Below, in pieces: positions 1 through 64,000 of a stretch of 64,000 bases of DNA (its first letter is position 1; each line of letters opens with the position of its first letter). The notes beneath the pieces were generated by a model. The model had not been told where the DNA came from. It saw only the letters and a list, made by a program, of their open reading frames with translations, and did not search any database. A program made the translations under genes and the position numbers. This DNA is from an uncultured archaeon (lineage in GTDB: Archaea; Asgardarchaeota; Heimdallarchaeia; Heimdallarchaeales; Kariarchaeaceae), in assembly GCA_964645535.1 (NCBI GenBank), contig CAZYCQ010000009.1, positions 17,799 to 81,798 on the forward strand. Reading direction: 5' to 3'.

Positions 1-2
1 TT

Positions 3-713
3 GGTGTTGATGCGGTCGAAGTGCCGCCAGAGGGTAAGGCAAGAATCCACAAAGAGATTGAGGAACGTAAAAAAGAGGTTGACGAATTAATTAAAAAATT
101 CAGAGAAGGCAAACTTGAACGTATCCCTGGAAATACCATGGAGGAAACCCTTGAAGCCCATATTCAGGATATCCTTGCAAAAGCCCGTGATGAGGCTGGC
201 AATATCAGTGCTGAATATCTCGGTATGAAAAATGAAGCGGTTATCATGGCAAAAACGGGTGCAAGAGGGAATATGATCAATCTTGCACAGATGAGTGCAT
301 GTGTCGGTCAACAATCCGTTCGTGGGAATCGAATCATGAGAGGATACCGAGATAGAACCCTTCCTCACTTCAAGAGGGGTGATCTTTCCGCAGATGCCCA
401 TGGTTTTGTGAATTCAAGCTTTAGATCTGGGCTTACTCCCATCGAATTCTTTATGCATGCATGTGGTGGTCGAGAAGGTTTGGTGGATACGGCAGTTCGT
501 ACAAGTAGCAGTGGATATATGCAAAGACGGCTTGTGAATGCGATGCAAGATCTAGCCTCCCATTATGACAGAACCGTGCGGAACTCCACCGGTGAGATCA
601 TTCAGTTTAAGTTTGGGGAAGATAATGTCGATCCTGCAAAGAGTGATTTCGGGAAGGCTGTCAACCTCGATGTCATCCTTCAGAAGGTGTTGGATGATGA
701 GGATGAAAATTAG
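3..713 (+). CDS. rpoA1: DNA-directed RNA polymerase subunit A' (Rpo1N), C-terminal part; gene begins upstream of the window
   Basis: Bridge-helix motifs GLTPIEFFMH, GGREGLVDTAVRTSSSGYMQRRL; frame is open back to the window edge. Confidence 0.98.
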   Translation, partial: GVDAVEVPPEGKARIHKEIEERKKEVDELIKKFREGKLERIPGNTMEETLEAHIQDILAKARDEAGNISAEYLGMKNEAVIMAKTGARGNMINLAQMSACVGQQSVRGNRIMRGYRDRTLPHFKRGDLSADAHGFVNSSFRSGLTPIEFFMHACGGREGLVDTAVRTSSSGYMQRRLVNAMQDLASHYDRTVRNSTGEIIQFKFGEDNVDPAKSDFGKAVNLDVILQKVLDDEDEN

Positions 714-727
714 GAGGATAATGTTCT

Positions 728-3400
728 ATGGCTAAAAAAAAGTATCTGACTGTGACTGAATTAAGGGATCAACTGAATGCCTATATGGAACGAGAGGATC
801 GTCTTGTTCCTGTCGAAATTATTGAACAGCTTGAGGATAAAATCCTCCAAAGGGCCTCGGAAATTGCCAAGAAAAAGAAAGAGAATGCTGCCGGAAAAAC
901 ATACATCACCCAAGAGCAGTTGGATCAGTTGATGATCGAAATCTTTCGTTCCTATACTTTTGCGGAGATGGAGCCTGGGACTTCTGCTGGGGTGGTTTCC
1001 GCACAAAGTATTGGAGAACCGGGAACCCAAATGTCACTGAGTGGCGATGAACTTGTCTTGATTATGGATGAAAATGTTGTTCAAAGTGTTAGAATCGGTG
1101 AGTTCATTGATGAATTGCTTGAGAGTAAATCTGCAAAGGTGAATGGAGAGACTGCAATACTGGATTTCCCTCCTCATCATCCAATTTTTGTTCCTGCAAT
1201 ATCGGATGATGAGACCATCGCTTGGAAACGATTGAGGCAGGTCTCACGACATGCTCCAAATGGTGATCTCATTCGAGTTAAAACTAAATCTGGTCGTCAA
1301 ATAATTGCTACTCCAAGCCATTCCTTCCTTGCAAGAAAAAACAACAAAATTGTCCCTATCAGAGGTTCCGAATTGAGACCAGGGGACTTTGTTCCAATTG
1401 CACTTGGAATTCCATCAGTCAACCCAATTTCTATAATTTACTTTGAGGAAGATTCAATTCGTCTTGGTCATACCGTAGTGGAACAGGCTTTAGTGACTCC
1501 TCAAGGTGAGATCGTTGGAGCCTCATCCCCATCCAATTCATTTTCAATTTCTCTTGATGAGACCTTTGGGTATTTCCTTGGTACACTAATAACGGTAGGT
1601 TTCAATGAAGGCGAGGATTTGGTTATTTCTACCCCTCGTCCAAATTTCTATGATGATCTTCTTTCTTATTTTGAAACAAATGGAATTGAAGTGGATCTTG
1701 CACAAGACATTCTTGAAGGGGAACTGTATGAAATTCGTGTCCACAACGAAGATCTTGCCTACGCAGTGGATCTTCTCATTGAGGCGTTTGATGATGGAAC
1801 CTCAACCCCGGTTTGGATACTCAATACCCCTCATGATTTCATAAAGGCATTTCTCCATGGTGTATTTGACCATGGGGGCGAAATTTTGGAAGGGCATATC
1901 TCATTCAAATTTGCAAACCATGATTTCATCATGCTTCTAACCCATTTAATTGGTAAGTTTGGAATTTTCACGGAAATAAGAAGAACCCCTGAATTTTCCG
2001 AATTAATCATTCCATCCGAATTTCTCCTTTCCTTCAATGATCATATAGGGTTCCGATCTCCCAAAAAATCTAATAAATTACTCTCCCTTGTGGAACACGT
2101 CAAACGATTGGATTTGGTTCCAGGATTGGAAGAATTAATTAAGGAGTTCAATAAAAAACTTGGAACTTCATTTCCGATTGCCGATGCTCTTCCCCGCCAT
2201 GAAATTGTTGGAATTATCCAAGAATCGCAGAAAATTTCCAATGAGAAAGGTGTTGACATCTCCAATGAAATCTCAATGCTTGTTCGTGCCTCTGAGAGCC
2301 CCGTCTTTTGGGATACTGTCTTAATGATTGAACATATAGAATCACCAACAAAATATGTATATGATTTTGCTGTGGATGGTTTTGAAACCTTCACCACATT
2401 TGATGGTATTCTTACACACAATACTCTACGTACTTTCCACTTTGCGGGTGTCAGGGAGATGAATGTCACTCTCGGTCTGCCTCGTCTCATTGAATTGGTT
2501 GATGCAAGACGTAATCCTAGCACCCCCTCAATGACCGTTGCCTTGAAGGGAGAATACGCCCATGATGAGGCAAAAGCAAAACAGGTTGCCCAAAACATTG
2601 AGCTTACTACAGTTCATAGCGTTGCCTCAGGTCTGGAAATTGACCAAATCCATCTCCGAGTGAATATTCTCTTGGATAGGGAGCTTCTTGAGGATAAGGG
2701 CATCACTGCTGAAGATGTGCGTCAGAAAATCCTTGAAAAACGGGTTGCCAGTAAGGTCAAAGTTGAAGACAATCTGATCATTGTCACCCCTGATAAGGAA
2801 GACCCCACACTTCAAGATCTTCAAAAACTTTCAGAGAAGCTAAGAATGATCCCGATCAAGGGGCTTCGAGGTGTGGCTCGTGTCATGATCCGCAAAAAGA
2901 AAATTGAAGAGGGTGATGAAGAGAAGGTAGAATACCAGATCCTTACAGAAGGAAGCAACTTCAAGCAGTTGATGAGGGTACTGGGTGTTGATCCTCGTAA
3001 TTCCTATACCAATCATATCCACGAAATTGCAGAAACCTTGGGCATTGAAGCAGCAAGAAATGCCATCATCAAAGAGGCAAAAGAAGTGATGGAAAAACAG
3101 GGTCTGGAGGTAGATCAGAGACATCTGATGCTTGTTGCGGATCTTATGACCTATTCTGGAGAAATCCGACAGATTGGGCGTCATGGTATCTCTGGTGAAA
3201 ATGCTTCAATTCTAGCAAGGGCTGGATTTGAAGTTACCGTCAAACACCTTTTGGATGCCTCAGTACGTGGTGAGGAAGACCATTTGGTTGGTATTATCGA
3301 AAATGTCATCGTTGGTCAAGAAATCGCGATTGGTACTGGAATGGTGGATCTGACTATTTCACCTAACTACCGAGAATTCGCTCCTAAAAAAGAAAAATAA
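728..3400 (+). CDS. rpoA2: DNA-directed RNA polymerase subunit A'' (Rpo1C), intein-containing
   Basis: AQSIGEPGTQM|...|TLRTFHFAG, NVTLGLPRLIE, GIEAAR, RHLMLVADLMT, ENVIVGQ; GGAGG upstream. Confidence 0.98.
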   Translation: MAKKKYLTVTELRDQLNAYMEREDRLVPVEIIEQLEDKILQRASEIAKKKKENAAGKTYITQEQLDQLMIEIFRSYTFAEMEPGTSAGVVSAQSIGEPGTQMSLSGDELVLIMDENVVQSVRIGEFIDELLESKSAKVNGETAILDFPPHHPIFVPAISDDETIAWKRLRQVSRHAPNGDLIRVKTKSGRQIIATPSHSFLARKNNKIVPIRGSELRPGDFVPIALGIPSVNPISIIYFEEDSIRLGHTVVEQALVTPQGEIVGASSPSNSFSISLDETFGYFLGTLITVGFNEGEDLVISTPRPNFYDDLLSYFETNGIEVDLAQDILEGELYEIRVHNEDLAYAVDLLIEAFDDGTSTPVWILNTPHDFIKAFLHGVFDHGGEILEGHISFKFANHDFIMLLTHLIGKFGIFTEIRRTPEFSELIIPSEFLLSFNDHIGFRSPKKSNKLLSLVEHVKRLDLVPGLEELIKEFNKKLGTSFPIADALPRHEIVGIIQESQKISNEKGVDISNEISMLVRASESPVFWDTVLMIEHIESPTKYVYDFAVDGFETFTTFDGILTHNTLRTFHFAGVREMNVTLGLPRLIELVDARRNPSTPSMTVALKGEYAHDEAKAKQVAQNIELTTVHSVASGLEIDQIHLRVNILLDRELLEDKGITAEDVRQKILEKRVASKVKVEDNLIIVTPDKEDPTLQDLQKLSEKLRMIPIKGLRGVARVMIRKKKIEEGDEEKVEYQILTEGSNFKQLMRVLGVDPRNSYTNHIHEIAETLGIEAARNAIIKEAKEVMEKQGLEVDQRHLMLVADLMTYSGEIRQIGRHGISGENASILARAGFEVTVKHLLDASVRGEEDHLVGIIENVIVGQEIAIGTGMVDLTISPNYREFAPKKEK
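1034..2422 (+). mobile_element. Intein (463 aa) in RpoA'', Ser1 start and His-Asn end, with a LAGLIDADG-type endonuclease region that looks degenerate
   Basis: Interrupts EPGTQM/TLRTFH; starts SLSGDE; block B ATPSHSF; block F VYDFAV; ends GILTHN followed by Thr+1. Confidence 0.95.
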
Positions 3401-3459
3401 CCCTCGTAATCTTAAGTAATATATAAAAACGCGAAATCCTTCAGGTAATAAGAAGCAAC

Positions 3460-3903
3460 ATGGCAAAATCAAAGAGTCCAAACGGAGAATTCGCTGCTAG
3501 GAAGCTCCTCAAAAAAAGACAAAAAATGAGATGGAAGGACATATACTATAAGAGGAGAATGCTTGGTCTGAACAAAAAAGCTGATCCCTTGGAAGGAGCA
3601 CCTCAAGCAACAGGTGTTGTTCTTGACAAGTATGGTGTAGGGTCCAAACAACCCAACAGTGCTTTGAGAAAATGCGTCCGTGTTCAGTTGATTAAAAACG
3701 GCAAACAAATCGGTGCCTACGTTCCTCATGATGGTGGTCTTCTCTATATCAATGTTCATGATCAAGTTACTGTTGAAGGTATTGGTGGTGCACAAAAGGG
3801 TGCAAAAGGTGACATTCCAGGTATCAAGTGGCGTGTCATGAAAGTCAATGGTGTTGCTCTTTCGGAGCTTGTAACTGGTCGTAAGGAAAAAGCAAATCGT
3901 TAA
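3460..3903 (+). CDS. rps12: 30S ribosomal protein uS12 (archaeal S12 / eukaryotic S23 family)
   Basis: [25 protein letters not shown]. Confidence 0.98.
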
Positions 3904-3906
3904 AAC

Positions 3907-4536
3907 TCAACTAACTTCTTTTAGCAGATAGTATTTCTTTCTGAGTTTGAAAAATCTTTTAGCGAACTCAGTTTCACTTATTTCAACTGCATCAAACTTG
4001 TCCTCTAGCATATCCAGTTCTGTTTCAATCCCTAACAATGTATCTTCAACCAATTGCTGCTTATTTACTTCTGTAACTGGTTGATATGTTGTTTGAGCCA
4101 GTTCTGATTTCTTCTGGGCTATGATTGTTTCCAATTGCTGCTTTTGTTGTTCCAACGCGGCCTTTTGCATGTCCAAAGCAACATTGATCGGGGTTGCCGA
4201 TCTTGATGGATTAAGTCTTCCCCCCTTGATCAAATTTTCCGCTTCCTTAATCACTTGAAAAACATGGTATTCTGATTTCCATCGTCTCATCTTTCGAGTA
4301 TGGAGATAACCTTCTGGATCTGCTGCAGGATGTTCGCCATTCAATATACGGATTGATGGAGGACGAAACGGGAAATTGTCTGGAAGCTCAACCAAAACTT
4401 CGACGGGTTGTCCGAAAGCGTCTGATACTCTTCCGATCCATTTGTAGAGGTTTCCATTTTTTGGGCTGAAGCCACTGTTATATCTATAGATCAGAAATGC
4501 TTCTTTGCTAAGAACTGCATCATCTGCCATTTTCAT
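3907..4536 (-). CDS. UEV domain + coiled coil + steadiness-box-like protein (Vps23/TSG101 or Vps37-like ESCRT-I subunit)
   Basis: LPDNFPFRPPSI and HPAADPEGYL (E2 fold without the catalytic Cys); Q-rich coiled coil; C-terminal LEDKFDAVEISETEFAKRFFKLRKKYYLL. Confidence 0.75.
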   Translation of the reverse strand: MKMADDAVLSKEAFLIYRYNSGFSPKNGNLYKWIGRVSDAFGQPVEVLVELPDNFPFRPPSIRILNGEHPAADPEGYLHTRKMRRWKSEYHVFQVIKEAENLIKGGRLNPSRSATPINVALDMQKAALEQQKQQLETIIAQKKSELAQTTYQPVTEVNKQQLVEDTLLGIETELDMLEDKFDAVEISETEFAKRFFKLRKKYYLLKEVS

Positions 4537-4611
4537 ACATTACTTGATTCTTACGTATTTATGTCTGTCCTTTCTCCTTTGAAATTGTACGTAAAAATTA
4601 AGTGTTAGTAT

Positions 4612-6552
4612 TCAAAAAGTTAATTTTTCTGCTTTATGTGGTGGTGTGATTGTCGAATCCAATTTTGCTTCCGTTCCTCTAGGGGAATGAACGATAACTT
4701 TGGTTCCTTCAAAGGCTTGTATCATTTGGTTCAGAGTTTCACCTGACGTGTGCCCACTCATTGATACTTTTGCAACCTTTTGCTTATATCGGGTACTTAT
4801 TTTGGGATTTCCGGTAAGTAATTGATATCCTAATGTGTTTGGTGCTTGATATCCCGTCAATAGAACTCCAGTTTCTTCATCATCTGCCGTTGCATCAAGC
4901 AATTTCCTAATGGTTCCTGCCTGCAACATTCCATTTCCTGAAATGACAATCGTGTTTTCGGTAAAATCTTCAGGGTCTATCGTTGGAACCATTTCAATCT
5001 CATTCTTTGCTCCGTTTGGATTGTAATTGAATTGTAGCCTTCTAATTACTTTTACACCCATTCCCGCCACATAGATTTTCCATTTTGAATCAATTTTCTG
5101 GTTCAAGAGATGAAACAGGACTTCTTGTGTTCGTCCTACACTGAACGCAGGAATAAGCAATCTTTTATTCTCTTTCATCATTTGATTTACAATTCTTTGA
5201 TTATCAATTGGATCTCTTTTCCTTCCATAATAGGTTCCATCAAACATGAGAACCGTTTGATCCTCTATTGGAAATTTTGCACCCTGAAAATATGCGGTTC
5301 CATCGGCATTGAAATCTCCGGTATAGAAGATTCTCTTTCCTGCAATATTGATGTCGAATCCTACAGATCCGAATAGATGGGATGCGTGATAGGGAGTCAC
5401 CTCTACATTGGGCAAAATTGCAATGGGCTTGCCAATTTCAATTTCATTAATGTTTTGTAAGGTTCCTATGATATTCTTTTCACGAACCAATTCGCTTAAG
5501 AAATAACTTGACTTAAGGAAATGTTTATTCCAATTTGATTTCAAAACATTGGCTGTATCTGTCCAAAGGATTTCCGAAAGAATCTTCGTTTCCTTAGTAG
5601 AAAATATTGGTGTTTCAGGTGAAATCGAATGGAAAATGGGAAGGGCACCTGAATGATCCAAATGTGCATGAGACAAAAAAATTGCGTCCACCTTATGAAA
5701 TATATGTTTCCAATGCGGGATTCTGTTGTTAAGCACACTCATTCCAAAGTCGAGAAGAATCATTCCATGCCTCGTTTTAAGCAAAATCGCAGAATGGCCA
5801 ATATGTTCTCCCCCAGGAAAATGTATGGTTATTTGCTCCTCTATTTCTGGCCTGGAAAAGGTGAATTTCGGTAACCATTTCATCAACAGACTTTGAGGGA
5901 TCTTTTCAGCCAAATTTGCATCAAAAGGTGTTTGTGGAATGTCACTAATATAATTTCCAAGGGTCTTGAAAGAAGGTGGGTATGACTTCAAAAATTCGTT
6001 TGTTGCAAAGTCCTCCTCAACTTCTTTCCAAGATTTATACTGCCTAAAGTTCCTCTTTAAAAGCTCCTCCGCAATCATGGAGGAATGATGTGGTTTTACC
6101 CAATTCAATAATTCCCTAAGCGTTTCTGTTGGATATTCTCCAATATGAGTAAAGAATTCGCCCTCTCTTCTTTCAATTGTAGAAACCAATGCTGATATTG
6201 ATTTCAAGGAATCAGGGATTTCCCTCTCTGGAAAGATTTCCGAAAATGTTGAAACCAGAAACGAGAGATTAGGTATGCCGAAAGAAAGTTCATAATGCCA
6301 TTTCTTCTGTTGATTGAACCAATCCTTATCTGTATCTTGAATTAATGAAATGAGATAGGGGATCTCTTCTGGTTTGAAAATTCCTTTTGATGCGAGGATT
6401 TTAACAAAACTTACAAACTCTTCATAGATCAGAGAACCATTTTTGAACAGAAGAAAAGATATGGGCACCAATTCTTGAATATGCTCTATCTGCTCGATAG
6501 TTTTCAGATTCCATAAAATTTCTCTGATTTCCTCAAGAACAGATTCAATCAA
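4612..6552 (-). CDS. Metallo-beta-lactamase/beta-CASP nuclease with a ~240-aa N-terminal extension
   Basis: GGEHIG, LLDFG, SHAHLDHSG, HASHLFG, YTGDF, DGTY, PAFSVGRTQE, SGH, VH motifs; start codon uncertain. Confidence 0.85.
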   Translation of the reverse strand: MIESVLEEIREILWNLKTIEQIEHIQELVPISFLLFKNGSLIYEEFVSFVKILASKGIFKPEEIPYLISLIQDTDKDWFNQQKKWHYELSFGIPNLSFLVSTFSEIFPEREIPDSLKSISALVSTIERREGEFFTHIGEYPTETLRELLNWVKPHHSSMIAEELLKRNFRQYKSWKEVEEDFATNEFLKSYPPSFKTLGNYISDIPQTPFDANLAEKIPQSLLMKWLPKFTFSRPEIEEQITIHFPGGEHIGHSAILLKTRHGMILLDFGMSVLNNRIPHWKHIFHKVDAIFLSHAHLDHSGALPIFHSISPETPIFSTKETKILSEILWTDTANVLKSNWNKHFLKSSYFLSELVREKNIIGTLQNINEIEIGKPIAILPNVEVTPYHASHLFGSVGFDINIAGKRIFYTGDFNADGTAYFQGAKFPIEDQTVLMFDGTYYGRKRDPIDNQRIVNQMMKENKRLLIPAFSVGRTQEVLFHLLNQKIDSKWKIYVAGMGVKVIRRLQFNYNPNGAKNEIEMVPTIDPEDFTENTIVISGNGMLQAGTIRKLLDATADDEETGVLLTGYQAPNTLGYQLLTGNPKISTRYKQKVAKVSMSGHTSGETLNQMIQAFEGTKVIVHSPRGTEAKLDSTITPPHKAEKLTF

Positions 6553-6774
6553 ATAACCTCTTTCTTCAAAGAGTTTAATGGCACCTCCTTTATTTTTCAG
6601 TTCTATTTGGATTAGTTTGATTAAGTCTTCTTGATTTATCTTTTGTCACCAATCTGTTCTGATGACTTTATTATTTATGGATAGGCTTCCTTCAATGATC
6701 CATATCCCGATCTATTTTCTGATGTTTGTTTATAGAGACCTTTAAGAATAAGTAATTTCCCTATTATTTAGAAA

Positions 6775-7500
6775 ATGAGCGAAGAGCAAGGCGCAGTAAA
6801 GCGAACCCTAAAATTCATAGTACAAAACATCGATAAGCTTCGGGAGCAAGTTGGTCTGAAATTTCAACAAATCGATGAGCAATTGGCTTCCTTTGGACAA
6901 GAGATAGAATCCATTAAAAGTGAAGTTCAACGGTTGCAGGCTTCCATTTCTCAACCAAAACCCACAACTGAAATTACTCAACTGGCACAACGGATCCAAT
7001 CACTTGAAACTGCTATTGCAGGATTGAAATCAAACATTTCTTCTACATCCTCCGTTTCATCATCCGTTACTCCATCACAAATTCCCACACCTCCAGTTTC
7101 ACCCCCTGTTCCTGTAAGGAAGTCCAGTCCAGCCATCCCCCCCACAACAACTCCTTCAACTCAACCATCTCCTATCCCACGGAGTCCTCCCGCAACATCA
7201 TCTTCTGCTCCTGCTCCACCTCCTCCCCCACCTTCAAATCCTCCTTCTCCCCCACCTAGTGCTGGGCTTTCCGCTTCCCCACCTCCTCCTTCAACTCAAC
7301 CATCTCCTATCCCACGGAGTCCTCCCGCAACATCATCTTCTGCTCCTGCTCCACCTCCTCCCCCATCTTCAAATCCTCCTTCTCCTCCTCCCGCAACAAA
7401 GGAGAGACCTGCTTCCCCGTCATCAACTATGAAAGTTTCTGCTGATTCAGATGATAAAAAAGAACTTATGGAAGCTTTGAGAATACTTGATGACATATAG
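6775..7500 (+). CDS. Coiled-coil + polyproline + C-terminal helix protein, function unknown
   Basis: Heptad N-terminus of about 85 aa, Pro/Ser-rich middle with P6 and P5 runs, terminal DDKKELMEALRILDDI. Confidence 0.8.
   Translation: MSEEQGAVKRTLKFIVQNIDKLREQVGLKFQQIDEQLASFGQEIESIKSEVQRLQASISQPKPTTEITQLAQRIQSLETAIAGLKSNISSTSSVSSSVTPSQIPTPPVSPPVPVRKSSPAIPPTTTPSTQPSPIPRSPPATSSSAPAPPPPPPSNPPSPPPSAGLSASPPPPSTQPSPIPRSPPATSSSAPAPPPPPSSNPPSPPPATKERPASPSSTMKVSADSDDKKELMEALRILDDI
7151..7385 (+). repeat. Intragenic direct repeat: two ~100-bp copies (7151-7250, 7286-7385), 135-nt period
   Basis: ctccttcaactcaaccatctcctatcccacggagtcctcccgcaacatcatcttctgctcctgctccacctcctcccca... occurs twice with about one mismatch. 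Confidence 0.95.
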
Positions 7501-7549
7501 GTTCTTGTTCCATCGAAATTGTTTTTTCTCCTTTCCATTCTTCTGATTT

Positions 7550-8065
7550 GTGGACTTGACAAGTATCGATTACTCACTTACTGAAAAAATTGCCAATCTG
7601 ATCCACAAAAATTCAAAATGGAGAACTCCTATTCGAATATTTACCATGACTGGCACCTACATTTTCTGGTTCCCCCTTTTAGTGGTTTGGAATCTTCTTT
7701 TTCCGGATGACTGGCAGTTTCCTTTCTTGATAATGCAGACATGGAATATGCTGTTAGTTCAGGCAATTAAACGTATTGTCAAACGTGATAGGCCTGAATT
7801 CGGTGATTTTTCAATGGGTGTTGTTAAATTTGATGTGCACAGTTTTCCTTCGGGTCATAGTGCTCGTGCCGCAATTGTGATGATGATCATGCCCTCTCTC
7901 TTTCCGAATTTTGCTTGGTTTTGGATTCTGTGGGGTATGGCAATTATGCTTTCTCGACTGCTTTTAGGGGTTCATTATGTCAGCGACATTGTTGGTGGTT
8001 ATATTGTGGGAATAGTCTCTCTCTTTCCTCTCTTTCTGTTCGACTATTTTGATCCCTTATTCTGA
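7550..8065 (+). CDS. PAP2-family phosphatase (lipid/undecaprenyl-PP phosphatase-like)
   Basis: KRIVKRDRP, SFPSGH, SRLLLGVHYVSD. Confidence 0.92.
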   Translation: MDLTSIDYSLTEKIANLIHKNSKWRTPIRIFTMTGTYIFWFPLLVVWNLLFPDDWQFPFLIMQTWNMLLVQAIKRIVKRDRPEFGDFSMGVVKFDVHSFPSGHSARAAIVMMIMPSLFPNFAWFWILWGMAIMLSRLLLGVHYVSDIVGGYIVGIVSLFPLFLFDYFDPLF

Positions 8066-8587
8066 ATTTTGATCTTCTTCATCTTTCAATTCTTCTTGGA
8101 TGTCGGAAACCACTTTAGATGCTGCCATTAATAGCCATTCATGTATTTCCACATCTACGCCATCTGCCATTTCAAATATTTCCCATACACGGTCAGTTAC
8201 ACGTTGAAGACTTAGTGCCTCTATTGCTTGGGATTTTGATAAACTCCCCAGCTTAGTGGTTGAAGGAATTACTATTGCAGTTGGCTTCGGATTGTATTTC
8301 CATATAAAATCTTCCCAGAAATCTCGCCTGATTTCCCCTATATTTTCATCGGTAAGTTCCAATGCCAATACTACTGCATCTGCCTTGTTTAACTTTCCAG
8401 AGTTCCTTAAATCATGCAGTCGGCTGACTTCAATCAGATCCCAGTTAACCTTTCTTTCTTCCTTGATGATTGGGGAAAGATCAATCAGCTTTTGTAGTAA
8501 TGGAGTCGTTTTACCAACCCTAATGAACAAAATATCTAGGTTATCATAACTCTTCCTTTCCAAAATGAAGTTCAATAACTGTTTCAT
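8057..8587 (-). CDS. Degenerate Arf-like small GTPase (probable pseudo-GTPase)
   Basis: GKTTPLLQKL, WD, ADAVVLAL, LSLQRVTDRVWEIF, EWL align by eye with Arf1; G1/G3/G4 motifs are corrupted. Confidence 0.6.
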   Translation of the reverse strand: MKQLLNFILERKSYDNLDILFIRVGKTTPLLQKLIDLSPIIKEERKVNWDLIEVSRLHDLRNSGKLNKADAVVLALELTDENIGEIRRDFWEDFIWKYNPKPTAIVIPSTTKLGSLSKSQAIEALSLQRVTDRVWEIFEMADGVDVEIHEWLLMAASKVVSDIQEELKDEEDQNSE

Positions 8588-8710
8588 CTACTCATCTTTC
8601 TGATGAACGGCTTAAATACGAATTGATTGGGTATCATTCCACTACCTACATTCTTGCATTGAATTGCAATAAAGGAAGAGATAAAAAGTGAGTAATAATC
8701 ATTAGAATAC

Positions 8711-9340
8711 GTGAAAAAAGTAATTATTGCTACATTGCTTCTTCTTATGTTCATGTCATCTCTCCCTACGCATGCCTACAGCGAAAAAAATGGTATTGAG
8801 AGAGGTGACGATGTCCGGCTTGCCTATAGGGGTGTCTTGGAAAATGGAACCGTGTTTGATCCCGGAAGTGATGACACCGTTTTCCGGAATCTCGATTACG
8901 GTAATTATATTGATGGCTTTGTGGATGAGCTTCTCGGCATGAAAATCGGTGAAAAAAAGACATTTGAGGTTCCACCTGAAAAAGGGTATACTTCTCCCAA
9001 TCATTATCTTCATGGATTGACATTGATTTTCACTGTCGAGATTCTCGGAATCGAAGGTTATGATCCGGCTTCAGACACCTCTGGCTCTGTTTCTCCCAAC
9101 TTCCTCACCACTGTAGTTCGTGTGATCGGTTGGGCGTTTGGAATAGTCTTTGTTCCCATTATTCTTTTTGGTGTGTATAGATTCATTAACGAAAGTTTAG
9201 TTAACCGTTCAAGTCACATTTGCAGCATTGGAGGAGAAAAAGCTGACGGGGTTTGTGCCAACTGTGGCACTCCTTATTGCCGATCTCACTTCATAAAAGG
9301 ATGCTCACAATGTCATGGAGTAACTCTTCAACCCAAGTGA
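8711..9340 (+). CDS. Signal peptide + FKBP-type PPIase + TM helix + C-terminal Cys/His zinc finger
   Basis: GDDVRLAYRGVLENGTVFD, IDGFVDELLGMKIGEKKTFEVPPEKGY, LIFTVEIL; C-terminal CANC-x4-CRSH-x4-CSQC. Confidence 0.9.
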   Translation: MKKVIIATLLLLMFMSSLPTHAYSEKNGIERGDDVRLAYRGVLENGTVFDPGSDDTVFRNLDYGNYIDGFVDELLGMKIGEKKTFEVPPEKGYTSPNHYLHGLTLIFTVEILGIEGYDPASDTSGSVSPNFLTTVVRVIGWAFGIVFVPIILFGVYRFINESLVNRSSHICSIGGEKADGVCANCGTPYCRSHFIKGCSQCHGVTLQPK

Positions 9341-9346
9341 AGTCAA

Positions 9347-10264
9347 TTGCAAAGGGAACGAAAACTCAGTAGGCGGTACAAAACCGACCTCCATGTCGTG
9401 CGATCGCTTGTCCAATCCATTGGATATGAAAGTGCAGAAGAAATCCTGCAAATGCATCCAAATGACCTAAGGCCAACTGCTAGAGTCAACCTTCACAAAA
9501 CGAGCCGAAAAGACGCAATTGAATTCCTCCTGCAGGAAGGTATTCGGGCAATTCCTATAAAGGAAGTTCCCGAAGGTATTGAAATCATTCAGGGAAAACC
9601 AAAATTGGGTCATTCTCTTTCCTATCTTCAAGGGCTTGTGACTCCCCAAGGTCTTGGGTCAATGTTGGCTGTCCATATCTTGGATCCAAAACCTGGCGAA
9701 AATATCCTTGATTTAGCTGCTGCACCGGGGGGAAAAACTACATTCATTGCTGAACGGATGCGCAACCAAGGTGTTGTGGTTGCAAATGACATTAACCGTG
9801 CTCGATTGAAGGCAGTCCAAGCTAATGTCAATCGCCATGGACTGTCCAACGTCATTATCACAAATCATGATGGAACTTCTATTGATCTAGGCATGCAATT
9901 TGATAGGATACTCTTGGATGCCCCATGTACTGGCGAAGGATTATTGGTATCCCAACCCAAAAGACGCCGTTCCAAAGATATCTCGGATCCATACATTCTT
10001 CAAAGGCTTCAACGGCAGTTGCTGGCAAAAGCCCTATCCCATCTTAAAATAGGTGGACAGTTGGTGTATTCGACCTGTTCACTCAACTTAGTTGAAAATG
10101 AGGAGGTTATTGATCCATATCTTGACAAATTGCAAGTTGAAGAAATTCATCAGTCCATCCCTGCTCCCTTGAGTTCAGAAAAAATCCCAAATGCAATTCG
10201 CCTTCTTCCTTCAACTCATGGGTGCGATGGCTTTTTCATTGCATTGATGAGGAAGGTGGAATAA
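9347..10264 (+). CDS. RsmB/Nop2/NSUN family rRNA m5C methyltransferase
   Basis: ILDLAAAPGGKT, FDRILLDAPCTGEG, LVYSTCS, ENEEV, DGFFIA. Confidence 0.95.
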   Translation: MQRERKLSRRYKTDLHVVRSLVQSIGYESAEEILQMHPNDLRPTARVNLHKTSRKDAIEFLLQEGIRAIPIKEVPEGIEIIQGKPKLGHSLSYLQGLVTPQGLGSMLAVHILDPKPGENILDLAAAPGGKTTFIAERMRNQGVVVANDINRARLKAVQANVNRHGLSNVIITNHDGTSIDLGMQFDRILLDAPCTGEGLLVSQPKRRRSKDISDPYILQRLQRQLLAKALSHLKIGGQLVYSTCSLNLVENEEVIDPYLDKLQVEEIHQSIPAPLSSEKIPNAIRLLPSTHGCDGFFIALMRKVE

Positions 10265-10266
10265 TT

Positions 10267-10728
10267 ATGGAGATTGCTGAACTAACCGCACAACAGGTCA
10301 ATTCACTCATTCTTGAACAATTCGGCGTTTATTTGGAATTGAAAGAAGAGGGACATTATTTTTTGTTTAGAAGAGAGGATGTTGAATATATTTCCTGGAG
10401 TCTGACTTCCCTTCCAGCAATGGAAAATGCCATTTCATACGGGTTGCTGCTGTGTGCATATTCCCCAAAGAAAAAATTGGTGTATCCTTCAATTGTGGAT
10501 AGAGTTTCTGGATATCCAACTGTTGAAATCCAATCCGTAAAAAAGGCAATAAAATTTTCAAGAGGAGAAAACGTTGCCTTACCTTCCCTTCAGGAATTCG
10601 AACAAAAACAAATCATTGTTACGCATAATGGATATCCTCTTGCTTTCGGTCAAGTTTTGTTTGGTGAATTTCAACCATTGATTGATATCGGTTGGTATCT
10701 CCGAGAAGCCGAAAAAGTTAGTCTTTAG
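10267..10728 (+). CDS. Nip7-like PUA-domain ribosome biogenesis protein
   Basis: C-terminal PLAFG...DIGWYLRE; directly follows the Nop2-like gene; ATG 10267 preferred over 10222. Confidence 0.6.
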   Translation: MEIAELTAQQVNSLILEQFGVYLELKEEGHYFLFRREDVEYISWSLTSLPAMENAISYGLLLCAYSPKKKLVYPSIVDRVSGYPTVEIQSVKKAIKFSRGENVALPSLQEFEQKQIIVTHNGYPLAFGQVLFGEFQPLIDIGWYLREAEKVSL

Positions 10729-11401
10729 TTTTTTCATCTTCAAGGACCTGAGAAACCTTTTCTATCTCAGTTGCCCAAGAATCATATTCCAAGGCAAACG
10801 CAATTGCCATGATTCCAACCTTGTAAGAATAGATGAAAACTGCCATATTCCAGAAATTGAAATCTAACGGGACTATGTAGTAGTTTATGACAGCTGTTAC
10901 AAACATGAACAAGGACACCAAAAAATTGATGGTAGCAAGAAGACGTAATCTTCTTCCTCTAGAATATGCGATAGGTGTTTTTGAGAGCATGAATATAACA
11001 ATGGAAAAAAATATCGCTCCTAACGGTGCGGACCAATAAAGCCAAATGAAATCTATTTCTATTCGAACTGTATTGATAAGTAATGAAAAAACGGTTATGA
11101 ACCTCGATAACAAGGAGAAAAGGAGAAACAAGATAGTCATGACCATCGCCTCTCTCGGCTTTTCCATTTTTAGCACCAATGCAGGGATTACATATGCGTT
11201 GATCCCCCAATCGCCTAAAAAAATCAAACCCAAGATGATTCCTATTCCTAGTGGTGGTGCCTGCCTAAAACGCAGTTCGATTCCACTCACATCCGCTATT
11301 GCTGCATAAAGAATCATTAGGGAAAAAAATTGAATCCCTGTAGACCACGATAGCCATCCCAATCGTTTTGCCAATTCCTTATCAGGCAAATTTTTAATCA
11401 T
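10718..11401 (-). CDS. Hypothetical polytopic membrane protein
   Basis: About 6 hydrophobic segments; no motif recognised. Confidence 0.7.
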   Translation of the reverse strand: MIKNLPDKELAKRLGWLSWSTGIQFFSLMILYAAIADVSGIELRFRQAPPLGIGIILGLIFLGDWGINAYVIPALVLKMEKPREAMVMTILFLLFSLLSRFITVFSLLINTVRIEIDFIWLYWSAPLGAIFFSIVIFMLSKTPIAYSRGRRLRLLATINFLVSLFMFVTAVINYYIVPLDFNFWNMAVFIYSYKVGIMAIAFALEYDSWATEIEKVSQVLEDEKTKD

Positions 11402-11573
11402 ATTGTTGATACTATTGCTTTCTTTATCTCAGTTAGCGTTCTTTCACTTATCAATATCTAAACTTCACAAAATGATTCATCATCCGTATTTTTCGCCACA
11501 AATCGTGCTGAAAAAAATAACTAGGGTTCAACCATCTACGAAAAGTTAACGATCACCTTTTTTTGGGCATAAA

Positions 11574-11649
11574 ATTCTATTTTCATAGAATATTGGCTAG
11601 ACGTACATTTCAGCCATTATTCCCCAAAAAATGGATAGATGAATTCATC
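11574..11649. promoter_or_regulatory. Candidate operator palindromes in the divergent intergenic region upstream of the thiolase
   Basis: ATTCTAT-N4-ATAGAAT (11574-11591) and perfect GATGAATTCATC (11638-11649). Confidence 0.3.
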
Positions 11650-11710
11650 AAAATCAAAATTCCTTGTTCAAACAATAAATTTTGAATATTGCTAAGTGGG
11701 TTTTTGACAA

Positions 11711-12874
11711 GTGAGAGATGTTGCAATTATAGGGACAGGGATGACGAAATTTGGCTCCCTCGGACGAGTTACGTCCCGGGAGTTGATAACGTCTGCTGCC
11801 CGTGAAGCAATGGAGGATGCAGGAGTTGCATCTTCTGACATTGATGCAATTTATGTGGGGCAATTATCGGGAGATATTTTTGAACATCAGATGCATGCTG
11901 CTCCTGGTGTTCCTGATTATTTGGGGCTCCAAAATGTTCCTTCCACACGTGTTGAAGCGGCTTGTGCTTCTGGTGGTTTGTCTGTGATGCATGCCATAAT
12001 GGCAGTGGCTGGTGGATTTTATGACACCGTTCTGGCAACTGGTGCTGAGAAAATGACGAACTTGCCAACATCACATGTCACTGAAGCACTAAGCATGTGT
12101 GCCGATGATGTTTTCGAAGTTTCTTTGGGAGTAACATTCCCAGGAGCATTCGCAATGATGGCTCGTGCCCATGAAAAAGAGTTTGGAACAAATGCGGAGA
12201 TGCGGGCCGCAGTTGCCGTAAAAAACCATGATCATGCTTTGCTAAATCCCAAAGCGCAATTTCATAAAAAAATAACAATTGAAAAGGTAATCAATTCAGT
12301 CATGATTGCTGATCCATTGACTTTGTATGATTGCTCCCCTATTACGGATGGTGCTGCCGCGATCATTGTTGTTCCTTGGGAGGATCGGAAGAAATATGAG
12401 GGACAGGCCGTCCGTGTGAGGGCATTTGCGCAAGCAAGTGATACCATGTCGCTCCATGACAGAAAAGATCTGACCGGCTTTACTACCACAAAAGTTGCTG
12501 CAAGAAAAGCGTTCAAGATGGCAGGTCTGGAACCAAAAGACATCGATATCCTTGAGGTTCATGATTGTTTCACCATCGCAGAGATCATGGCGTTGGAAGA
12601 TATGGGTTTCTATAAGAAGGGAGAAGGAGGGCGAGCCGCCCTTGATGGCGAGACTACAAGGGATGGTCCTCTTCCAGTGAATGTGTCTGGTGGATTAAAG
12701 GCAAAGGGTCACCCAATCGGTGCAACCGGTGTGGCTCAAATTGTTGAAATCACAAATCAACTTCGAGGAACTGCCGGAAGACGACAAGTTGCAGATGTTG
12801 AGATTGGGATGACACAAAATCTAGGGGGTTCTGGATCAACCATTGTCACCCATATTTTGGAAAGAGGTGATTAA
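11711..12874 (+). CDS. Archaeal acetyl-CoA acetyltransferase (thiolase)
   Basis: VEAACASGG, CSPITDGAAA, EVHDCFT, NVSGGLKAKGHPIGATG. Confidence 0.96.
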   Translation: MRDVAIIGTGMTKFGSLGRVTSRELITSAAREAMEDAGVASSDIDAIYVGQLSGDIFEHQMHAAPGVPDYLGLQNVPSTRVEAACASGGLSVMHAIMAVAGGFYDTVLATGAEKMTNLPTSHVTEALSMCADDVFEVSLGVTFPGAFAMMARAHEKEFGTNAEMRAAVAVKNHDHALLNPKAQFHKKITIEKVINSVMIADPLTLYDCSPITDGAAAIIVVPWEDRKKYEGQAVRVRAFAQASDTMSLHDRKDLTGFTTTKVAARKAFKMAGLEPKDIDILEVHDCFTIAEIMALEDMGFYKKGEGGRAALDGETTRDGPLPVNVSGGLKAKGHPIGATGVAQIVEITNQLRGTAGRRQVADVEIGMTQNLGGSGSTIVTHILERGD

Positions 12875-13264
12875 ATGAGCGAAGATCAAGTCAATCGAGT
12901 AATTGCAAAATATGAAGCGGCCATCAATGAAGGAAAACTTGTTGGTGTTCGATGCAAGGACTGCAATAATGTAATGGTGCCCCCTCGTCCAGTTTGCAGA
13001 GCTTGCCAATCCACTAACATAGAAATCCATCCGATTGAGGGAAGGGGAAAACTATTGACATGGACTACAATTCACGTAGGTCCCCCTTCATATGAGGATA
13101 ATGTCCCGTACACTGTAGGAATTGTAGAATTCGACAATGGTGAACGATTAACCGGAATCGTTGAAATTCCCGTCACTGAATTGGACTATGGGATTGAAGT
13201 TGTAGCAGGATTTGACCCTTCAAAAGAGGGAGCTGCAAGACTACGATGGAGAAAACCAGAATAA
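12875..13264 (+). CDS. DUF35 Zn-ribbon/OB-fold thiolase partner
   Basis: CKDC...PPRPVCRAC, GKLLTWT, PYTVGIVE; abuts the thiolase gene. Confidence 0.93.
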   Translation: MSEDQVNRVIAKYEAAINEGKLVGVRCKDCNNVMVPPRPVCRACQSTNIEIHPIEGRGKLLTWTTIHVGPPSYEDNVPYTVGIVEFDNGERLTGIVEIPVTELDYGIEVVAGFDPSKEGAARLRWRKPE

Positions 13265-13336
13265 TTTTCACCATAGAGTAGTCCAAAACTTTCTTGAGAA
13301 AATTTTTTATTCTTTACTTCTCATTTTTTTTTAGGG

Positions 13337-13822
13337 ATGGCTACAACGGAAATTACTGCCGATATTGGTCAGGAAGATTTGGAATATAGAAGAAAAATGG
13401 TTAGGGAGACAAAAAATAAGGATGTGCTGGCAAAATATGCCTTAGACGATGAATTTTGGGAAATACGTAGGGAAGCAACATCTCGAATTCATGATGAGAA
13501 GGTATTGCAAAAGATTGCAACTAAAGATGACTATTGGCAGGTTAGATTTGAAGCTGTCGGCAAAATTAAGGATCAGGATTTCCTTCATAAAATCGTCAAA
13601 AATGATGAACAGGTTTGGGTTTGCAAAGAAGCTCTCTCGAATCTTATTGATCCGGAATTGCTTTGCGATATCATATTAGATAAGGCTCTAGACCTTTCTG
13701 TAAGAATAAAGGCAATAGGTCAACTTAATCAACTAGATGTTCTTTCCTCTCTGAGACCAAAAGTCGATAATGAACTCCAATCAACCATCATGAAACGGAT
13801 CAGGGAAATTCAGGGTTACTGA
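13337..13822 (+). CDS. Short alpha-helical (HEAT/LRV-like) repeat protein
   Basis: ~25-aa repeats D..W.VR.EA...I.D...L..I. Confidence 0.75.
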   Translation: MATTEITADIGQEDLEYRRKMVRETKNKDVLAKYALDDEFWEIRREATSRIHDEKVLQKIATKDDYWQVRFEAVGKIKDQDFLHKIVKNDEQVWVCKEALSNLIDPELLCDIILDKALDLSVRIKAIGQLNQLDVLSSLRPKVDNELQSTIMKRIREIQGY

Positions 13823-14297
13823 ATTCCTCCTTGAACCCGAATTTGACCTGATTGTTAATAAAACGTATCCAAAATGGTGTCAATTCCCAGAATTCTATTT
13901 TATTGATCATTGAGACCAATCGAGATGAATTCAATATGAATGGAAAACGATCGAGGTAGATCGCCTTATACTTCTCTGCCATTATTCCTTGGGGCTCCTT
14001 CACAATTCCTCTACCTTGAATCCCTTGAATGTTTTCCCACTCTTGATTGTCTTCATTGATTGTAAATGCTACTGCAATCTCTCCTTTTGCCAATGCTGTT
14101 CCGTGTCGTGTTTTTCTGTCTGATACGAAAACAAATCTATTATCCCTCGTCAGGGCATAAAATACAGCACAGGCTTGTGGTCCTTCTTGATCCGAATAGG
14201 AAAGATTCAGAACTTGATGTTGGGCAATGTATTTCCTGACATGGTTTGGCAGGTCCATAGATGTCAATTGGTAAAATGACATATTAGTCTCTAGCAA
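13800..14297 (-). CDS. Pyridoxamine 5'-phosphate oxidase-like (YhbP-type) FMN-binding protein
   Basis: PQACAVFY, FVSDRKTRH, VAFTI, IQGIQGRG, YLDRFP, FGFK. Confidence 0.85.
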   Translation of the reverse strand: MLETNMSFYQLTSMDLPNHVRKYIAQHQVLNLSYSDQEGPQACAVFYALTRDNRFVFVSDRKTRHGTALAKGEIAVAFTINEDNQEWENIQGIQGRGIVKEPQGIMAEKYKAIYLDRFPFILNSSRLVSMINKIEFWELTPFWIRFINNQVKFGFKEEFSNPEFP

Positions 14298-14364
14298 AAA
14301 GTGTAGACGTCCTCAAAGCTTATTAGGTCAATTTCAAATTCAAGAATGGAAAGAGTCTGATAGC

Positions 14365-15351
14365 ATGTCGCGGACAAAAAGTTCTACGTATACCCATAGT
14401 GAATTTGAACGAAATCCTGGGACTCCATTGCAGATGGATTGGGTCAATTCGATCCATGTGAACAAGAGTGCCGTTGAAAGAAGAGTCTCGACATTGGTGA
14501 AGAGAAGATCGGTCAAGAAGCAATGGCAAATTGCATGGCTACTGAAGGCGATTACTTTAATTGACCTGACCACATTGGCTGGTGACGATACACCTGGGCG
14601 AGTTCGTCGTCTCTGTGCAAAGGCTAGACGTCCCGTGCGTCCAGACATCCTGAGAGCTATAGGATTAGATGATTTTCCACTATCTGTTGCAGCTGTTTGT
14701 GTCTATCATAATCAAATCCGTCCTGCGGTGGAATCGCTTGAAGGAACGGGGATTCCGGTTGCCGCAGTTTCAACCGGATTTCCTGCTGCCCAAATTCCAT
14801 TTGAACTGAAGGTTGCACAAATCAAGGAAAGTGTAAAGGCTGGTGCTAAGGAAATTGATATTGTCATCAGCAGGGAACTTGTTCTAACTGGACGTTGGGA
14901 AGAGTTGTACAGTGAAGTTGCTGCATATCGGGATGCCTGTGCAGACGCCCATATGAAAGCCATCCTTTCGGTAGGTGAACTTGGTACCTTAACCAATGTA
15001 GCAAAAGCCAGTTTGGTCTGTATGATGGCCGGTGCGGACTTCATTAAAACCTCTACTGGAAAGGAAAAGGTAAATGCAACCTTGGAGAATAGCTTGGTGA
15101 TGGTTCGGATGATTAGGGACTACTATGAAAAAACAGGTCACAAGGTTGGCTTTAAACCTGCCGGAGGGATTCGGAGCGCAAAACAAGCCATTCAATGGTT
15201 GATCCTGATAAAGGAGGAATTGGGCAATGAATGGCTTTCTCCCCAGTTATTCAGATTTGGCGCAAGTGGGTTGCTCGGAGATATTGAGCGACAACTCGAA
15301 TACCATGCCACCGGCATGTATTCAGCCACATATAGAAATCCGATGGCTTAA
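14365..15351 (+). CDS. deoC: Deoxyribose-phosphate aldolase (long, DERA-like type)
   Basis: IDLTTLAGDDT, AAVCVY, STGFP, EIDIVI, ADFIKTSTGK, GFKPAGG, FRFGASGLL. Confidence 0.96.
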   Translation: MSRTKSSTYTHSEFERNPGTPLQMDWVNSIHVNKSAVERRVSTLVKRRSVKKQWQIAWLLKAITLIDLTTLAGDDTPGRVRRLCAKARRPVRPDILRAIGLDDFPLSVAAVCVYHNQIRPAVESLEGTGIPVAAVSTGFPAAQIPFELKVAQIKESVKAGAKEIDIVISRELVLTGRWEELYSEVAAYRDACADAHMKAILSVGELGTLTNVAKASLVCMMAGADFIKTSTGKEKVNATLENSLVMVRMIRDYYEKTGHKVGFKPAGGIRSAKQAIQWLILIKEELGNEWLSPQLFRFGASGLLGDIERQLEYHATGMYSATYRNPMA

Positions 15352-17738
15352 TGGTGTTGAACATGGAAATAAAGGAGATTTTTGATAAGATGAGTTATGG
15401 TCCTGCCCCTGAAAGTCCAAATGAAGCCTACTCATGGCTGGAACGATATAATCGATCCTTTGATCTTTTCATCAATGGCAAATGGGTTCCTTCAAAAGGT
15501 GGTGAGAAATTCGAGACCATTTCCCCTGGTTCTGGTGAAGTCTTAGCAACAATTACGCAGGGAACTGCCGATGATGTGGATATTGCGGTTAAGGCTGCCA
15601 AAAAAGCATTTTCCAAGTGGAGCGGTCTTTCAGGGCACGAGCGTGCAAAATTCCTCTATGCAATTGCAAGGAAGATACAGAAACATTCCAGACTGTTTGC
15701 AGTCCTTGAAACCTTGGATAATGGCAAACCAATCCGTGAAACACGGGACATTGATATCCCATTGGTGGCCCGTCATTTCTATTACCATGCAGGTTGGGCA
15801 CAGATGATGGAAACCGAGCTCAAAGACTATGAGCCGATCGGTGTTGTTGGACAAATTATCCCTTGGAACTTTCCTCTCTTGATGCTGGCATGGAAAATTG
15901 CTCCTGCTTTGGCAATGGGGAACACTGTGGTCTTGAAGCCTGCGGAATTTACTTCCCTTACAGCTCTTCTTTTCGCACAGATTTGCCAAGAAATTGGATT
16001 GCCGGCTGGCGTGGTCAATATCGTGACTGGTGATGGAAGGACTGGTGCGGCCATAGTTGAGCATCCTGAGATCAAGAAAATTGCTTTCACCGGCTCTACT
16101 GAAGTTGGAAGAATCATCCGAAAAACAACAGCCGGCACCGGAAAGAAGATATCCCTTGAATTGGGTGGTAAATCTCCATTCATTGTTTTTGAAGATGCTG
16201 ATTTAGATAGTGCCATCGAAGGTCTGATAGATGGGATCTGGTTTAACCAAGGTCAGGTCTGCTGTGCAGGATCTCGTTTGCTTGTCCAAGAAAGCATTGC
16301 TGACCAATTCATACGTAAACTGAAGGAACGTATGTCAAAACTACGTGTGGGTGATCCGCTTGACAAATCAACAGACATAGGTGCCATTGTGGCTCCTGTC
16401 CAACTCCAACGGATCCAATATTATGTGGATTTGGGAAAGTCTGAAGGTAAATTCTGGCAACCTGCAATTGAACTTCCTGAAAACAACGGTTGCTATTTCC
16501 CACCCACTCTGTTCACAGATGTTCCTACAAGTGCAGTGATCGCACAGGAAGAGATTTTTGGTCCAGTTCTTGTTTCTATGACCTTTAGAACTCCTCAAGA
16601 GGCAGTTGAATTGGCAAACAATACGGTTTATGGTCTAGCTGCTACTGTTTGGACTGAGGATGTGAACTTGGCATTGCATGTTGCACCGCAAATTAAGGCA
16701 GGTACCGTCTGGATCAACTCCACAAACCTTTTTGACGCTGCCTCTGGATTTGGTGGATACCGGGAATCTGGATATGGAAGAGAAGGGGGACTGGAAGGAT
16801 TATGGGAGTATGTTGTTCCAAAGTGGAAACGTTCCAAAAAGAGGCAAAAAACCACACAAAATATTGAACCAGTTGTTGAACCGATTACCTCATCAATAGA
16901 TCGTACTCCAAAACTCTATATCGGAGGACGACATGTCCGTCCTGATGGAGGATATAGCCTTCCAGTTTATGCCTATAATGGAGATCTTGCCGGCGAAGTT
17001 GGAAAAGGCAATCGAAAGGACATACGGAATGCAGTTGAAGCTGCCGACAGGGCCAAAGGTTGGGCTACCAAGACTGCCCACAATCGGGCTCAGGTATTGT
17101 ACTATCTTGCTGAAAACCTAGAAAGCAGAAGGAATGAATTCGTCAATCGAATAATTCAGTTAACAGGAGTTTCCAAAGAGGTTGCCAGTGCTGAATTCAA
17201 CAAATCAATTGAACGACTATTCTACTATGCCGCCTTTGCGGACAAGTACGATGGTTTGGTTCACCATACCCCCTACCGTAATGTCACAATGGCCATGCCT
17301 GAACCAATAGGGATTATTGGGATTTCCTGTCCTGAAAAATATCCATTACTTGGTTTAGTTTCCTTGGTTGCTCCCGCAATTGCCATGGGAAACACGGTTG
17401 TCTGTATCCCCTCTGAAACGTATCCCTTGATAGCCACTGATTTTTACCAAGTCTTGGATACTTCAGATGTCCCTGGCGGTGTAGTCAACATTGTTACTGG
17501 TCATGTGAAAGAGTTGATGGACGTTCTCTCGAAGCACTTGAATGTCGATGCGATCTGGCATTTTGCGAATCCCTCTCTCAATGGGATGGTTGAAGTAAAT
17601 TCGATAGGCAACCTAAAAAGAACCTTTGTTGACCATGGTTTTATTCGTGACTGGATGTCTGATCAAGAAGGTCAGGGCAGGGAATTCCTGCGCGAAGCTA
17701 CCCAAATCAAAAATATCTGGACACCCTATGGCGTTTGA
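15351..17738 (+). CDS. ALDH16-type aldehyde dehydrogenase (full ALDH plus a second Rossmann-like domain)
   Basis: IIPWNFP, AFTGST, LELGGKSP, GQVCCAGSR, EEIFGPV; second half begins RTPKLYIGG; ends KNIWTPYG. Confidence 0.92.
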   Translation: MVLNMEIKEIFDKMSYGPAPESPNEAYSWLERYNRSFDLFINGKWVPSKGGEKFETISPGSGEVLATITQGTADDVDIAVKAAKKAFSKWSGLSGHERAKFLYAIARKIQKHSRLFAVLETLDNGKPIRETRDIDIPLVARHFYYHAGWAQMMETELKDYEPIGVVGQIIPWNFPLLMLAWKIAPALAMGNTVVLKPAEFTSLTALLFAQICQEIGLPAGVVNIVTGDGRTGAAIVEHPEIKKIAFTGSTEVGRIIRKTTAGTGKKISLELGGKSPFIVFEDADLDSAIEGLIDGIWFNQGQVCCAGSRLLVQESIADQFIRKLKERMSKLRVGDPLDKSTDIGAIVAPVQLQRIQYYVDLGKSEGKFWQPAIELPENNGCYFPPTLFTDVPTSAVIAQEEIFGPVLVSMTFRTPQEAVELANNTVYGLAATVWTEDVNLALHVAPQIKAGTVWINSTNLFDAASGFGGYRESGYGREGGLEGLWEYVVPKWKRSKKRQKTTQNIEPVVEPITSSIDRTPKLYIGGRHVRPDGGYSLPVYAYNGDLAGEVGKGNRKDIRNAVEAADRAKGWATKTAHNRAQVLYYLAENLESRRNEFVNRIIQLTGVSKEVASAEFNKSIERLFYYAAFADKYDGLVHHTPYRNVTMAMPEPIGIIGISCPEKYPLLGLVSLVAPAIAMGNTVVCIPSETYPLIATDFYQVLDTSDVPGGVVNIVTGHVKELMDVLSKHLNVDAIWHFANPSLNGMVEVNSIGNLKRTFVDHGFIRDWMSDQEGQGREFLREATQIKNIWTPYGV

Positions 17739-17789
17739 ATCAGGTTAGAAACAATAACTACATATTCTTGATATTCCCTAGTTTTATAG

Positions 17790-18503
17790 ATGGGTTCATT
17801 TGAATTTTCCTTAGGGGAGATTGTCATCTATTTCTTGATGGGTGTTTTTTCCTATTCCATCTTTGGATTGGCCGCTTTTCTGGCCAAAAAGGGTGCTCCC
17901 CATTGGATTCCCCGGAAAACAGTTCACACTCTTGGAATGACAATCATTGCTATCTACTCAGTCATTGTCCAGGATACTGGTGCTATCCTCTTTATTGGAG
18001 GAGTTGTTGTGACAATTGCCTTGGGTCTAAATATGACCAGATTGAACTTTATTGAATGGATGGCTAAAGCGACGGCACGGGAAAATGAACATTGGACCGA
18101 AACCGTTGGGAATCTGGTGATTACAACACTCACATTGTTTTCCCTCTATTTCTACAATAAGTTCAATAGTCCTTTGTTTCCCTCAATATATCTAACTGCT
18201 ATTCTCTCATTGGCATGGGGGGATGGATTGGCAGAACTGGTCGGTCGAAAATTTGGAAGGATTAAATACCGAATTCTTGGGGATAAAACATTGGAGGGGT
18301 CACTTACTGTCTTTTTGGTGACTTTTATCTTAGGTTTCTTCTCCTTTTGGGCTTTCAATGAAATCACATCTCATGTCCTTTTGGCATTGCTTCTTGCCTC
18401 AATGGTAGCTAGCTTAGTGGAAGCAGTAGCAATCCGTGTTTTCGACAATCTCCTAATTCCTTTGAGTGTTCAATTGACGCTTTGGTATTTGCTGATTTCA
18501 TAA
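17790..18503 (+). CDS. Phytol/dolichol kinase family (CTP-dependent polyprenol kinase)
   Basis: RKTVH, LAWGDGLAELVGRKFG, KTLEGS, DNLLIP. Confidence 0.88.
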   Translation: MGSFEFSLGEIVIYFLMGVFSYSIFGLAAFLAKKGAPHWIPRKTVHTLGMTIIAIYSVIVQDTGAILFIGGVVVTIALGLNMTRLNFIEWMAKATARENEHWTETVGNLVITTLTLFSLYFYNKFNSPLFPSIYLTAILSLAWGDGLAELVGRKFGRIKYRILGDKTLEGSLTVFLVTFILGFFSFWAFNEITSHVLLALLLASMVASLVEAVAIRVFDNLLIPLSVQLTLWYLLIS

Positions 18504-18547
18504 CCTATTCACAGAATCTTTAAATTCTGAAGTTAGATGTGGTATAA

Positions 18548-19285
18548 ATGGGAATTCATACCCTTGTTGTCGCACATAGGGGTTATGCTCCTGCATCAAT
18601 TCATCAAAATAGCCTAGAAGCCTTCAAATTGGCGGAAAGGTATGGGGCAAAAGCAATTGAATTCGACATTCGCATGACCAAGGATCATGAACTTGTGATT
18701 TTCCATGATCCATTCTATTGGAATGGAAATGGTTTTCGAAGGGTTCCTTCAGTAACATTGGATGAATTCCGTGAGACATTTGACAACAATCGTGCACCAA
18801 CCTTCTCCTCCCTCTGCAAAGAAATTGACCGACGAATCAAATTTTTCATAGAGCTGAAACCCACACCCTTTCCAGATCGTTTGATCAAAATTTTAGAATC
18901 CCATATTCCCACTGACCGCGAAATCCTTATCCTAACCTACAAACAACATATCTTGAAGAAGTTGAACCAAACCGGTTTGCCTTCTGGTCTTCACTATATT
19001 AATCCATTCAAGGACAATATTGCACGCGCAAAAAAGTATGGGGCCATAGCCCTTTCTCCGATATATTGGGTGGTTAATTCAACAACTGTCAAAAAGATTC
19101 AAAATTCAGGACTTGAAATTTATCCATGGACCGTAAATAAACCTGTTTTCATCAAAACATTGATTGACTGGGGTGTCGATGGGATTTACACCAATAATTT
19201 CCCAGTTGCAAAAACTCTGCTAGAGACTAGTGATAGTTTGGGAAAACAAATGCTCCAAAATAGTGCGGTTTATAATACCCGTTGA
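18548..19285 (+). CDS. Glycerophosphodiester phosphodiesterase
   Basis: AHRG, NSLEAF, IEFDIRMTKD, FHD, IELK, WTVN, GVDGIYTN. Confidence 0.93.
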   Translation: MGIHTLVVAHRGYAPASIHQNSLEAFKLAERYGAKAIEFDIRMTKDHELVIFHDPFYWNGNGFRRVPSVTLDEFRETFDNNRAPTFSSLCKEIDRRIKFFIELKPTPFPDRLIKILESHIPTDREILILTYKQHILKKLNQTGLPSGLHYINPFKDNIARAKKYGAIALSPIYWVVNSTTVKKIQNSGLEIYPWTVNKPVFIKTLIDWGVDGIYTNNFPVAKTLLETSDSLGKQMLQNSAVYNTR

Positions 19286-19300
19286 AAAAGCAAGAGAATA

Positions 19301-21130
19301 ATGAAAAAACAATTTTTTATCGTCCTAATTCTGTTGGTTGGTGTTTTACCGACATCTTCCATACAGTTTTCCTCTAAAGAAAGTATTCAAATCTTCAAAA
19401 ATCCTGAAACTGAATATCACTGGATCTGGGATGATCTTCTTGATCCAAATTTACCTGCAACTATTGCTGGTGATGATTCAGTCTATTGGGGATCGTCTCT
19501 AGGTCCATACTTCAATAGCACTGAAACAATTGCCAAATTACAACTTGCTGCTGAACAATTTCCTTCAGTAGCAAAATATGTCAAAATAGGTGAATCGTAT
19601 CTTGGAAAAGAGATCGGTGCTGTCCGTCTTTCTCTCCCCATTGAAACCCCGATGGCAGTTAAATATGAGTTTGCTCTTGTAGGGGCACACCATGCCAGAG
19701 AGGCAATAACTGTTGTGGATTCATTGTTTTTCATGGATCGGCTTCTCTATAATTATCTAAATGGTGATCCATGGACTATCCAGTTGCTTTCACAAGCGGA
19801 GATTTATATTGTGCCATTGCTAAATCCTGATGGCTTGGATCACACTGCCATATCTCCTTGGCAAAGGAAAAACATGCATCCTTTCGATGAGGATGGGGAT
19901 GGTTTTTCTGAAGATGAGTTTGAAATTAAGGATGTCAATGGGGATAACTATGTTGAAGAATACTATGACCCTGATTTGGGAATGTGGATCTACGAATCAA
20001 TTGACGGTATGGACAATGACACCTCTCATGGTGAAGATAACCCTGGAGGGGTTGACTTAAATAGAAACTATCCGTTCGAATTTATGGGTCCAGGGTCTTC
20101 TTCAGATCCCCGGGATGATACATATCGTGGTCCAGCCCCCCTCTCAGAACCTGAGACGCAATCTTGGGCTCGTTTTGCACAACAACACCATTTCTTTACA
20201 TCCCTTTCATTGCATTCCGGGATTCAAGCAATTATTTATCCGTGGGGATATACTTCCTTACCGCCACCCGACGAAGATGTTTTCGTTGCCATAAGCAATG
20301 TTCTCAAGGGACTTTCAGGTTTTCCCACTTGGGATGAAGTCGGTGGCTATGGTGTTAATGGTGAATGGGGTGATTGGATGTATGGGGAACTTGATTCACT
20401 TGCATTTACGATCGAAACCTTTGGAAATTCCAGATCCTATAGGCAAATCCGAACAGTACGAGGAATTGATCGATATGGAGGGATATGGAATTATTTCAAT
20501 CCGGAACCTGGAAATATCTATGAAACCACTGTTGGTGGTGTCCAACCCATGATCGATTTTTTGGCTTCTGTTCCTCTCCAGGGAATTGTTCCCACTGAGT
20601 TCACTATTCCCCAAATAAGCATGCAATCAAATTCCACTCATATTTCGGTCACATTGCATATCAACACAACTCGGAATGATCTTATTGTCTCATTTGAAAG
20701 TGAAAACCAAACAGATCTGGGATGGTATCCATTGCAAGAGATCCAAGTCAATTCAAGTATTCCGCAATATGAGATCACGGCACAAAAAATTGATGTGCCA
20801 ACTAGGATCTATGTTGGAACACTTTCTCAAGGATTTTCTTTCTATTTTGATACATCTTTGGCTGAAACAAATGGAACCTTTTCCCTTTCTCCAATCAATG
20901 GAACAAATGGTCCAGTTGACGTAGGGGTTCCTCCCGAACCAGTATCTGAAACCACAAGTACGGTTGTATCTTCACAAAATTATTCAACTTCTACAGTTTC
21001 CTCATTTACAAATATTACGTCAGAATCTTTAGTTTCATCTGAAGTTTCCATCCAACTTTTAGTGCTTCCTATTTCTCTATCTTCCGTGATGATCGTCCGT
21101 CGAAGACAACGGGTTCAAAAGAACGCATAA
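19301..21130 (+). CDS. Secreted M14 zinc carboxypeptidase with DxDxDG Ca-binding insert and C-terminal anchor
   Basis: Signal peptide; HHARE, NPDG, RKN, GVDLNRNY, SEPET, LHS, FTIE; Ser/Thr linker; hydrophobic tail followed by RRRQR. Confidence 0.92.
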   Translation: MKKQFFIVLILLVGVLPTSSIQFSSKESIQIFKNPETEYHWIWDDLLDPNLPATIAGDDSVYWGSSLGPYFNSTETIAKLQLAAEQFPSVAKYVKIGESYLGKEIGAVRLSLPIETPMAVKYEFALVGAHHAREAITVVDSLFFMDRLLYNYLNGDPWTIQLLSQAEIYIVPLLNPDGLDHTAISPWQRKNMHPFDEDGDGFSEDEFEIKDVNGDNYVEEYYDPDLGMWIYESIDGMDNDTSHGEDNPGGVDLNRNYPFEFMGPGSSSDPRDDTYRGPAPLSEPETQSWARFAQQHHFFTSLSLHSGIQAIIYPWGYTSLPPPDEDVFVAISNVLKGLSGFPTWDEVGGYGVNGEWGDWMYGELDSLAFTIETFGNSRSYRQIRTVRGIDRYGGIWNYFNPEPGNIYETTVGGVQPMIDFLASVPLQGIVPTEFTIPQISMQSNSTHISVTLHINTTRNDLIVSFESENQTDLGWYPLQEIQVNSSIPQYEITAQKIDVPTRIYVGTLSQGFSFYFDTSLAETNGTFSLSPINGTNGPVDVGVPPEPVSETTSTVVSSQNYSTSTVSSFTNITSESLVSSEVSIQLLVLPISLSSVMIVRRRQRVQKNA

Positions 21131-21197
21131 ACTCGTTTTATCGTCCACATCATAACAAAGTTTATATATTTGAAATCAAATTTCCAAGAAGGAGAGT

Positions 21198-21794
21198 TTG
21201 CAGATGAGGTTTGGGACTAGGGTGAATCATATCGATGCTGACAAAGACCTTTTTGAAATTGCCCTTAATGAGAAAAATGAGATCATCAGGGAAGCTGCTG
21301 TCTACAAAATCAAAAAACAATACTATCTTTACAGACTGGTCAAGGAATCAACAGATGAATTGGTTCGATTGATTGCAGTGGATCGACTAAAGAATGAAGA
21401 GTACCTGAAGAAATTGGCGAAAACGGTTACTGACAAGACCCTTTTAGTTCTTATTCTTGAAAAAATTGACGATACCGAATTTCTTGAAAGATTTGCGGGA
21501 AATGATGATTTAAATATTCAAAGAGCTGTTGTGAAAAAGATCTCAAACCAAAATATTCTCAAGCATTTGGCACTGACCTCTTCAGATGATCTTGTCCGCA
21601 AACGGGCTGTTGAACGAATAACTGATGAGTATTTTCTTAAAGACGTTTTTCTTTCAGATCCTTCTTTCTTGGTGCAAAGTACTGCCTTGAAACATATCAC
21701 TTCCGAAGATATTCTTTCAGAATTACGACTTACCGTTCCTGATGAATTAATACCCACTCTTGCAGAGCATATTTCTGAAACTATTGACCATTAA
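21198..21794 (+). CDS. HEAT/LRV-like repeat protein, likely paralogue of 13337-13822
   Basis: Repeats D.LVR..AV..I.D...L..LA. Confidence 0.75.
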   Translation: MQMRFGTRVNHIDADKDLFEIALNEKNEIIREAAVYKIKKQYYLYRLVKESTDELVRLIAVDRLKNEEYLKKLAKTVTDKTLLVLILEKIDDTEFLERFAGNDDLNIQRAVVKKISNQNILKHLALTSSDDLVRKRAVERITDEYFLKDVFLSDPSFLVQSTALKHITSEDILSELRLTVPDELIPTLAEHISETIDH

Positions 21795-21841
21795 TTGTCT
21801 GATCCCATCATTGAAATTTTAAAATTATCTCAAAACTTTCC

Positions 21842-22999
21842 ATGATGACAAAATATGTCGTGTTTGGTTTAGGCATGATGGGAGAGGCAATATGCTATGA
21901 TCTTCTGTCATTCGACAACAAGGATGTTTTGGGTTTGGAAAAAGACAATGGGCGGATTGACACTGTCAAAAAACGTCTGTCTCAATTTGGAGATCGTTTT
22001 TCTGCAATTCCATTTGATGTCACTTCATATACTGTTGAAAACCTTGCAGAATTTTTAAGGGAACAAAATGCAATTTTGGCCTTCGGAGCAATTGATTACA
22101 GCTTCAATCTTTTCCTTACTGAGGCTTGCATTAAGGCAGGCACTCATTTTCTTGATCTCGGTGGTAATCCAACAATAGTCAGCCAACAGCATTCATTGGA
22201 CAAATTGGCGAAAAACAAAGGTGTTACGATCATTCCTGATTGTGGTTTGGCTCCTGGAATGGTAAATATTATTGCAGCAGGAATGATAAACGAATTTGAA
22301 GCAGTTGATTCCTGTAAGATAAGAGTTGGTGGTCTCCCTCAAGAACCTAGGACTATGCTGAAATATCAACAGGTCTTCTCGATCAGGGGTTTGACAAATG
22401 AATATTTGGAGGACGCAAAAGTCATACGCAATGGGAAGATCATGACTGTTCCCTCATTAACTGAAGTCGAAACGTTGGAATTTCCTGAACCATGGGGTGA
22501 ACTTGAGGCATTCCAAACCGCGGGCGGTACTTCTTCACTTCCTTCAATCTATGAAGGGAAGATCAAAGAATTGGATTACAAGACCATTCGATATAGGGGT
22601 CACGTGCAATTTTTCCAATTTCTAAAAGAATTTGGATTCCTTTCTGAACATGAAATCGGTGGAGTAATCCCAAGAGCATTTACGGAACAATTGCTTCAAA
22701 CGTATCTTCCCAAAGATGAACCTGATGCTGTCCTTGCCCGCATCGTTGTAAAAGGAAACAAGGGAGGTAGAAAACATACTGATAAACTCCAATTGATTGA
22801 TCTCATGGATCCGAAAACTGGTTTTTCCGCAATGGCTAGAACAACAGCCTTCCCCATCAGCATCATCGGTCAAATGGTGGTTGAAGGAAGAATAAAGATG
22901 AAAGGAGTAATTCCTGGAGAAATTGCAGTTCCATACTCTCAATTTTTACAGGAGCTCGAAAAAAGGGATATCTGCTTTGAGAAAACCAGTGAATTTTAA
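21842..22999 (+). CDS. Saccharopine dehydrogenase / lysine 6-dehydrogenase family
   Basis: GLGMMG, DCGLAPG, VGGLP, NEY, YKTIRYRGH, AMARTTAF. Confidence 0.9.
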   Translation: MMTKYVVFGLGMMGEAICYDLLSFDNKDVLGLEKDNGRIDTVKKRLSQFGDRFSAIPFDVTSYTVENLAEFLREQNAILAFGAIDYSFNLFLTEACIKAGTHFLDLGGNPTIVSQQHSLDKLAKNKGVTIIPDCGLAPGMVNIIAAGMINEFEAVDSCKIRVGGLPQEPRTMLKYQQVFSIRGLTNEYLEDAKVIRNGKIMTVPSLTEVETLEFPEPWGELEAFQTAGGTSSLPSIYEGKIKELDYKTIRYRGHVQFFQFLKEFGFLSEHEIGGVIPRAFTEQLLQTYLPKDEPDAVLARIVVKGNKGGRKHTDKLQLIDLMDPKTGFSAMARTTAFPISIIGQMVVEGRIKMKGVIPGEIAVPYSQFLQELEKRDICFEKTSEF

Positions 23000-23062
23000 A
23001 GCGGAGAGACTAGCCAAGGGAACATCATAATGTTTTAAACAATATCTAACTAATATCGAACA

Positions 23063-24568
23063 ATGAAAAGGATAGGATTAATCTCATTTACCCTGTTCGC
23101 ACTCATGTTGCTTTCTACAAGCAACATTTCTGTTGTTGCGGATACCATTCCAGTTAAGGTGGTTACTCCACAACAGTCGAATGTACTGACGATTGCCACA
23201 CGGCATGACAGCATAATCTATACTGCATTTGCAGAAGAATTTGCAAAGTCCTCTTATGGCCAATCTGTCGGTATTACCGATCCGTCTCAAGTTCATTTCT
23301 TGACACCCACCACATTTGAGGCTTTCTACAAGGCAATGACTGATCCAACTTTTGCCGTAAGCCTTGGTTGGGGTGGAGGCCCTACTCTTTTCAATAACCT
23401 TATTGCTGAAGGTGCGGTTTCACCCATTACTGACCCTACTACTGTAGCTGCTATCAATGATGCCGTTCCTGACACTCTTGCAGGTGCTGAAATGAAAAAG
23501 TTCGATGACAATGGCGACATGCTTTGGGCGGCAAATGCCATTTCCTCATTCGGTTTTACAGTCAACCATGATGTCCTTGAAGCAAGGAACCTTACCGTTC
23601 CAAAAACTTGGGAGGATCTTGCAAGCCCTGACTTCTTTACGAATTTGGCGCAACCGAATGTTGGTATGGGAAATGCCCCTGACACTACCAGCAATACCCG
23701 AATTTACCAAATCATCCTTCAACGTTATGGTTGGGATCGTGGATGGGAAATTATTTATCAAATGGCTGCCAATGGAAAAATCTATGGTGGTTCTGTTGAA
23801 ACAAGATCTTCCGTGATTGAAGGCGAAGTGGCTGCTGCAATGACCATTGACTTCTACGGAGTCATTGCAATGCAGGAAAACCCTCGAACCGAATACATTG
23901 TTCCAGAAAATGCCTCAATCGTCAATGGTGATCCGATTGCCATGGCAAAGAACCCTGCAAATCCTGATGCTGCAAATGCCTTTCTCCAATTTCTCTTCTC
24001 TAAAGAAGGTCAATCAATTTGGTTGAGGGACAATATCAACAGGCTACCTATAAGGGAAGATGCCTTTGACACTCCTATTGGTCAAACACGTCCCGACATT
24101 CATGATCTTTACAATAGGACACTTTCCAACCAAGGGATTGAATTTAATGAGAGTTTGGCACTTTCCTTGGAGGAACCCATGCGATCTCACTTCGAAGCAA
24201 CGATAACGGATGTACACACCAAACATCGAAACACGTGGAACCTGATGATTCAAGGACTACGAAGTGGAAACTTGACTGAGGAAAAATTTGAAGAACTCCG
24301 CAAAGAATTCACCAAGCCCGCTATGACCATGGAGGAGGCAATTGCTATGAATGATCAGTTCCTCTCCGATCAATCATTCCAAAGAGATAAGAAGAAAGAA
24401 TGGAGGGACTTCGCAAATTCAAAACTGGATTCCATCAGTAATGAACTGGGTGGACAAGGTATTTCTGATACACAGGTCACCAATGTTCCCTATCCCTCCG
24501 TTGGTTTCATATTTGCCTTCCTCAATCTGGTCATGGCTATCTTCATCACACGAAAACGAAAGAATTAA
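23063..24568 (+). CDS. ABC transporter substrate-binding protein (Fe3+/AfuA-like family), C-terminally anchored
   Basis: Signal peptide; WGGG, PKTWEDL, IDFYG, DPIA; tail PYPSVGFIFAFLNLVMAIFITRKRKN. Confidence 0.85.
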   Translation: MKRIGLISFTLFALMLLSTSNISVVADTIPVKVVTPQQSNVLTIATRHDSIIYTAFAEEFAKSSYGQSVGITDPSQVHFLTPTTFEAFYKAMTDPTFAVSLGWGGGPTLFNNLIAEGAVSPITDPTTVAAINDAVPDTLAGAEMKKFDDNGDMLWAANAISSFGFTVNHDVLEARNLTVPKTWEDLASPDFFTNLAQPNVGMGNAPDTTSNTRIYQIILQRYGWDRGWEIIYQMAANGKIYGGSVETRSSVIEGEVAAAMTIDFYGVIAMQENPRTEYIVPENASIVNGDPIAMAKNPANPDAANAFLQFLFSKEGQSIWLRDNINRLPIREDAFDTPIGQTRPDIHDLYNRTLSNQGIEFNESLALSLEEPMRSHFEATITDVHTKHRNTWNLMIQGLRSGNLTEEKFEELRKEFTKPAMTMEEAIAMNDQFLSDQSFQRDKKKEWRDFANSKLDSISNELGGQGISDTQVTNVPYPSVGFIFAFLNLVMAIFITRKRKN

Positions 24569-24630
24569 TTGACATTACCTTAATTTCATTCATTTTCTAG
24601 AGCTTGAAAAGAAGAATTATAAAATAGTGA

Positions 24631-26526
24631 TTGACAGACCAATTAGCCGATTTGGTGCCCGCAATGATGACAAGAGAAAAAATGTCAACAGTTTTTGAGA
24701 GAGTATTTGGAAAAATCAAAACCCAATTCCGAAATGATCCCCTTTCATGGTCCGTTATCTTTGGCATTTCTGGATTTTTCTTCATATTTTTGGTTTTGCC
24801 CTTGATTTACGTGACAATAAATGCGGTCTATTTCCATGGGAGAGTTAGCCTTGAAGTTTTTGGAGATGTATTTTCAGATCCAAAATTTTTTGATCCTTCC
24901 CCTTCCCCTGATGAATATTTTATTCAAATATTCAATCCAGAAGGTGGTGGTCCAACCGTAATAACTACTTCTGGATTTGATTTCGGTATTATTCTTAACA
25001 CTCTGATCATTGGATTTGCAACAACTTTACTTTCATTGTTTTTGGGCATCTTGACTGCATTTCTGATGGCTCGTGTGGACTTTCCCGGCAAACGAATCAT
25101 CAGCGGGCTTCTACTCATTCCCCTTGTTCTCCCTCCATTTGTAAGTGGAATTGGATTTCGGGCATTGTTTGGTCCAGAAATCGGTCTAATCAATAATAAA
25201 TTTCTGATTCCCTTGTTCGGTTTTGAACTTCGGCTAGAAGGACTTGTTGCCATTATTTTGGTTCAATCACTCCACTATTTCACATTGATTTATCTCAACG
25301 TCTTTTCCGCCCTAATGAATGCTGATCCTTCAATGGAAGAAAGTGCCGAAAATTTGGGTGCAGATCGGCTGACCGTCACCCGCAAGGTGACCATCCCTCT
25401 TGCTATGCCCGGCATCATTTCCGGAAGTATTCTGGTCTTCATTTTGGCAATGGAGGATCTTGGTACTCCAATTATTTTTGCGGGTTTCGGTGATTCTGTT
25501 GCCAAGTCAACTGTCACATATTACATCAGTACAAATATCTTTGCAAGCCCCGAATCAAGCGAGATTGTACAAGATAGTGCTGCCCTCGGTGTTATCCTTC
25601 TAATCTCTGCAATCATTGGTTTCGTTTTCCTAAGAAAATATGTATCTTTAAGAGAGTATTCAATGGTCAGTAAGGGTCGTGCTGGTGAATTCAGAACCTT
25701 CAAAACTGGTGTTCTTTCTAGGGTGGTTATCTATCTATATTTCATGTTTCTTCTCTTTATTTCAACATTGCCTCATATCGGAATCATTTACAAATCCTTT
25801 ACAACAGCAGGGGAAGGAAAATTCACCTTGGAATTTTACCAAGTGATTTTTTCATCAAGTGAATCCAGCGGTCTAGCCATGAACCTTCGCAATACCCTTG
25901 TTTATAGTGGTGTTGCCACTGTTCTCATCGTAATTTTAGCGACCCTTGCGGGTTATGTTGCCAACAGGAAGAAATTCTATGGGCAAGGGATCTTTGACAC
26001 CCTAGTCACCATACCTATTGCTATTCCTGGAATTGTGTTGGGTATCGGTTTCATAAGGATGTTCGGGAGTTTCCCCACCAATTGGGGAATTTTCACGTTA
26101 AATCCCCTTGCATTCCCGCCAACACTTCTTATTATAAGCTATACCGTTAGGAAATTCCCGTTCACGGTACGGGCCGTCTTTGCGGGACTTCAACAGACAA
26201 ATGTGGTTCTGGAGGAAGCTGCGGAAAATCTTGGAGCTTCTAAGCCTCGCGTGCTTTCCCGGGTCATCATTCCCTTGATTGCCATGAACATTGTTGGAGG
26301 TGCCTTGGTTTCAATGGTATATACCATGAGTGAGGTGAGTACGACCTTGATACTCATCACTCAACCAAATTATGGGAACATAGTTTACAAACTGGCCGAT
26401 ATCTCCACAGGAAAGATTGGTGTTTTTGCGGCTCTCGGTGTTTTATTGATGATACTTCAGTCGATTAGCCTGATTGCAACCAACTTCCTTCTAAGGAATA
26501 GGGCAGAGGCTCTCACAGGAATTTAA
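24631..26526 (+). CDS. ABC transporter permease (fused double, FbpB-like)
   Basis: Two EAA loops (EESAENLGA, EEAAENLGA), PPFV, many TM helices. Confidence 0.93.
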   Translation: MTDQLADLVPAMMTREKMSTVFERVFGKIKTQFRNDPLSWSVIFGISGFFFIFLVLPLIYVTINAVYFHGRVSLEVFGDVFSDPKFFDPSPSPDEYFIQIFNPEGGGPTVITTSGFDFGIILNTLIIGFATTLLSLFLGILTAFLMARVDFPGKRIISGLLLIPLVLPPFVSGIGFRALFGPEIGLINNKFLIPLFGFELRLEGLVAIILVQSLHYFTLIYLNVFSALMNADPSMEESAENLGADRLTVTRKVTIPLAMPGIISGSILVFILAMEDLGTPIIFAGFGDSVAKSTVTYYISTNIFASPESSEIVQDSAALGVILLISAIIGFVFLRKYVSLREYSMVSKGRAGEFRTFKTGVLSRVVIYLYFMFLLFISTLPHIGIIYKSFTTAGEGKFTLEFYQVIFSSSESSGLAMNLRNTLVYSGVATVLIVILATLAGYVANRKKFYGQGIFDTLVTIPIAIPGIVLGIGFIRMFGSFPTNWGIFTLNPLAFPPTLLIISYTVRKFPFTVRAVFAGLQQTNVVLEEAAENLGASKPRVLSRVIIPLIAMNIVGGALVSMVYTMSEVSTTLILITQPNYGNIVYKLADISTGKIGVFAALGVLLMILQSISLIATNFLLRNRAEALTGI

Positions 26527-26527
26527 G

Positions 26528-27613
26528 GTGGTACGAATGGTCGAGCTCACACTCAAAAATGTCAATATTTTTTATGATGATTTTCATGCCGTGAAGGATG
26601 TCAACCTCACGGTCAACGATTCTGAAATAGTAACTCTTTTAGGGCCAAGTGGTTGTGGAAAAACAACCCTGCTCCGTTCAATCGCAGGTTTCATCATTCC
26701 TAAATCTGGAAAGATTTTGGTCAATGGTGAGGACATCACGGAAGTGCCCCCCCGAAAACGAGAAATGGGCATGATTTTCCAAAACTATGCTCTCTGGCCC
26801 CACATGACCATTGAGGAAAATGTAGGCTTCGGTCTTAAAATAAGAGGTGTTCCCACAGAAGAAATCAGGAAAAAGGTTGCACAATTACTGAAACAGGTAC
26901 AACTTGAAGGACAGGAGAAAAAATACCCAACACAGCTCAGTGGCGGTCAACAGCAACGTGTTGCACTTATTCGTGCTCTAGCCATCGAACCTGTTGTCCT
27001 TCTGTGTGATGAACCTCTTTCCAACTTAGACTATAAATTAAGAGTCGAACTTCGAACTGAAATCCGAGATGTTGCAAAACGAGTTGGCGTTACTGTCGTT
27101 TATGTAACTCATGACCAGACTGAGGCTTTGGCAATTTCAGACCGAATTGCAGTTATCAATAAAGGTCAGATAGAACAGGTTGGCACTCCTCTAGAGATTT
27201 TTCACGATCCTGAAAATCTCTTTGTTGCCACGTTCATTGGCGAATCAAATGTCCTCCAAGGAACTGTGGAAGAGCAATCCGATGAGGGTGTGAAGATCAG
27301 GCTTGATGCTGGCGGGATTGTTACTGTCCCCATAACCGCTGTATCCAAAGGTGAAAAAGTTACTGTAATGACCAGATATGATGGCTTTTCCCTCGGCGAA
27401 GGAACAAATACTTTTTCCGGAATAGTTAAGCATAAGTCTTTTATGGGTACCTACATGCAGTTTGAAATTGAATTGCAACCAAATGTCACCATCTTCTACA
27501 ACGAACCAGATGCTATAGCGGTGAAGGATATAAATGAAGGTGACAATATTTCTGTCTCAATGCCAAGTGACCAAATCCTAGTCTTCGATTCTGAAGGGAA
27601 ACGAATACGGTGA
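26528..27613 (+). CDS. ABC transporter ATP-binding protein (FbpC/PotA-like) with TOBE domain
   Basis: GPSGCGKTT, LSGGQQQR, DEPLSNLD, VTHDQ. Confidence 0.96.
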   Translation: MVRMVELTLKNVNIFYDDFHAVKDVNLTVNDSEIVTLLGPSGCGKTTLLRSIAGFIIPKSGKILVNGEDITEVPPRKREMGMIFQNYALWPHMTIEENVGFGLKIRGVPTEEIRKKVAQLLKQVQLEGQEKKYPTQLSGGQQQRVALIRALAIEPVVLLCDEPLSNLDYKLRVELRTEIRDVAKRVGVTVVYVTHDQTEALAISDRIAVINKGQIEQVGTPLEIFHDPENLFVATFIGESNVLQGTVEEQSDEGVKIRLDAGGIVTVPITAVSKGEKVTVMTRYDGFSLGEGTNTFSGIVKHKSFMGTYMQFEIELQPNVTIFYNEPDAIAVKDINEGDNISVSMPSDQILVFDSEGKRIR

Positions 27614-28086
27614 AAAATATGAAGACAGTTTTTGTCAAAGAGTTAAGCATGTGGCTTTATGACCAACTCATTACTCTTTGGACGGAAGCCAATCTTCCAT
27701 TCAAACCTAAAGGAAGGGACAGTTATCGATCTCTAAGCAATCGGCTGGAACAAACCAGTACATGGTTGATGGTGGCCATTGATGATACCGATAATATACA
27801 TGAGCTTGAACTTAAGGATGGGTTAATTGGAGCAGTCATTGTCACTCATGACGGGCAAAGGGGATGGATCAACCGATTGGCAATCCATCCAAAACACAGA
27901 AAGAAAGGTTATGCAAAACACCTTCTCGAAAAATGTGAACAATTCCTCAGAACCCAGGGCATTTACCTTTTTGCAGCATTGGTGGAAAAAACCAATGTCC
28001 CTTCATTGAACCTGTTTCAATCCTCCGGATACAGGGTGCATGATGAACTTTTGTACCTCTCCAAACGCGATTCAATGGATTACTGA
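27610..28086 (+). CDS. GNAT acetyltransferase (YpeA-like)
   Basis: HDGQRGWINRLAIHPKHRKKGYA, N..SLNLF...GY. Confidence 0.9.
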   Translation: MKNMKTVFVKELSMWLYDQLITLWTEANLPFKPKGRDSYRSLSNRLEQTSTWLMVAIDDTDNIHELELKDGLIGAVIVTHDGQRGWINRLAIHPKHRKKGYAKHLLEKCEQFLRTQGIYLFAALVEKTNVPSLNLFQSSGYRVHDELLYLSKRDSMDY

Positions 28087-28429
28087 AAAAGGAAAAATAT
28101 TCCTACGAATAGTCAAAGAATAGAATGCTTAGTTTGTCTCTACGTTTTCCGTAAAAAAATAAGTCTTTGAGATGTCGTCTAAAAGGGCAGATATTGATGA
28201 TTTCCGCCATTTTGTCCATTTTTGTCCATCGGTTACACATTTGTCCACTAGACTTAATGTAATTCGGAAAGAATCTAAGAATGTCGAACGAAACCCTTGA
28301 AAATCGTTCGCCGTCTCCATTGTTTGTTCAGGGTCGAGTTCTCTCGGCCTACTTAAAATGAATGAGCTACTGCAATGTATTTTTTGTTCTTAAAACAATA
28401 ATTATCTACTCGAATCCTTTCTCAAACAT

Positions 28430-28834
28430 ATGGAAAGAACGCTCCAACGCTTTGACTTTTCTGGTATCCCAACCAAAGATGGTTATAGTTTGAATTTAAG
28501 TGGAATCGTAAGTCGCTTGGAAGGGTTAAATGGCTCATTCGAAAGGTTGCAGAACATTTTCTCTAATTTTTTTTCGAGATATGATCTCATGGATCTTCTT
28601 CCAATAATCGAAGAAAGAAATGAAACTGGATTGGTCTTAACAAATGAGATTAAAACAAAATGCCAAGAAGAAGGTCTTCCTGTAAAAGAGCTCAAAATAA
28701 TTATTTTATCGACCTCACGTAATGGATTGGTTTCATCTTCTGGTGGCTCATCCCAAAAGTTTGATACAAAACAACTCGAAAATATGACTGTCAAGAAGAA
28801 AAAGTCTATCTTCTCCAAACTGTTCAGAAGGTGA
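28430..28834 (+). CDS. Hypothetical protein with a divergent SPFH/band-7-like domain and a basic amphipathic C-terminus
   Basis: PTKDGYSLNLSGIV; DLMDLL...R...L...I...GLPVKELKI; ends KKKKSIFSKLFRR. Confidence 0.45.
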   Translation: MERTLQRFDFSGIPTKDGYSLNLSGIVSRLEGLNGSFERLQNIFSNFFSRYDLMDLLPIIEERNETGLVLTNEIKTKCQEEGLPVKELKIIILSTSRNGLVSSSGGSSQKFDTKQLENMTVKKKKSIFSKLFRR

Positions 28835-28835
28835 T

Positions 28836-29435
28836 TTGATGCCAGAAAAATTTTCGGGATATATTGAACGCACTCCTGCATTAACAATTTTAGGGGGTTT
28901 TCTATCAAATTATTACAATGGATTAATCTTGATTCTTTTTGTAACCTTCTTGACTTTCTCTTTGTTGATCAATTCTGGATTGAATCTTGTGACTGGAGTA
29001 TTCACCGTTTTCTTTTCAATTCCTGTCTTTCTTTTTGCCCATTTCCGACTTGTCATGCGGGGGAGAAAGGTAATGAAAAAAACATGGCAACTCCAGGTAG
29101 ACATGGATGAGCATATCTTGAAATATGAAACCGGTTATCCCAATATCATGAAACCAAAACATGTTGAATTGGAATTGGATGACATCACGCAACTGGAAGT
29201 CAGAGGAAATGAAACCTTTGGATACTTCTTAGAGTTCCAGACTAAAGAAAACCAAGAAAAAATGAAGAAAGCTCAATCCCTCAAGGAGAAAATGGCAATT
29301 GAACGGTACCAACTTGGACTGTGGCGAGACGTTGAAGATGCTAAGGAGTTTGGGAATCGTCTTTCAACCCTCATATCCAAGCCAATTGAGCAATATTACG
29401 ATAAAGGGCAACCCCATGAAATTCCTTCTTCATAG
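28836..29435 (+). CDS. Hypothetical 2-TM membrane protein with a soluble C-terminal domain
   Basis: Two hydrophobic helices followed by a beta-rich soluble segment. Confidence 0.7.
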   Translation: MMPEKFSGYIERTPALTILGGFLSNYYNGLILILFVTFLTFSLLINSGLNLVTGVFTVFFSIPVFLFAHFRLVMRGRKVMKKTWQLQVDMDEHILKYETGYPNIMKPKHVELELDDITQLEVRGNETFGYFLEFQTKENQEKMKKAQSLKEKMAIERYQLGLWRDVEDAKEFGNRLSTLISKPIEQYYDKGQPHEIPSS

Positions 29436-29494
29436 TTTCCTTTACTCAAAAGAAACAAATATTAGCATGAATGCCTACTTGACAATTAGGAAAT

Positions 29495-30703
29495 ATGCCG
29501 ATCGAAGATGAAGAGGACCTAGGGATCAACAACCAAGATACCTCTTATTTATTAAGTTATACTCGTCATCTAGAACGTCAAACAAGACGTCTGGAAAAGG
29601 AGAAGCAGGTTGTTGAGGGAGAACGCCTTCGCCTCCAAAGGGAGGTAAACAACATCCGAAGTGAATTGGAGAGGTTAAGATCCCCCCCTCTTTTTGCGGG
29701 TACCTTGATCAAGTATCTAGGTGACAACAAGGCTCTTGTGAAATCAAGTACTGGCCCTCAATTGGTTGTAAATGTTAGTGCCAAAATTGACCCCGAAGAA
29801 CTCCAACCCAATGTGACAGTCGCCATGAACCAACGTTCATTCGCAATTGTGGACGTTCTTCCCAAAAATCATGATCCAGTTATTCAAGCAATGGAGGTTG
29901 AAACAAAGCCAAAGGAGACTTATGCTGATATTGGCGGTCTGACAGATCAAATCCAACAAATCCGTGAAGTAGTTGAACTTCCATTGAAAAAGCCTGAGCT
30001 TTTCGAAAAGGTTGGTGTTGTCCCTCCCAAAGGCATTCTTCTCTATGGCCCTCCTGGCACCGGAAAAACACTTCTTGCCAAGGCTGTAGCCCATGAAACG
30101 AACGCCACCTTTATCCGGATTATTGCCTCGGAATTAGTTCAAAAATTCATTGGTGAAGGTGCTCGATTAGTTCGAGAAGTCTTTGAATTTGCCATTGAAC
30201 ATTCTCCCAGTATCATTTTCATAGATGAATTGGACGCAATAGGTTCCAAGAGACTTGAAATTGCTACAAGTGGAGACCGAGAAGTTCAAAGAACGTTGAT
30301 GCAGTTGCTCTCCAGCATGGATGGTTTCGAACCCCGTGGCAATGTTCGTGTCATTGCAGCTACAAATAGGCCAGATATCTTAGATTCTGCACTGTTGCGT
30401 CCCGGGCGTTTTGATAGACTTATTGAAGTTCCTCCTGCCGACAAGAAAGGAAGAAGAGAAATATTCCAAGTGCACCTTCGTGGATTGAATATTCCCGAAG
30501 ATCTTAATCTTGATTATCTGGTAAATGAATCTGAAGGCTTTTCAGGTGCAGAAATCCGTAATGTCTGCATAGAGGCTGGAATGTTTGCAATCAGAAACGA
30601 CCGTGACTATATTACTATACACGATTTTCAGAAAGCGTTTGAGAAGATCAAATTTGAGCGTAGCAAAAATAGCACCCCTCAATTCGTTGAAAACTTTGCC
30701 TAA
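29495..30703 (+). CDS. pan: Proteasome-activating nucleotidase (AAA+)
   Basis: N-terminal coiled coil, SPPL, GPPGTGKT, FIDELDAIG, DREVQRT, ALLRPGRFDR. Confidence 0.97.
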   Translation: MPIEDEEDLGINNQDTSYLLSYTRHLERQTRRLEKEKQVVEGERLRLQREVNNIRSELERLRSPPLFAGTLIKYLGDNKALVKSSTGPQLVVNVSAKIDPEELQPNVTVAMNQRSFAIVDVLPKNHDPVIQAMEVETKPKETYADIGGLTDQIQQIREVVELPLKKPELFEKVGVVPPKGILLYGPPGTGKTLLAKAVAHETNATFIRIIASELVQKFIGEGARLVREVFEFAIEHSPSIIFIDELDAIGSKRLEIATSGDREVQRTLMQLLSSMDGFEPRGNVRVIAATNRPDILDSALLRPGRFDRLIEVPPADKKGRREIFQVHLRGLNIPEDLNLDYLVNESEGFSGAEIRNVCIEAGMFAIRNDRDYITIHDFQKAFEKIKFERSKNSTPQFVENFA

Positions 30704-30794
30704 GACTAGCTGGCTATAACAATTAGAGGACAATTTAAGCACTCATTTTCGTTAAGAGGATTAAACTTAAACACAAACAAGAATACCATAAATC

Positions 30795-31685
30795 GTGAAA
30801 GATTTTGTGGTTGATCATCTTCCGGGGTCTATTGTCCGCTTTTTCTCTAGACCGTATGTGGGGGGATATGGAATCGATGCTGCATTGAAGAAAGCAGAAG
30901 AGTTGTGGACAAATGAAAGAATCTCGACAACTCTTGATCTATTGGGTGAATTCGTCAAAACCAAAGAAGAAGTAGAGAACACTGTATCAATCTACAAAGA
31001 TGTTTTTGACAGAATCAAGGACAAAAACGATCATATCTCTGTTTCCATTAAACTTTCTGCATTGGGAATTTTATTTGACCGAGAATACTGTGAATCAAAA
31101 CTTGAAGAATTGCTGAAGGTTGCCGATGAACGTGGTATCAAGGTTACTATGGATATGGAGGATTCTTCCCTGACAGAAACCACGTTGGAAATCTATCGGA
31201 AATTTGTCCAAACATATCCGTCTTTCGGTACTGTTCTTCAAAGCAGATTGTTTAGGACAAGGGAAGACATTGAACGATTTAAGGACATCAAGGGCCGTTT
31301 CCGTATCTGCATTGGAATTTACAATGAACCTCCTGATATCTCTCTGACAGATAAGAAAGAAATGAAGGAGAAGTTGCTCGAATATGCTAAGATGCTTTTG
31401 GAATCTGGTCATTACACCGAAATTGCCACTCATGACAAAACAACAATTGAACGGGCAAAAGAGATCGTCAAAGATTATCCTCCCTCTCAGTTCGAGTTTC
31501 AGCAGCTCTTGGGTGTTCCCTTGCTTTCTGTGCAAAGGGAGCTTGTACGGTTGGGATACACTGTCAGACTTTATCTCCCGTTTGTGATCAACAAAAAAGA
31601 TGCAACAGCCTATTTGAAAAGAAGAATGAAGGAAAATCCACACATGACCATTTATGTATTGAAAAACCTTCTAAGATTGAATTGA
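30795..31685 (+). CDS. Monofunctional proline dehydrogenase
   Basis: DLLGE, SIKLSALG, DMEDS, VLQS, IATHD, EFQQLLGV, YLKRRMKENP. Confidence 0.9.
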   Translation: MKDFVVDHLPGSIVRFFSRPYVGGYGIDAALKKAEELWTNERISTTLDLLGEFVKTKEEVENTVSIYKDVFDRIKDKNDHISVSIKLSALGILFDREYCESKLEELLKVADERGIKVTMDMEDSSLTETTLEIYRKFVQTYPSFGTVLQSRLFRTREDIERFKDIKGRFRICIGIYNEPPDISLTDKKEMKEKLLEYAKMLLESGHYTEIATHDKTTIERAKEIVKDYPPSQFEFQQLLGVPLLSVQRELVRLGYTVRLYLPFVINKKDATAYLKRRMKENPHMTIYVLKNLLRLN

Positions 31686-31689
31686 TTTT

Positions 31690-33081
31690 TTACTTTACAA
31701 CAACATTGATGTTCTCGAAGTCAATCTTTTCTCCTATCTTGAGAATGCCATACTTTCCATCATGTCCTGGAGGATCAAAAGAGAAATTTCCTCTCTTCAC
31801 TTCAATAATTAACTCAATAAGCCTTTCTGGAATGTCCATGGCTCTAATTTGCTTTTCATCCAATATCCACAGAGCCACTTCGGTTCCAACATGGGAAATT
31901 ATCTGATAGTACAATGATTTTGATTTTTTGGATGTTATGGATTTTATGCCCAAGAAAAAAGCAATAATTTCTATCAGGGGAACCATGGTCACGAATTTTC
32001 TTTTGGTTGCAATTTCTGCCAGTTCACGAGTCTCTCCTTGCTGACGTGCGATTTCATATGACCTGTTCAGAACTCCCTTTGTCAGTTGTTTTCCACAGAT
32101 TGGACAGATATTCCCCCTTGGGGTAAATTTTGGTGAAAAGTAACAATACTGACCTTTCAGATGTAGATATGGATGTTTCCGATTGTCCCGATGACCAGAA
32201 AGGAAATACCTCCCCTCTGTCGGATCAAACTCTCCAGTAAACTCAATGGAATTTTTTCTGATAGCTTCAGTCAAAGCACCAAAACTTAATCTTGAAGTTC
32301 TAATGGTGGTGAATTCCCTTCCGATTTTGTTCAATCCTGAAGAGTGTGCATCTGCATTGGAGATAAAGGTCTTGGATCTTAATTCAGGAATAAAATCCAG
32401 GATCAATGGGTCTGCACTCAATCCCGTTTCGATTGCATGGATCCGTTCTGTAGATTCCCCAAAAAATTCTGAAAGGAAATTGACACCGTTATTCCCTCCA
32501 TAAACGCCTTCAGGTGTCATTACATGTGCCGGTATCAGTTCCACCATTTCATCAATGTCCAAAATCGCATTTACCCTTTCTCCAACCTGCTCACTGTTTT
32601 CACATACCACAAAAGGTCTTGCCATGTTCTGATGTTTTGTTTCCCATTTCTCAAGAAGCAGGACGAACTGATCTACCGTTTCGAATGTCGGAAAGAGAAT
32701 CAATGCATGAGCTTTTTTTCTCCCTTTCCCATTTTTTGGAGGTGCAGTCAAAATGATTTCCGTCTGAAGAACATATTTTGGTCTTTCATAATCTTTCCAG
32801 TTCCAATCGACCTTCATTTCATTGATATGTTTCACTATTTCACTTTCAGAAATGGCGAATTCAAACAATCCATCATCTGTTTCATCTAGGTGTTTTTTCA
32901 AAAATGCATTCCATGGATCGAATTGACAATCTCCTGTACCCAGGATATTAATCCCCTTCAAAGGGGAAAAAACAGCAGCATCGAGGAACCTTTTGAATAT
33001 CCTTTTCTCTTTTTCCTTTTCTCCTACTCCTGCCCCTCCTGCATAACCGGAATGTGTATGTAAATCGAATGTGAGGTTCAC
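31690..33081 (-). CDS. PHP-domain endonuclease Q-like DNA repair protein
   Basis: DLHTHS, GTGD, PAH, ETGLSAD, SNADAHS, GRE, CPICG..LTKGV, GHDGKYG. Confidence 0.85.
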   Translation of the reverse strand: MNLTFDLHTHSGYAGGAGVGEKEKEKRIFKRFLDAAVFSPLKGINILGTGDCQFDPWNAFLKKHLDETDDGLFEFAISESEIVKHINEMKVDWNWKDYERPKYVLQTEIILTAPPKNGKGRKKAHALILFPTFETVDQFVLLLEKWETKHQNMARPFVVCENSEQVGERVNAILDIDEMVELIPAHVMTPEGVYGGNNGVNFLSEFFGESTERIHAIETGLSADPLILDFIPELRSKTFISNADAHSSGLNKIGREFTTIRTSRLSFGALTEAIRKNSIEFTGEFDPTEGRYFLSGHRDNRKHPYLHLKGQYCYFSPKFTPRGNICPICGKQLTKGVLNRSYEIARQQGETRELAEIATKRKFVTMVPLIEIIAFFLGIKSITSKKSKSLYYQIISHVGTEVALWILDEKQIRAMDIPERLIELIIEVKRGNFSFDPPGHDGKYGILKIGEKIDFENINVVVK

Positions 33082-33130
33082 AAGCAGTCAATTCTTGGTT
33101 AGGTTAAGAAGTTGATTTTGCCAACCTATT

Positions 33131-33511
33131 TTATCCACAGCATCCTGCATCCCCACTGCAACTTCCACATGCTGCACCAGCCGCGGCAGCAAGTAAATCT
33201 GCATTGGGACTGCTGATTGAAAATCCGGATTTTTCGCCTTCTGTGTAGGACACTGAAGCGCCCTTCAAGTATGGGAATGATATGTGGTCAATCACCACTT
33301 CAATCCCTGATTCATGGATTTCATGATGGTCATCCGAATTTTTGCGGGTATCAAGTGCCATTCCAAAAGAAAGACCTGCTCCACTTGGTTGGACAAATAA
33401 CCTCAAATATAGGTTTTTGTTTTCCTGTTGGGCGATTACCTGTTTTATCATTTCAACAGCCTTATCGCTTATTGTAACACCTGGTTTTTCAAGTACTTCC
33501 AAATCAGACAT
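33131..33511 (-). CDS. HesB/IscA/ErpA-family Fe-S carrier-like protein
   Basis: VTISDKA, LRLFV, VVIDHISFPYLKGA, GFSISSPN; Cys-rich tail CGSCSGDAGCCG. Confidence 0.85.
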   Translation of the reverse strand: MSDLEVLEKPGVTISDKAVEMIKQVIAQQENKNLYLRLFVQPSGAGLSFGMALDTRKNSDDHHEIHESGIEVVIDHISFPYLKGASVSYTEGEKSGFSISSPNADLLAAAAGAACGSCSGDAGCCG

Positions 33512-33640
33512 CTAATTACCTTTGCATTATTAAAGTTAAAAAACACATCGATAGCCGAAATTATTGTATCCCTTTCTCTCTTCTATTCATTACAATTGGG
33601 ATGGCAACAGTTAAATTAAAAATAAGGCTAATAAAGTTAG

Positions 33641-34759
33641 ATGAGTGAAAAAGACCTTTTTGCGGATCTGAAACATTCACTTGAGCATGCAAAAGATACT
33701 ATTCTTGATGTTGAGCATCAACGACAAATTAGATTGAGCATGGTCATTACCGATGGAAGAGATGACTTCTTGGTACGATATGAGGAAATGGATCGATTGG
33801 CGGAAAAACTGAAATCTGAAGTTGTGCGGGTTTATCTATACGAACTCGAATCAACTTTATTGAAAGACATCATATCCCACACAAATGAAATTGAAGAATC
33901 CCCAGAATCTTTAGAAAAAAAGGAACAACAAATCATTCAGGCACTACAGGATCATTCTGCAAAAATCAAGGAACTAAAGCAACAAAACTCATTAATTCTT
34001 TTGGAAGATGGATTCAAGAACCTACTGTTTAGAATCAAGGATGTTCGAAAGAAGGATGTTGATGTGGAAACTTTAGAAAAAGAAGATATTTTTGCGCTCA
34101 CCGATTTCTTCCTTGAAGATTACAGCAACCGGGAAGATAAGCTCTCAACTGCCCTAAAAACATTGATCAAAGAAAAGGATCCCCAATTGATATACTGCAA
34201 ACCCCCATTACTTCGAAACAGAGATGGCAATGAAACGGATCCATTTGGAAAATTGGAAAAATCAATTCTCTCATCAAAATCGGATGGATCTTGGGTATAT
34301 TTTGAAGGAAACAAACCATTAAAAGAAATCCAAAAAGTTGCTTGCCTGATTTTTGGGGGACAGGATGAGGTTGCCCTTTTAAGGAATGCACAAGCCCTTC
34401 TTAGTGTATTCAATAACCCATCCTCCACTCTTGAAATCCATTTCATCGGCCTAGTACCCCAAAAACAATTGAAGATGGCCATGATGGTTTCAGAAGCGGA
34501 TGAGAATGAAGTTAGAAAGAAAATCGAGATCAAAATGAAAGACCAATTCAGAAGATTACGTATACAAGGAAAGGTTCCTGAAATCTCAATCAAATTTGGA
34601 GAAATAGAAGAAGACCTCCTCAAAATCATGCGTGAAAAAGAGGTCGAGATGGTTTTTGTCTACCCCAAAGTCACATCTGAGGACAGTTATGACGAGAATG
34701 CAGCAGATGCAACCAAAATTTTGCTATCTGAAGGAATCTCGCTCTTCCTCACTTACTAG
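33641..34759 (+). CDS. Hypothetical soluble protein with possible USP-like domain(s)
   Basis: C-terminal IKFGEIEEDLLKIMREKEVEMVFV resembles a universal stress protein; abuts the permease gene. Confidence 0.55.
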   Translation: MSEKDLFADLKHSLEHAKDTILDVEHQRQIRLSMVITDGRDDFLVRYEEMDRLAEKLKSEVVRVYLYELESTLLKDIISHTNEIEESPESLEKKEQQIIQALQDHSAKIKELKQQNSLILLEDGFKNLLFRIKDVRKKDVDVETLEKEDIFALTDFFLEDYSNREDKLSTALKTLIKEKDPQLIYCKPPLLRNRDGNETDPFGKLEKSILSSKSDGSWVYFEGNKPLKEIQKVACLIFGGQDEVALLRNAQALLSVFNNPSSTLEIHFIGLVPQKQLKMAMMVSEADENEVRKKIEIKMKDQFRRLRIQGKVPEISIKFGEIEEDLLKIMREKEVEMVFVYPKVTSEDSYDENAADATKILLSEGISLFLTY

Positions 34760-34761
34760 GG

Positions 34762-36117
34762 GTGATGACCATGAGTACAGAGGAGCTCAATTATTTCAAC
34801 ATAGTCGTCATGCTTGTCATCTTTGTCATCACATATTACCTGATAATCAAAAAGTCCTTTGACAAAAATATAGCTGCTGCTTTAGGTGCTCTTACCGCTC
34901 TTGTTGCAGGAGAGATTCTGTCTGCTTTTGATCAAGAGGAATTTCTTGCGGTGGATCTTGGTCATGATTATCTGATATTGGCAATCCTTTTGGGAAACCT
35001 GTTGATGGTTGTTGTAGCTTCCGAAGTGGGTCTTTTCCAATTCATTTCCATTAAATTGCTGAAAGCAACCAAAGGAGACCCTCGATATCTTTATTTTTCT
35101 TTGGGTACACTTACTCTTCTTTTGTCATCGCTTGTCAATACCATCCCTGCAATTCTTGTTGTAGGGGCGTTGACCATCGTGGCATGTTCTGAACTTAATT
35201 ACAACCCTCGTCCTTTTATCCTGATGGAGATCGTCGTTACAAATACCGGTGGATTGACCACTTTGATCTCTGCAATAACCAACCTGATAATTGCAATTCC
35301 CTTTGGAATTGCCTTTATTAGGTTCACAGTAATTGCAGGACCTCTTGCAATGATATTGTTTGTTATCAGCATGGTGTTCATGTATTATGCCGTCCCCATA
35401 GAGAAAGGAATGGATCCGAAAAAACGTATGGAGAAAATCAATTCATTCAACGAATGGAGTGTAATCGATGATAAGGTAAAATTCTATAAAACCTCTGCCG
35501 TGTTTGCTCTTTCCATGTTGATGTTACTCCTTTCGGATACCATTGGCTTTAGCATCGCTGTGATTTCTGTCGGTGGTGGCTTGCTTATGATGTATGCCTC
35601 TGGGAAAAAATTCGAGCAGGTGCTTCCAAAGGTAGATTGGACATTACTGACATTCTTTGCGTCTCTTTTTGTGCTGATCAAAGTATTGGAAATTGTCGGT
35701 GTTCTTCGGATCTTGGCGGAAGTTCTTGTTTTTTTCCTTGGATCCAACAATTTGATTGCAAGTTTGATTCTCCTCTTATTCAGTACCATAATTAGTGGGG
35801 TTCTAGATAATGTGGTTTTGGCAGTGACTCTAACTCCAATTATCCAAGACATTGCCGCTACTACTTCGCTTGATGCAGGTCCATTGGTTTGGGCCTTGAT
35901 TATAGGCACGAACCTTGGCGGTGGGTTGACACCAATTGGAGCTCCTCCCTGTGTTTTAGGTTTGGGAATACTGCAACGTGAAACAGGACAAAAGGTCGGT
36001 TGGGGTGAATTTTTCAAGACTGTGGGAATGGCCACCATTATCAGATTGGTTGTTGCAGCAATTTATCTTGCCATCCTAGTCTTTTTGGTTGACCCTCATT
36101 TTCTTTCTCCTGTTTAA
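34762..36117 (+). CDS. ArsB/NhaD/SLC13 (P-protein-like) ion permease
   Basis: TNTGGLTTLI, VDWTLLTFF, SGVLDNV, NLGGGLTPIGA. Confidence 0.9.
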   Translation: MMTMSTEELNYFNIVVMLVIFVITYYLIIKKSFDKNIAAALGALTALVAGEILSAFDQEEFLAVDLGHDYLILAILLGNLLMVVVASEVGLFQFISIKLLKATKGDPRYLYFSLGTLTLLLSSLVNTIPAILVVGALTIVACSELNYNPRPFILMEIVVTNTGGLTTLISAITNLIIAIPFGIAFIRFTVIAGPLAMILFVISMVFMYYAVPIEKGMDPKKRMEKINSFNEWSVIDDKVKFYKTSAVFALSMLMLLLSDTIGFSIAVISVGGGLLMMYASGKKFEQVLPKVDWTLLTFFASLFVLIKVLEIVGVLRILAEVLVFFLGSNNLIASLILLLFSTIISGVLDNVVLAVTLTPIIQDIAATTSLDAGPLVWALIIGTNLGGGLTPIGAPPCVLGLGILQRETGQKVGWGEFFKTVGMATIIRLVVAAIYLAILVFLVDPHFLSPV

Positions 36118-36161
36118 GTATTCGTCTAATCATTTTTGAACTCAAAAAAAATCCCTGATTC

Positions 36162-36752
36162 ATGGCTTGGTATGATGATTGGTTTTTTGAAATTGTCCAT
36201 GCTCTGAATCTTCATAAACCCCCTCTCTCCTCAATCTTTCTCATTTTTGTTTCCATATTCATCAGCTTTTTCTCTGCTGGGGTCACAAGACTCCTCATCA
36301 ACACAAAGGAATTGAATCGCCTTCAAACATTACTGAAGGAATTCAATGAACGAAAATCAAAGGCAATTCGAGAAAAAGACCCCAAACTCTGGATATCTGT
36401 CAAATACCATGAGGCAGATATGACAGAGGTACAGCAATCAATGATGATGAAACAGATCATTCCTCAGATCATCATTTCAGTGACATTTATCGTATTCTTC
36501 GGTATACTTCGTCGATCAATGGGTGATCCCTCTCTCAATCTAACTCCTGATAGAGGAGGAATTGTAGCGATTTTGCCATTTAGAATCCCCTCCTCAATCC
36601 CTTTAATCGGTGGATGGTTCAGTCAATATGCAAATGATCCAAATCTAAGTGCGGCTGGATTTGGTTTTTGGTATTTCCTCAGTGCTATTTTTACATCTTT
36701 TCTTCTCACAAGAATCTTCGGCATCAATCCAAGACGACAAATGGGAATGTAA
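36162..36752 (+). CDS. EMC3/TMCO1/Get1 (DUF106, Oxa1 superfamily) membrane insertase-like protein
   Basis: TM1 + cytosolic coiled coil (QSMMMKQ) + LPF..P + GFGFWYFLS...RIFG. Confidence 0.8.
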   Translation: MAWYDDWFFEIVHALNLHKPPLSSIFLIFVSIFISFFSAGVTRLLINTKELNRLQTLLKEFNERKSKAIREKDPKLWISVKYHEADMTEVQQSMMMKQIIPQIIISVTFIVFFGILRRSMGDPSLNLTPDRGGIVAILPFRIPSSIPLIGGWFSQYANDPNLSAAGFGFWYFLSAIFTSFLLTRIFGINPRRQMGM

Positions 36753-36923
36753 TCCTGGTTTCCAAAATGTTTAAACACGTTAATTTTTATCAATACCGCT
36801 TTAACTGATCTCAAAAAACTTCTTTTCCATTTCTATTCTGACTTTTTATTTAATGTGTAATCTTTTTTTCCTAATTTTCAAAACATGATCGAAATATTTT
36901 TATTTTTTTTTTCGTACTCCTTT

Positions 36924-38171
36924 ATGCAACTTCGAGTTGTAAATCTATCATTGTTGATCATAATGCTTTTCGCACCCCAATTCTTTCTGAATATATCGAC
37001 CATCCTTTCTGTTCCTTCAGGAAGTGAAGTCCTAGGTTACGTTGGAACTGCCGCAAATTCACAAACAGTGCTGTCTTGCAATGACGAAGCTCTTGTGTTT
37101 GTTGAATGTCAAGGTTGGCAACTGCACATTCCTTCTGATTATGATTATAGAGGAACAGTTGTAGTTATAGATGATGGTCTTTCGATTGATCAATGGAAAA
37201 AATTGGAAAATGGATATTTTGGTTTCCAAGTCGACATTGTTAGGTATGTGACCCCTGATGTAAATGGATTTCCAATTTCCTTTGGGGATTATGGGGATGA
37301 TTCTTTGACTGGATTGGACAACAGCGATCTTGGTTATTTCTCACCTAACGGAGTTGGTCAGGATCACGGATTTGCAGTTATTAGTGCATTAGCTACAATT
37401 GTTCCAAATGTAAAGATAATTTTTGTTAATGCACAAATCCGTTATGGTGAAATTGTTGGAGAAGGATTTCAAATAGATCGGGATGTAGGAATCTGGACTT
37501 GGTTAAGAGACAATGCCAATGTTTTTGACATTGATGTTATTACTATATCTTTGAATTCTGGGACTTCAAATGCCGTGGTTTCCTCAAGAATTGAGGATCT
37601 TTATGCTAAGGGTATTTTCATGATTTCATCTATTGGCAACGAAGGCATATATCAAGGGAATGTTTTTCCTCAATCCCATTCCAAAATCTATGCTGTAGGT
37701 TCAGTAGATCACGAAGATAGAGGAACTACTTCGGATCCGGACAAATATTCAAAAGAAGGTTTCTATTCCGGTTTTGCGGTTTCTTCTGATCTTTATTCGT
37801 CCTATGGAGGACCATATGCCTCCCGTGCTGATTCACTTGATTTTACAATGCCCGGCAACGGAGTTCCTATTGTCAGTTACAATCAAAATCAATGGGTATA
37901 TGGTGTAGGAACAAGTTTTAGTGCTCCCTACCTTGCAGCAGCTGCCCTGATTGCTGTGTATGCATATAATCAAGGGTATCTGTCTGCTGGAGGTGTATTT
38001 TCAGATCCTTCAGCCGCTACTATTTATTCAATTCTTAAATCGGTTTCATCCCAAAATCGATATGATTCAAACAACGGTTGGGGGTATGTTACGTTTTTAT
38101 CTGTCTATAACCAAGCTTATTCTGAAGGATACGGCAGCATCACCTGTGGTTCTTCATTTTGCTTATTTTAG
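36924..38171 (+). CDS. Secreted S8 subtilase-family serine protease
   Basis: Triad VVIDDG / DHG / GTSFSAP; oxyanion SIGN; PG motif; GWG; alternative start at 36885. Confidence 0.85.
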   Translation: MQLRVVNLSLLIIMLFAPQFFLNISTILSVPSGSEVLGYVGTAANSQTVLSCNDEALVFVECQGWQLHIPSDYDYRGTVVVIDDGLSIDQWKKLENGYFGFQVDIVRYVTPDVNGFPISFGDYGDDSLTGLDNSDLGYFSPNGVGQDHGFAVISALATIVPNVKIIFVNAQIRYGEIVGEGFQIDRDVGIWTWLRDNANVFDIDVITISLNSGTSNAVVSSRIEDLYAKGIFMISSIGNEGIYQGNVFPQSHSKIYAVGSVDHEDRGTTSDPDKYSKEGFYSGFAVSSDLYSSYGGPYASRADSLDFTMPGNGVPIVSYNQNQWVYGVGTSFSAPYLAAAALIAVYAYNQGYLSAGGVFSDPSAATIYSILKSVSSQNRYDSNNGWGYVTFLSVYNQAYSEGYGSITCGSSFCLF

Positions 38172-38182
38172 GAGGAAAGCGC

Positions 38183-38992
38183 ATGAGGTCAAAACTATAT
38201 TTTTCAATCATTTTGCTAATATCCCTTCTTACAGGGTCTGCTTTTGCATCAAATCATTATATCAACACCTATGAATTTACTTTGGCAGATCAAGGATATG
38301 CTGAATTAATATACCGTGCAGAGATACTTTTCCCTGAATCATCATTTTGCGAATATTTGTCAATAAATTTAAAAAATACAACCAATTTCCCTGTTGATGT
38401 TTCATATAATGATTTTGTCATGGTTATTCTTTATGACGAAAATAGCATTCCCTATGAAAATGCTGACTATTATGAAAATAGAACCGACGCATTGGTATTT
38501 CGTCATCGATCATATTTCAATATAACTTACGAAGGTGTTGAACCTGATCAAAAAGAAACTATCTTTATTTCACCAAATATTGAAGGGGGTATTCCTTTTC
38601 CTTATTCCCTACTTCCAAACGGATCAATTCCCTATTATGGTCTCTGGAGATACAGATCTGGACTGCTAAATAATGCTGCAAATAGGGATTATGTCAATTC
38701 CAATGTCTCACTGTATCCTACATGTATCGAAAATATCGAAGAAAATCCTTATGGACAATTCAACTCTGTAAATGATGATCCATTTACCTTTAAAATTGTA
38801 TTGTATTACTTAAATTCTCCTTCCGTCAATGTCAATCTAGAAATCCATCATACTGCATATGGTGTTACAGCAGAGACATCCACTCCTACCTCTACGATTG
38901 ATGGACTTCCAATTCTTTTTGACACAGTCTTCCTTCTCTATTTCCCAGCACTTGTCTTGACAAAAAGAAAATTTGCCAATGAAAAGAGATAG
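38183..38992 (+). CDS. Secreted hypothetical protein with a C-terminal anchor
   Basis: GGAGG RBS, signal peptide, Thr-rich linker, LPILF...LVLTKRK. Confidence 0.75.
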   Translation: MRSKLYFSIILLISLLTGSAFASNHYINTYEFTLADQGYAELIYRAEILFPESSFCEYLSINLKNTTNFPVDVSYNDFVMVILYDENSIPYENADYYENRTDALVFRHRSYFNITYEGVEPDQKETIFISPNIEGGIPFPYSLLPNGSIPYYGLWRYRSGLLNNAANRDYVNSNVSLYPTCIENIEENPYGQFNSVNDDPFTFKIVLYYLNSPSVNVNLEIHHTAYGVTAETSTPTSTIDGLPILFDTVFLLYFPALVLTKRKFANEKR

Positions 38993-39048
38993 ATAGATTC
39001 TTCTGAAAAAATATCTTATTTGCCTAAAAGATTATAAACAATAAAATC

Positions 39049-39786
39049 ATGATTGAATACCTAATGGAAATTGTCCTTCAGTCACATTTCGTGAAGACGT
39101 CGAGTGGTGAATTCCATTTCAAAACTTTTGAAGACCTTGATGAGACAAAACCCTATGCCATTTTTATACATGGTGCACACAGGCAACTTCAAAATGCACT
39201 TTATTGGCAACCTCTTGCAGGCCGGATCAAGGAATCATTTAACCCCTTTTTTGTGGATCTGCTAGGACATGGTGAATCAGAATTTCATGATTCTCCCAAT
39301 CGCATTTCTCCCGAGCAGCAAATTATCGGTCTTTTGGAACTTATCATGCATCTTCAAACAACATATACTGTCGGCGCATTGACTTTGGTGGGTCGATCAT
39401 ATGGTGGTTACATTGCCATGAAAATTGCAGATGAGCTTCCCCATCGTATTAATGGACTTTTTCTGATCGCCCCGGCCGTCAATAGTGAAATCATTGCACT
39501 TTTGAATGGATGGAAAAATCCAGTTTCAGTATTTTGGGATTCCAAGGATCCTGTGGTGAATATCAGCAATTTCAGCTATATCCTGTCAGCACTTCCCCAA
39601 GCAAAATTATATGCTATTGGTTCCCCAGCTTCTTTCAATACCTTCTCAAAGTATAAGGTCTATGAGCGTCCTGATGTTGCCGGTACGCATATTCCTGAAC
39701 GTGAATTTCCAGATTATTTCTTTGATGCGTTAGAAGAGTTCAAAGATGATGTTCTTGAAAATTTGCTTGCAAGCAAACCTCAATGA
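39049..39786 (+). CDS. Alpha/beta hydrolase
   Basis: FIHG, DLLGHGES, GRSYGG, DPVV, H. Confidence 0.88.
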   Translation: MIEYLMEIVLQSHFVKTSSGEFHFKTFEDLDETKPYAIFIHGAHRQLQNALYWQPLAGRIKESFNPFFVDLLGHGESEFHDSPNRISPEQQIIGLLELIMHLQTTYTVGALTLVGRSYGGYIAMKIADELPHRINGLFLIAPAVNSEIIALLNGWKNPVSVFWDSKDPVVNISNFSYILSALPQAKLYAIGSPASFNTFSKYKVYERPDVAGTHIPEREFPDYFFDALEEFKDDVLENLLASKPQ

Positions 39787-39818
39787 TCTTTTTTGCGTAT
39801 AACGCAGGTTAAGTGCAA

Positions 39819-40748
39819 TTATTTGGCATAAAGTGTTGATTTTTCAAAAGAGAAGTCTTGGGGTACGATGACCTGGAGGACATCCTTTTCGAGCTCCAAT
39901 GTGACTGGCGTGATTCCTTTTAATTCCCCTTCAGATTCCACCAAGGTTGGTATTTCTGCATCAATTGTGACCTTGTTGCCCCATCCCATCCAAATATAAT
40001 CTAATCCTATGTGTTTGGCTTTTGGAACCAAAGTCAAGGCCTTCAGGGCTTGCAGTTTGCTTGCTCCATGGAGGACTGCTATATTGATCCGATCTGAATT
40101 GAACCTAACCTCTGGAAGTATACGCATTCCTGAACCAAAGGTTTGGCCTAGCCCTGCCGCCAGAATCCTTGACTTGAATCGGTATTCTTTTTCATCAATG
40201 GTTACAATCAGTTCCCTTGGTTTGTACTTCATGAATTCCGATATGGCAAGAAGATAATATTTCATTAGGCCTGGAAGCCATTTCAACTTGGTTTGGCTGG
40301 CTTTGACAACTTTTGCCCCCCATCCCACGTCCGTCACGTTAATTGAATAATAGGACTTGCTTTCAAGATCCACTCTGACGGCATTAATTGAAACTGTTTT
40401 TCCTTCGATGAAAATATCAATGGCTTTATCGACATTCGTAGGGATGTTCAGGGCACTGGCAAAGTCATTTCCACTTCCTGAGGGGATTAATCCCATTCGC
40501 ATCCCGTATTTGATGGCAAAATTCGCAATGTGGTGCATTGTTCCATCTCCTCCCACTGCCAACACTTCTGTGACTCCGTTCCCTTTTTCAGCAGCAATGG
40601 CTTCTTCAGCTTCATGGATTGATCTTGTTTCCCGAAAGACAAATGGTATCCTTTCACTTTCCAGTTTGGTAATTGCCTTCATTGCATTTTTTTTGCTTCT
40701 TCCTGCTCTTGCATTTGGATTATAGAGAACCAGAACTTTACGATCCAC
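39819..40748 (-). CDS. Diacylglycerol/lipid kinase family (YegS/BmrU-like)
   Basis: NPNARAG, GGDGT, PSGSGNDF, GSGM, EGE. Confidence 0.92.
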   Translation of the reverse strand: MDRKVLVLYNPNARAGRSKKNAMKAITKLESERIPFVFRETRSIHEAEEAIAAEKGNGVTEVLAVGGDGTMHHIANFAIKYGMRMGLIPSGSGNDFASALNIPTNVDKAIDIFIEGKTVSINAVRVDLESKSYYSINVTDVGWGAKVVKASQTKLKWLPGLMKYYLLAISEFMKYKPRELIVTIDEKEYRFKSRILAAGLGQTFGSGMRILPEVRFNSDRINIAVLHGASKLQALKALTLVPKAKHIGLDYIWMGWGNKVTIDAEIPTLVESEGELKGITPVTLELEKDVLQVIVPQDFSFEKSTLYAK

Positions 40749-40788
40749 TTGTCCTCATTCTTTCGCTGTTTGATGAATATTATGGAAG

Positions 40789-41241
40789 TTAAGCCAAAGC
40801 ATTCCACCTATTGGTTGATTTAGTTATCAACTGAATGGCTTCATTAAGATCATTTATGGTGATCTGGGCTTTGAATTCTGGAGTAAGGAAAAACGTTCTC
40901 CGAAGACAAATTTTTCCAGATATTCCTTTTTTTAGAACTCTGAAGACTTCCGCTAATCTTTCATTTTTGTCCTTGATTACGCGAAAAGGTAGTTCAAGCT
41001 CTTTTATTGCTTGTGGGATGTCTTCAAGTGTTACTGCGACAAGATCATAATTGTTTTGCACGATGGATGCATAGGAATTTCTCATATCTTCCAATTGGAA
41101 TTTGGATACAGGTGTGTCAATATGTGGAAAGAAAGTTACAAAAACTCCCTGACGCCCCTGCATTATCTCGTCAATGGGTTTCAAATCCACACCCTTCAGA
41201 TCAATCTGGATTTGATTGCCCATCTCAACTTGTCCTTCCAC
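40789..41241 (-). CDS. Peroxiredoxin (BCP/AhpC-TSA)-like protein lacking the peroxidatic Cys
   Basis: VTFFPHIDTPVS, LPFRVIKD..LAEVF.V, RRTFFL. Confidence 0.7.
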   Translation of the reverse strand: MEGQVEMGNQIQIDLKGVDLKPIDEIMQGRQGVFVTFFPHIDTPVSKFQLEDMRNSYASIVQNNYDLVAVTLEDIPQAIKELELPFRVIKDKNERLAEVFRVLKKGISGKICLRRTFFLTPEFKAQITINDLNEAIQLITKSTNRWNALA

Positions 41242-41335
41242 AATATTTATTCCTTAACCTTGCTTTTAAGGAATCAGATTTGTTCTAGCGTATTTTCCCT
41301 CCCATTGTCAACATTTGGTGCATGTTCCTCTTTTT

Positions 41336-42031
41336 TCAGGTGAGGGGAAGCGTTTTTGGTGCCTTGAATGATCTCAGGATTACTCTGAATGCTTCGGCAT
41401 ATTCCACATTTGCAATTCTTCCATAGGTTTTCATCATGGTTTCCTTGAATTCCTTGACTGGCCATGTTCCATAGGCTTCCTGATAGATTTCAATAAATTT
41501 GTAGATTGTTTTTACCTTGTCTGTCACATCCACGTAAACCATATGAGTCCATGGATCATTTGCCGGATCATGATACTGGAACAACGACATCTGTTCTCGC
41601 CATGGTTCATATGGAGAATCTTCTTTTCGGTATCTTGCATAATGCATCGCGTCATAGACCAATTTTGAACAGGCTCGATGGTCGGGATGTCCCGAACCAT
41701 ATCGTTCTGGAAGATTCCAAGTGATGATACCATGGGGACGAATTTCCTTGATTTTTTCCGCGATTTCATATGCTCCATTGACACTTACTTCAACCCTTGA
41801 ATCTGGGAAATCCATAAAATGTACCTTTACCCCCAAAAGGTCTTCTATCTTTTTCGTATGTTCAATTCTCTTCCGTGCACGATCTTCTGCGGTTCCTCCA
41901 AGAAATGAAGAGTTCTCTCCTTTTGTGAGGAACATGAGATGCACTTGGTCTCCACTTTCAACATGGTTTAGTAGAGTTCCTGCACATCCCAATTCATCAT
42001 CTGGATGTGCAAAAATGGCTAAGAGGTTCAT
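41336..42031 (-). CDS. PIG-L/BshB-family N-acetyl sugar deacetylase
   Basis: AHPDDE, LTKGE, HPDH, YAEAF. Confidence 0.92.
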   Translation of the reverse strand: MNLLAIFAHPDDELGCAGTLLNHVESGDQVHLMFLTKGENSSFLGGTAEDRARKRIEHTKKIEDLLGVKVHFMDFPDSRVEVSVNGAYEIAEKIKEIRPHGIITWNLPERYGSGHPDHRACSKLVYDAMHYARYRKEDSPYEPWREQMSLFQYHDPANDPWTHMVYVDVTDKVKTIYKFIEIYQEAYGTWPVKEFKETMMKTYGRIANVEYAEAFRVILRSFKAPKTLPLT

Positions 42032-42094
42032 AGGGTATCTTTCATATTCCCATTAATTGTGTTGCGATGTTCCTAAGGTTGGGATGGTGTTTGT

Positions 42095-42241
42095 TTACTT
42101 GGGTGCAGTACCCAATCTGGAACAACGCTGACAGATTCCTTGTATGAACCGCGCACAGACGTTGCAATAGGACGCACCACAAACTCTGCATCTTTTGACC
42201 GCTTGCCTAATTCTACACTCTGAACAAGTATTGTAATGCAT
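42095..42241 (-). CDS. 48-aa four-CxxC zinc-finger microprotein (absent from the ORF track)
   Basis: MHYNTCSECRIRQAVKRCRVCGASYCNVCARFIQGICQRCSRLGTAPK; co-oriented with both neighbours. Confidence 0.8.
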   Translation of the reverse strand: MHYNTCSECRIRQAVKRCRVCGASYCNVCARFIQGICQRCSRLGTAPK

Positions 42242-42285
42242 GATTACTAGTATTGTGTTTTATTGCTTATCAATATTGGCTATGA

Positions 42286-42951
42286 TCAAAGATTACTGGC
42301 AAGGAAATTGGCAATGTCATTTGAAATCCATTTTGAGACGATATGGGGTTCTCTTCCCTGTACATTGAAATTGTGGTCTGCTCCTTTGATCAACTTCAGT
42401 TCCGCAAAGCTTGCCATCATAGCTAGCTGATTTGCAAGTCTGTCATATGTTCCCTGATTTCCTTTATCCCCTTGGCAAAACAGGACTGGACCTATGATCG
42501 CCTGTAATTCATCCATTTGTAACTTTTCTGGACGATTTGGTGGATAAAGAGGAAAACTGAGGGCAACTACTGGAGGAATCTCTTCCTGCATTGCAATCAT
42601 TGAAGCACTTCGAATGGCTGCCTTTGCTCCTATATCATGACCTCCTATTGCCCATTTTTTGTCTGCTAGTTCGCTCTGGGAATGTACCCACTGCCATACT
42701 TTAAGAAAAACTTCCTCCTGTACGCTTGGTTTGTCTGGTATCCGTTTCTTTTTCACTTTGAAGGGCATTCGAAAAAGGAGTGTCGTTACCTTTTTTTTCT
42801 GGAGATCTTTTGCAATGTTATGAAAAATCGGCTCATCAATATCTGTACGTTCTCCATGAGTAAGGATAAGCCCCAATCTTCCATCAGCAAGGTACAACCT
42901 TCCGTTGATTTGCGGATCCTTTTCTATCTGGACTTCTGTGTATCTTTTCAC
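42286..42951 (-). CDS. TEX30/KANSL3-like alpha/beta hydrolase with an altered nucleophile
   Basis: LTHG, GGHDIG, FPLYPP, QG, GADH. Confidence 0.75.
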   Translation of the reverse strand: MKRYTEVQIEKDPQINGRLYLADGRLGLILTHGERTDIDEPIFHNIAKDLQKKKVTTLLFRMPFKVKKKRIPDKPSVQEEVFLKVWQWVHSQSELADKKWAIGGHDIGAKAAIRSASMIAMQEEIPPVVALSFPLYPPNRPEKLQMDELQAIIGPVLFCQGDKGNQGTYDRLANQLAMMASFAELKLIKGADHNFNVQGREPHIVSKWISNDIANFLASNL

Positions 42952-43040
42952 TGATCAGGGGATGAAATAACTATATATTTCTGTTCCGAAAGGCACTTTT
43001 CAATGAGTGGAATCTATGGATATTTGAATAGCCATATCTG

Positions 43041-43742
43041 TTGTTATTTATGTCATTTGATTCAATTATTGCACGGTTGGAAACTTCAATTGATGCAACC
43101 GATCGGGTAAAGGCAGCTGCTGAATTGGGTGAAGTCGGAACTCCTGAAGTTGCTCCAATACTTCTCAAGGCTGTTTGGGAGGATTCACAAAGTGGTGTCA
43201 GACAAGCCGCAATCACTAGTTATGTGGAGGTGTTGGGTGAGGATGCCTATCCTGAACTTGAAAAGGTGATTACTTCACATTTCGATGCTTACGTACGTCT
43301 GAATGCTATCTCGATGCTTTCAAAGCTTCCGAAAGACATGTCTCTGCAACTGCTCCAAAAAGGACTGGATTCTGATGATGATAAGGTTCGTACCCTTTCA
43401 ATCCGAGAATTGTATTTGATTGGTGCAAAAGAATTGGCGCCACGGTTTGTGGAATTACTGCGCACCGAAAGCTATCATTTGGCCAAGAGAAACTTGATAG
43501 AGGCCTTGGCAATTTGGAAGGTTAATGAAGCTAAAGACATAATCAAGCAGGTGATAAGTCAAGATTCTGACCCCGAAATTCAGGGGATAGGAGTTTTTGG
43601 ACTTGCAGCGCTTGGTGAACCAGGTGCAAAAGAAAAGCTAGAAAATATGGATATTGATCCTTTTATTAGGATAAAGTTCGACAATGAATGGTTTCGAGGG
43701 AAGGAAGGGCTACTTTCTCTCTTAAAACGCATTAATGATTGA
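43041..43742 (+). CDS. HEAT (PBS-lyase-like) repeat protein
   Basis: R..AA..LG, VR.AA repeats. Confidence 0.85.
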   Translation: MLFMSFDSIIARLETSIDATDRVKAAAELGEVGTPEVAPILLKAVWEDSQSGVRQAAITSYVEVLGEDAYPELEKVITSHFDAYVRLNAISMLSKLPKDMSLQLLQKGLDSDDDKVRTLSIRELYLIGAKELAPRFVELLRTESYHLAKRNLIEALAIWKVNEAKDIIKQVISQDSDPEIQGIGVFGLAALGEPGAKEKLENMDIDPFIRIKFDNEWFRGKEGLLSLLKRIND

Positions 43743-44579
43743 TAATAGCTGGATTGCCTTACCTATAATGGAGAAACCTGCATAACCGACAATGACGATC
43801 TTGTACAACACTCCTTCTAATTTCATGCCATCTTTCATTACTCGATAGAGAAGATAATAGGAATAGGCAAAGGTAATGATAGATACAAATTGAACTGTAA
43901 ACTGGTATGCAAGGGAAGGTTGCTGTAAGACAATGACTTGTGGTGACACTAAGGTCTCAAAACTTTGTGTGCTTTGTCTGACTTCAACTAAGGTGTTGGG
44001 TTCAAATGGTAGCCATACCAATACAATAACATAGTATACAAGGTCAACCACACTTCTAAATCCATTTACGGAGGCTGCCAAAGTGAACGGATTTTTCTGT
44101 GAGATTGGGGATTGTTTTGGACGACTGATGGCTATCAGACCTGCTACAATCAATGTTCCGAGTAACCAATTCGTGACCATGGAGGAGATCATCCCCTGAA
44201 TGATGTTCCCTGTGGTCTCCACAACAAATTCTCCATCAAGGTACACTCGTGACGTTATTCTAGAAGCCACATACCCCTGAGTGAATGAAGCAATCACCAT
44301 TGTTATGACAAACAGAATAACCCCATTTGGCGCATTAGGATCTTCCATAAGGGCCGTTGTCTTTTTGGGTTCGCGAACGAACAATCGTAGTGCATCAACA
44401 AGTGTCCCCCCATCCCAAACCTCTGGTTGCCGTACCATCATTGGCGTAATCGGTTGTTGGGGTGCAAATGTTGTCCAACTTGCTTGTGCCCCTTTTTCTC
44501 GCAGAATTTTTGCCCCACATTGAATACAAAAATTTACGTCGTCTTGATTTTCAGAACCACAATGTTGACAAATAGTCAT
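43722..44579 (-). CDS. Zinc-ribbon + Yip1-like membrane protein
   Basis: CQHCG...FCIQCG at the N-terminus, then LFVREP...P and ~5 TM helices; ATG 44579 preferred. Confidence 0.65.
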   Translation of the reverse strand: MTICQHCGSENQDDVNFCIQCGAKILREKGAQASWTTFAPQQPITPMMVRQPEVWDGGTLVDALRLFVREPKKTTALMEDPNAPNGVILFVITMVIASFTQGYVASRITSRVYLDGEFVVETTGNIIQGMISSMVTNWLLGTLIVAGLIAISRPKQSPISQKNPFTLAASVNGFRSVVDLVYYVIVLVWLPFEPNTLVEVRQSTQSFETLVSPQVIVLQQPSLAYQFTVQFVSIITFAYSYYLLYRVMKDGMKLEGVLYKIVIVGYAGFSIIGKAIQLLSIINAF

Positions 44580-44747
44580 TATATTGACGATGAATGTGAG
44601 AAAAATAAAGTCTTTCCATTGTATTATCTCAAAATTCAAAATCGCGTCTTTTTGTTAAAAAAGCCTTTCAGATATGAGTCGATTAGTTTAAGAATACCTT
44701 TCTTCGACAATATGATGGGCAGATTAAATCTGCTAGGAGAGAATAAC

Positions 44748-45734
44748 ATGAAAGGAAAATTCATCTTTTCAGCACTGTTCCTTGTAGCAATCATGGCAGT
44801 CATGAGCTTCAGTGGACCAGTTTCTGCTGATGAATTGGTATCAGGCAAGACATTCGTTGTTTACAACGGCGGAGGTGTCTTTGCTCCTGAAATCAACGGA
44901 TTTTACACAAACTATACGGAGGCAGGCAATACCATCATCAACGGTACCGACATGACCCTTGAAAATCTTAAGGGCAATCTGACCGCTGATGTGGATGCCC
45001 TGTTCCTTCCTGCAAACGACCTTTCTGGTGCTGATTTGAGCTTCATCAAGGAATGGTTCGACCTTGGCGGCAAGATGCTGTGGGTAGGTGGTGACAGTGA
45101 CTTTGGTGGTTTCTTTATTGCTGACAACCTGAACCCTGTCCTTGAAGAGGTGGGCTCTGTCCTCAGACTGGATTCCGGTGCAGTGGACGACCCTGTCAGC
45201 AATGACGGTGCTTCCTACCGTGTCGTCGCCAACCAATTGGGTGACGGCCCCATTGCAAGCGCCATTAAGGAACATGTTGACGGCGATTTCAAGATGCCGT
45301 TCCACGGTCCCACCTCTGTCTATTACATGAAGGATGGTGCTCCTGCCGATCTGAGGAATGCTACCCTTGACAATGTCGAAGTTGTTGTCATGGCTTCTCC
45401 TGATTCAAAAGGAATTGATCAGGATCTGAGTGCTGGCACTGGTGACTTCTATGCAAGCATCAACGCAACTGGCGATCTTCCCTTGCTTGCAGTCGAGACA
45501 ATCGACAACAACGTGGTAGTTGTCTCTGGTGAGAGCGTCTTCAAAGACTACAAGAACATGTACGGTAACAGCTTGGAGAAATCTGGCGAGTTCCATTACG
45601 GTTCAATCGTTGTTGACACTATCATCAGCTATGTTTTCGAAAACATTGCCACTCAGAGCAAAGCTCCCATAAACTTCTTCGTTCCTGTTATTGGTTTGAT
45701 TGCAGTTGCTGCCATCATCCGCAGAAGGAAATAA
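44748..45734 (+). CDS. Cell-surface protein with a GldG/IFT52(GIFT)/DUF4350-like domain and C-terminal anchor
   Basis: GGAG RBS, signal peptide, WFDLGGKMLWVGGDSD, LNPVLE..G..LRLD...VDDP, tail APINFFVPVIGLIAVAAIIRRRK; start 44748 rather than 44427. Confidence 0.7.
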   Translation: MKGKFIFSALFLVAIMAVMSFSGPVSADELVSGKTFVVYNGGGVFAPEINGFYTNYTEAGNTIINGTDMTLENLKGNLTADVDALFLPANDLSGADLSFIKEWFDLGGKMLWVGGDSDFGGFFIADNLNPVLEEVGSVLRLDSGAVDDPVSNDGASYRVVANQLGDGPIASAIKEHVDGDFKMPFHGPTSVYYMKDGAPADLRNATLDNVEVVVMASPDSKGIDQDLSAGTGDFYASINATGDLPLLAVETIDNNVVVVSGESVFKDYKNMYGNSLEKSGEFHYGSIVVDTIISYVFENIATQSKAPINFFVPVIGLIAVAAIIRRRK

Positions 45735-45818
45735 ACCTAACAAATAATTAAATTTCAAACAATCATTCTTCATTCAACAATTGGAAAAACTTAGTAAAGA
45801 TTACGGAAGAAAAAAATT

Positions 45819-48770
45819 GTGGACACGGATTTTTCTTTTGAGAACCCACATGCATTGTCAATTGATGAGGTGGTTGCACAAGCCAAAGTAAATCTTCAGA
45901 CGGGACTTTCCAATGAAGATGTCAACGAACGCCTTCAATTGGTTGGGAAAAATATTATTGAGGTAAAAAAGCCGGGAATCTGGACAGTTTATCTTGCCCC
46001 ATTGTTTGATACTTTGATCACTATCTATTTGGTAATGGCTGCGATCATGCTCTCATTATCCTTTGTTGTACCTGAGGTCAGAGGCCAAGTAACTTTTTGG
46101 CTTGTGGTCATTGCGCTGAACATGCTTCTTGCAATATTTCAGCAATATCGTGCACAAAAGAAAATTGAATCACTTAAAAATCTAAGTCCTCCCACCGCAA
46201 AAGTAATTCGGTCTGGTATCAAAACTGAAATTCTGGCAGAAAATCTTGTCGTGGGGGACATTATCGAGCTTTCTCTTGGTGACAAAGTTCCAGCAGACGC
46301 AAGGCTGATATCGACTAGTAACTTTACCGTCAATGAGGCCTCATTGACTGGAGAGAGCACCCCTGTAAGGAAATTTTCCGATGATGACTTACGACAGGGA
46401 CTCCCGAAAGATACCCCTATCGACGGAAGAAAGAATATGGTTTATCTTGGAACTTTTGTTCAGACAGGTTCTGCGACTGCTGTCGTTGTGGCAACAGGCA
46501 ATCGTACAGAATTGGGTTCAATTGCTTCAACCATGAATGAAATGCATACTGTAGAAATTCCCCTAAGATCCAAAATCAACCGTTTGGGTAAAGGTCTAGG
46601 AACACTTATGGTGTTCTTTCTTGTCATCGCAATTTTTGTTAGACTTTATCTTCGACTTTCCTCTAATCGTCCTCTTACCTTTATCGTTTTTGCAAAAGAT
46701 CTAACCGATAGCATTGTCAATGCAATGGCAGTCATGCCAATTAATATTCCTCTTCTAACGACGGTGGTCTTGATTACTGGCGTTTTACAGATGGCGACCA
46801 TAAATGTCATAGTCAAGAAATTATCGGTTGTGGAAACTCTTGGAAGAATATCTGTACTCTGTTCCGATAAAACAGGGACCATAACTACCTCCAAAATGTC
46901 TGTGGTACGTCTTTGGGATGGTAAGAACTATTATGGAGTTATCCAGGACGGTACGGGACCATCGATTTTTCCCATTGAGAATACTGACGATCTGTTTCAG
47001 ACTAATGTCGATGAAGAAATGCAAACAATACTCAACGAAATCGACGAAAATTCACAGCTCTTTCTCATGATTGCAGTTGCATCTAGAAACAACGATGCAA
47101 CTTTGGTTGAACAAAAACTTAAGGAAAAGGCATTTTTGGGATATGACGTGATCGGAAATCCAACGGATGGTGCTCTTCTTACTCTTTTACTCAAATCAGG
47201 TATTGATCCGCAAATAGTTTCCTCAAGATTCAATAGAATCAAATCTTATCCATTTGATTCCTCTCTCAAACGAATGTCAGGTCTTTTTGAGGATACCAGG
47301 ACTGGAAAACGATATGTCTTCACGAAAGGGGCAACAGATTTTATTCTCCCCTTATGCAATCGATATTCTGTCGATCTTACTCCCTTTGCCCTGACTGACG
47401 ACCATGTTGCCACGATTTTAGATAAAACAAATGCCTTTGCCGATCACGGTTTTCGTGTTATCTCTTTTGCATATCGCGAAGTTGATCAATCTTTTCCTGA
47501 TGAAGGAATGGATGAAGCTCAAGAACGTAAGGAGGCAGAATCCGATCTAATCTTTTTGGGCTTCTCCTGCATTTTGGATCCGCCACGTCAAGGTGTGGAA
47601 GAAGCCGTCGCCAAGCTTGATGAGGCAGGGATTTTTCCTGTCATGATTACAGGTGATTCTCCGGCAACCGCTGGAACCATTGCTAAACAAGTCGGAATTT
47701 TAGATCCTGATGAAAAAGTCGTAGAAGGAAAAGATATCCCTGATCTCTCTGATGAGGATTTCTTTAAGGTCTCTGTCTTTGCCCGGGTTTCTCCCCAAGA
47801 TAAGAAAGTGATTGTGGAAAGATACCAGGAAAAGGGACGTGTTGTCGCCATGACTGGTGATGGTGTAAACGATGCATTGGCAATTACGCTTGCAGATGCT
47901 GGTGTAGCCATGGGAATCACTGGAACTGAAGTTACCAAAGAAGCTGCTGATATCATTCTTGCTGACGATTCCTATGTCAGCCTTGTTAGTGGAGTGGAAG
48001 AAGGCAGAAATCTTTTTGAAAAGATCAGGATGATGATTTTCTTTTATATTGCCGTGAATTTCGCTGAAGCAATCATGTATTTCTCGACACAATTCCTGAT
48101 GGACGGATCTGATTTCCTTCAGTTGCTCAACAATTTCCAACGAACCTATATTTTCTCAATTGCTCATGCCTTTCCTCCATTGGCAATTATCTTTGGAAAC
48201 AAGGACAAAGACATCATGCGTCTCAAGCCAAGGGAACATAGTGAACTTCTTCCCAAGAATTTGGTCATGGCTCTTTTCCTCTTTGGGATTACACTTGCCA
48301 CATCGTTGCTCTTTATCTATTTCAGTCACGATGATCTGTTTCTGGGGATTTTCGGGCTGAATTCTTTTAATAAGATGGGATTTATCCCCGAACTTTCATC
48401 ATTGGGGAACTACAAGCAACCGAGAAATTTGAACCAAGCCAAAGCACGTACAATGTTACTGACAGTCATTTATATTGCAGAGACAACTTTGGTGCTTAGT
48501 ATCCGAAGGATAAACAAAAACATCATAGAAGGTTCAAAGGATGTTAACCTCTTTATCCTTCTGACAACTTTCCTTCCTCTTGCTATCCATTTTATGCTCA
48601 TCTACATATTTCCAATTCAGAATTTTTTGGTTTCCTTTTTTGGAATCAACATTGATTTGGTTCTTCTTGGACCAACGGATGTGCTTTTGGCTCTGTTTTT
48701 CGGACTCCTTCCCATTTTCGTTCTCGAAGGATACAAATGGCTCGTTCGAAAGAAAGGGATGCAATTTTAG
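45819..48770 (+). CDS. P-type ATPase, P2 (SERCA/SPCA)-like scaffold with non-canonical transport site
   Basis: LTGES, CSDKTGT, KGA, DPPR, MITGD, TGDGVND; TM4 is PINIP instead of PEGLP. Confidence 0.95.
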   Translation: MDTDFSFENPHALSIDEVVAQAKVNLQTGLSNEDVNERLQLVGKNIIEVKKPGIWTVYLAPLFDTLITIYLVMAAIMLSLSFVVPEVRGQVTFWLVVIALNMLLAIFQQYRAQKKIESLKNLSPPTAKVIRSGIKTEILAENLVVGDIIELSLGDKVPADARLISTSNFTVNEASLTGESTPVRKFSDDDLRQGLPKDTPIDGRKNMVYLGTFVQTGSATAVVVATGNRTELGSIASTMNEMHTVEIPLRSKINRLGKGLGTLMVFFLVIAIFVRLYLRLSSNRPLTFIVFAKDLTDSIVNAMAVMPINIPLLTTVVLITGVLQMATINVIVKKLSVVETLGRISVLCSDKTGTITTSKMSVVRLWDGKNYYGVIQDGTGPSIFPIENTDDLFQTNVDEEMQTILNEIDENSQLFLMIAVASRNNDATLVEQKLKEKAFLGYDVIGNPTDGALLTLLLKSGIDPQIVSSRFNRIKSYPFDSSLKRMSGLFEDTRTGKRYVFTKGATDFILPLCNRYSVDLTPFALTDDHVATILDKTNAFADHGFRVISFAYREVDQSFPDEGMDEAQERKEAESDLIFLGFSCILDPPRQGVEEAVAKLDEAGIFPVMITGDSPATAGTIAKQVGILDPDEKVVEGKDIPDLSDEDFFKVSVFARVSPQDKKVIVERYQEKGRVVAMTGDGVNDALAITLADAGVAMGITGTEVTKEAADIILADDSYVSLVSGVEEGRNLFEKIRMMIFFYIAVNFAEAIMYFSTQFLMDGSDFLQLLNNFQRTYIFSIAHAFPPLAIIFGNKDKDIMRLKPREHSELLPKNLVMALFLFGITLATSLLFIYFSHDDLFLGIFGLNSFNKMGFIPELSSLGNYKQPRNLNQAKARTMLLTVIYIAETTLVLSIRRINKNIIEGSKDVNLFILLTTFLPLAIHFMLIYIFPIQNFLVSFFGINIDLVLLGPTDVLLALFFGLLPIFVLEGYKWLVRKKGMQF

Positions 48771-48878
48771 AATGCGTACGCATTTATCTAGAAATTAATA
48801 AATAACAATGTATTCACTTCAGATAAAGAGCCAAACTTCATTCTTGGTTTGGTTCAATAATTTTTCGGGGTTTTTCTG

Positions 48879-50792
48879 TTGAAGGATTATCAGACACTTG
48901 AGGAAATTAAGCGGGAAGTCCAAAAAATCATGCCATCTTCTGCAAAAGTAAGTGAAATTGAATTTGAGGGATCCGAAGTTGCAGTTTACTGTAAATCAAT
49001 TGATGTTGTCGTTGATGACCCATCGCTCATTTCCACACTTGCAAGGTCACTCCGTCGACGTGTAGTTATTCGTTCCGATCCCTCCATACGTCTTGATCCT
49101 TCAAGTGCAGAAGGTATTGTAAAAGATGAAATCAATGATTTGGCCAATATTTCATATATCGATTTTGACCATGCAATGGGTGAAGTAATTGTTGAATTGG
49201 ATCGCCCCGAACTTTTCCAAAACCGAAACAATGAAATTGCCAATAGCATTCTCCTGAAAACAGGATGGAGACCGCACTTTTATCGTACTCCTCCCATTGA
49301 ATCTCAAATGATCAAATCCATTCGGCACATTCTTTTTTCAGAAACAGAGAGCAGGAAAAAAGCCCTCAAAAAAATTGGCCATATTATCAACCGTCCTACC
49401 TTTTTCAGAGAAAAGATATTGCGTATTACTGCGCTTGGTGGCTATCTCGAAGTCGGAAGATCTTCCACCCTTCTCCAAACCGGAGATGCAAACATTATCG
49501 TCGATTGTGGTGTCAATGTAGGATATGATGCTCCTGTTCAGTATCTTCCTCGTTTTGATCTTCCGGAATTTGATATTAACACACTTGACGCGGTTGTCAT
49601 CACCCATGCTCATCTTGACCATTCAGGTTTTGTTCCCTACTTATTCAAATACGGATATCGGGGACCTGTATATTGTACACCCCCTACGCTTTATCTTATG
49701 ACACTTCTCCAACTTGACTACCTTGATGTTGCAGAAGCTGAAGGAAAGCTTCCACCTTATTCCAAGTCGGATATTCGGGAAGCAGTTCTCCATACAATCC
49801 CCCTGAACTATGGCGAGGTGACCGACATTGCGGCAGGTGTCAAGTTGACCTTCCATAACGCAGGTCATATTGTGGGCTCAGCAATCGCACATATGCATAT
49901 CGGAAATGGATTGCATAACATCGCATTCGCCCATGATTTTCGATTTGCCAAATCAAGAACGCTTGATCGTGCAGCCCATAAATTTCTTAGACTTGAAACT
50001 TTAGTGATGGAATCAACCTATGGCAATCCTAAAGATGTTGTACCTAGCAGGGAGGAATCCGAAAAACAATTGAAAGAGATCATTATCAAAACAATAAACA
50101 GGGGAGGAAAGGTGTTAATCCCTGTACTTGCAGTTGGACGGGCACAAGAGCTAATGGTCATCGTTGAAGAACTCATCAGCTCCCAACAGATCCCTGAAGT
50201 TCCTGTCTTTGTTGACGGGATGATCCGAGAGGCAAATGCCATCACAACCGCTTTTCCCGAGTTTCTTTCAAAGGAATTGCAGGATCGTATTCTCAACAAC
50301 CAAGACAACCCATTTTTGGCACCCTTTTTCCACAATATTTCTGACAGTACTACTCGGGAAGAGATTGTATTGGGGGATCCATGTATCATATTTGCTACCA
50401 GTGGCATGCTTGCCGGCGGCCCTTCCCTTCAATACTTCACTGCCCTTGCTGAAGACCCTAAAAATTCCTTGGTGATTGTTTCCTATCAAGGTAAAGGTAC
50501 TTTAGGTCGAAAAGTGGAAGATGGTGCAAAAGAAATAAAGATGAAGGATGAAAAGGGTAAAACCTATTTGCTCAAGGTCAATATGGAGGTTCATAAGATA
50601 TCTGGTTTTACTGGCCATAGTGATCGAAATGAGTTGATGGAATATGTCAGGAGGTTGGTTCCACGTCCAAAACGTTTCGTTATGGTTCATGGAGAAGAAA
50701 CAAAGTGCAAAAATTTAGCGAAGAGCGTTGGCAAATCGGTTAAACGCGAGGCTCTTGCCCCTCCGATTGGAACCACAATTTGCCTTACCTAA
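48879..50792 (+). CDS. fttA: aCPSF1/FttA: KH-domain beta-CASP ribonuclease and transcription termination factor
   Basis: N-terminal KH domains (EFEG, GWRP..RTPP), EVGRS, THAHLDH, AGH, MESTYG, GRAQE, GHSD, HGE. Confidence 0.95.
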   Translation: MKDYQTLEEIKREVQKIMPSSAKVSEIEFEGSEVAVYCKSIDVVVDDPSLISTLARSLRRRVVIRSDPSIRLDPSSAEGIVKDEINDLANISYIDFDHAMGEVIVELDRPELFQNRNNEIANSILLKTGWRPHFYRTPPIESQMIKSIRHILFSETESRKKALKKIGHIINRPTFFREKILRITALGGYLEVGRSSTLLQTGDANIIVDCGVNVGYDAPVQYLPRFDLPEFDINTLDAVVITHAHLDHSGFVPYLFKYGYRGPVYCTPPTLYLMTLLQLDYLDVAEAEGKLPPYSKSDIREAVLHTIPLNYGEVTDIAAGVKLTFHNAGHIVGSAIAHMHIGNGLHNIAFAHDFRFAKSRTLDRAAHKFLRLETLVMESTYGNPKDVVPSREESEKQLKEIIIKTINRGGKVLIPVLAVGRAQELMVIVEELISSQQIPEVPVFVDGMIREANAITTAFPEFLSKELQDRILNNQDNPFLAPFFHNISDSTTREEIVLGDPCIIFATSGMLAGGPSLQYFTALAEDPKNSLVIVSYQGKGTLGRKVEDGAKEIKMKDEKGKTYLLKVNMEVHKISGFTGHSDRNELMEYVRRLVPRPKRFVMVHGEETKCKNLAKSVGKSVKREALAPPIGTTICLT

Positions 50793-50836
50793 TCAATCCT
50801 AAAAGCTAAAAGGTTCTTATTGGTAATTACCTTGAA

Positions 50837-51322
50837 ATGACTAAGAAAGCTGTTCCCATTTCGGGAAAGGAAAAAAAGGAACTAATCCGGCAACTGAAAG
50901 GAATTATTCCAAGCATTGATTCGATACTTACCAAAAAGGCCATGGTCACCAAATATCTGGTTCCTGAAGGTGAGATATACACTTTGGAGCAAACTCCCAT
51001 ATTGCTTAGAGTTAAGGGTTATCTCATTCCATCGCTTAAACTTGTACAGAAAGTTGAAACAAAGTTACCGAAGGTAAAGGTAGATACCGGTGCAATCAGA
51101 TTTGTAACAAATGGGGCTGATGTCATGCGTCCCGGAATCACGTGGATTGACTCTGAAGTGGTCGAAAATGAACCGGTATTGATTGTTGAGGAGACCAAGG
51201 AATCCCCGTTGGCCATTGGAATTGCTAAGTTCGATGCAGTTGACATGAATGCAATGGAAAACGGGAAAGTTATCCGAACAATTCATCATCTGACAGATAA
51301 ATTTTGGTCATTTGTACCATAG
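50837..51322 (+). CDS. PUA-domain RNA-binding protein (DUF1947/Tma20-MCT-1-like)
   Basis: PKVKVDTGAIRFVTNGADVMRPGI, IHHLTDKFW. Confidence 0.9.
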   Translation: MTKKAVPISGKEKKELIRQLKGIIPSIDSILTKKAMVTKYLVPEGEIYTLEQTPILLRVKGYLIPSLKLVQKVETKLPKVKVDTGAIRFVTNGADVMRPGITWIDSEVVENEPVLIVEETKESPLAIGIAKFDAVDMNAMENGKVIRTIHHLTDKFWSFVP

Positions 51323-52017
51323 AATGGTTCTACAAATCCTATGAATTTGTTTGACGCCCATCTTGCTCCATGCCCGCTGACAAGCCTTGCCTCATAGATG
51401 TATTTGTGCCTAAAATGACCATACATATTCCACCATGTCTTATGTTCCAGAATCTGGTAAATCCAGTTGATGGCCTGCTGATTTCTTTCTTTGATGCCTC
51501 CCTTTGCTTTTCCCCAGAAACTAGATCGTGCCTGATGTTTGGACAAGGCTCTTGCAGCAACGATCAGTTCCGTCTCTTTATGTTTTTCTTCGGCTAACCT
51601 TACCAAAGTTTCAGATTTGGGAATTTTGGTTTGGCAATCTGTAATGCTACCTTGTGTAAATCTCTGTCCTGCCAAACTTCTTACTTCTATACATGTGAGT
51701 TTCGTTTTGCTCAATCGAGATTCCTTGGCAAATCTGGACAGTTCTTCAATAAATTTCTCAATGATTGCTGCTCTGTCTATCTGCACTTCAATGTCTGGGA
51801 AGGGAGGGGCAACATTAATCCGTCCTTCTTCAATAAATACAGTCAAGGTTTTAACCACTTGGGCTATTGTTTCGGAATTGACAAATTGATAGTTTGAAAG
51901 ATAAGCATGAACAAGATTGCGAATTCTCTCTTCATTGGAGAATATATTCGTCCACGAATCGTTCAATTTCCTCGCCAATATTGGATTCATTGAAGATGGC
52001 AGGTTCCACCATGTCAT
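51286..52017 (-). CDS. Conserved hypothetical protein resembling the domain that accompanies some ASCH proteins
   Basis: ARALSKH..RS.FWG...G, W.N.Y.H, YEAR...GHGARW...FIGFVEP; true start uncertain. Confidence 0.6.
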   Translation of the reverse strand: MTWWNLPSSMNPILARKLNDSWTNIFSNEERIRNLVHAYLSNYQFVNSETIAQVVKTLTVFIEEGRINVAPPFPDIEVQIDRAAIIEKFIEELSRFAKESRLSKTKLTCIEVRSLAGQRFTQGSITDCQTKIPKSETLVRLAEEKHKETELIVAARALSKHQARSSFWGKAKGGIKERNQQAINWIYQILEHKTWWNMYGHFRHKYIYEARLVSGHGARWASNKFIGFVEPFYGTNDQNLSVR

Positions 52018-52726
52018 TGAGCAATCGAAGATTGAACATCATATCCAATGGCAATGTTGCCGCATGGTGCAACCCCATTCCCTCTAATCTTTGATTCCAT
52101 CGTGTAATGAATTGGTTAAGCAACGAGCCTTCTGTCTCATTGGTGATTTTCGGCACTTGGTTCCAAATAAAGAGGTCTTTACGCGATTTCATGTCTTTCA
52201 ATATTCTAAATAGTTCCTGAATGAACAACTCTGTGGCTCCCACTCCGTAGTTAGTTGGACGAACCACTAAAATGCTGATGTCTGCCAAAATCAGATTATT
52301 GATTGAATTCATCGAAGTACCTGATTGGTTGTCTAAAATCAGGAAATCATAACCCATTTCATATATTTTCTTCTGTGCAATCAAGCTATTTTTCAGTGCT
52401 TTTTCCCACCATAGATCTGCATTCCCTTTGAGAAACTTCAATCCCATTTTCGGAGAGGATGTATAGATGATGTCTAAATTTTGAAACTTTGAGGGGTGTA
52501 TCAGGTTTCGTATATCAATCTCTTCGCCCTTTTCGAGATAGTCCGTCCAATATAGGATCTCTGGTTTTTGTGGAGGAAGGAAATGAATTAGGGAAGGGGC
52601 TTCGAGATCAACATCAATAATCAACGATTTATATCCTTTCTTACCCAAGGCAACTCCTATGCCCAAAGAAGTGATGGTCTTTCCTGAACCACCTCTGGTA
52701 GAATAAACTGTTATGGTCTTTTTCAA
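51932..52726 (-). CDS. MinD/ParA-family ATPase
   Basis: STRGGSGKT, IDVDLEAP, YDFLILD, WNQVP; GGAGG before the TTG start. Confidence 0.9.
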   Translation of the reverse strand: MKKTITVYSTRGGSGKTITSLGIGVALGKKGYKSLIIDVDLEAPSLIHFLPPQKPEILYWTDYLEKGEEIDIRNLIHPSKFQNLDIIYTSSPKMGLKFLKGNADLWWEKALKNSLIAQKKIYEMGYDFLILDNQSGTSMNSINNLILADISILVVRPTNYGVGATELFIQELFRILKDMKSRKDLFIWNQVPKITNETEGSLLNQFITRWNQRLEGMGLHHAATLPLDMMFNLRLLNDMVEPAIFNESNIGEEIERFVDEYILQ

Positions 52727-52737
52727 ATCATTTCCTC

Positions 52738-53445
52738 CTAAAGTGGAACGATCATTTCCTCCCCATTCCTGTTTTCAATTTTCACAAGCCCGTAACGAAC
52801 CAGATCCTTCAATATCTCATCATCAAAGTTGAAATCTTCCCGTTTCACTCCAGTGGGATTCAACATCAGGAATTTTCCAGCCTTTTTGATTTCTTCTGGA
52901 AGAGTTACTAGAAAAGAAAGGTTGAACAGGCTTTTCTCTCCTCTAGGAACTTTTGGAAGCATCTCGATGAGGAAATCCCGGATTTTCCTCAATTCTGTCT
53001 CTGCCATGACTTTGAAATGGTCATCAACTGATGTAGGTGTAATATGTGAATAATCAATCTTCCGTGCGAATTCCCTGATCCTATTTTCTAATTGAACCTC
53101 TAGTTGTCTCATTATGGCCTTCCATTCAATGGGGAAAAACACCACAATGATAATATGCAAGTTGACCAGCTCTGGATCTTCAGGCCGTATTTGAAAGAAA
53201 TAGAATTCCAAATTATTGTCTTGAATCTCGGAAACGGGCACAGGACCCTGCAATTGCAATTGCGGTGTTCGGTGATTTGCCATGCCACAGAGAATAACCA
53301 CTCGGGAGGCGAACATCATTTCCGATGCAGGGTCCATGAATTCAAGACCCGTATCCGTAATATATGTGGGACCCGAGGATTCAAGATTTACGACAACTGC
53401 CAATCCCACATCATTAAGGCTCATCATATTGTCTTCGATTTTCAA
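52738..53445 (-). CDS. Longin/uDENN-like domain + C-terminal winged helix protein
   Basis: Hydrophobic strand-SGP, GPVPV, FYFF, IIVVFF pattern; C-terminal L..L...GLVKI wing. Confidence 0.45.
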   Translation of the reverse strand: MKIEDNMMSLNDVGLAVVVNLESSGPTYITDTGLEFMDPASEMMFASRVVILCGMANHRTPQLQLQGPVPVSEIQDNNLEFYFFQIRPEDPELVNLHIIIVVFFPIEWKAIMRQLEVQLENRIREFARKIDYSHITPTSVDDHFKVMAETELRKIRDFLIEMLPKVPRGEKSLFNLSFLVTLPEEIKKAGKFLMLNPTGVKREDFNFDDEILKDLVRYGLVKIENRNGEEMIVPL

Positions 53446-53503
53446 TTAATAAAGCGTTTCTCAAGAAATCCAATTTTTACGTTACAAATTGCCTGACTTT
53501 ATG

Positions 53504-54355
53504 TCACTCAATAGACTGAAGGAAGTGTTGAACTTCTTCGAGATTTCCTGCAAAGCCCCCCCATAATTTTCTCATACTAACTGGAAGTATTTTTGTTCCT
53601 GTCAGATCAAGTTGTTTCAACTGAGTCAAATTTTTGAGATCGGCAGGGATTTCCCTGATGTCTGTATGACGTAATCTTAGTTCCTCAAGGACGGTCATTT
53701 TGGTCAAAACCTCTGGAAAAACAGCAATTGGGTTGCCGGTCAAGTCCAAGGTAGAGAGGTTCTTAAGGTTGATAAGGCTCTGCGGTAAACTTGTAATTTG
53801 ATTTTCTTCTAAATAGAGCTCTTCAAGTGAAACCATGTCTCCAATGGATTGGGGTAAGGATTTCAAGTTTGTTCGACTGCAATAAAGCCTTACCAGTTTC
53901 TTCAGATTGCCAATGGCATTGGGCAATGCTTCGATCGGATTTTTGTCCAAATGGAGTATTCTGAGATTTTCAAGGTAGCAAATTTGTATGGGTACTGTTT
54001 CAAGGCTATTTTCAGTAAAATCAATTTCTTCAAGGTTCTTTAATCCACTTGAATTTTCAATGAAGCTTGATAATTTATTGTGGCGAAGATTAAGGAATTC
54101 AAGAGATTTCAAATCTCCAAGCTCTTCAGGTAACGACGAAATTCTATTGTAGGAGAGATCAAGAGAAAGTAGATGACGAAATGAGCCAACAACAGGAGGA
54201 ATTTTTTCCAGAATGAGCGAGGAAAGGTCTAGATAAATTAACTTTCCTTCCCTGAACTCAACGCGGTTTCCTTGGATATAAAGCCGCAACTGACGTTCAA
54301 GCTCCGTCAATAATTGATAGTCATTCTTTTCTGTTACCTGTGGCTCATTTTCCAT
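53504..54355 (-). CDS. Leucine-rich repeat protein (23-aa repeats)
   Basis: About 9 LxxLxLxxNxLxxLPxxIGxL repeats. Confidence 0.95.
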   Translation of the reverse strand: MENEPQVTEKNDYQLLTELERQLRLYIQGNRVEFREGKLIYLDLSSLILEKIPPVVGSFRHLLSLDLSYNRISSLPEELGDLKSLEFLNLRHNKLSSFIENSSGLKNLEEIDFTENSLETVPIQICYLENLRILHLDKNPIEALPNAIGNLKKLVRLYCSRTNLKSLPQSIGDMVSLEELYLEENQITSLPQSLINLKNLSTLDLTGNPIAVFPEVLTKMTVLEELRLRHTDIREIPADLKNLTQLKQLDLTGTKILPVSMRKLWGGFAGNLEEVQHFLQSIE

Positions 54356-54477
54356 ACTAGATGTGTGGATTTATTTTAGAAAAAGGTTATCAAACATGTC
54401 TATAAAATACAATTCTAAATTTTGCACCACTTTTTCCGAAATAGGATAAAATTTAATCTGGTAGCAGATGCAATGAT

Positions 54478-55386
54478 ATGGAAAAAACTGATGTTGCAAT
54501 TATACAAATGGCACCAATTTTCCTGAACAAAGAGGAAACCATCTCGAAATTGATTACTTTTATCGACAAAACTGAGGGAGCCTCCATTGTCACTTGGGGG
54601 GAATCCCTTATCCCTGGCTATCCACAATGGCTGGCAATGACTGGTGGTGCAAAATTCAATGATCCTGACCAAAAAAGAGCCTACTCTACCTATTGGAAAA
54701 ACTCTATTGATTTGAACAGTGATGACCTCAATCCCCTGTTGGAAGCCGCAAAGCGAAATTCCGCTTACTTGGTGGGAGGAATAACGGAACGTTCTGGCGG
54801 TTCATTATACTGCACTTTGATAACAATTGGTCCTGATGGAACTCTGTTGGGGCGGCATAGAAAGGTTAAACCAACATATGAAGAACGTCTAGTTTGGGCT
54901 GATGGCGATTCAATCGGATTGCGAACCTATGATACACCATTCGGAAAAATCGGGGCATTGAACTGCTGGGAGAACTGGTTGCCAATGGCTCGAGCCTCAC
55001 TTCATGCCCAAGGTGAATTTGTTCATGTTTCTGTTTGGCCTGGAAGTCTTTCCTTAACTGAAAACATATCAAAATTCACTGCAATAGAAGGGAGAATGTA
55101 TGTGATTGCCTCTTCTGCCATTCTCCGCGGATCGGACTTTGAACACTTGGACAAGGACGCATTTCCGATGAAGGAAGAAATGCTTCAGCATGATGTAATA
55201 AAGGATGGCGGTTCAATGATTGTTGATCCAAAAGGGAACATTGTTGCAGGTCCTCTTCTCAATGAGGAAGGCATCATCAGAGGGACACTTAACTTGGACA
55301 CGATTTTGGAAGAAAGACAGAATTTTGATTATTCTGGGAATTATTCGCGATGGGACATTTTCTCCTATCCACTTAGAAAAGCTTGA
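54478..55386 (+). CDS. Nitrilase (carbon-nitrogen hydrolase)
   Basis: GES..PGYP, HRKVKPT..ER.VW, LNCWEN. Confidence 0.93.
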   Translation: MEKTDVAIIQMAPIFLNKEETISKLITFIDKTEGASIVTWGESLIPGYPQWLAMTGGAKFNDPDQKRAYSTYWKNSIDLNSDDLNPLLEAAKRNSAYLVGGITERSGGSLYCTLITIGPDGTLLGRHRKVKPTYEERLVWADGDSIGLRTYDTPFGKIGALNCWENWLPMARASLHAQGEFVHVSVWPGSLSLTENISKFTAIEGRMYVIASSAILRGSDFEHLDKDAFPMKEEMLQHDVIKDGGSMIVDPKGNIVAGPLLNEEGIIRGTLNLDTILEERQNFDYSGNYSRWDIFSYPLRKA

Positions 55387-55687
55387 TGCAGTTAATTTCA
55401 ACTTCTTCACAATCAAAGAAACGATAATGCCATGCACTGACAACAGGGTAGTCTGGCGGTTGGTAACCTTGGGCTTCAACAGTGAAGGAGGATCCGCAAA
55501 CACATCTGATTTCTGCAAGATAGACATACCTATAGGCAGTCTTTCCATCTACTCCTTCGATCATCGTTCGGGCAAGTTCCCAATCTCTGACTTCATGGAC
55601 TTTCTTGCAGGTGTCACAACAGACCAGAACCTCGTCAAGCACAAAGAATATTGAATACAGAACATTAAGAACATTTAGAAAATCCAA
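55373..55687 (-). CDS. Small Cys-rich (zinc-ribbon-like) hypothetical protein
   Basis: CDTC ... CVCG ... C..C; fills the gap between genes. Confidence 0.6.
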   Translation of the reverse strand: MDFLNVLNVLYSIFFVLDEVLVCCDTCKKVHEVRDWELARTMIEGVDGKTAYRYVYLAEIRCVCGSSFTVEAQGYQPPDYPVVSAWHYRFFDCEEVEINCIKLF

Positions 55688-55728
55688 TTAAAACAAGTTT
55701 AAATTTCGGGAAAATAATCTATTAATGA

Positions 55729-56052
55729 ATGGATACTGTTGATGATGTCGACAAATATGTCGCAATTGTGATGAAACAGATCATCGAAACGGCAGCTGAA
55801 GACGGCATCATAACTGAAGAAGAAAAAAGACTTATCGAAGAGATTGATTTTTCGATGAAAATTTTCCGTGACCAGCTGAATCTGGCTTTATTGGATGGAA
55901 CGATTTCCCAAGAAGAAAAGGAAACCCTGCTGAAATTGAAAGATATAATTGTGAACAACGCACTTGAAGTTGCAGACGAAGATAGACATATTTCAGAAGA
56001 TGAAATGGACATCTTGATGGCGTTCCTTCTTTCCACCAAGATCCCCAAATGA
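55729..56052 (+). CDS. TerB-like / EF-hand-like small acidic helical protein
   Basis: Three D(G/R)xI(T/S)xxE motifs. Confidence 0.7.
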   Translation: MDTVDDVDKYVAIVMKQIIETAAEDGIITEEEKRLIEEIDFSMKIFRDQLNLALLDGTISQEEKETLLKLKDIIVNNALEVADEDRHISEDEMDILMAFLLSTKIPK

Positions 56053-56270
56053 CTCTCTCCAATTTTTCATTGGACTGATCTTGTCAAATCATGTTGGAAT
56101 TATTTTTGGCATGGAACATCATAATGATCTTCCACTGGCCACAACATTCTCATGAAGGAGCAGTACCCTTTGTAGATTCTCGTGTTTGGAACACATGTAC
56201 TCTCTGTTATTTTGAAAATCCCCAAATTTCTCTGCTTTCATGAAGCATTTCTTTGAATCTTTACAAGGTG

Positions 56271-57320
56271 CTACTTTAATTTAGGGATGTATCCTGGAAC
56301 AGTATAGGAGAATATATTGACATAGGTTTGGATGCCAAATGCAATAGTGTAAACCAGCAAATTCACTGAAAGCACCTTTTTCTTCTGACTAAATGCAAGA
56401 GGGAATGACCATAGAAAATACTGTGGTGTGAAATGCCAGTTGAAAACCGCAAAAATACTCAATGAAAGAAACATGCCCTGTTCATTTGGTTTCATACTGA
56501 CTGCTCCCAATATTGATAGGAGATAAACTACCAAAAATATCTCCTTAAAGTAAGGGGGTGACCCAAAGATCAAAGATGTAAATGCAGGGAATGAGGCAGG
56601 ATAAGGCCCCTTGGCCATATGAAACTTAACTATCCAGAGGAGTCCTTGAATTGATCCATTATGAAAAAGAACAAATCCTAATGTCGGCAAAGATCCAATA
56701 AACGATCCAACCAGTGCCTGACTCAATTTTTTCCGTCTTGCCCTGACTTTCATGAAGATGGCAATCAAATACAGCCCAGGAAAAAATTTTATCCATGCCC
56801 CAAGCATCGCACAGATGGAAGCCATTGATATTTTTTCTTCCCTGTCAAATTTGATTGCCAGCAATAAAAAAAGAATAGGCCAAGAATCAAACCTTGCAAG
56901 AAGAAGAAGAGGAATGGGTGGAAACATTGCCCAAATCCAAGCTGCCGATCTTGCCATTTCCAAGTTCTTTTCATGGCTCATGGTCTTGAGCACCTTAATA
57001 ATCAAACTATCTGCTAAGGTAATCCAAATTGCAAACCAGATTTCATAAGACCAGATTCCGATTGTCTTGAACATGGCGTATGGTACGATAATAATAACAA
57101 TGAACAAAGGTGGAAACTCAATATTGAAATCATTGTAAGGCACGTATCCCTCCCATGTCCACTCTGCATATTGTTCCCAAACAAACTTGATATCTCCAAA
57201 ATCAAGTATTCCATCAAAATAGGGATTGGCAAAGATCCCTCTTTTTCCAAATGTAAATGAAGTCCAAATGATTATCAATCTAAGTAGGACTCCCAAAATA
57301 AGAGGATCTTTCTTCTCCAT
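56271..57320 (-). CDS. GT-C fold glycosyltransferase (GT87/PIG-M-like, polyprenol-P-sugar dependent)
   Basis: GD...Y, PY.DF.IEFPP, RFD, K.FP, PQY.LW, many TM helices. Confidence 0.8.
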   Translation of the reverse strand: MEKKDPLILGVLLRLIIIWTSFTFGKRGIFANPYFDGILDFGDIKFVWEQYAEWTWEGYVPYNDFNIEFPPLFIVIIIVPYAMFKTIGIWSYEIWFAIWITLADSLIIKVLKTMSHEKNLEMARSAAWIWAMFPPIPLLLLARFDSWPILFLLLAIKFDREEKISMASICAMLGAWIKFFPGLYLIAIFMKVRARRKKLSQALVGSFIGSLPTLGFVLFHNGSIQGLLWIVKFHMAKGPYPASFPAFTSLIFGSPPYFKEIFLVVYLLSILGAVSMKPNEQGMFLSLSIFAVFNWHFTPQYFLWSFPLAFSQKKKVLSVNLLVYTIAFGIQTYVNIFSYTVPGYIPKLK

Positions 57321-57440
57321 ATTCCAATTTTTACATATTCAATTTCTTAACACCTTGGATTTAGATCTATGAACCTTACACAAGGTTTTTCCTGTCCATG
57401 GAATACTGCAAAGGAATTTAAGAAAGGCATATATGATGGT

Positions 57441-58673
57441 ATGATGCGACAAATAACGAACGTGAACATCATTGACATCAAATCTGGCAAAATTATGGAA
57501 AATCAATCAGTTGGCTTTACAAACCGGATTTGGTGGATTGGAGAACAAAATGAACATAAGGTTGATGAAACGATCGATGGAGCTGGATCTTACCTTCTAC
57601 CGGGATTGATTGACCTTCATGTCCACCTCCAAGCAACAACTGCCGTCAATTGGGCGGAAGAGATGATGAGAAAAAAGTCTGGGATGGATCACTACATTGC
57701 ACTTTCCAATGCCCATCGGCATTTGCGAGCTGGCTTCACAACCTTGAGAGACTGTGGTGGGGAACTTTGGGGGAGTTCATTGAGACATTCCATAGATCGA
57801 GGTATCGTTATGGGGCCTCGTTTGTTGGTTGCCCAATGGACCATCGGGCAATGGGGAAATCAAGAGGCAATGGGGCCTGATGAATGGCTTGAAATACAAA
57901 GAAAAAGGGAAGTGTTTACCGGTTCTGATGGTGTCAGGCATGCTGTTCGTGAAAGGAAACGCTTGGGTTCGGATTTCATCAAAACAATGACCACTGGTGG
58001 TGTCCTGCATGGCATGGAATCCAAACTTGAAAGAACTCTATGGACTGAGGAAGAACTTACTGCCATGGTGAATGAGGCACACAGACTGGGCATGCATGTT
58101 GCAGTCCATGCTCATGGAACTGCCGGCATTGTTCACGCAGCTCGTGCAGGTGTGGACACCATTGAACATTGTAGCCTTGTCGATGAGGAGGGCATCAAAT
58201 TAATGAAAAAACAAGGAATTACAATGATTCCTACTCAAACCTCTGCATTCATGGATAAACCCGATCTCATGGAAAAACTGCCTCCCGAAGTTCGGAAAAA
58301 AACCATTGAAGTAGACACAGCCATGATCGAACGCCATAGGATCGCTTTTGAAGCTGGCGTGAAAATTGCCTGCGGAACTGATGCGGGTGTTCCGGGAAAT
58401 CCACATGGGACCTCTGCAAGGGAACTTGAGCTATATGTGGAAAATATTGGCATGACCCCTTTGCAGGCATTGCAAACTGCAACAATCAATGCAGCAGAAG
58501 CAATAGGCTTGGAGAATGTGGGACGAATCGAAAAGGACGCCTTTGCTGATCTTGTGTTAGTCAAAAAGAACCCCTTGGAGGATATCTCTGTTCTTAGCGA
58601 TCTGTCCAACATCATTGGTGTATTCAAAGACGGAGCTCTCGTGGCAAAACAAGGAAAAATCATCCCTTCCTGA
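57441..58673 (+). CDS. Metal-dependent amidohydrolase (prolidase-like subgroup)
   Basis: PGLIDLHVH, GFTTLRD, IK, HAHG, IEH, GTDAG, ADLV; start 57441 preferred over 57369. Confidence 0.93.
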   Translation: MMRQITNVNIIDIKSGKIMENQSVGFTNRIWWIGEQNEHKVDETIDGAGSYLLPGLIDLHVHLQATTAVNWAEEMMRKKSGMDHYIALSNAHRHLRAGFTTLRDCGGELWGSSLRHSIDRGIVMGPRLLVAQWTIGQWGNQEAMGPDEWLEIQRKREVFTGSDGVRHAVRERKRLGSDFIKTMTTGGVLHGMESKLERTLWTEEELTAMVNEAHRLGMHVAVHAHGTAGIVHAARAGVDTIEHCSLVDEEGIKLMKKQGITMIPTQTSAFMDKPDLMEKLPPEVRKKTIEVDTAMIERHRIAFEAGVKIACGTDAGVPGNPHGTSARELELYVENIGMTPLQALQTATINAAEAIGLENVGRIEKDAFADLVLVKKNPLEDISVLSDLSNIIGVFKDGALVAKQGKIIPS

Positions 58674-58863
58674 ATTGACCTCACCTGAAATGCACCTTGA
58701 TTCCTGTCGGACTCTAACGTCATTCATATTTTGAACTTCGGAACGATTTCCCGGCTATTATTTGACCGACCGACAATTGGAAACTCATGAAATAATGGTG
58801 CTGATCCATTCAAAATCTTGGATTATTCAACAAAAGACAATTTCGCCGGAATTCTTCCAATCC

Positions 58864-59649
58864 TCAAGCTGTTTCAAACTTTGTCCTCAACCAATCCAAA
58901 TGTTCCGGAAGATCCAAATCAAATGCTATCTCATAATCGTCCGAAATGACAAGTTTGGAGGTAATCCCAAACATTTTTGTCATTAGGTTTTCTGCGTCGT
59001 CCAATCGAACCCTTCCGAATACCAGTTTGAGAAAAATCCATGGTGAAGCCTTGAAAACTCCTAAAATGAAACTTTTCCGGTTGGTCGAGAGAAATTTGAT
59101 CATGTCATATTTATCTGCCGCTGTTTTAGGATCAAGAAGAATGAGATTTCCGGATGCAAATTCTCCGTCTCTTATTTTCATATATCCCCATTCAAGGTCA
59201 GGTGCTTTTTCAAGAAAAACTGCTTTGGGGACTATTGAATAATAAAAATCAAATTTACGGTCACCGGTTCTTTCAAGAAATCGGTTCACCATTGCGGAAT
59301 TGAGAAGTGGAAGGTCTCCAGAAAGGAATAAGGCATGTCTTCCTTCCTCAAACCAGTCAGGATGATTCACTAAGAATTTGATTGCCATGAAAATCTTGTC
59401 GTATTGTTCTCCTTCCATTTCAAGGATTTCAATATTCGGCTCGTCAGGAATTGTGCCGAGTTGCAATCCCACCACAAGGATTCGTGTCGCAAATGGCCTG
59501 ACTGCCTCTATGCAATTTTCAACTACTTTCTTGCCTCTGAACTCTATCAGTACCTTGTTCTCAACATTGGCATATTTCATCAATGCATCTTTTTTTGGAG
59601 GTCGTCCCGCTAAAATAACTACTGGGAATCCCATTATGTCATGAACCAT
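58864..59649 (-). CDS. MobA-like nucleotidyltransferase
   Basis: VILAG, NKVLI, SGDLPL, FDLDLPEH. Confidence 0.8.
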   Translation of the reverse strand: MVHDIMGFPVVILAGRPPKKDALMKYANVENKVLIEFRGKKVVENCIEAVRPFATRILVVGLQLGTIPDEPNIEILEMEGEQYDKIFMAIKFLVNHPDWFEEGRHALFLSGDLPLLNSAMVNRFLERTGDRKFDFYYSIVPKAVFLEKAPDLEWGYMKIRDGEFASGNLILLDPKTAADKYDMIKFLSTNRKSFILGVFKASPWIFLKLVFGRVRLDDAENLMTKMFGITSKLVISDDYEIAFDLDLPEHLDWLRTKFETA

Positions 59650-59746
59650 TTCTTCTCTTTTGAATATTGCAATGTCTCCACTGCCAAAAAATTTTATTTA
59701 CCTTATTGAAAGCAAATCACCCCTCACAATTTTTGTCACATTTGGA

Positions 59747-60202
59747 TCAAGGATTGTTCAATCTTTCCCATTCAATTTTTGGACATCGATCCTGTATCAG
59801 AACCAATCCATTTTGTGAAACTTCTTCAGCTAACGATGTTTCAACACCCAAGGGGAGCCAGATCCATGGTATCTTAAGCTTGATTGCCTCTTCAACCACA
59901 CGATCCACATTTCTTGGACTCATGTAGATAAGAACCGCTGTTGCCCCCTTTGCCTCCCGCAGTGACCTCTTTGTTCTCCAATGTCCAATCTCCTTCAGAA
60001 TGGGATGGATTGGTATGATGGTATGACCCTTTCTCTCAAGGAATTCTGGAACATATCTGCTTGGCCTTGCGGCATCTGGGGACATCCCCACAACTGCGAT
60101 GATTTGGGGCGTGGAAAGAAAAGTTGCAATCATTTGTTCCATGGCATGCTGGTGAATCCTGCCTTTAGGTTCTTTTGCATATGTGCCCCCCGCAATGTTC
60201 AT
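59747..60202 (-). CDS. CoA-binding protein (YccU-like)
   Basis: IAVVGMS....RPS, IPIHP, WLPLG, DRCPKIE; may start at 60142. Confidence 0.88.
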   Translation of the reverse strand: MNIAGGTYAKEPKGRIHQHAMEQMIATFLSTPQIIAVVGMSPDAARPSRYVPEFLERKGHTIIPIHPILKEIGHWRTKRSLREAKGATAVLIYMSPRNVDRVVEEAIKLKIPWIWLPLGVETSLAEEVSQNGLVLIQDRCPKIEWERLNNP

Positions 60203-60226
60203 TTATGCAAACAGCCTGATCATCAT

Positions 60227-60955
60227 ATGGGTTTTAACTTTCCTCCTGATAAGCATCCTCTCAGGTATAGATACCACAATCAGGCAAACTTTCTGACTTT
60301 TGTCATCGCTACCCTGTATCTACTGGCTGCCCGGGATGTCTTTATTATCCTCGGCTTTCCTCCTCTTGCTGTCTTTCTCCTTCTTTTGCTCTCCTACCTG
60401 GGAAGTGGAATAAATATCCCCCTTTTCACAGTTGAATCGAGTTACCGGTCTGAGTATGTTGTCCCATTGAATTTCTTCGGCTTCCAGTTTGCAATTCCCC
60501 GTTTCATTAATCAACGAACCTTGGTTGCAATCAATGTCGGGGGTGCGGTGGTGCCCATCCTTGTTTCCATCCTCCTGTTGCTGCAGGATCCTGCTGCCAT
60601 CCCTCATGTTATAGGACCTCTGATCTTTGCCTCAATAATCATCAATCGACAGGCACGACTTGTTCCCGGAATGGGCGTTACCCTCCCTGCCCTGTTCGCT
60701 CCAACTCTTTCAGTCCTTTTGGCATTGCTGTTTCTGCCTCTGACCGGCGGTATAATCCATCTCATCCCGGTCATTTATGTCACTGCTTCAATGGGCTCCC
60801 TTATTGGTGCAGACCTGATGAACCTCCGGAAAATCCCTTCACTGGGATCCCCCATGGTGTCAATCGGGGGTGCAGGAACGTTCGACGGTGTATTCATGGG
60901 TGGAATCTTGGCAATTTCATTGGTCGGAACCTTCCTTCCCCAAATTGCCCCTTAA
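60227..60955 (+). CDS. DUF1614 membrane protein
   Basis: GSGINIP, AINVGGAVVP, GSLIGADL, SIGGAGTFDGVF; ATG 60227 preferred over 59981. Confidence 0.9.
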   Translation: MGFNFPPDKHPLRYRYHNQANFLTFVIATLYLLAARDVFIILGFPPLAVFLLLLLSYLGSGINIPLFTVESSYRSEYVVPLNFFGFQFAIPRFINQRTLVAINVGGAVVPILVSILLLLQDPAAIPHVIGPLIFASIIINRQARLVPGMGVTLPALFAPTLSVLLALLFLPLTGGIIHLIPVIYVTASMGSLIGADLMNLRKIPSLGSPMVSIGGAGTFDGVFMGGILAISLVGTFLPQIAP

Positions 60956-61741
60956 ACTAAAAACAATCCCCTTTTCCTCATCAAATATGGGGATCATATC
61001 TGTGGCATCAATGGAAAGGCAATACCCTATGTCTTTTCCAATCATTGCCGATTTCTTCTGGTAGTATTCCGGATCACGGAACACTCTGACAAAAAGGTCT
61101 TGGCTAGTTATTGGATCGTCCTTTCCCAATATTCGGTCACTGAGCATCTTGGCCGTGATGTCGTCTTCTGGAACATGAATATGACCCGTTTCCGTCTTGG
61201 TTCCCAAGGCTATCAGATTCACCGCCAATCCCTCTTCCCTCTTCCGCCTCAGGTAATCACTGACCGCTTTCGCATTTCTCGGACTGGCAATGAGCACCTC
61301 TCTTGCACCTTTGGATCTGAGCAATCCCTGAGTCCCATTGGTCGTCCGAAGCACAACTCTTTTTCCTCTCAGCTTGGATCCCCATTCTTCGACTTCAACC
61401 GGTGAATTGGTCAGATGAAATCCCTCCGGCTTCCTCCCTCCAACTTCTCCGATAATGATCTCTGCCTGTGAACTCAACGCTTCCTCGACTCCAGAAACAG
61501 GAATCAGATGATCAACATACTTCAGTAACGCAAGGATGGTATTCGATGCACGAAATGTATCGATTATGACGTTGATCCCCTTCCTTTTTGCCGCAATTTC
61601 CGCTCCCGCAGGGAAATACTCCACAAAGAGATTTGGTGCCACTTCCACAATTGCTTCAAATTTCCGTCTATTAAATTGGTTTCCCTCATTTTCTCCGATA
61701 AAGGGTTCCTTCATGGAAGACATATCTGTCGCTTCTTTCAA
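60917..61741 (-). CDS. comB: 2-phosphosulfolactate phosphatase-like (ComB family)
   Basis: IIDTFRAS, GEVGG...GFHLTNSP, TTNGT, ED; true start probably nearer 61648. Confidence 0.85.
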   Translation of the reverse strand: MKEATDMSSMKEPFIGENEGNQFNRRKFEAIVEVAPNLFVEYFPAGAEIAAKRKGINVIIDTFRASNTILALLKYVDHLIPVSGVEEALSSQAEIIIGEVGGRKPEGFHLTNSPVEVEEWGSKLRGKRVVLRTTNGTQGLLRSKGAREVLIASPRNAKAVSDYLRRKREEGLAVNLIALGTKTETGHIHVPEDDITAKMLSDRILGKDDPITSQDLFVRVFRDPEYYQKKSAMIGKDIGYCLSIDATDMIPIFDEEKGIVFSLRGNLGKEGSDQ

Positions 61742-62033
61742 ATCTCACTGCCATGGGATCATGCTTGGCACGAAGGGTAACAGGAACCAGCAGCAGGGAA
61801 AGCGCAAACATCAAAGCAAAGAGCAGATACGAACTCACTGCAAGAGGTCTCTCATCAAATGAGAACCCTTCATCCTGTTCAATCGTCTCTGAATCTGGAA
61901 CACGGTGGAGAAGAAGATCTTCTCCGTCGCGAAATAGGTAGTCAGCTCCAAAATGTATCCAAGGATAGAACACAAATGGGATGGTCAACAATGCCGCAAA
62001 GGCTACAAGCTTGGCGATTTTTTGAATTGCCAT
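61686..62033 (-). CDS. Small 2-TM hypothetical membrane protein
   Basis: Two hydrophobic helices. Confidence 0.6.
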   Translation of the reverse strand: MAIQKIAKLVAFAALLTIPFVFYPWIHFGADYLFRDGEDLLLHRVPDSETIEQDEGFSFDERPLAVSSYLLFALMFALSLLLVPVTLRAKHDPMAVRFERSDRYVFHEGTLYRRK

Positions 62034-62290
62034 GCATATATTCCTATGAACTCATTTTAAAGGGTCAGTCGTTTTAGCAATACTGAATACTATTCTTTAC
62101 ATATCAAAATGTCCAGCGACTGACTTTTTGGAAACCCATTGTTTTCGTGCTCATCCTCTTGGGTGTAAAAAAAAAGCTTGTCACAAAAATTTCAATGACC
62201 ATGAAAAATTCGAATTGAAAAACAGTAGTGTCTGGATGGAAAGTTTGCTCTCTGAAAAGGCCTGGATGACCATCTGCATTCAGTCTCTGA

Positions 62291-63871
62291 TCATATCTGG
62301 TTGATGGAACCGATAAAAACCTTCAGAAGGGAAATTACCCGGTTGAATTCCCGTGATACCTCAGGACGAAGATAAACTGCTGTTCCAACTCCTTCCTCAT
62401 TGATGGTTGGATTGATCTCAACATACCCTTTTTTCCGTAGGGCTTCCAAATGGGTGTTTAAAACACCCCAAGACAATCCGAGATGGGCTTTCAATTCGAC
62501 AGTGGTCATCCGTGAATGTCGCATCAGCCATTTGATAATGGAAAGCCGTACTGGATTGAAAATAAATCTGTACTTATACAAATCGGGCGTCACGTTCCCC
62601 CAAATTTCTTCAGAAAGACCTACCTTCTCCCTGACCATACCTTCCTCCTCATCAGCTAACGGCTTAATCTCCTTTTCAAGCTTAAAAAGATCCATCAACT
62701 TTCGATGGATCTGATTTTCAAAAGCCATTTCCTTGCCATCTTCAATGATCGAGATTGCTGTGGAAATCTCTCCTCTTGTTGCATAAAATTTTGACTCAAT
62801 TTCCTTGAGCGAAAGGGAAAATGTCTTGTGAGCCTCCTTTTCTGTATCTTCCTTGGCAAGAAGAAGCAGTTCCCGGATCTCCCTATCTAATTGACCCTCT
62901 CCATTCCCTACTGCCAATTGCAGAAAATGACAGAATGATGCCAAACGAAGTTCCTGCCGAACCTTGACCCCGTAAATGAGCCTCTTGAAGAAACTCATGG
63001 CTGTCCGCAACGACTTTTCATCTTCCCTTTGAAGATACAATCCTTTGAAATACAACCCTTTTGCATGCCAAGCAATATGCATCAACCGAATATTGTCAAG
63101 ATCTGAAAGAAGTTCATCCAATTCCCGGATGAATTTGTCTGCCAGCTCAATATTCCCCTCATGGCTTGCATATTCCACCATTCTTTGATAACTATGCGCC
63201 AATTCCCAATATACCGTATATGGCAAATCTTTCTGGATGCTGATGGCCTCTTGGATCAATTGCCTGGCTTGGTCAACCAATCCCTCATCAAACCTTACTT
63301 TGGAAAGGTTTCTTAGGAGGGCTGCCCTAAGCCGCTCATTCGGATGGTCTTTCAACAGCTCAAAACCACGGAAATACAAGGCAGTGGCTTTCTCTAGATC
63401 CCCCACAACCTGATGTGCATACCCGACATTATAGCAGCAGTACACATAGATCTGGATTTCTTTCAATTCCCATGCCAATTTCATTGCCTGTTTGCCCATT
63501 TCAAAGCAAACCCCATAATTGCCCTGATTGTCGTTGATCACGACCATCCTCAAAAGGGCCCTTGCCTCCAATTTCCGATTTCCTGAACTTCTTGCGACTT
63601 CCAATGCCATATTGGCGTAATCCATCGAATCCTCAAGCCTCCCGAAATACCACAGCACTATCGAAAATAACAGGTAAAACTCCCCCATGGCTCCTTCCTG
63701 TGCAAATAGGATGATCGTACCCTTGTCTCGCATCAGATCAAGGGCACTCTCATATTCAACTTTGGCAAAATAACAAGTGATCAACCATTTCATCTCTTCA
63801 ACGTTTCGAGCATCCTTTACCTTTTCATACAACTCATCCACCCGTCCCTCCCTCCACAAGTCAGCAAGCAT
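62291..63871 (-). CDS. TPR-repeat protein with a C-terminal winged-helix (MarR/ArsR-like) DNA-binding domain
   Basis: TPR-like helices; FNPVRLSI...ELKAHLGLSWGVLNTHLEALRKKGYV. Confidence 0.88.
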   Translation of the reverse strand: MLADLWREGRVDELYEKVKDARNVEEMKWLITCYFAKVEYESALDLMRDKGTIILFAQEGAMGEFYLLFSIVLWYFGRLEDSMDYANMALEVARSSGNRKLEARALLRMVVINDNQGNYGVCFEMGKQAMKLAWELKEIQIYVYCCYNVGYAHQVVGDLEKATALYFRGFELLKDHPNERLRAALLRNLSKVRFDEGLVDQARQLIQEAISIQKDLPYTVYWELAHSYQRMVEYASHEGNIELADKFIRELDELLSDLDNIRLMHIAWHAKGLYFKGLYLQREDEKSLRTAMSFFKRLIYGVKVRQELRLASFCHFLQLAVGNGEGQLDREIRELLLLAKEDTEKEAHKTFSLSLKEIESKFYATRGEISTAISIIEDGKEMAFENQIHRKLMDLFKLEKEIKPLADEEEGMVREKVGLSEEIWGNVTPDLYKYRFIFNPVRLSIIKWLMRHSRMTTVELKAHLGLSWGVLNTHLEALRKKGYVEINPTINEEGVGTAVYLRPEVSREFNRVISLLKVFIGSINQI

Positions 63872-64000
63872 CTACAGATATTGACCGACAAAAATATAAT
63901 AATGTTGTCAATCCCGATTGCAGGCCGACATTGCTTCATAATCCATAATTTCAATCCTTACGCATCCCTGCACCAAAATTGCTGCGGATATGTAGGAAAT

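What the first reader, a model, noticed from the sequence alone, without database searches (positions are those of the whole stretch)
45819..48770. SERCA-scaffold P-type ATPase that has lost its Ca2+ site and carries P4-flippase-like membrane motifs
Seen: the catalytic core is intact and P2-like (TGES, DKTGT, KGA, TGDGVND). TM4 reads MPINIP (46734-46751), so the cation-binding Glu of PEGLP is Ile. TM6 reads QRTYIFSIAHAFPPLAIIFG (from 48138). Aligned by eye to SERCA QLLWVNLVTDGLPATAL, this gives N796->F, T799->A, D800->H. TM5 N/E and TM8 E appear retained. Established: E309, N796, T799 and D800 form the SERCA Ca2+ sites; eukaryotic P4 phospholipid flippases have Ile at the E309 position (PISL) and a Pro-Pro in TM6, but use DGET rather than TGES; P4 ATPases are regarded as eukaryote-specific. 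Inference: this could be an undescribed non-Ca2+ pump, possibly a lipid flippase or a P2-to-P4 intermediate, in an Asgard archaeon.
Basis: partly seen in the sequence, partly recalled or inferred. Interest (0 to 1): 0.85.

Follow-up and report, generated by a model that had tools for sequence, protein, structure and literature searches.

The report
Asgard P-type pump, unknown cargo
This gene encodes an intact ATP-driven membrane pump from a large, apparently undescribed family of Asgard archaea that has dismantled the calcium site of its relatives and put a histidine there, so it probably moves some other small ion; it is not a lipid flippase by the defining marks, although it remains an unproven candidate for the closest prokaryotic relative of eukaryotic flippases.

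Summary
Observation confirmed. 45819-48770 encodes an intact 983-aa P2-type ATPase under strong purifying selection. Ca2+ site II is erased (E309→I308, N796→F779, D800→H783); N747, E750 and E888 of site I are kept. This is not decay: 232 relatives share P-[IVFL]-N-x-P and the TM6 His. They form one clade (bootstrap 99-100) found in roughly 70% of 301 Asgard genomes, often as 2-3 paralogues beside a normal PEGL pump, and rarely in Thermoproteota.

It is not a P4 member: TGES instead of DGET, no TM5 Lys, no TM6 Asn, P4 profile 101 bits against a cut-off of 431. The Ile also occurs in P3 proton pumps, and TM6 Pro-Pro is in only 41% of the family.

Trees with real P4/P5A sequences often join the family to P4, but without stable support (SH 97 in the first tree, bootstrap 59 or 22 later, AU p=0.60). 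It shares no more derived residues with P4 than control groups do.

Best reading: a non-calcium small-cation pump (0.5; H+ likeliest). Lipid flippase 0.2.

The parts
45819..48770 (+). P-type ATPase, 983 aa, 10 TM, P2-like A/N/P domains; member of the Asgard P-x-N-x-P / TM6-His family
   Evidence: model pLDDT 86.6; fold matches
45996..46001 (+). TM1 start A60-P61 replaces the E-Q of P2A 'EQF' (A 93%, P 99%): acidic cytosolic entry residue lost
46119..46121 (+). N101 in TM2, 100% conserved (also 86% in P2A); the column of the Asn that partners the H+-carrying Asp in P3A pumps (equivalence from my knowledge)
   Evidence: for the P3A role
46140..46145 (+). Q108-Q109 at the cytosolic end of TM2; P2A has Q-E (Q 96% in family, E 90% in P2A)
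46347..46358 (+). TGES phosphatase motif (P2 type; P4 has DGET)
46734..46751 (+). TM4 MPINIP: I308 = SERCA E309, N309 = SERCA G310 (new invariant polar residue), second Pro kept as in P2/P3
46845..46847 (+). R343 before the phosphorylation site, 99% conserved (6% in P2A); R/K also seen in P4B, P5A and some P1B
46866..46880 (+). DKTGT phosphorylation site, D350 invariant
47325..47333 (+). KGA nucleotide-binding Lys
47853..47873 (+). TGDGVND hinge; the following Pro of P2A 'DAPA' is Leu (L687 95%)
48057..48068 (+). TM5 N747-x-x-E750 = SERCA N768/E771 (96%, 100%); V746, the column of the P4 Lys, is never Lys among the common residues
48138..48197 (+). TM6: F779 (= N796), A782 (= T799, variable), H783 (= D800, invariant), P786 invariant, P787 41%
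48480..48482 (+). TM8 E888 = SERCA E908 (92%; Ile in one subgroup)

Best explanation
An active, single-subunit P-type pump of an old Asgard-archaeal offshoot of the P2 pumps that transports a small cation other than Ca2+, H+ being the likeliest single candidate. SHOWN (sequence, model): complete phosphorylation/dephosphorylation machinery; P2 fold; all three side-chain ligands of Ca2+ site II gone; acidic cytosolic entry residues lost; a buried polar cluster N747, E750, H783, E888, N309, N101 held nearly invariant across the phylum. INFERRED: H783 sits where D800 bridges sites I and II and pairs with E750 (and E888). It either takes up and releases a proton as the pump moves E1 to E2P, in the way the TM6 Asp does in P3A pumps that also have Ile/Val in TM4 and have lost N796, or it stays protonated as a built-in counter-ion while a cation binds at the unwound TM4 (backbone carbonyls plus N309). 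Split of the 0.5: H+ about 0.25, Na+/K+/NH4+ about 0.13, a transition metal on His/Glu/Glu/Asn about 0.12. No distance was measured on the model; direction and substrate are untested.
For: Catalytic motifs 98-100% conserved, E750 100%, H783 about 100%, E888 92%. Synonymous sites saturated (pS 0.80-0.93) while pN in the TM4-6 core is 0.02-0.05. Best profiles are P2A (456 bits; P4 101). Closest solved chains SPCA1, LMCA1, SERCA. TM5-10 model closest to PfATP4 Z 19.1 and SPCA1 Z 18.7, ATP8A1 Z 16.4. A TM5-10 profile against 1.84 billion proteins gives family members, then only canonical P2A. A basal subgroup keeps the P2A context SLAVAAIP before F-N-F-P. Site II is universally conserved in Ca2+-ATPases (PMC11468904), so Ca2+ is unlikely; the genome also has a normal PEGLP pump. 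P4 has no acidic residue at the E771 column. Precedents: TM6 Asp as H+ carrier in P3A; TM6 His as internal counter-ion in P1B-4 (PMC8880997).
Against: No characterised P-type pump is known to me that uses His at the D800 position as carrier. The family co-occurs with true P3A pumps (10 of 11 P3A-bearing genomes, comparing), so it is not their replacement. E888 is dispensable in 8%, and one small branch has Gln for His with PVSIP. Loss of the cytosolic entry acids and of E309 also fits a pump that phosphorylates without a cytosolic ion and takes its cargo from outside, as P4 does. Gene neighbours give no substrate clue.
Confidence: 0.5

Rival explanations
1. Lipid (or amphiphile) flippase, related by descent or by convergence to P4: I308 is the hydrophobic gate, N309 plays the part of the PISL Ser, and protonated H783 held by E750/E888 is the built-in cation (the job of K873), allowing phosphorylation without a cytosolic ion; an outer-leaflet lipid head group triggers dephosphorylation.
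For: Hydrophobic-then-polar pair at 308-309 as in PISL, with PVSIP and PITIP variants. Loss of E109 and the TM1 acid. Family plus P4 is the best tree (SH 97; with P5A, 59/84; log-likelihood 2.8 above the free tree, AU p 0.60). P4B works without CDC50. Family is Asgard-wide and multi-copy.
Against: No DGET, TM5 Lys, TM6 Asn or TM4 Asn. Keeps two buried Glu that P4 lacks. Only 2 derived columns shared with P4, against 2-7 for control groups; identity to P4 24.3/13.3% equals that of P2A 25.2/13.1%. The grouping is unresolved in cytosolic-only and membrane-only trees and falls to 22% bootstrap once basal members are added. P4 stem is 2.2-3.4 substitutions per site.
Confidence: 0.2
2. Importer of a small organic or anionic solute (amine, phosphate ester, anion) bound at TM4 with His+ as the fixed counter-charge, in the manner of P5B but unrelated to it.
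For: Site II side chains replaced by hydrophobics plus Asn and His; paralogues differ at TM4 304 and TM6 775 (S/T/A/N/D; R/H/S/W/Q), which could tune cargo.
Against: P5 profile 242 bits against a cut-off of 618; family+P5A in 0 of 1000 bootstrap trees; no transport or metabolic gene recurs beside it across classes.
Confidence: 0.13
3. Still a Ca2+ (or Mn2+) pump that uses a modified site I only.
For: N747, E750, E888 kept; databases annotate members as Ca2+-transporting ATPase; nearest relatives are P2A.
Against: Single-site Ca2+ pumps keep site II and lose site I, the reverse of this (PMC11468904); T799 and D800 also lost; a canonical PEGLP pump is in the same genome.
Confidence: 0.09
4. Non-transporting ATPase switch, or one partner of a two-paralogue heteromer (as plant PH1 with PH5).
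For: Co-oriented tandem pairs of two distinct subtypes, 68-183 bases apart, in 12 loci; PH1/PH5 precedent.
Against: The two paralogues of this genome are on different contigs; some genomes show one match only; the membrane core is the most constrained part.
Confidence: 0.08

Closest known systems
P2A Ca2+-ATPases (SPCA1 8iww/7yag, Listeria LMCA1 6zhf/6zhh, SERCA 1iwo)
   Same: Fold, 10 TM, TGES/DKTGT/KGA/TGDGVND, TM5 Asn and Glu, TM8 Glu; about 41% identity in cytosolic domains to prokaryotic P2A; best sequence and Foldseek hits.
   Different: Site II ligands E309, N796, D800 replaced by I, F, H; G310 is N; E109 is Q; 21% identity in the membrane part; all P2A profiles below cut-off (456 of 798; 393 of 703).
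P3A plasma-membrane H+-ATPases (AHA2, Pma1, archaeal MJ1226 type)
   Same: Ile/Val at the E309 position, second TM4 Pro, N796 lost, one titratable residue at the D800 position, TM2 Asn.
   Different: His instead of Asp; no TM5 Arg; keeps E771 and E908 columns; separate clade in every tree; profile 297 of 615 bits. Convergence at most.
P4 phospholipid flippases (ATP8A1/2, Drs2, Neo1)
   Same: Ile at the E309 position followed by a polar residue; Arg before the phosphorylation site as in P4B; loss of the 'DAPA' Pro; repeatedly adjacent in trees.
   Different: TGES not DGET; no TM5 Lys, TM6 Asn or TM4 Asn; buried Glu/His kept; second TM4 Pro kept; profile 101 of 431 bits; no excess shared residues.
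P1B-4 metal pumps (sCoaT)
   Same: Invariant TM6 His proposed as internal counter-ion (PMC8880997).
   Different: Different family and topology (SPC in TM4, HEGxT); a mechanistic precedent only.

Membership tests
P-type ATPase superfamily | DKTGT phosphorylation site with A, N, P domains and TM4 Pro | tested here: met
P2A Ca2+-ATPase | TM4 PEGL Glu | tested here: not met
   I308 93%; no Glu among the residues seen in the family
P2A Ca2+-ATPase | TM6 Asn and Asp of site II | tested here: not met
   F779 and H783
P2A Ca2+-ATPase | Site I ligands N768, E771, E908 (variable in the family itself) | tested here: met
   N747 96%, E750 100%, E888 92%; T799 lost
P2A Ca2+-ATPase | Nests inside P2A in trees | tested here: inconclusive
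   Own clade 99-100; sister group unresolved among P2A subsets and P4
P2A Ca2+-ATPase | Ca2+-stimulated phosphorylation and transport | not testable with these tools
   needs purified protein
P4 flippase | DGET in the A domain | tested here: not met
   TGES 98-100%; definition PMC4937031
P4 flippase | PISL in TM4 | tested here: inconclusive
   P-I met; S-L not (N-I-P); Ile/Val also in P3
P4 flippase | TM5 Lys (K873) | tested here: not met
   V746 column holds I/V/L/A/T
P4 flippase | TM6 Asn (N905) and TM4 Asn (N359) | tested here: not met
   F779 column F/V/S/Y; M303 column M/L
P4 flippase | Score above TIGR01652 cut-off | tested here: not met
   101 of 431 bits; 0 of 61 Asgard genomes over cut-off
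P4 flippase | CDC50 beta subunit (not needed by P4B) | tested here: inconclusive
   PF03381 not found in 101 genomes, but no positive control rang
P4 flippase | Sister group of, or nested with, P4 | tested here: inconclusive
   never nested; sister with SH 97, 59/84, 22%, AU p 0.60
P4 flippase | Lipid-stimulated dephosphorylation and lipid transport; TM1-2-4-6 groove | not testable with these tools
P3A H+-ATPase | TM6 Asp with TM5 Arg | tested here: not met
   His783; E750 is the only charge in TM5; definition
P3A H+-ATPase | Groups with P3A; score above TIGR01647 cut-off | tested here: not met
   297 of 615 bits; separate clades
P5 ATPase | PPxLP in TM4 and score above TIGR01657 cut-off | tested here: not met
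   PINIP; 242 of 618 bits; family+P5A 0 of 1000

The most novel reading that the evidence does not exclude
This Asgard family is the surviving prokaryotic sister of the eukaryote-specific P4 (or P4+P5) ATPases: the step at which a P2 pump lost E309 and began to handle a non-ionic cargo such as a lipid head group took place in archaea before eukaryogenesis.
Probability: 0.22. Interest if true: 0.92.

Novelty: new variant of a known kind. Interest (0 to 1): 0.62.

Why it matters
P-type families are defined by their membrane site, and this site (P-x-N-x-P, TM6 His, TM5/TM8 Glu) matches none described in the papers I could search. A 2023 review expects further prokaryotic families and lists the origin of P4 flippases as open (PMC10654040). 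The family is old and widespread in the lineage closest to eukaryotes, is annotated as a Ca2+ pump (an Asgard transporter survey, PMC7997004, counts such pumps as support for Ca2+ signalling; I did not check whether it counted these), and occurs in a cultured organism (Lokiarchaeum ossiferum, two copies). One purified enzyme would show either a new pump chemistry or, less likely, an archaeal root for lipid flippases.

Tried and rejected
Decay or sequence error: rejected. Pro-Pro as a P4 mark: rejected (41%). First tree with family+P4 at SH 97: not accepted as proof; support fell with partitioning, with P5A and with basal members, though a constrained search later found it 2.8 log-likelihood units better than the free tree, so the searches are not fully converged. 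Whole-protein fold search does not separate families (Z 26-33 for P2, P3, P4). P4, P5 and KdpB profiles: no Asgard genome over cut-off among 61, 41 and 81 searched. CDC50: none found, no positive control. Conserved partner gene: none across classes; recurrent neighbours are lineage-specific housekeeping genes. Promoter and terminator scan at chance level. Viral contigs gave no P4, P5 or P2 references. No RNA holder listed. Literature searches found no description of the family; subscription journals are mostly missing, so this is not proof. P2B, P2D, P5B, KdpB and P6 were not in the trees, and P4 rows came from unnamed metagenome contigs. No complex prediction was run.

Full report
1. The observation. 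The ORF at 45819-48770 (+) is a complete 983-residue P-type ATPase. HMMER aligns TM4 and TM6 to SPCA1 without gaps: PINIP over PEGLP, and F779, A782, H783 over the Asn, Thr and Asp columns. N747, E750 and E888 fall in the N768, E771 and E908 columns. The model (pLDDT 86.6) has a P2 fold with a break in TM4 at 306-308 and in TM6 at 783-784.

2. It is a family, not an oddity. The 120 best homologues (40-86% identical; names Heimdall-, Kari-, Hod-, Thor-, Odin-, Promethearchaeota) carry the same rewired site. Over 232 sequences: I308 93% (V, F, L otherwise), N309 98%, N747 96%, E750 100%, H783 about 100%, E888 92%, N101 100%, Q109 96% (Glu in P2A), R343 99%, P787 41%. Against two close orthologues synonymous sites are saturated while the TM4-6 core differs at 2-5% of non-synonymous sites.

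3. Distribution. Best E-values for the TM4-P segment in 301 Asgard genomes fall in two modes; by my hand count 214 lie in the family mode, a proxy that held in five genomes rechecked with a membrane-domain profile. Two closed genomes lack it (G001, G038). In Thermoproteota it was found in 2 of 151 genomes, one being the search centre. The one bacterial record carries a Loki-type pair and is probably a misbinned contig (inference). This genome has a second family member (C18, 52%) and a normal PEGLP pump (C49). Twelve loci, mostly Promethearchaeota, have co-oriented tandem pairs of two subtypes. No neighbour recurs across classes. A profile of TM5-10 against 1.84 billion proteins gave about a hundred family members, including a basal group that reads SLAVAAIP-F-N-F-P and keeps the His, then canonical P2A pumps; no P4 or P5 was among the hits whose motifs I read.

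4. Is it P4-like? By defining features, no. P4 is marked by DGET, PISL, K873, N905 and N359, and P3 pumps also have Ile or Val at the E309 position (PMC4937031). Aligned with real P4 sequences from metagenome contigs, the family has TGES, Val/Ile at the Lys column, Phe at the TM6 Asn column, Met at the TM4 Asn column, and keeps two Glu that P4 lacks. P4 profile score is 101 bits against 431; P2A profiles score 393-456, also under their cut-offs. The TM5-10 model is nearest PfATP4 (Z 19.1, rmsd 3.0, 214 aligned) and SPCA1 (18.7, 2.4, 201), with ATP8A1 at 16.4 (3.3, 208) and Neo1 at 16.1. The family shares two derived columns with P4 (I308, N254); control groups share two to seven, and its identity to P4 equals that of P2A.

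5. Is it kin to P4? Unresolved. All trees used LG+C20+F+G4 (PMSF). The family is always one clade (97-100). First tree: family+P4, SH-aLRT 97. Cytosolic-only and membrane-only: unresolved; without the TM4/5/6/8 cores, 90 for a group that also holds one P2A. With P5A: family+(P4,P5A) bootstrap 59, SH 84; P2C alternative 26%. With the basal members, which shorten the family's stem: P4+P5A go with P2C in 56% and with the family in 22%; without P5A, P4 goes with SERCA-like rows 49%, P2C 28%, family 22%. A search holding family+P4 together found a tree 2.8 log-likelihood units better than the free one, AU p 0.60. With a P4 stem of 2.2-3.4 changes per site, this is what either a weak true signal or long-branch attraction would give. 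P4 must descend from some prokaryotic pump and its origin is open; an Asgard-wide family that has lost E309 is a fair candidate. I put it at about one in five.

6. How it most likely works. Shown: an intact motor, an erased site II, lost cytosolic entry acids, and a conserved buried cluster of N747, E750, H783, E888, N309 and N101. From the literature: site II is the one all Ca2+ pumps keep (PMC11468904), so Ca2+ is unlikely; P3A pumps carry H+ on the residue at this TM6 position (equivalence to D800 from my knowledge and the alignments); P1B-4 pumps use a TM6 His as internal counter-ion (PMC8880997). Inferred: H783 paired with E750 either carries a proton or acts as a fixed charge while a small cation binds at unwound TM4. 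Buried carboxylates held invariant across a phylum are easier to explain with an ion than with a lipid. Odds: small non-Ca2+ cation 0.5 (H+ 0.25, monovalent 0.13, transition metal 0.12), lipid 0.2, organic or anionic solute 0.13, Ca2+/Mn2+ by site I 0.09, switch or heteromer partner 0.08.

7. Novelty. I found no description in the papers searched; databases call members Ca2+-transporting ATPases. Earlier agents of this scan reported the same family on other genomes and read it as a small-ion pump with no tie to flippases. I agree on substrate odds and membership, and reuse their phrase of a site rebuilt around Glu and His after testing it. I differ in that trees with real P4 and P5A sequences do not exclude a sister relationship. 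Verdict: a new variant (an uncharacterised subfamily) of a known kind, interest 0.62.

Noticed in passing
window 44751-45734 (+): Secreted-type 327-aa protein with a C-terminal membrane anchor, co-oriented 84 bases upstream of the pump; Atlas look-alikes are DUF4350/GIFT-like archaeal surface proteins. Beside the pump only in close relatives, so unlikely to be a family-wide subunit.
   Followed up: partly
window 48879-50792 (+): aCPSF1/FttA transcription-termination nuclease directly downstream; kept next to the pump in a 61%-identical orthologue.
   Followed up: partly
G000 C18:29153-32116 (+) and C49:22389-25127 (-): Second PINIP-family paralogue (52% identical) and a canonical PEGLP P2A pump in the same genome.
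   Followed up: yes
L320:594-3008, L326, L331:865-3675, L335: Another unusual Asgard P2-like group: TM4 PEE[LI]P, a Lys at the SERCA N768 column in TM5 and E-L-F-M-D in TM6; forms its own clade.
   Followed up: partly
L321, L323, L329: P2C-like pumps (PEGLQ; TM6 D-L-x-I-D) in closed Asgard genomes; they compete with the PINIP family as sister of P4 in bootstrap trees.
   Followed up: partly
P0265, P0276, P0324: Small branch with TM4 PVSIP (seen in P0265) and Gln in place of the TM6 His: the members closest to PISL; host not named.
   Followed up: no
L014, L034, L053, L064, L068, L069, L083, L105, L112, L123, L124, L126: Tandem co-oriented pairs of two family subtypes 68-183 bases apart, mostly Promethearchaeota.
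   Followed up: partly
L033 (NJBP01000013.1): Contig filed under Aerophobetes carries a Loki-type pump pair and neighbours shared with Loki loci; probably misbinned.
   Followed up: partly
L296-L306: True P3A H+-ATPases over the cut-off in 11 of 61 Asgard genomes, mostly in genomes that also have the PINIP family.
   Followed up: partly
L026:2102-2920; window 39819-40748: A YhhN-family gene lies beside the pump in five Heimdall/Hod loci, and a diacylglycerol-kinase-like gene lies 5 kb upstream here (Pfam from the syntenic locus): lipid enzymes nearby, but not conserved across classes.
   Followed up: no
window 51932-54355: ParA/MinD-like ATPase with an unknown partner gene, followed by a leucine-rich-repeat protein.
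   Followed up: no
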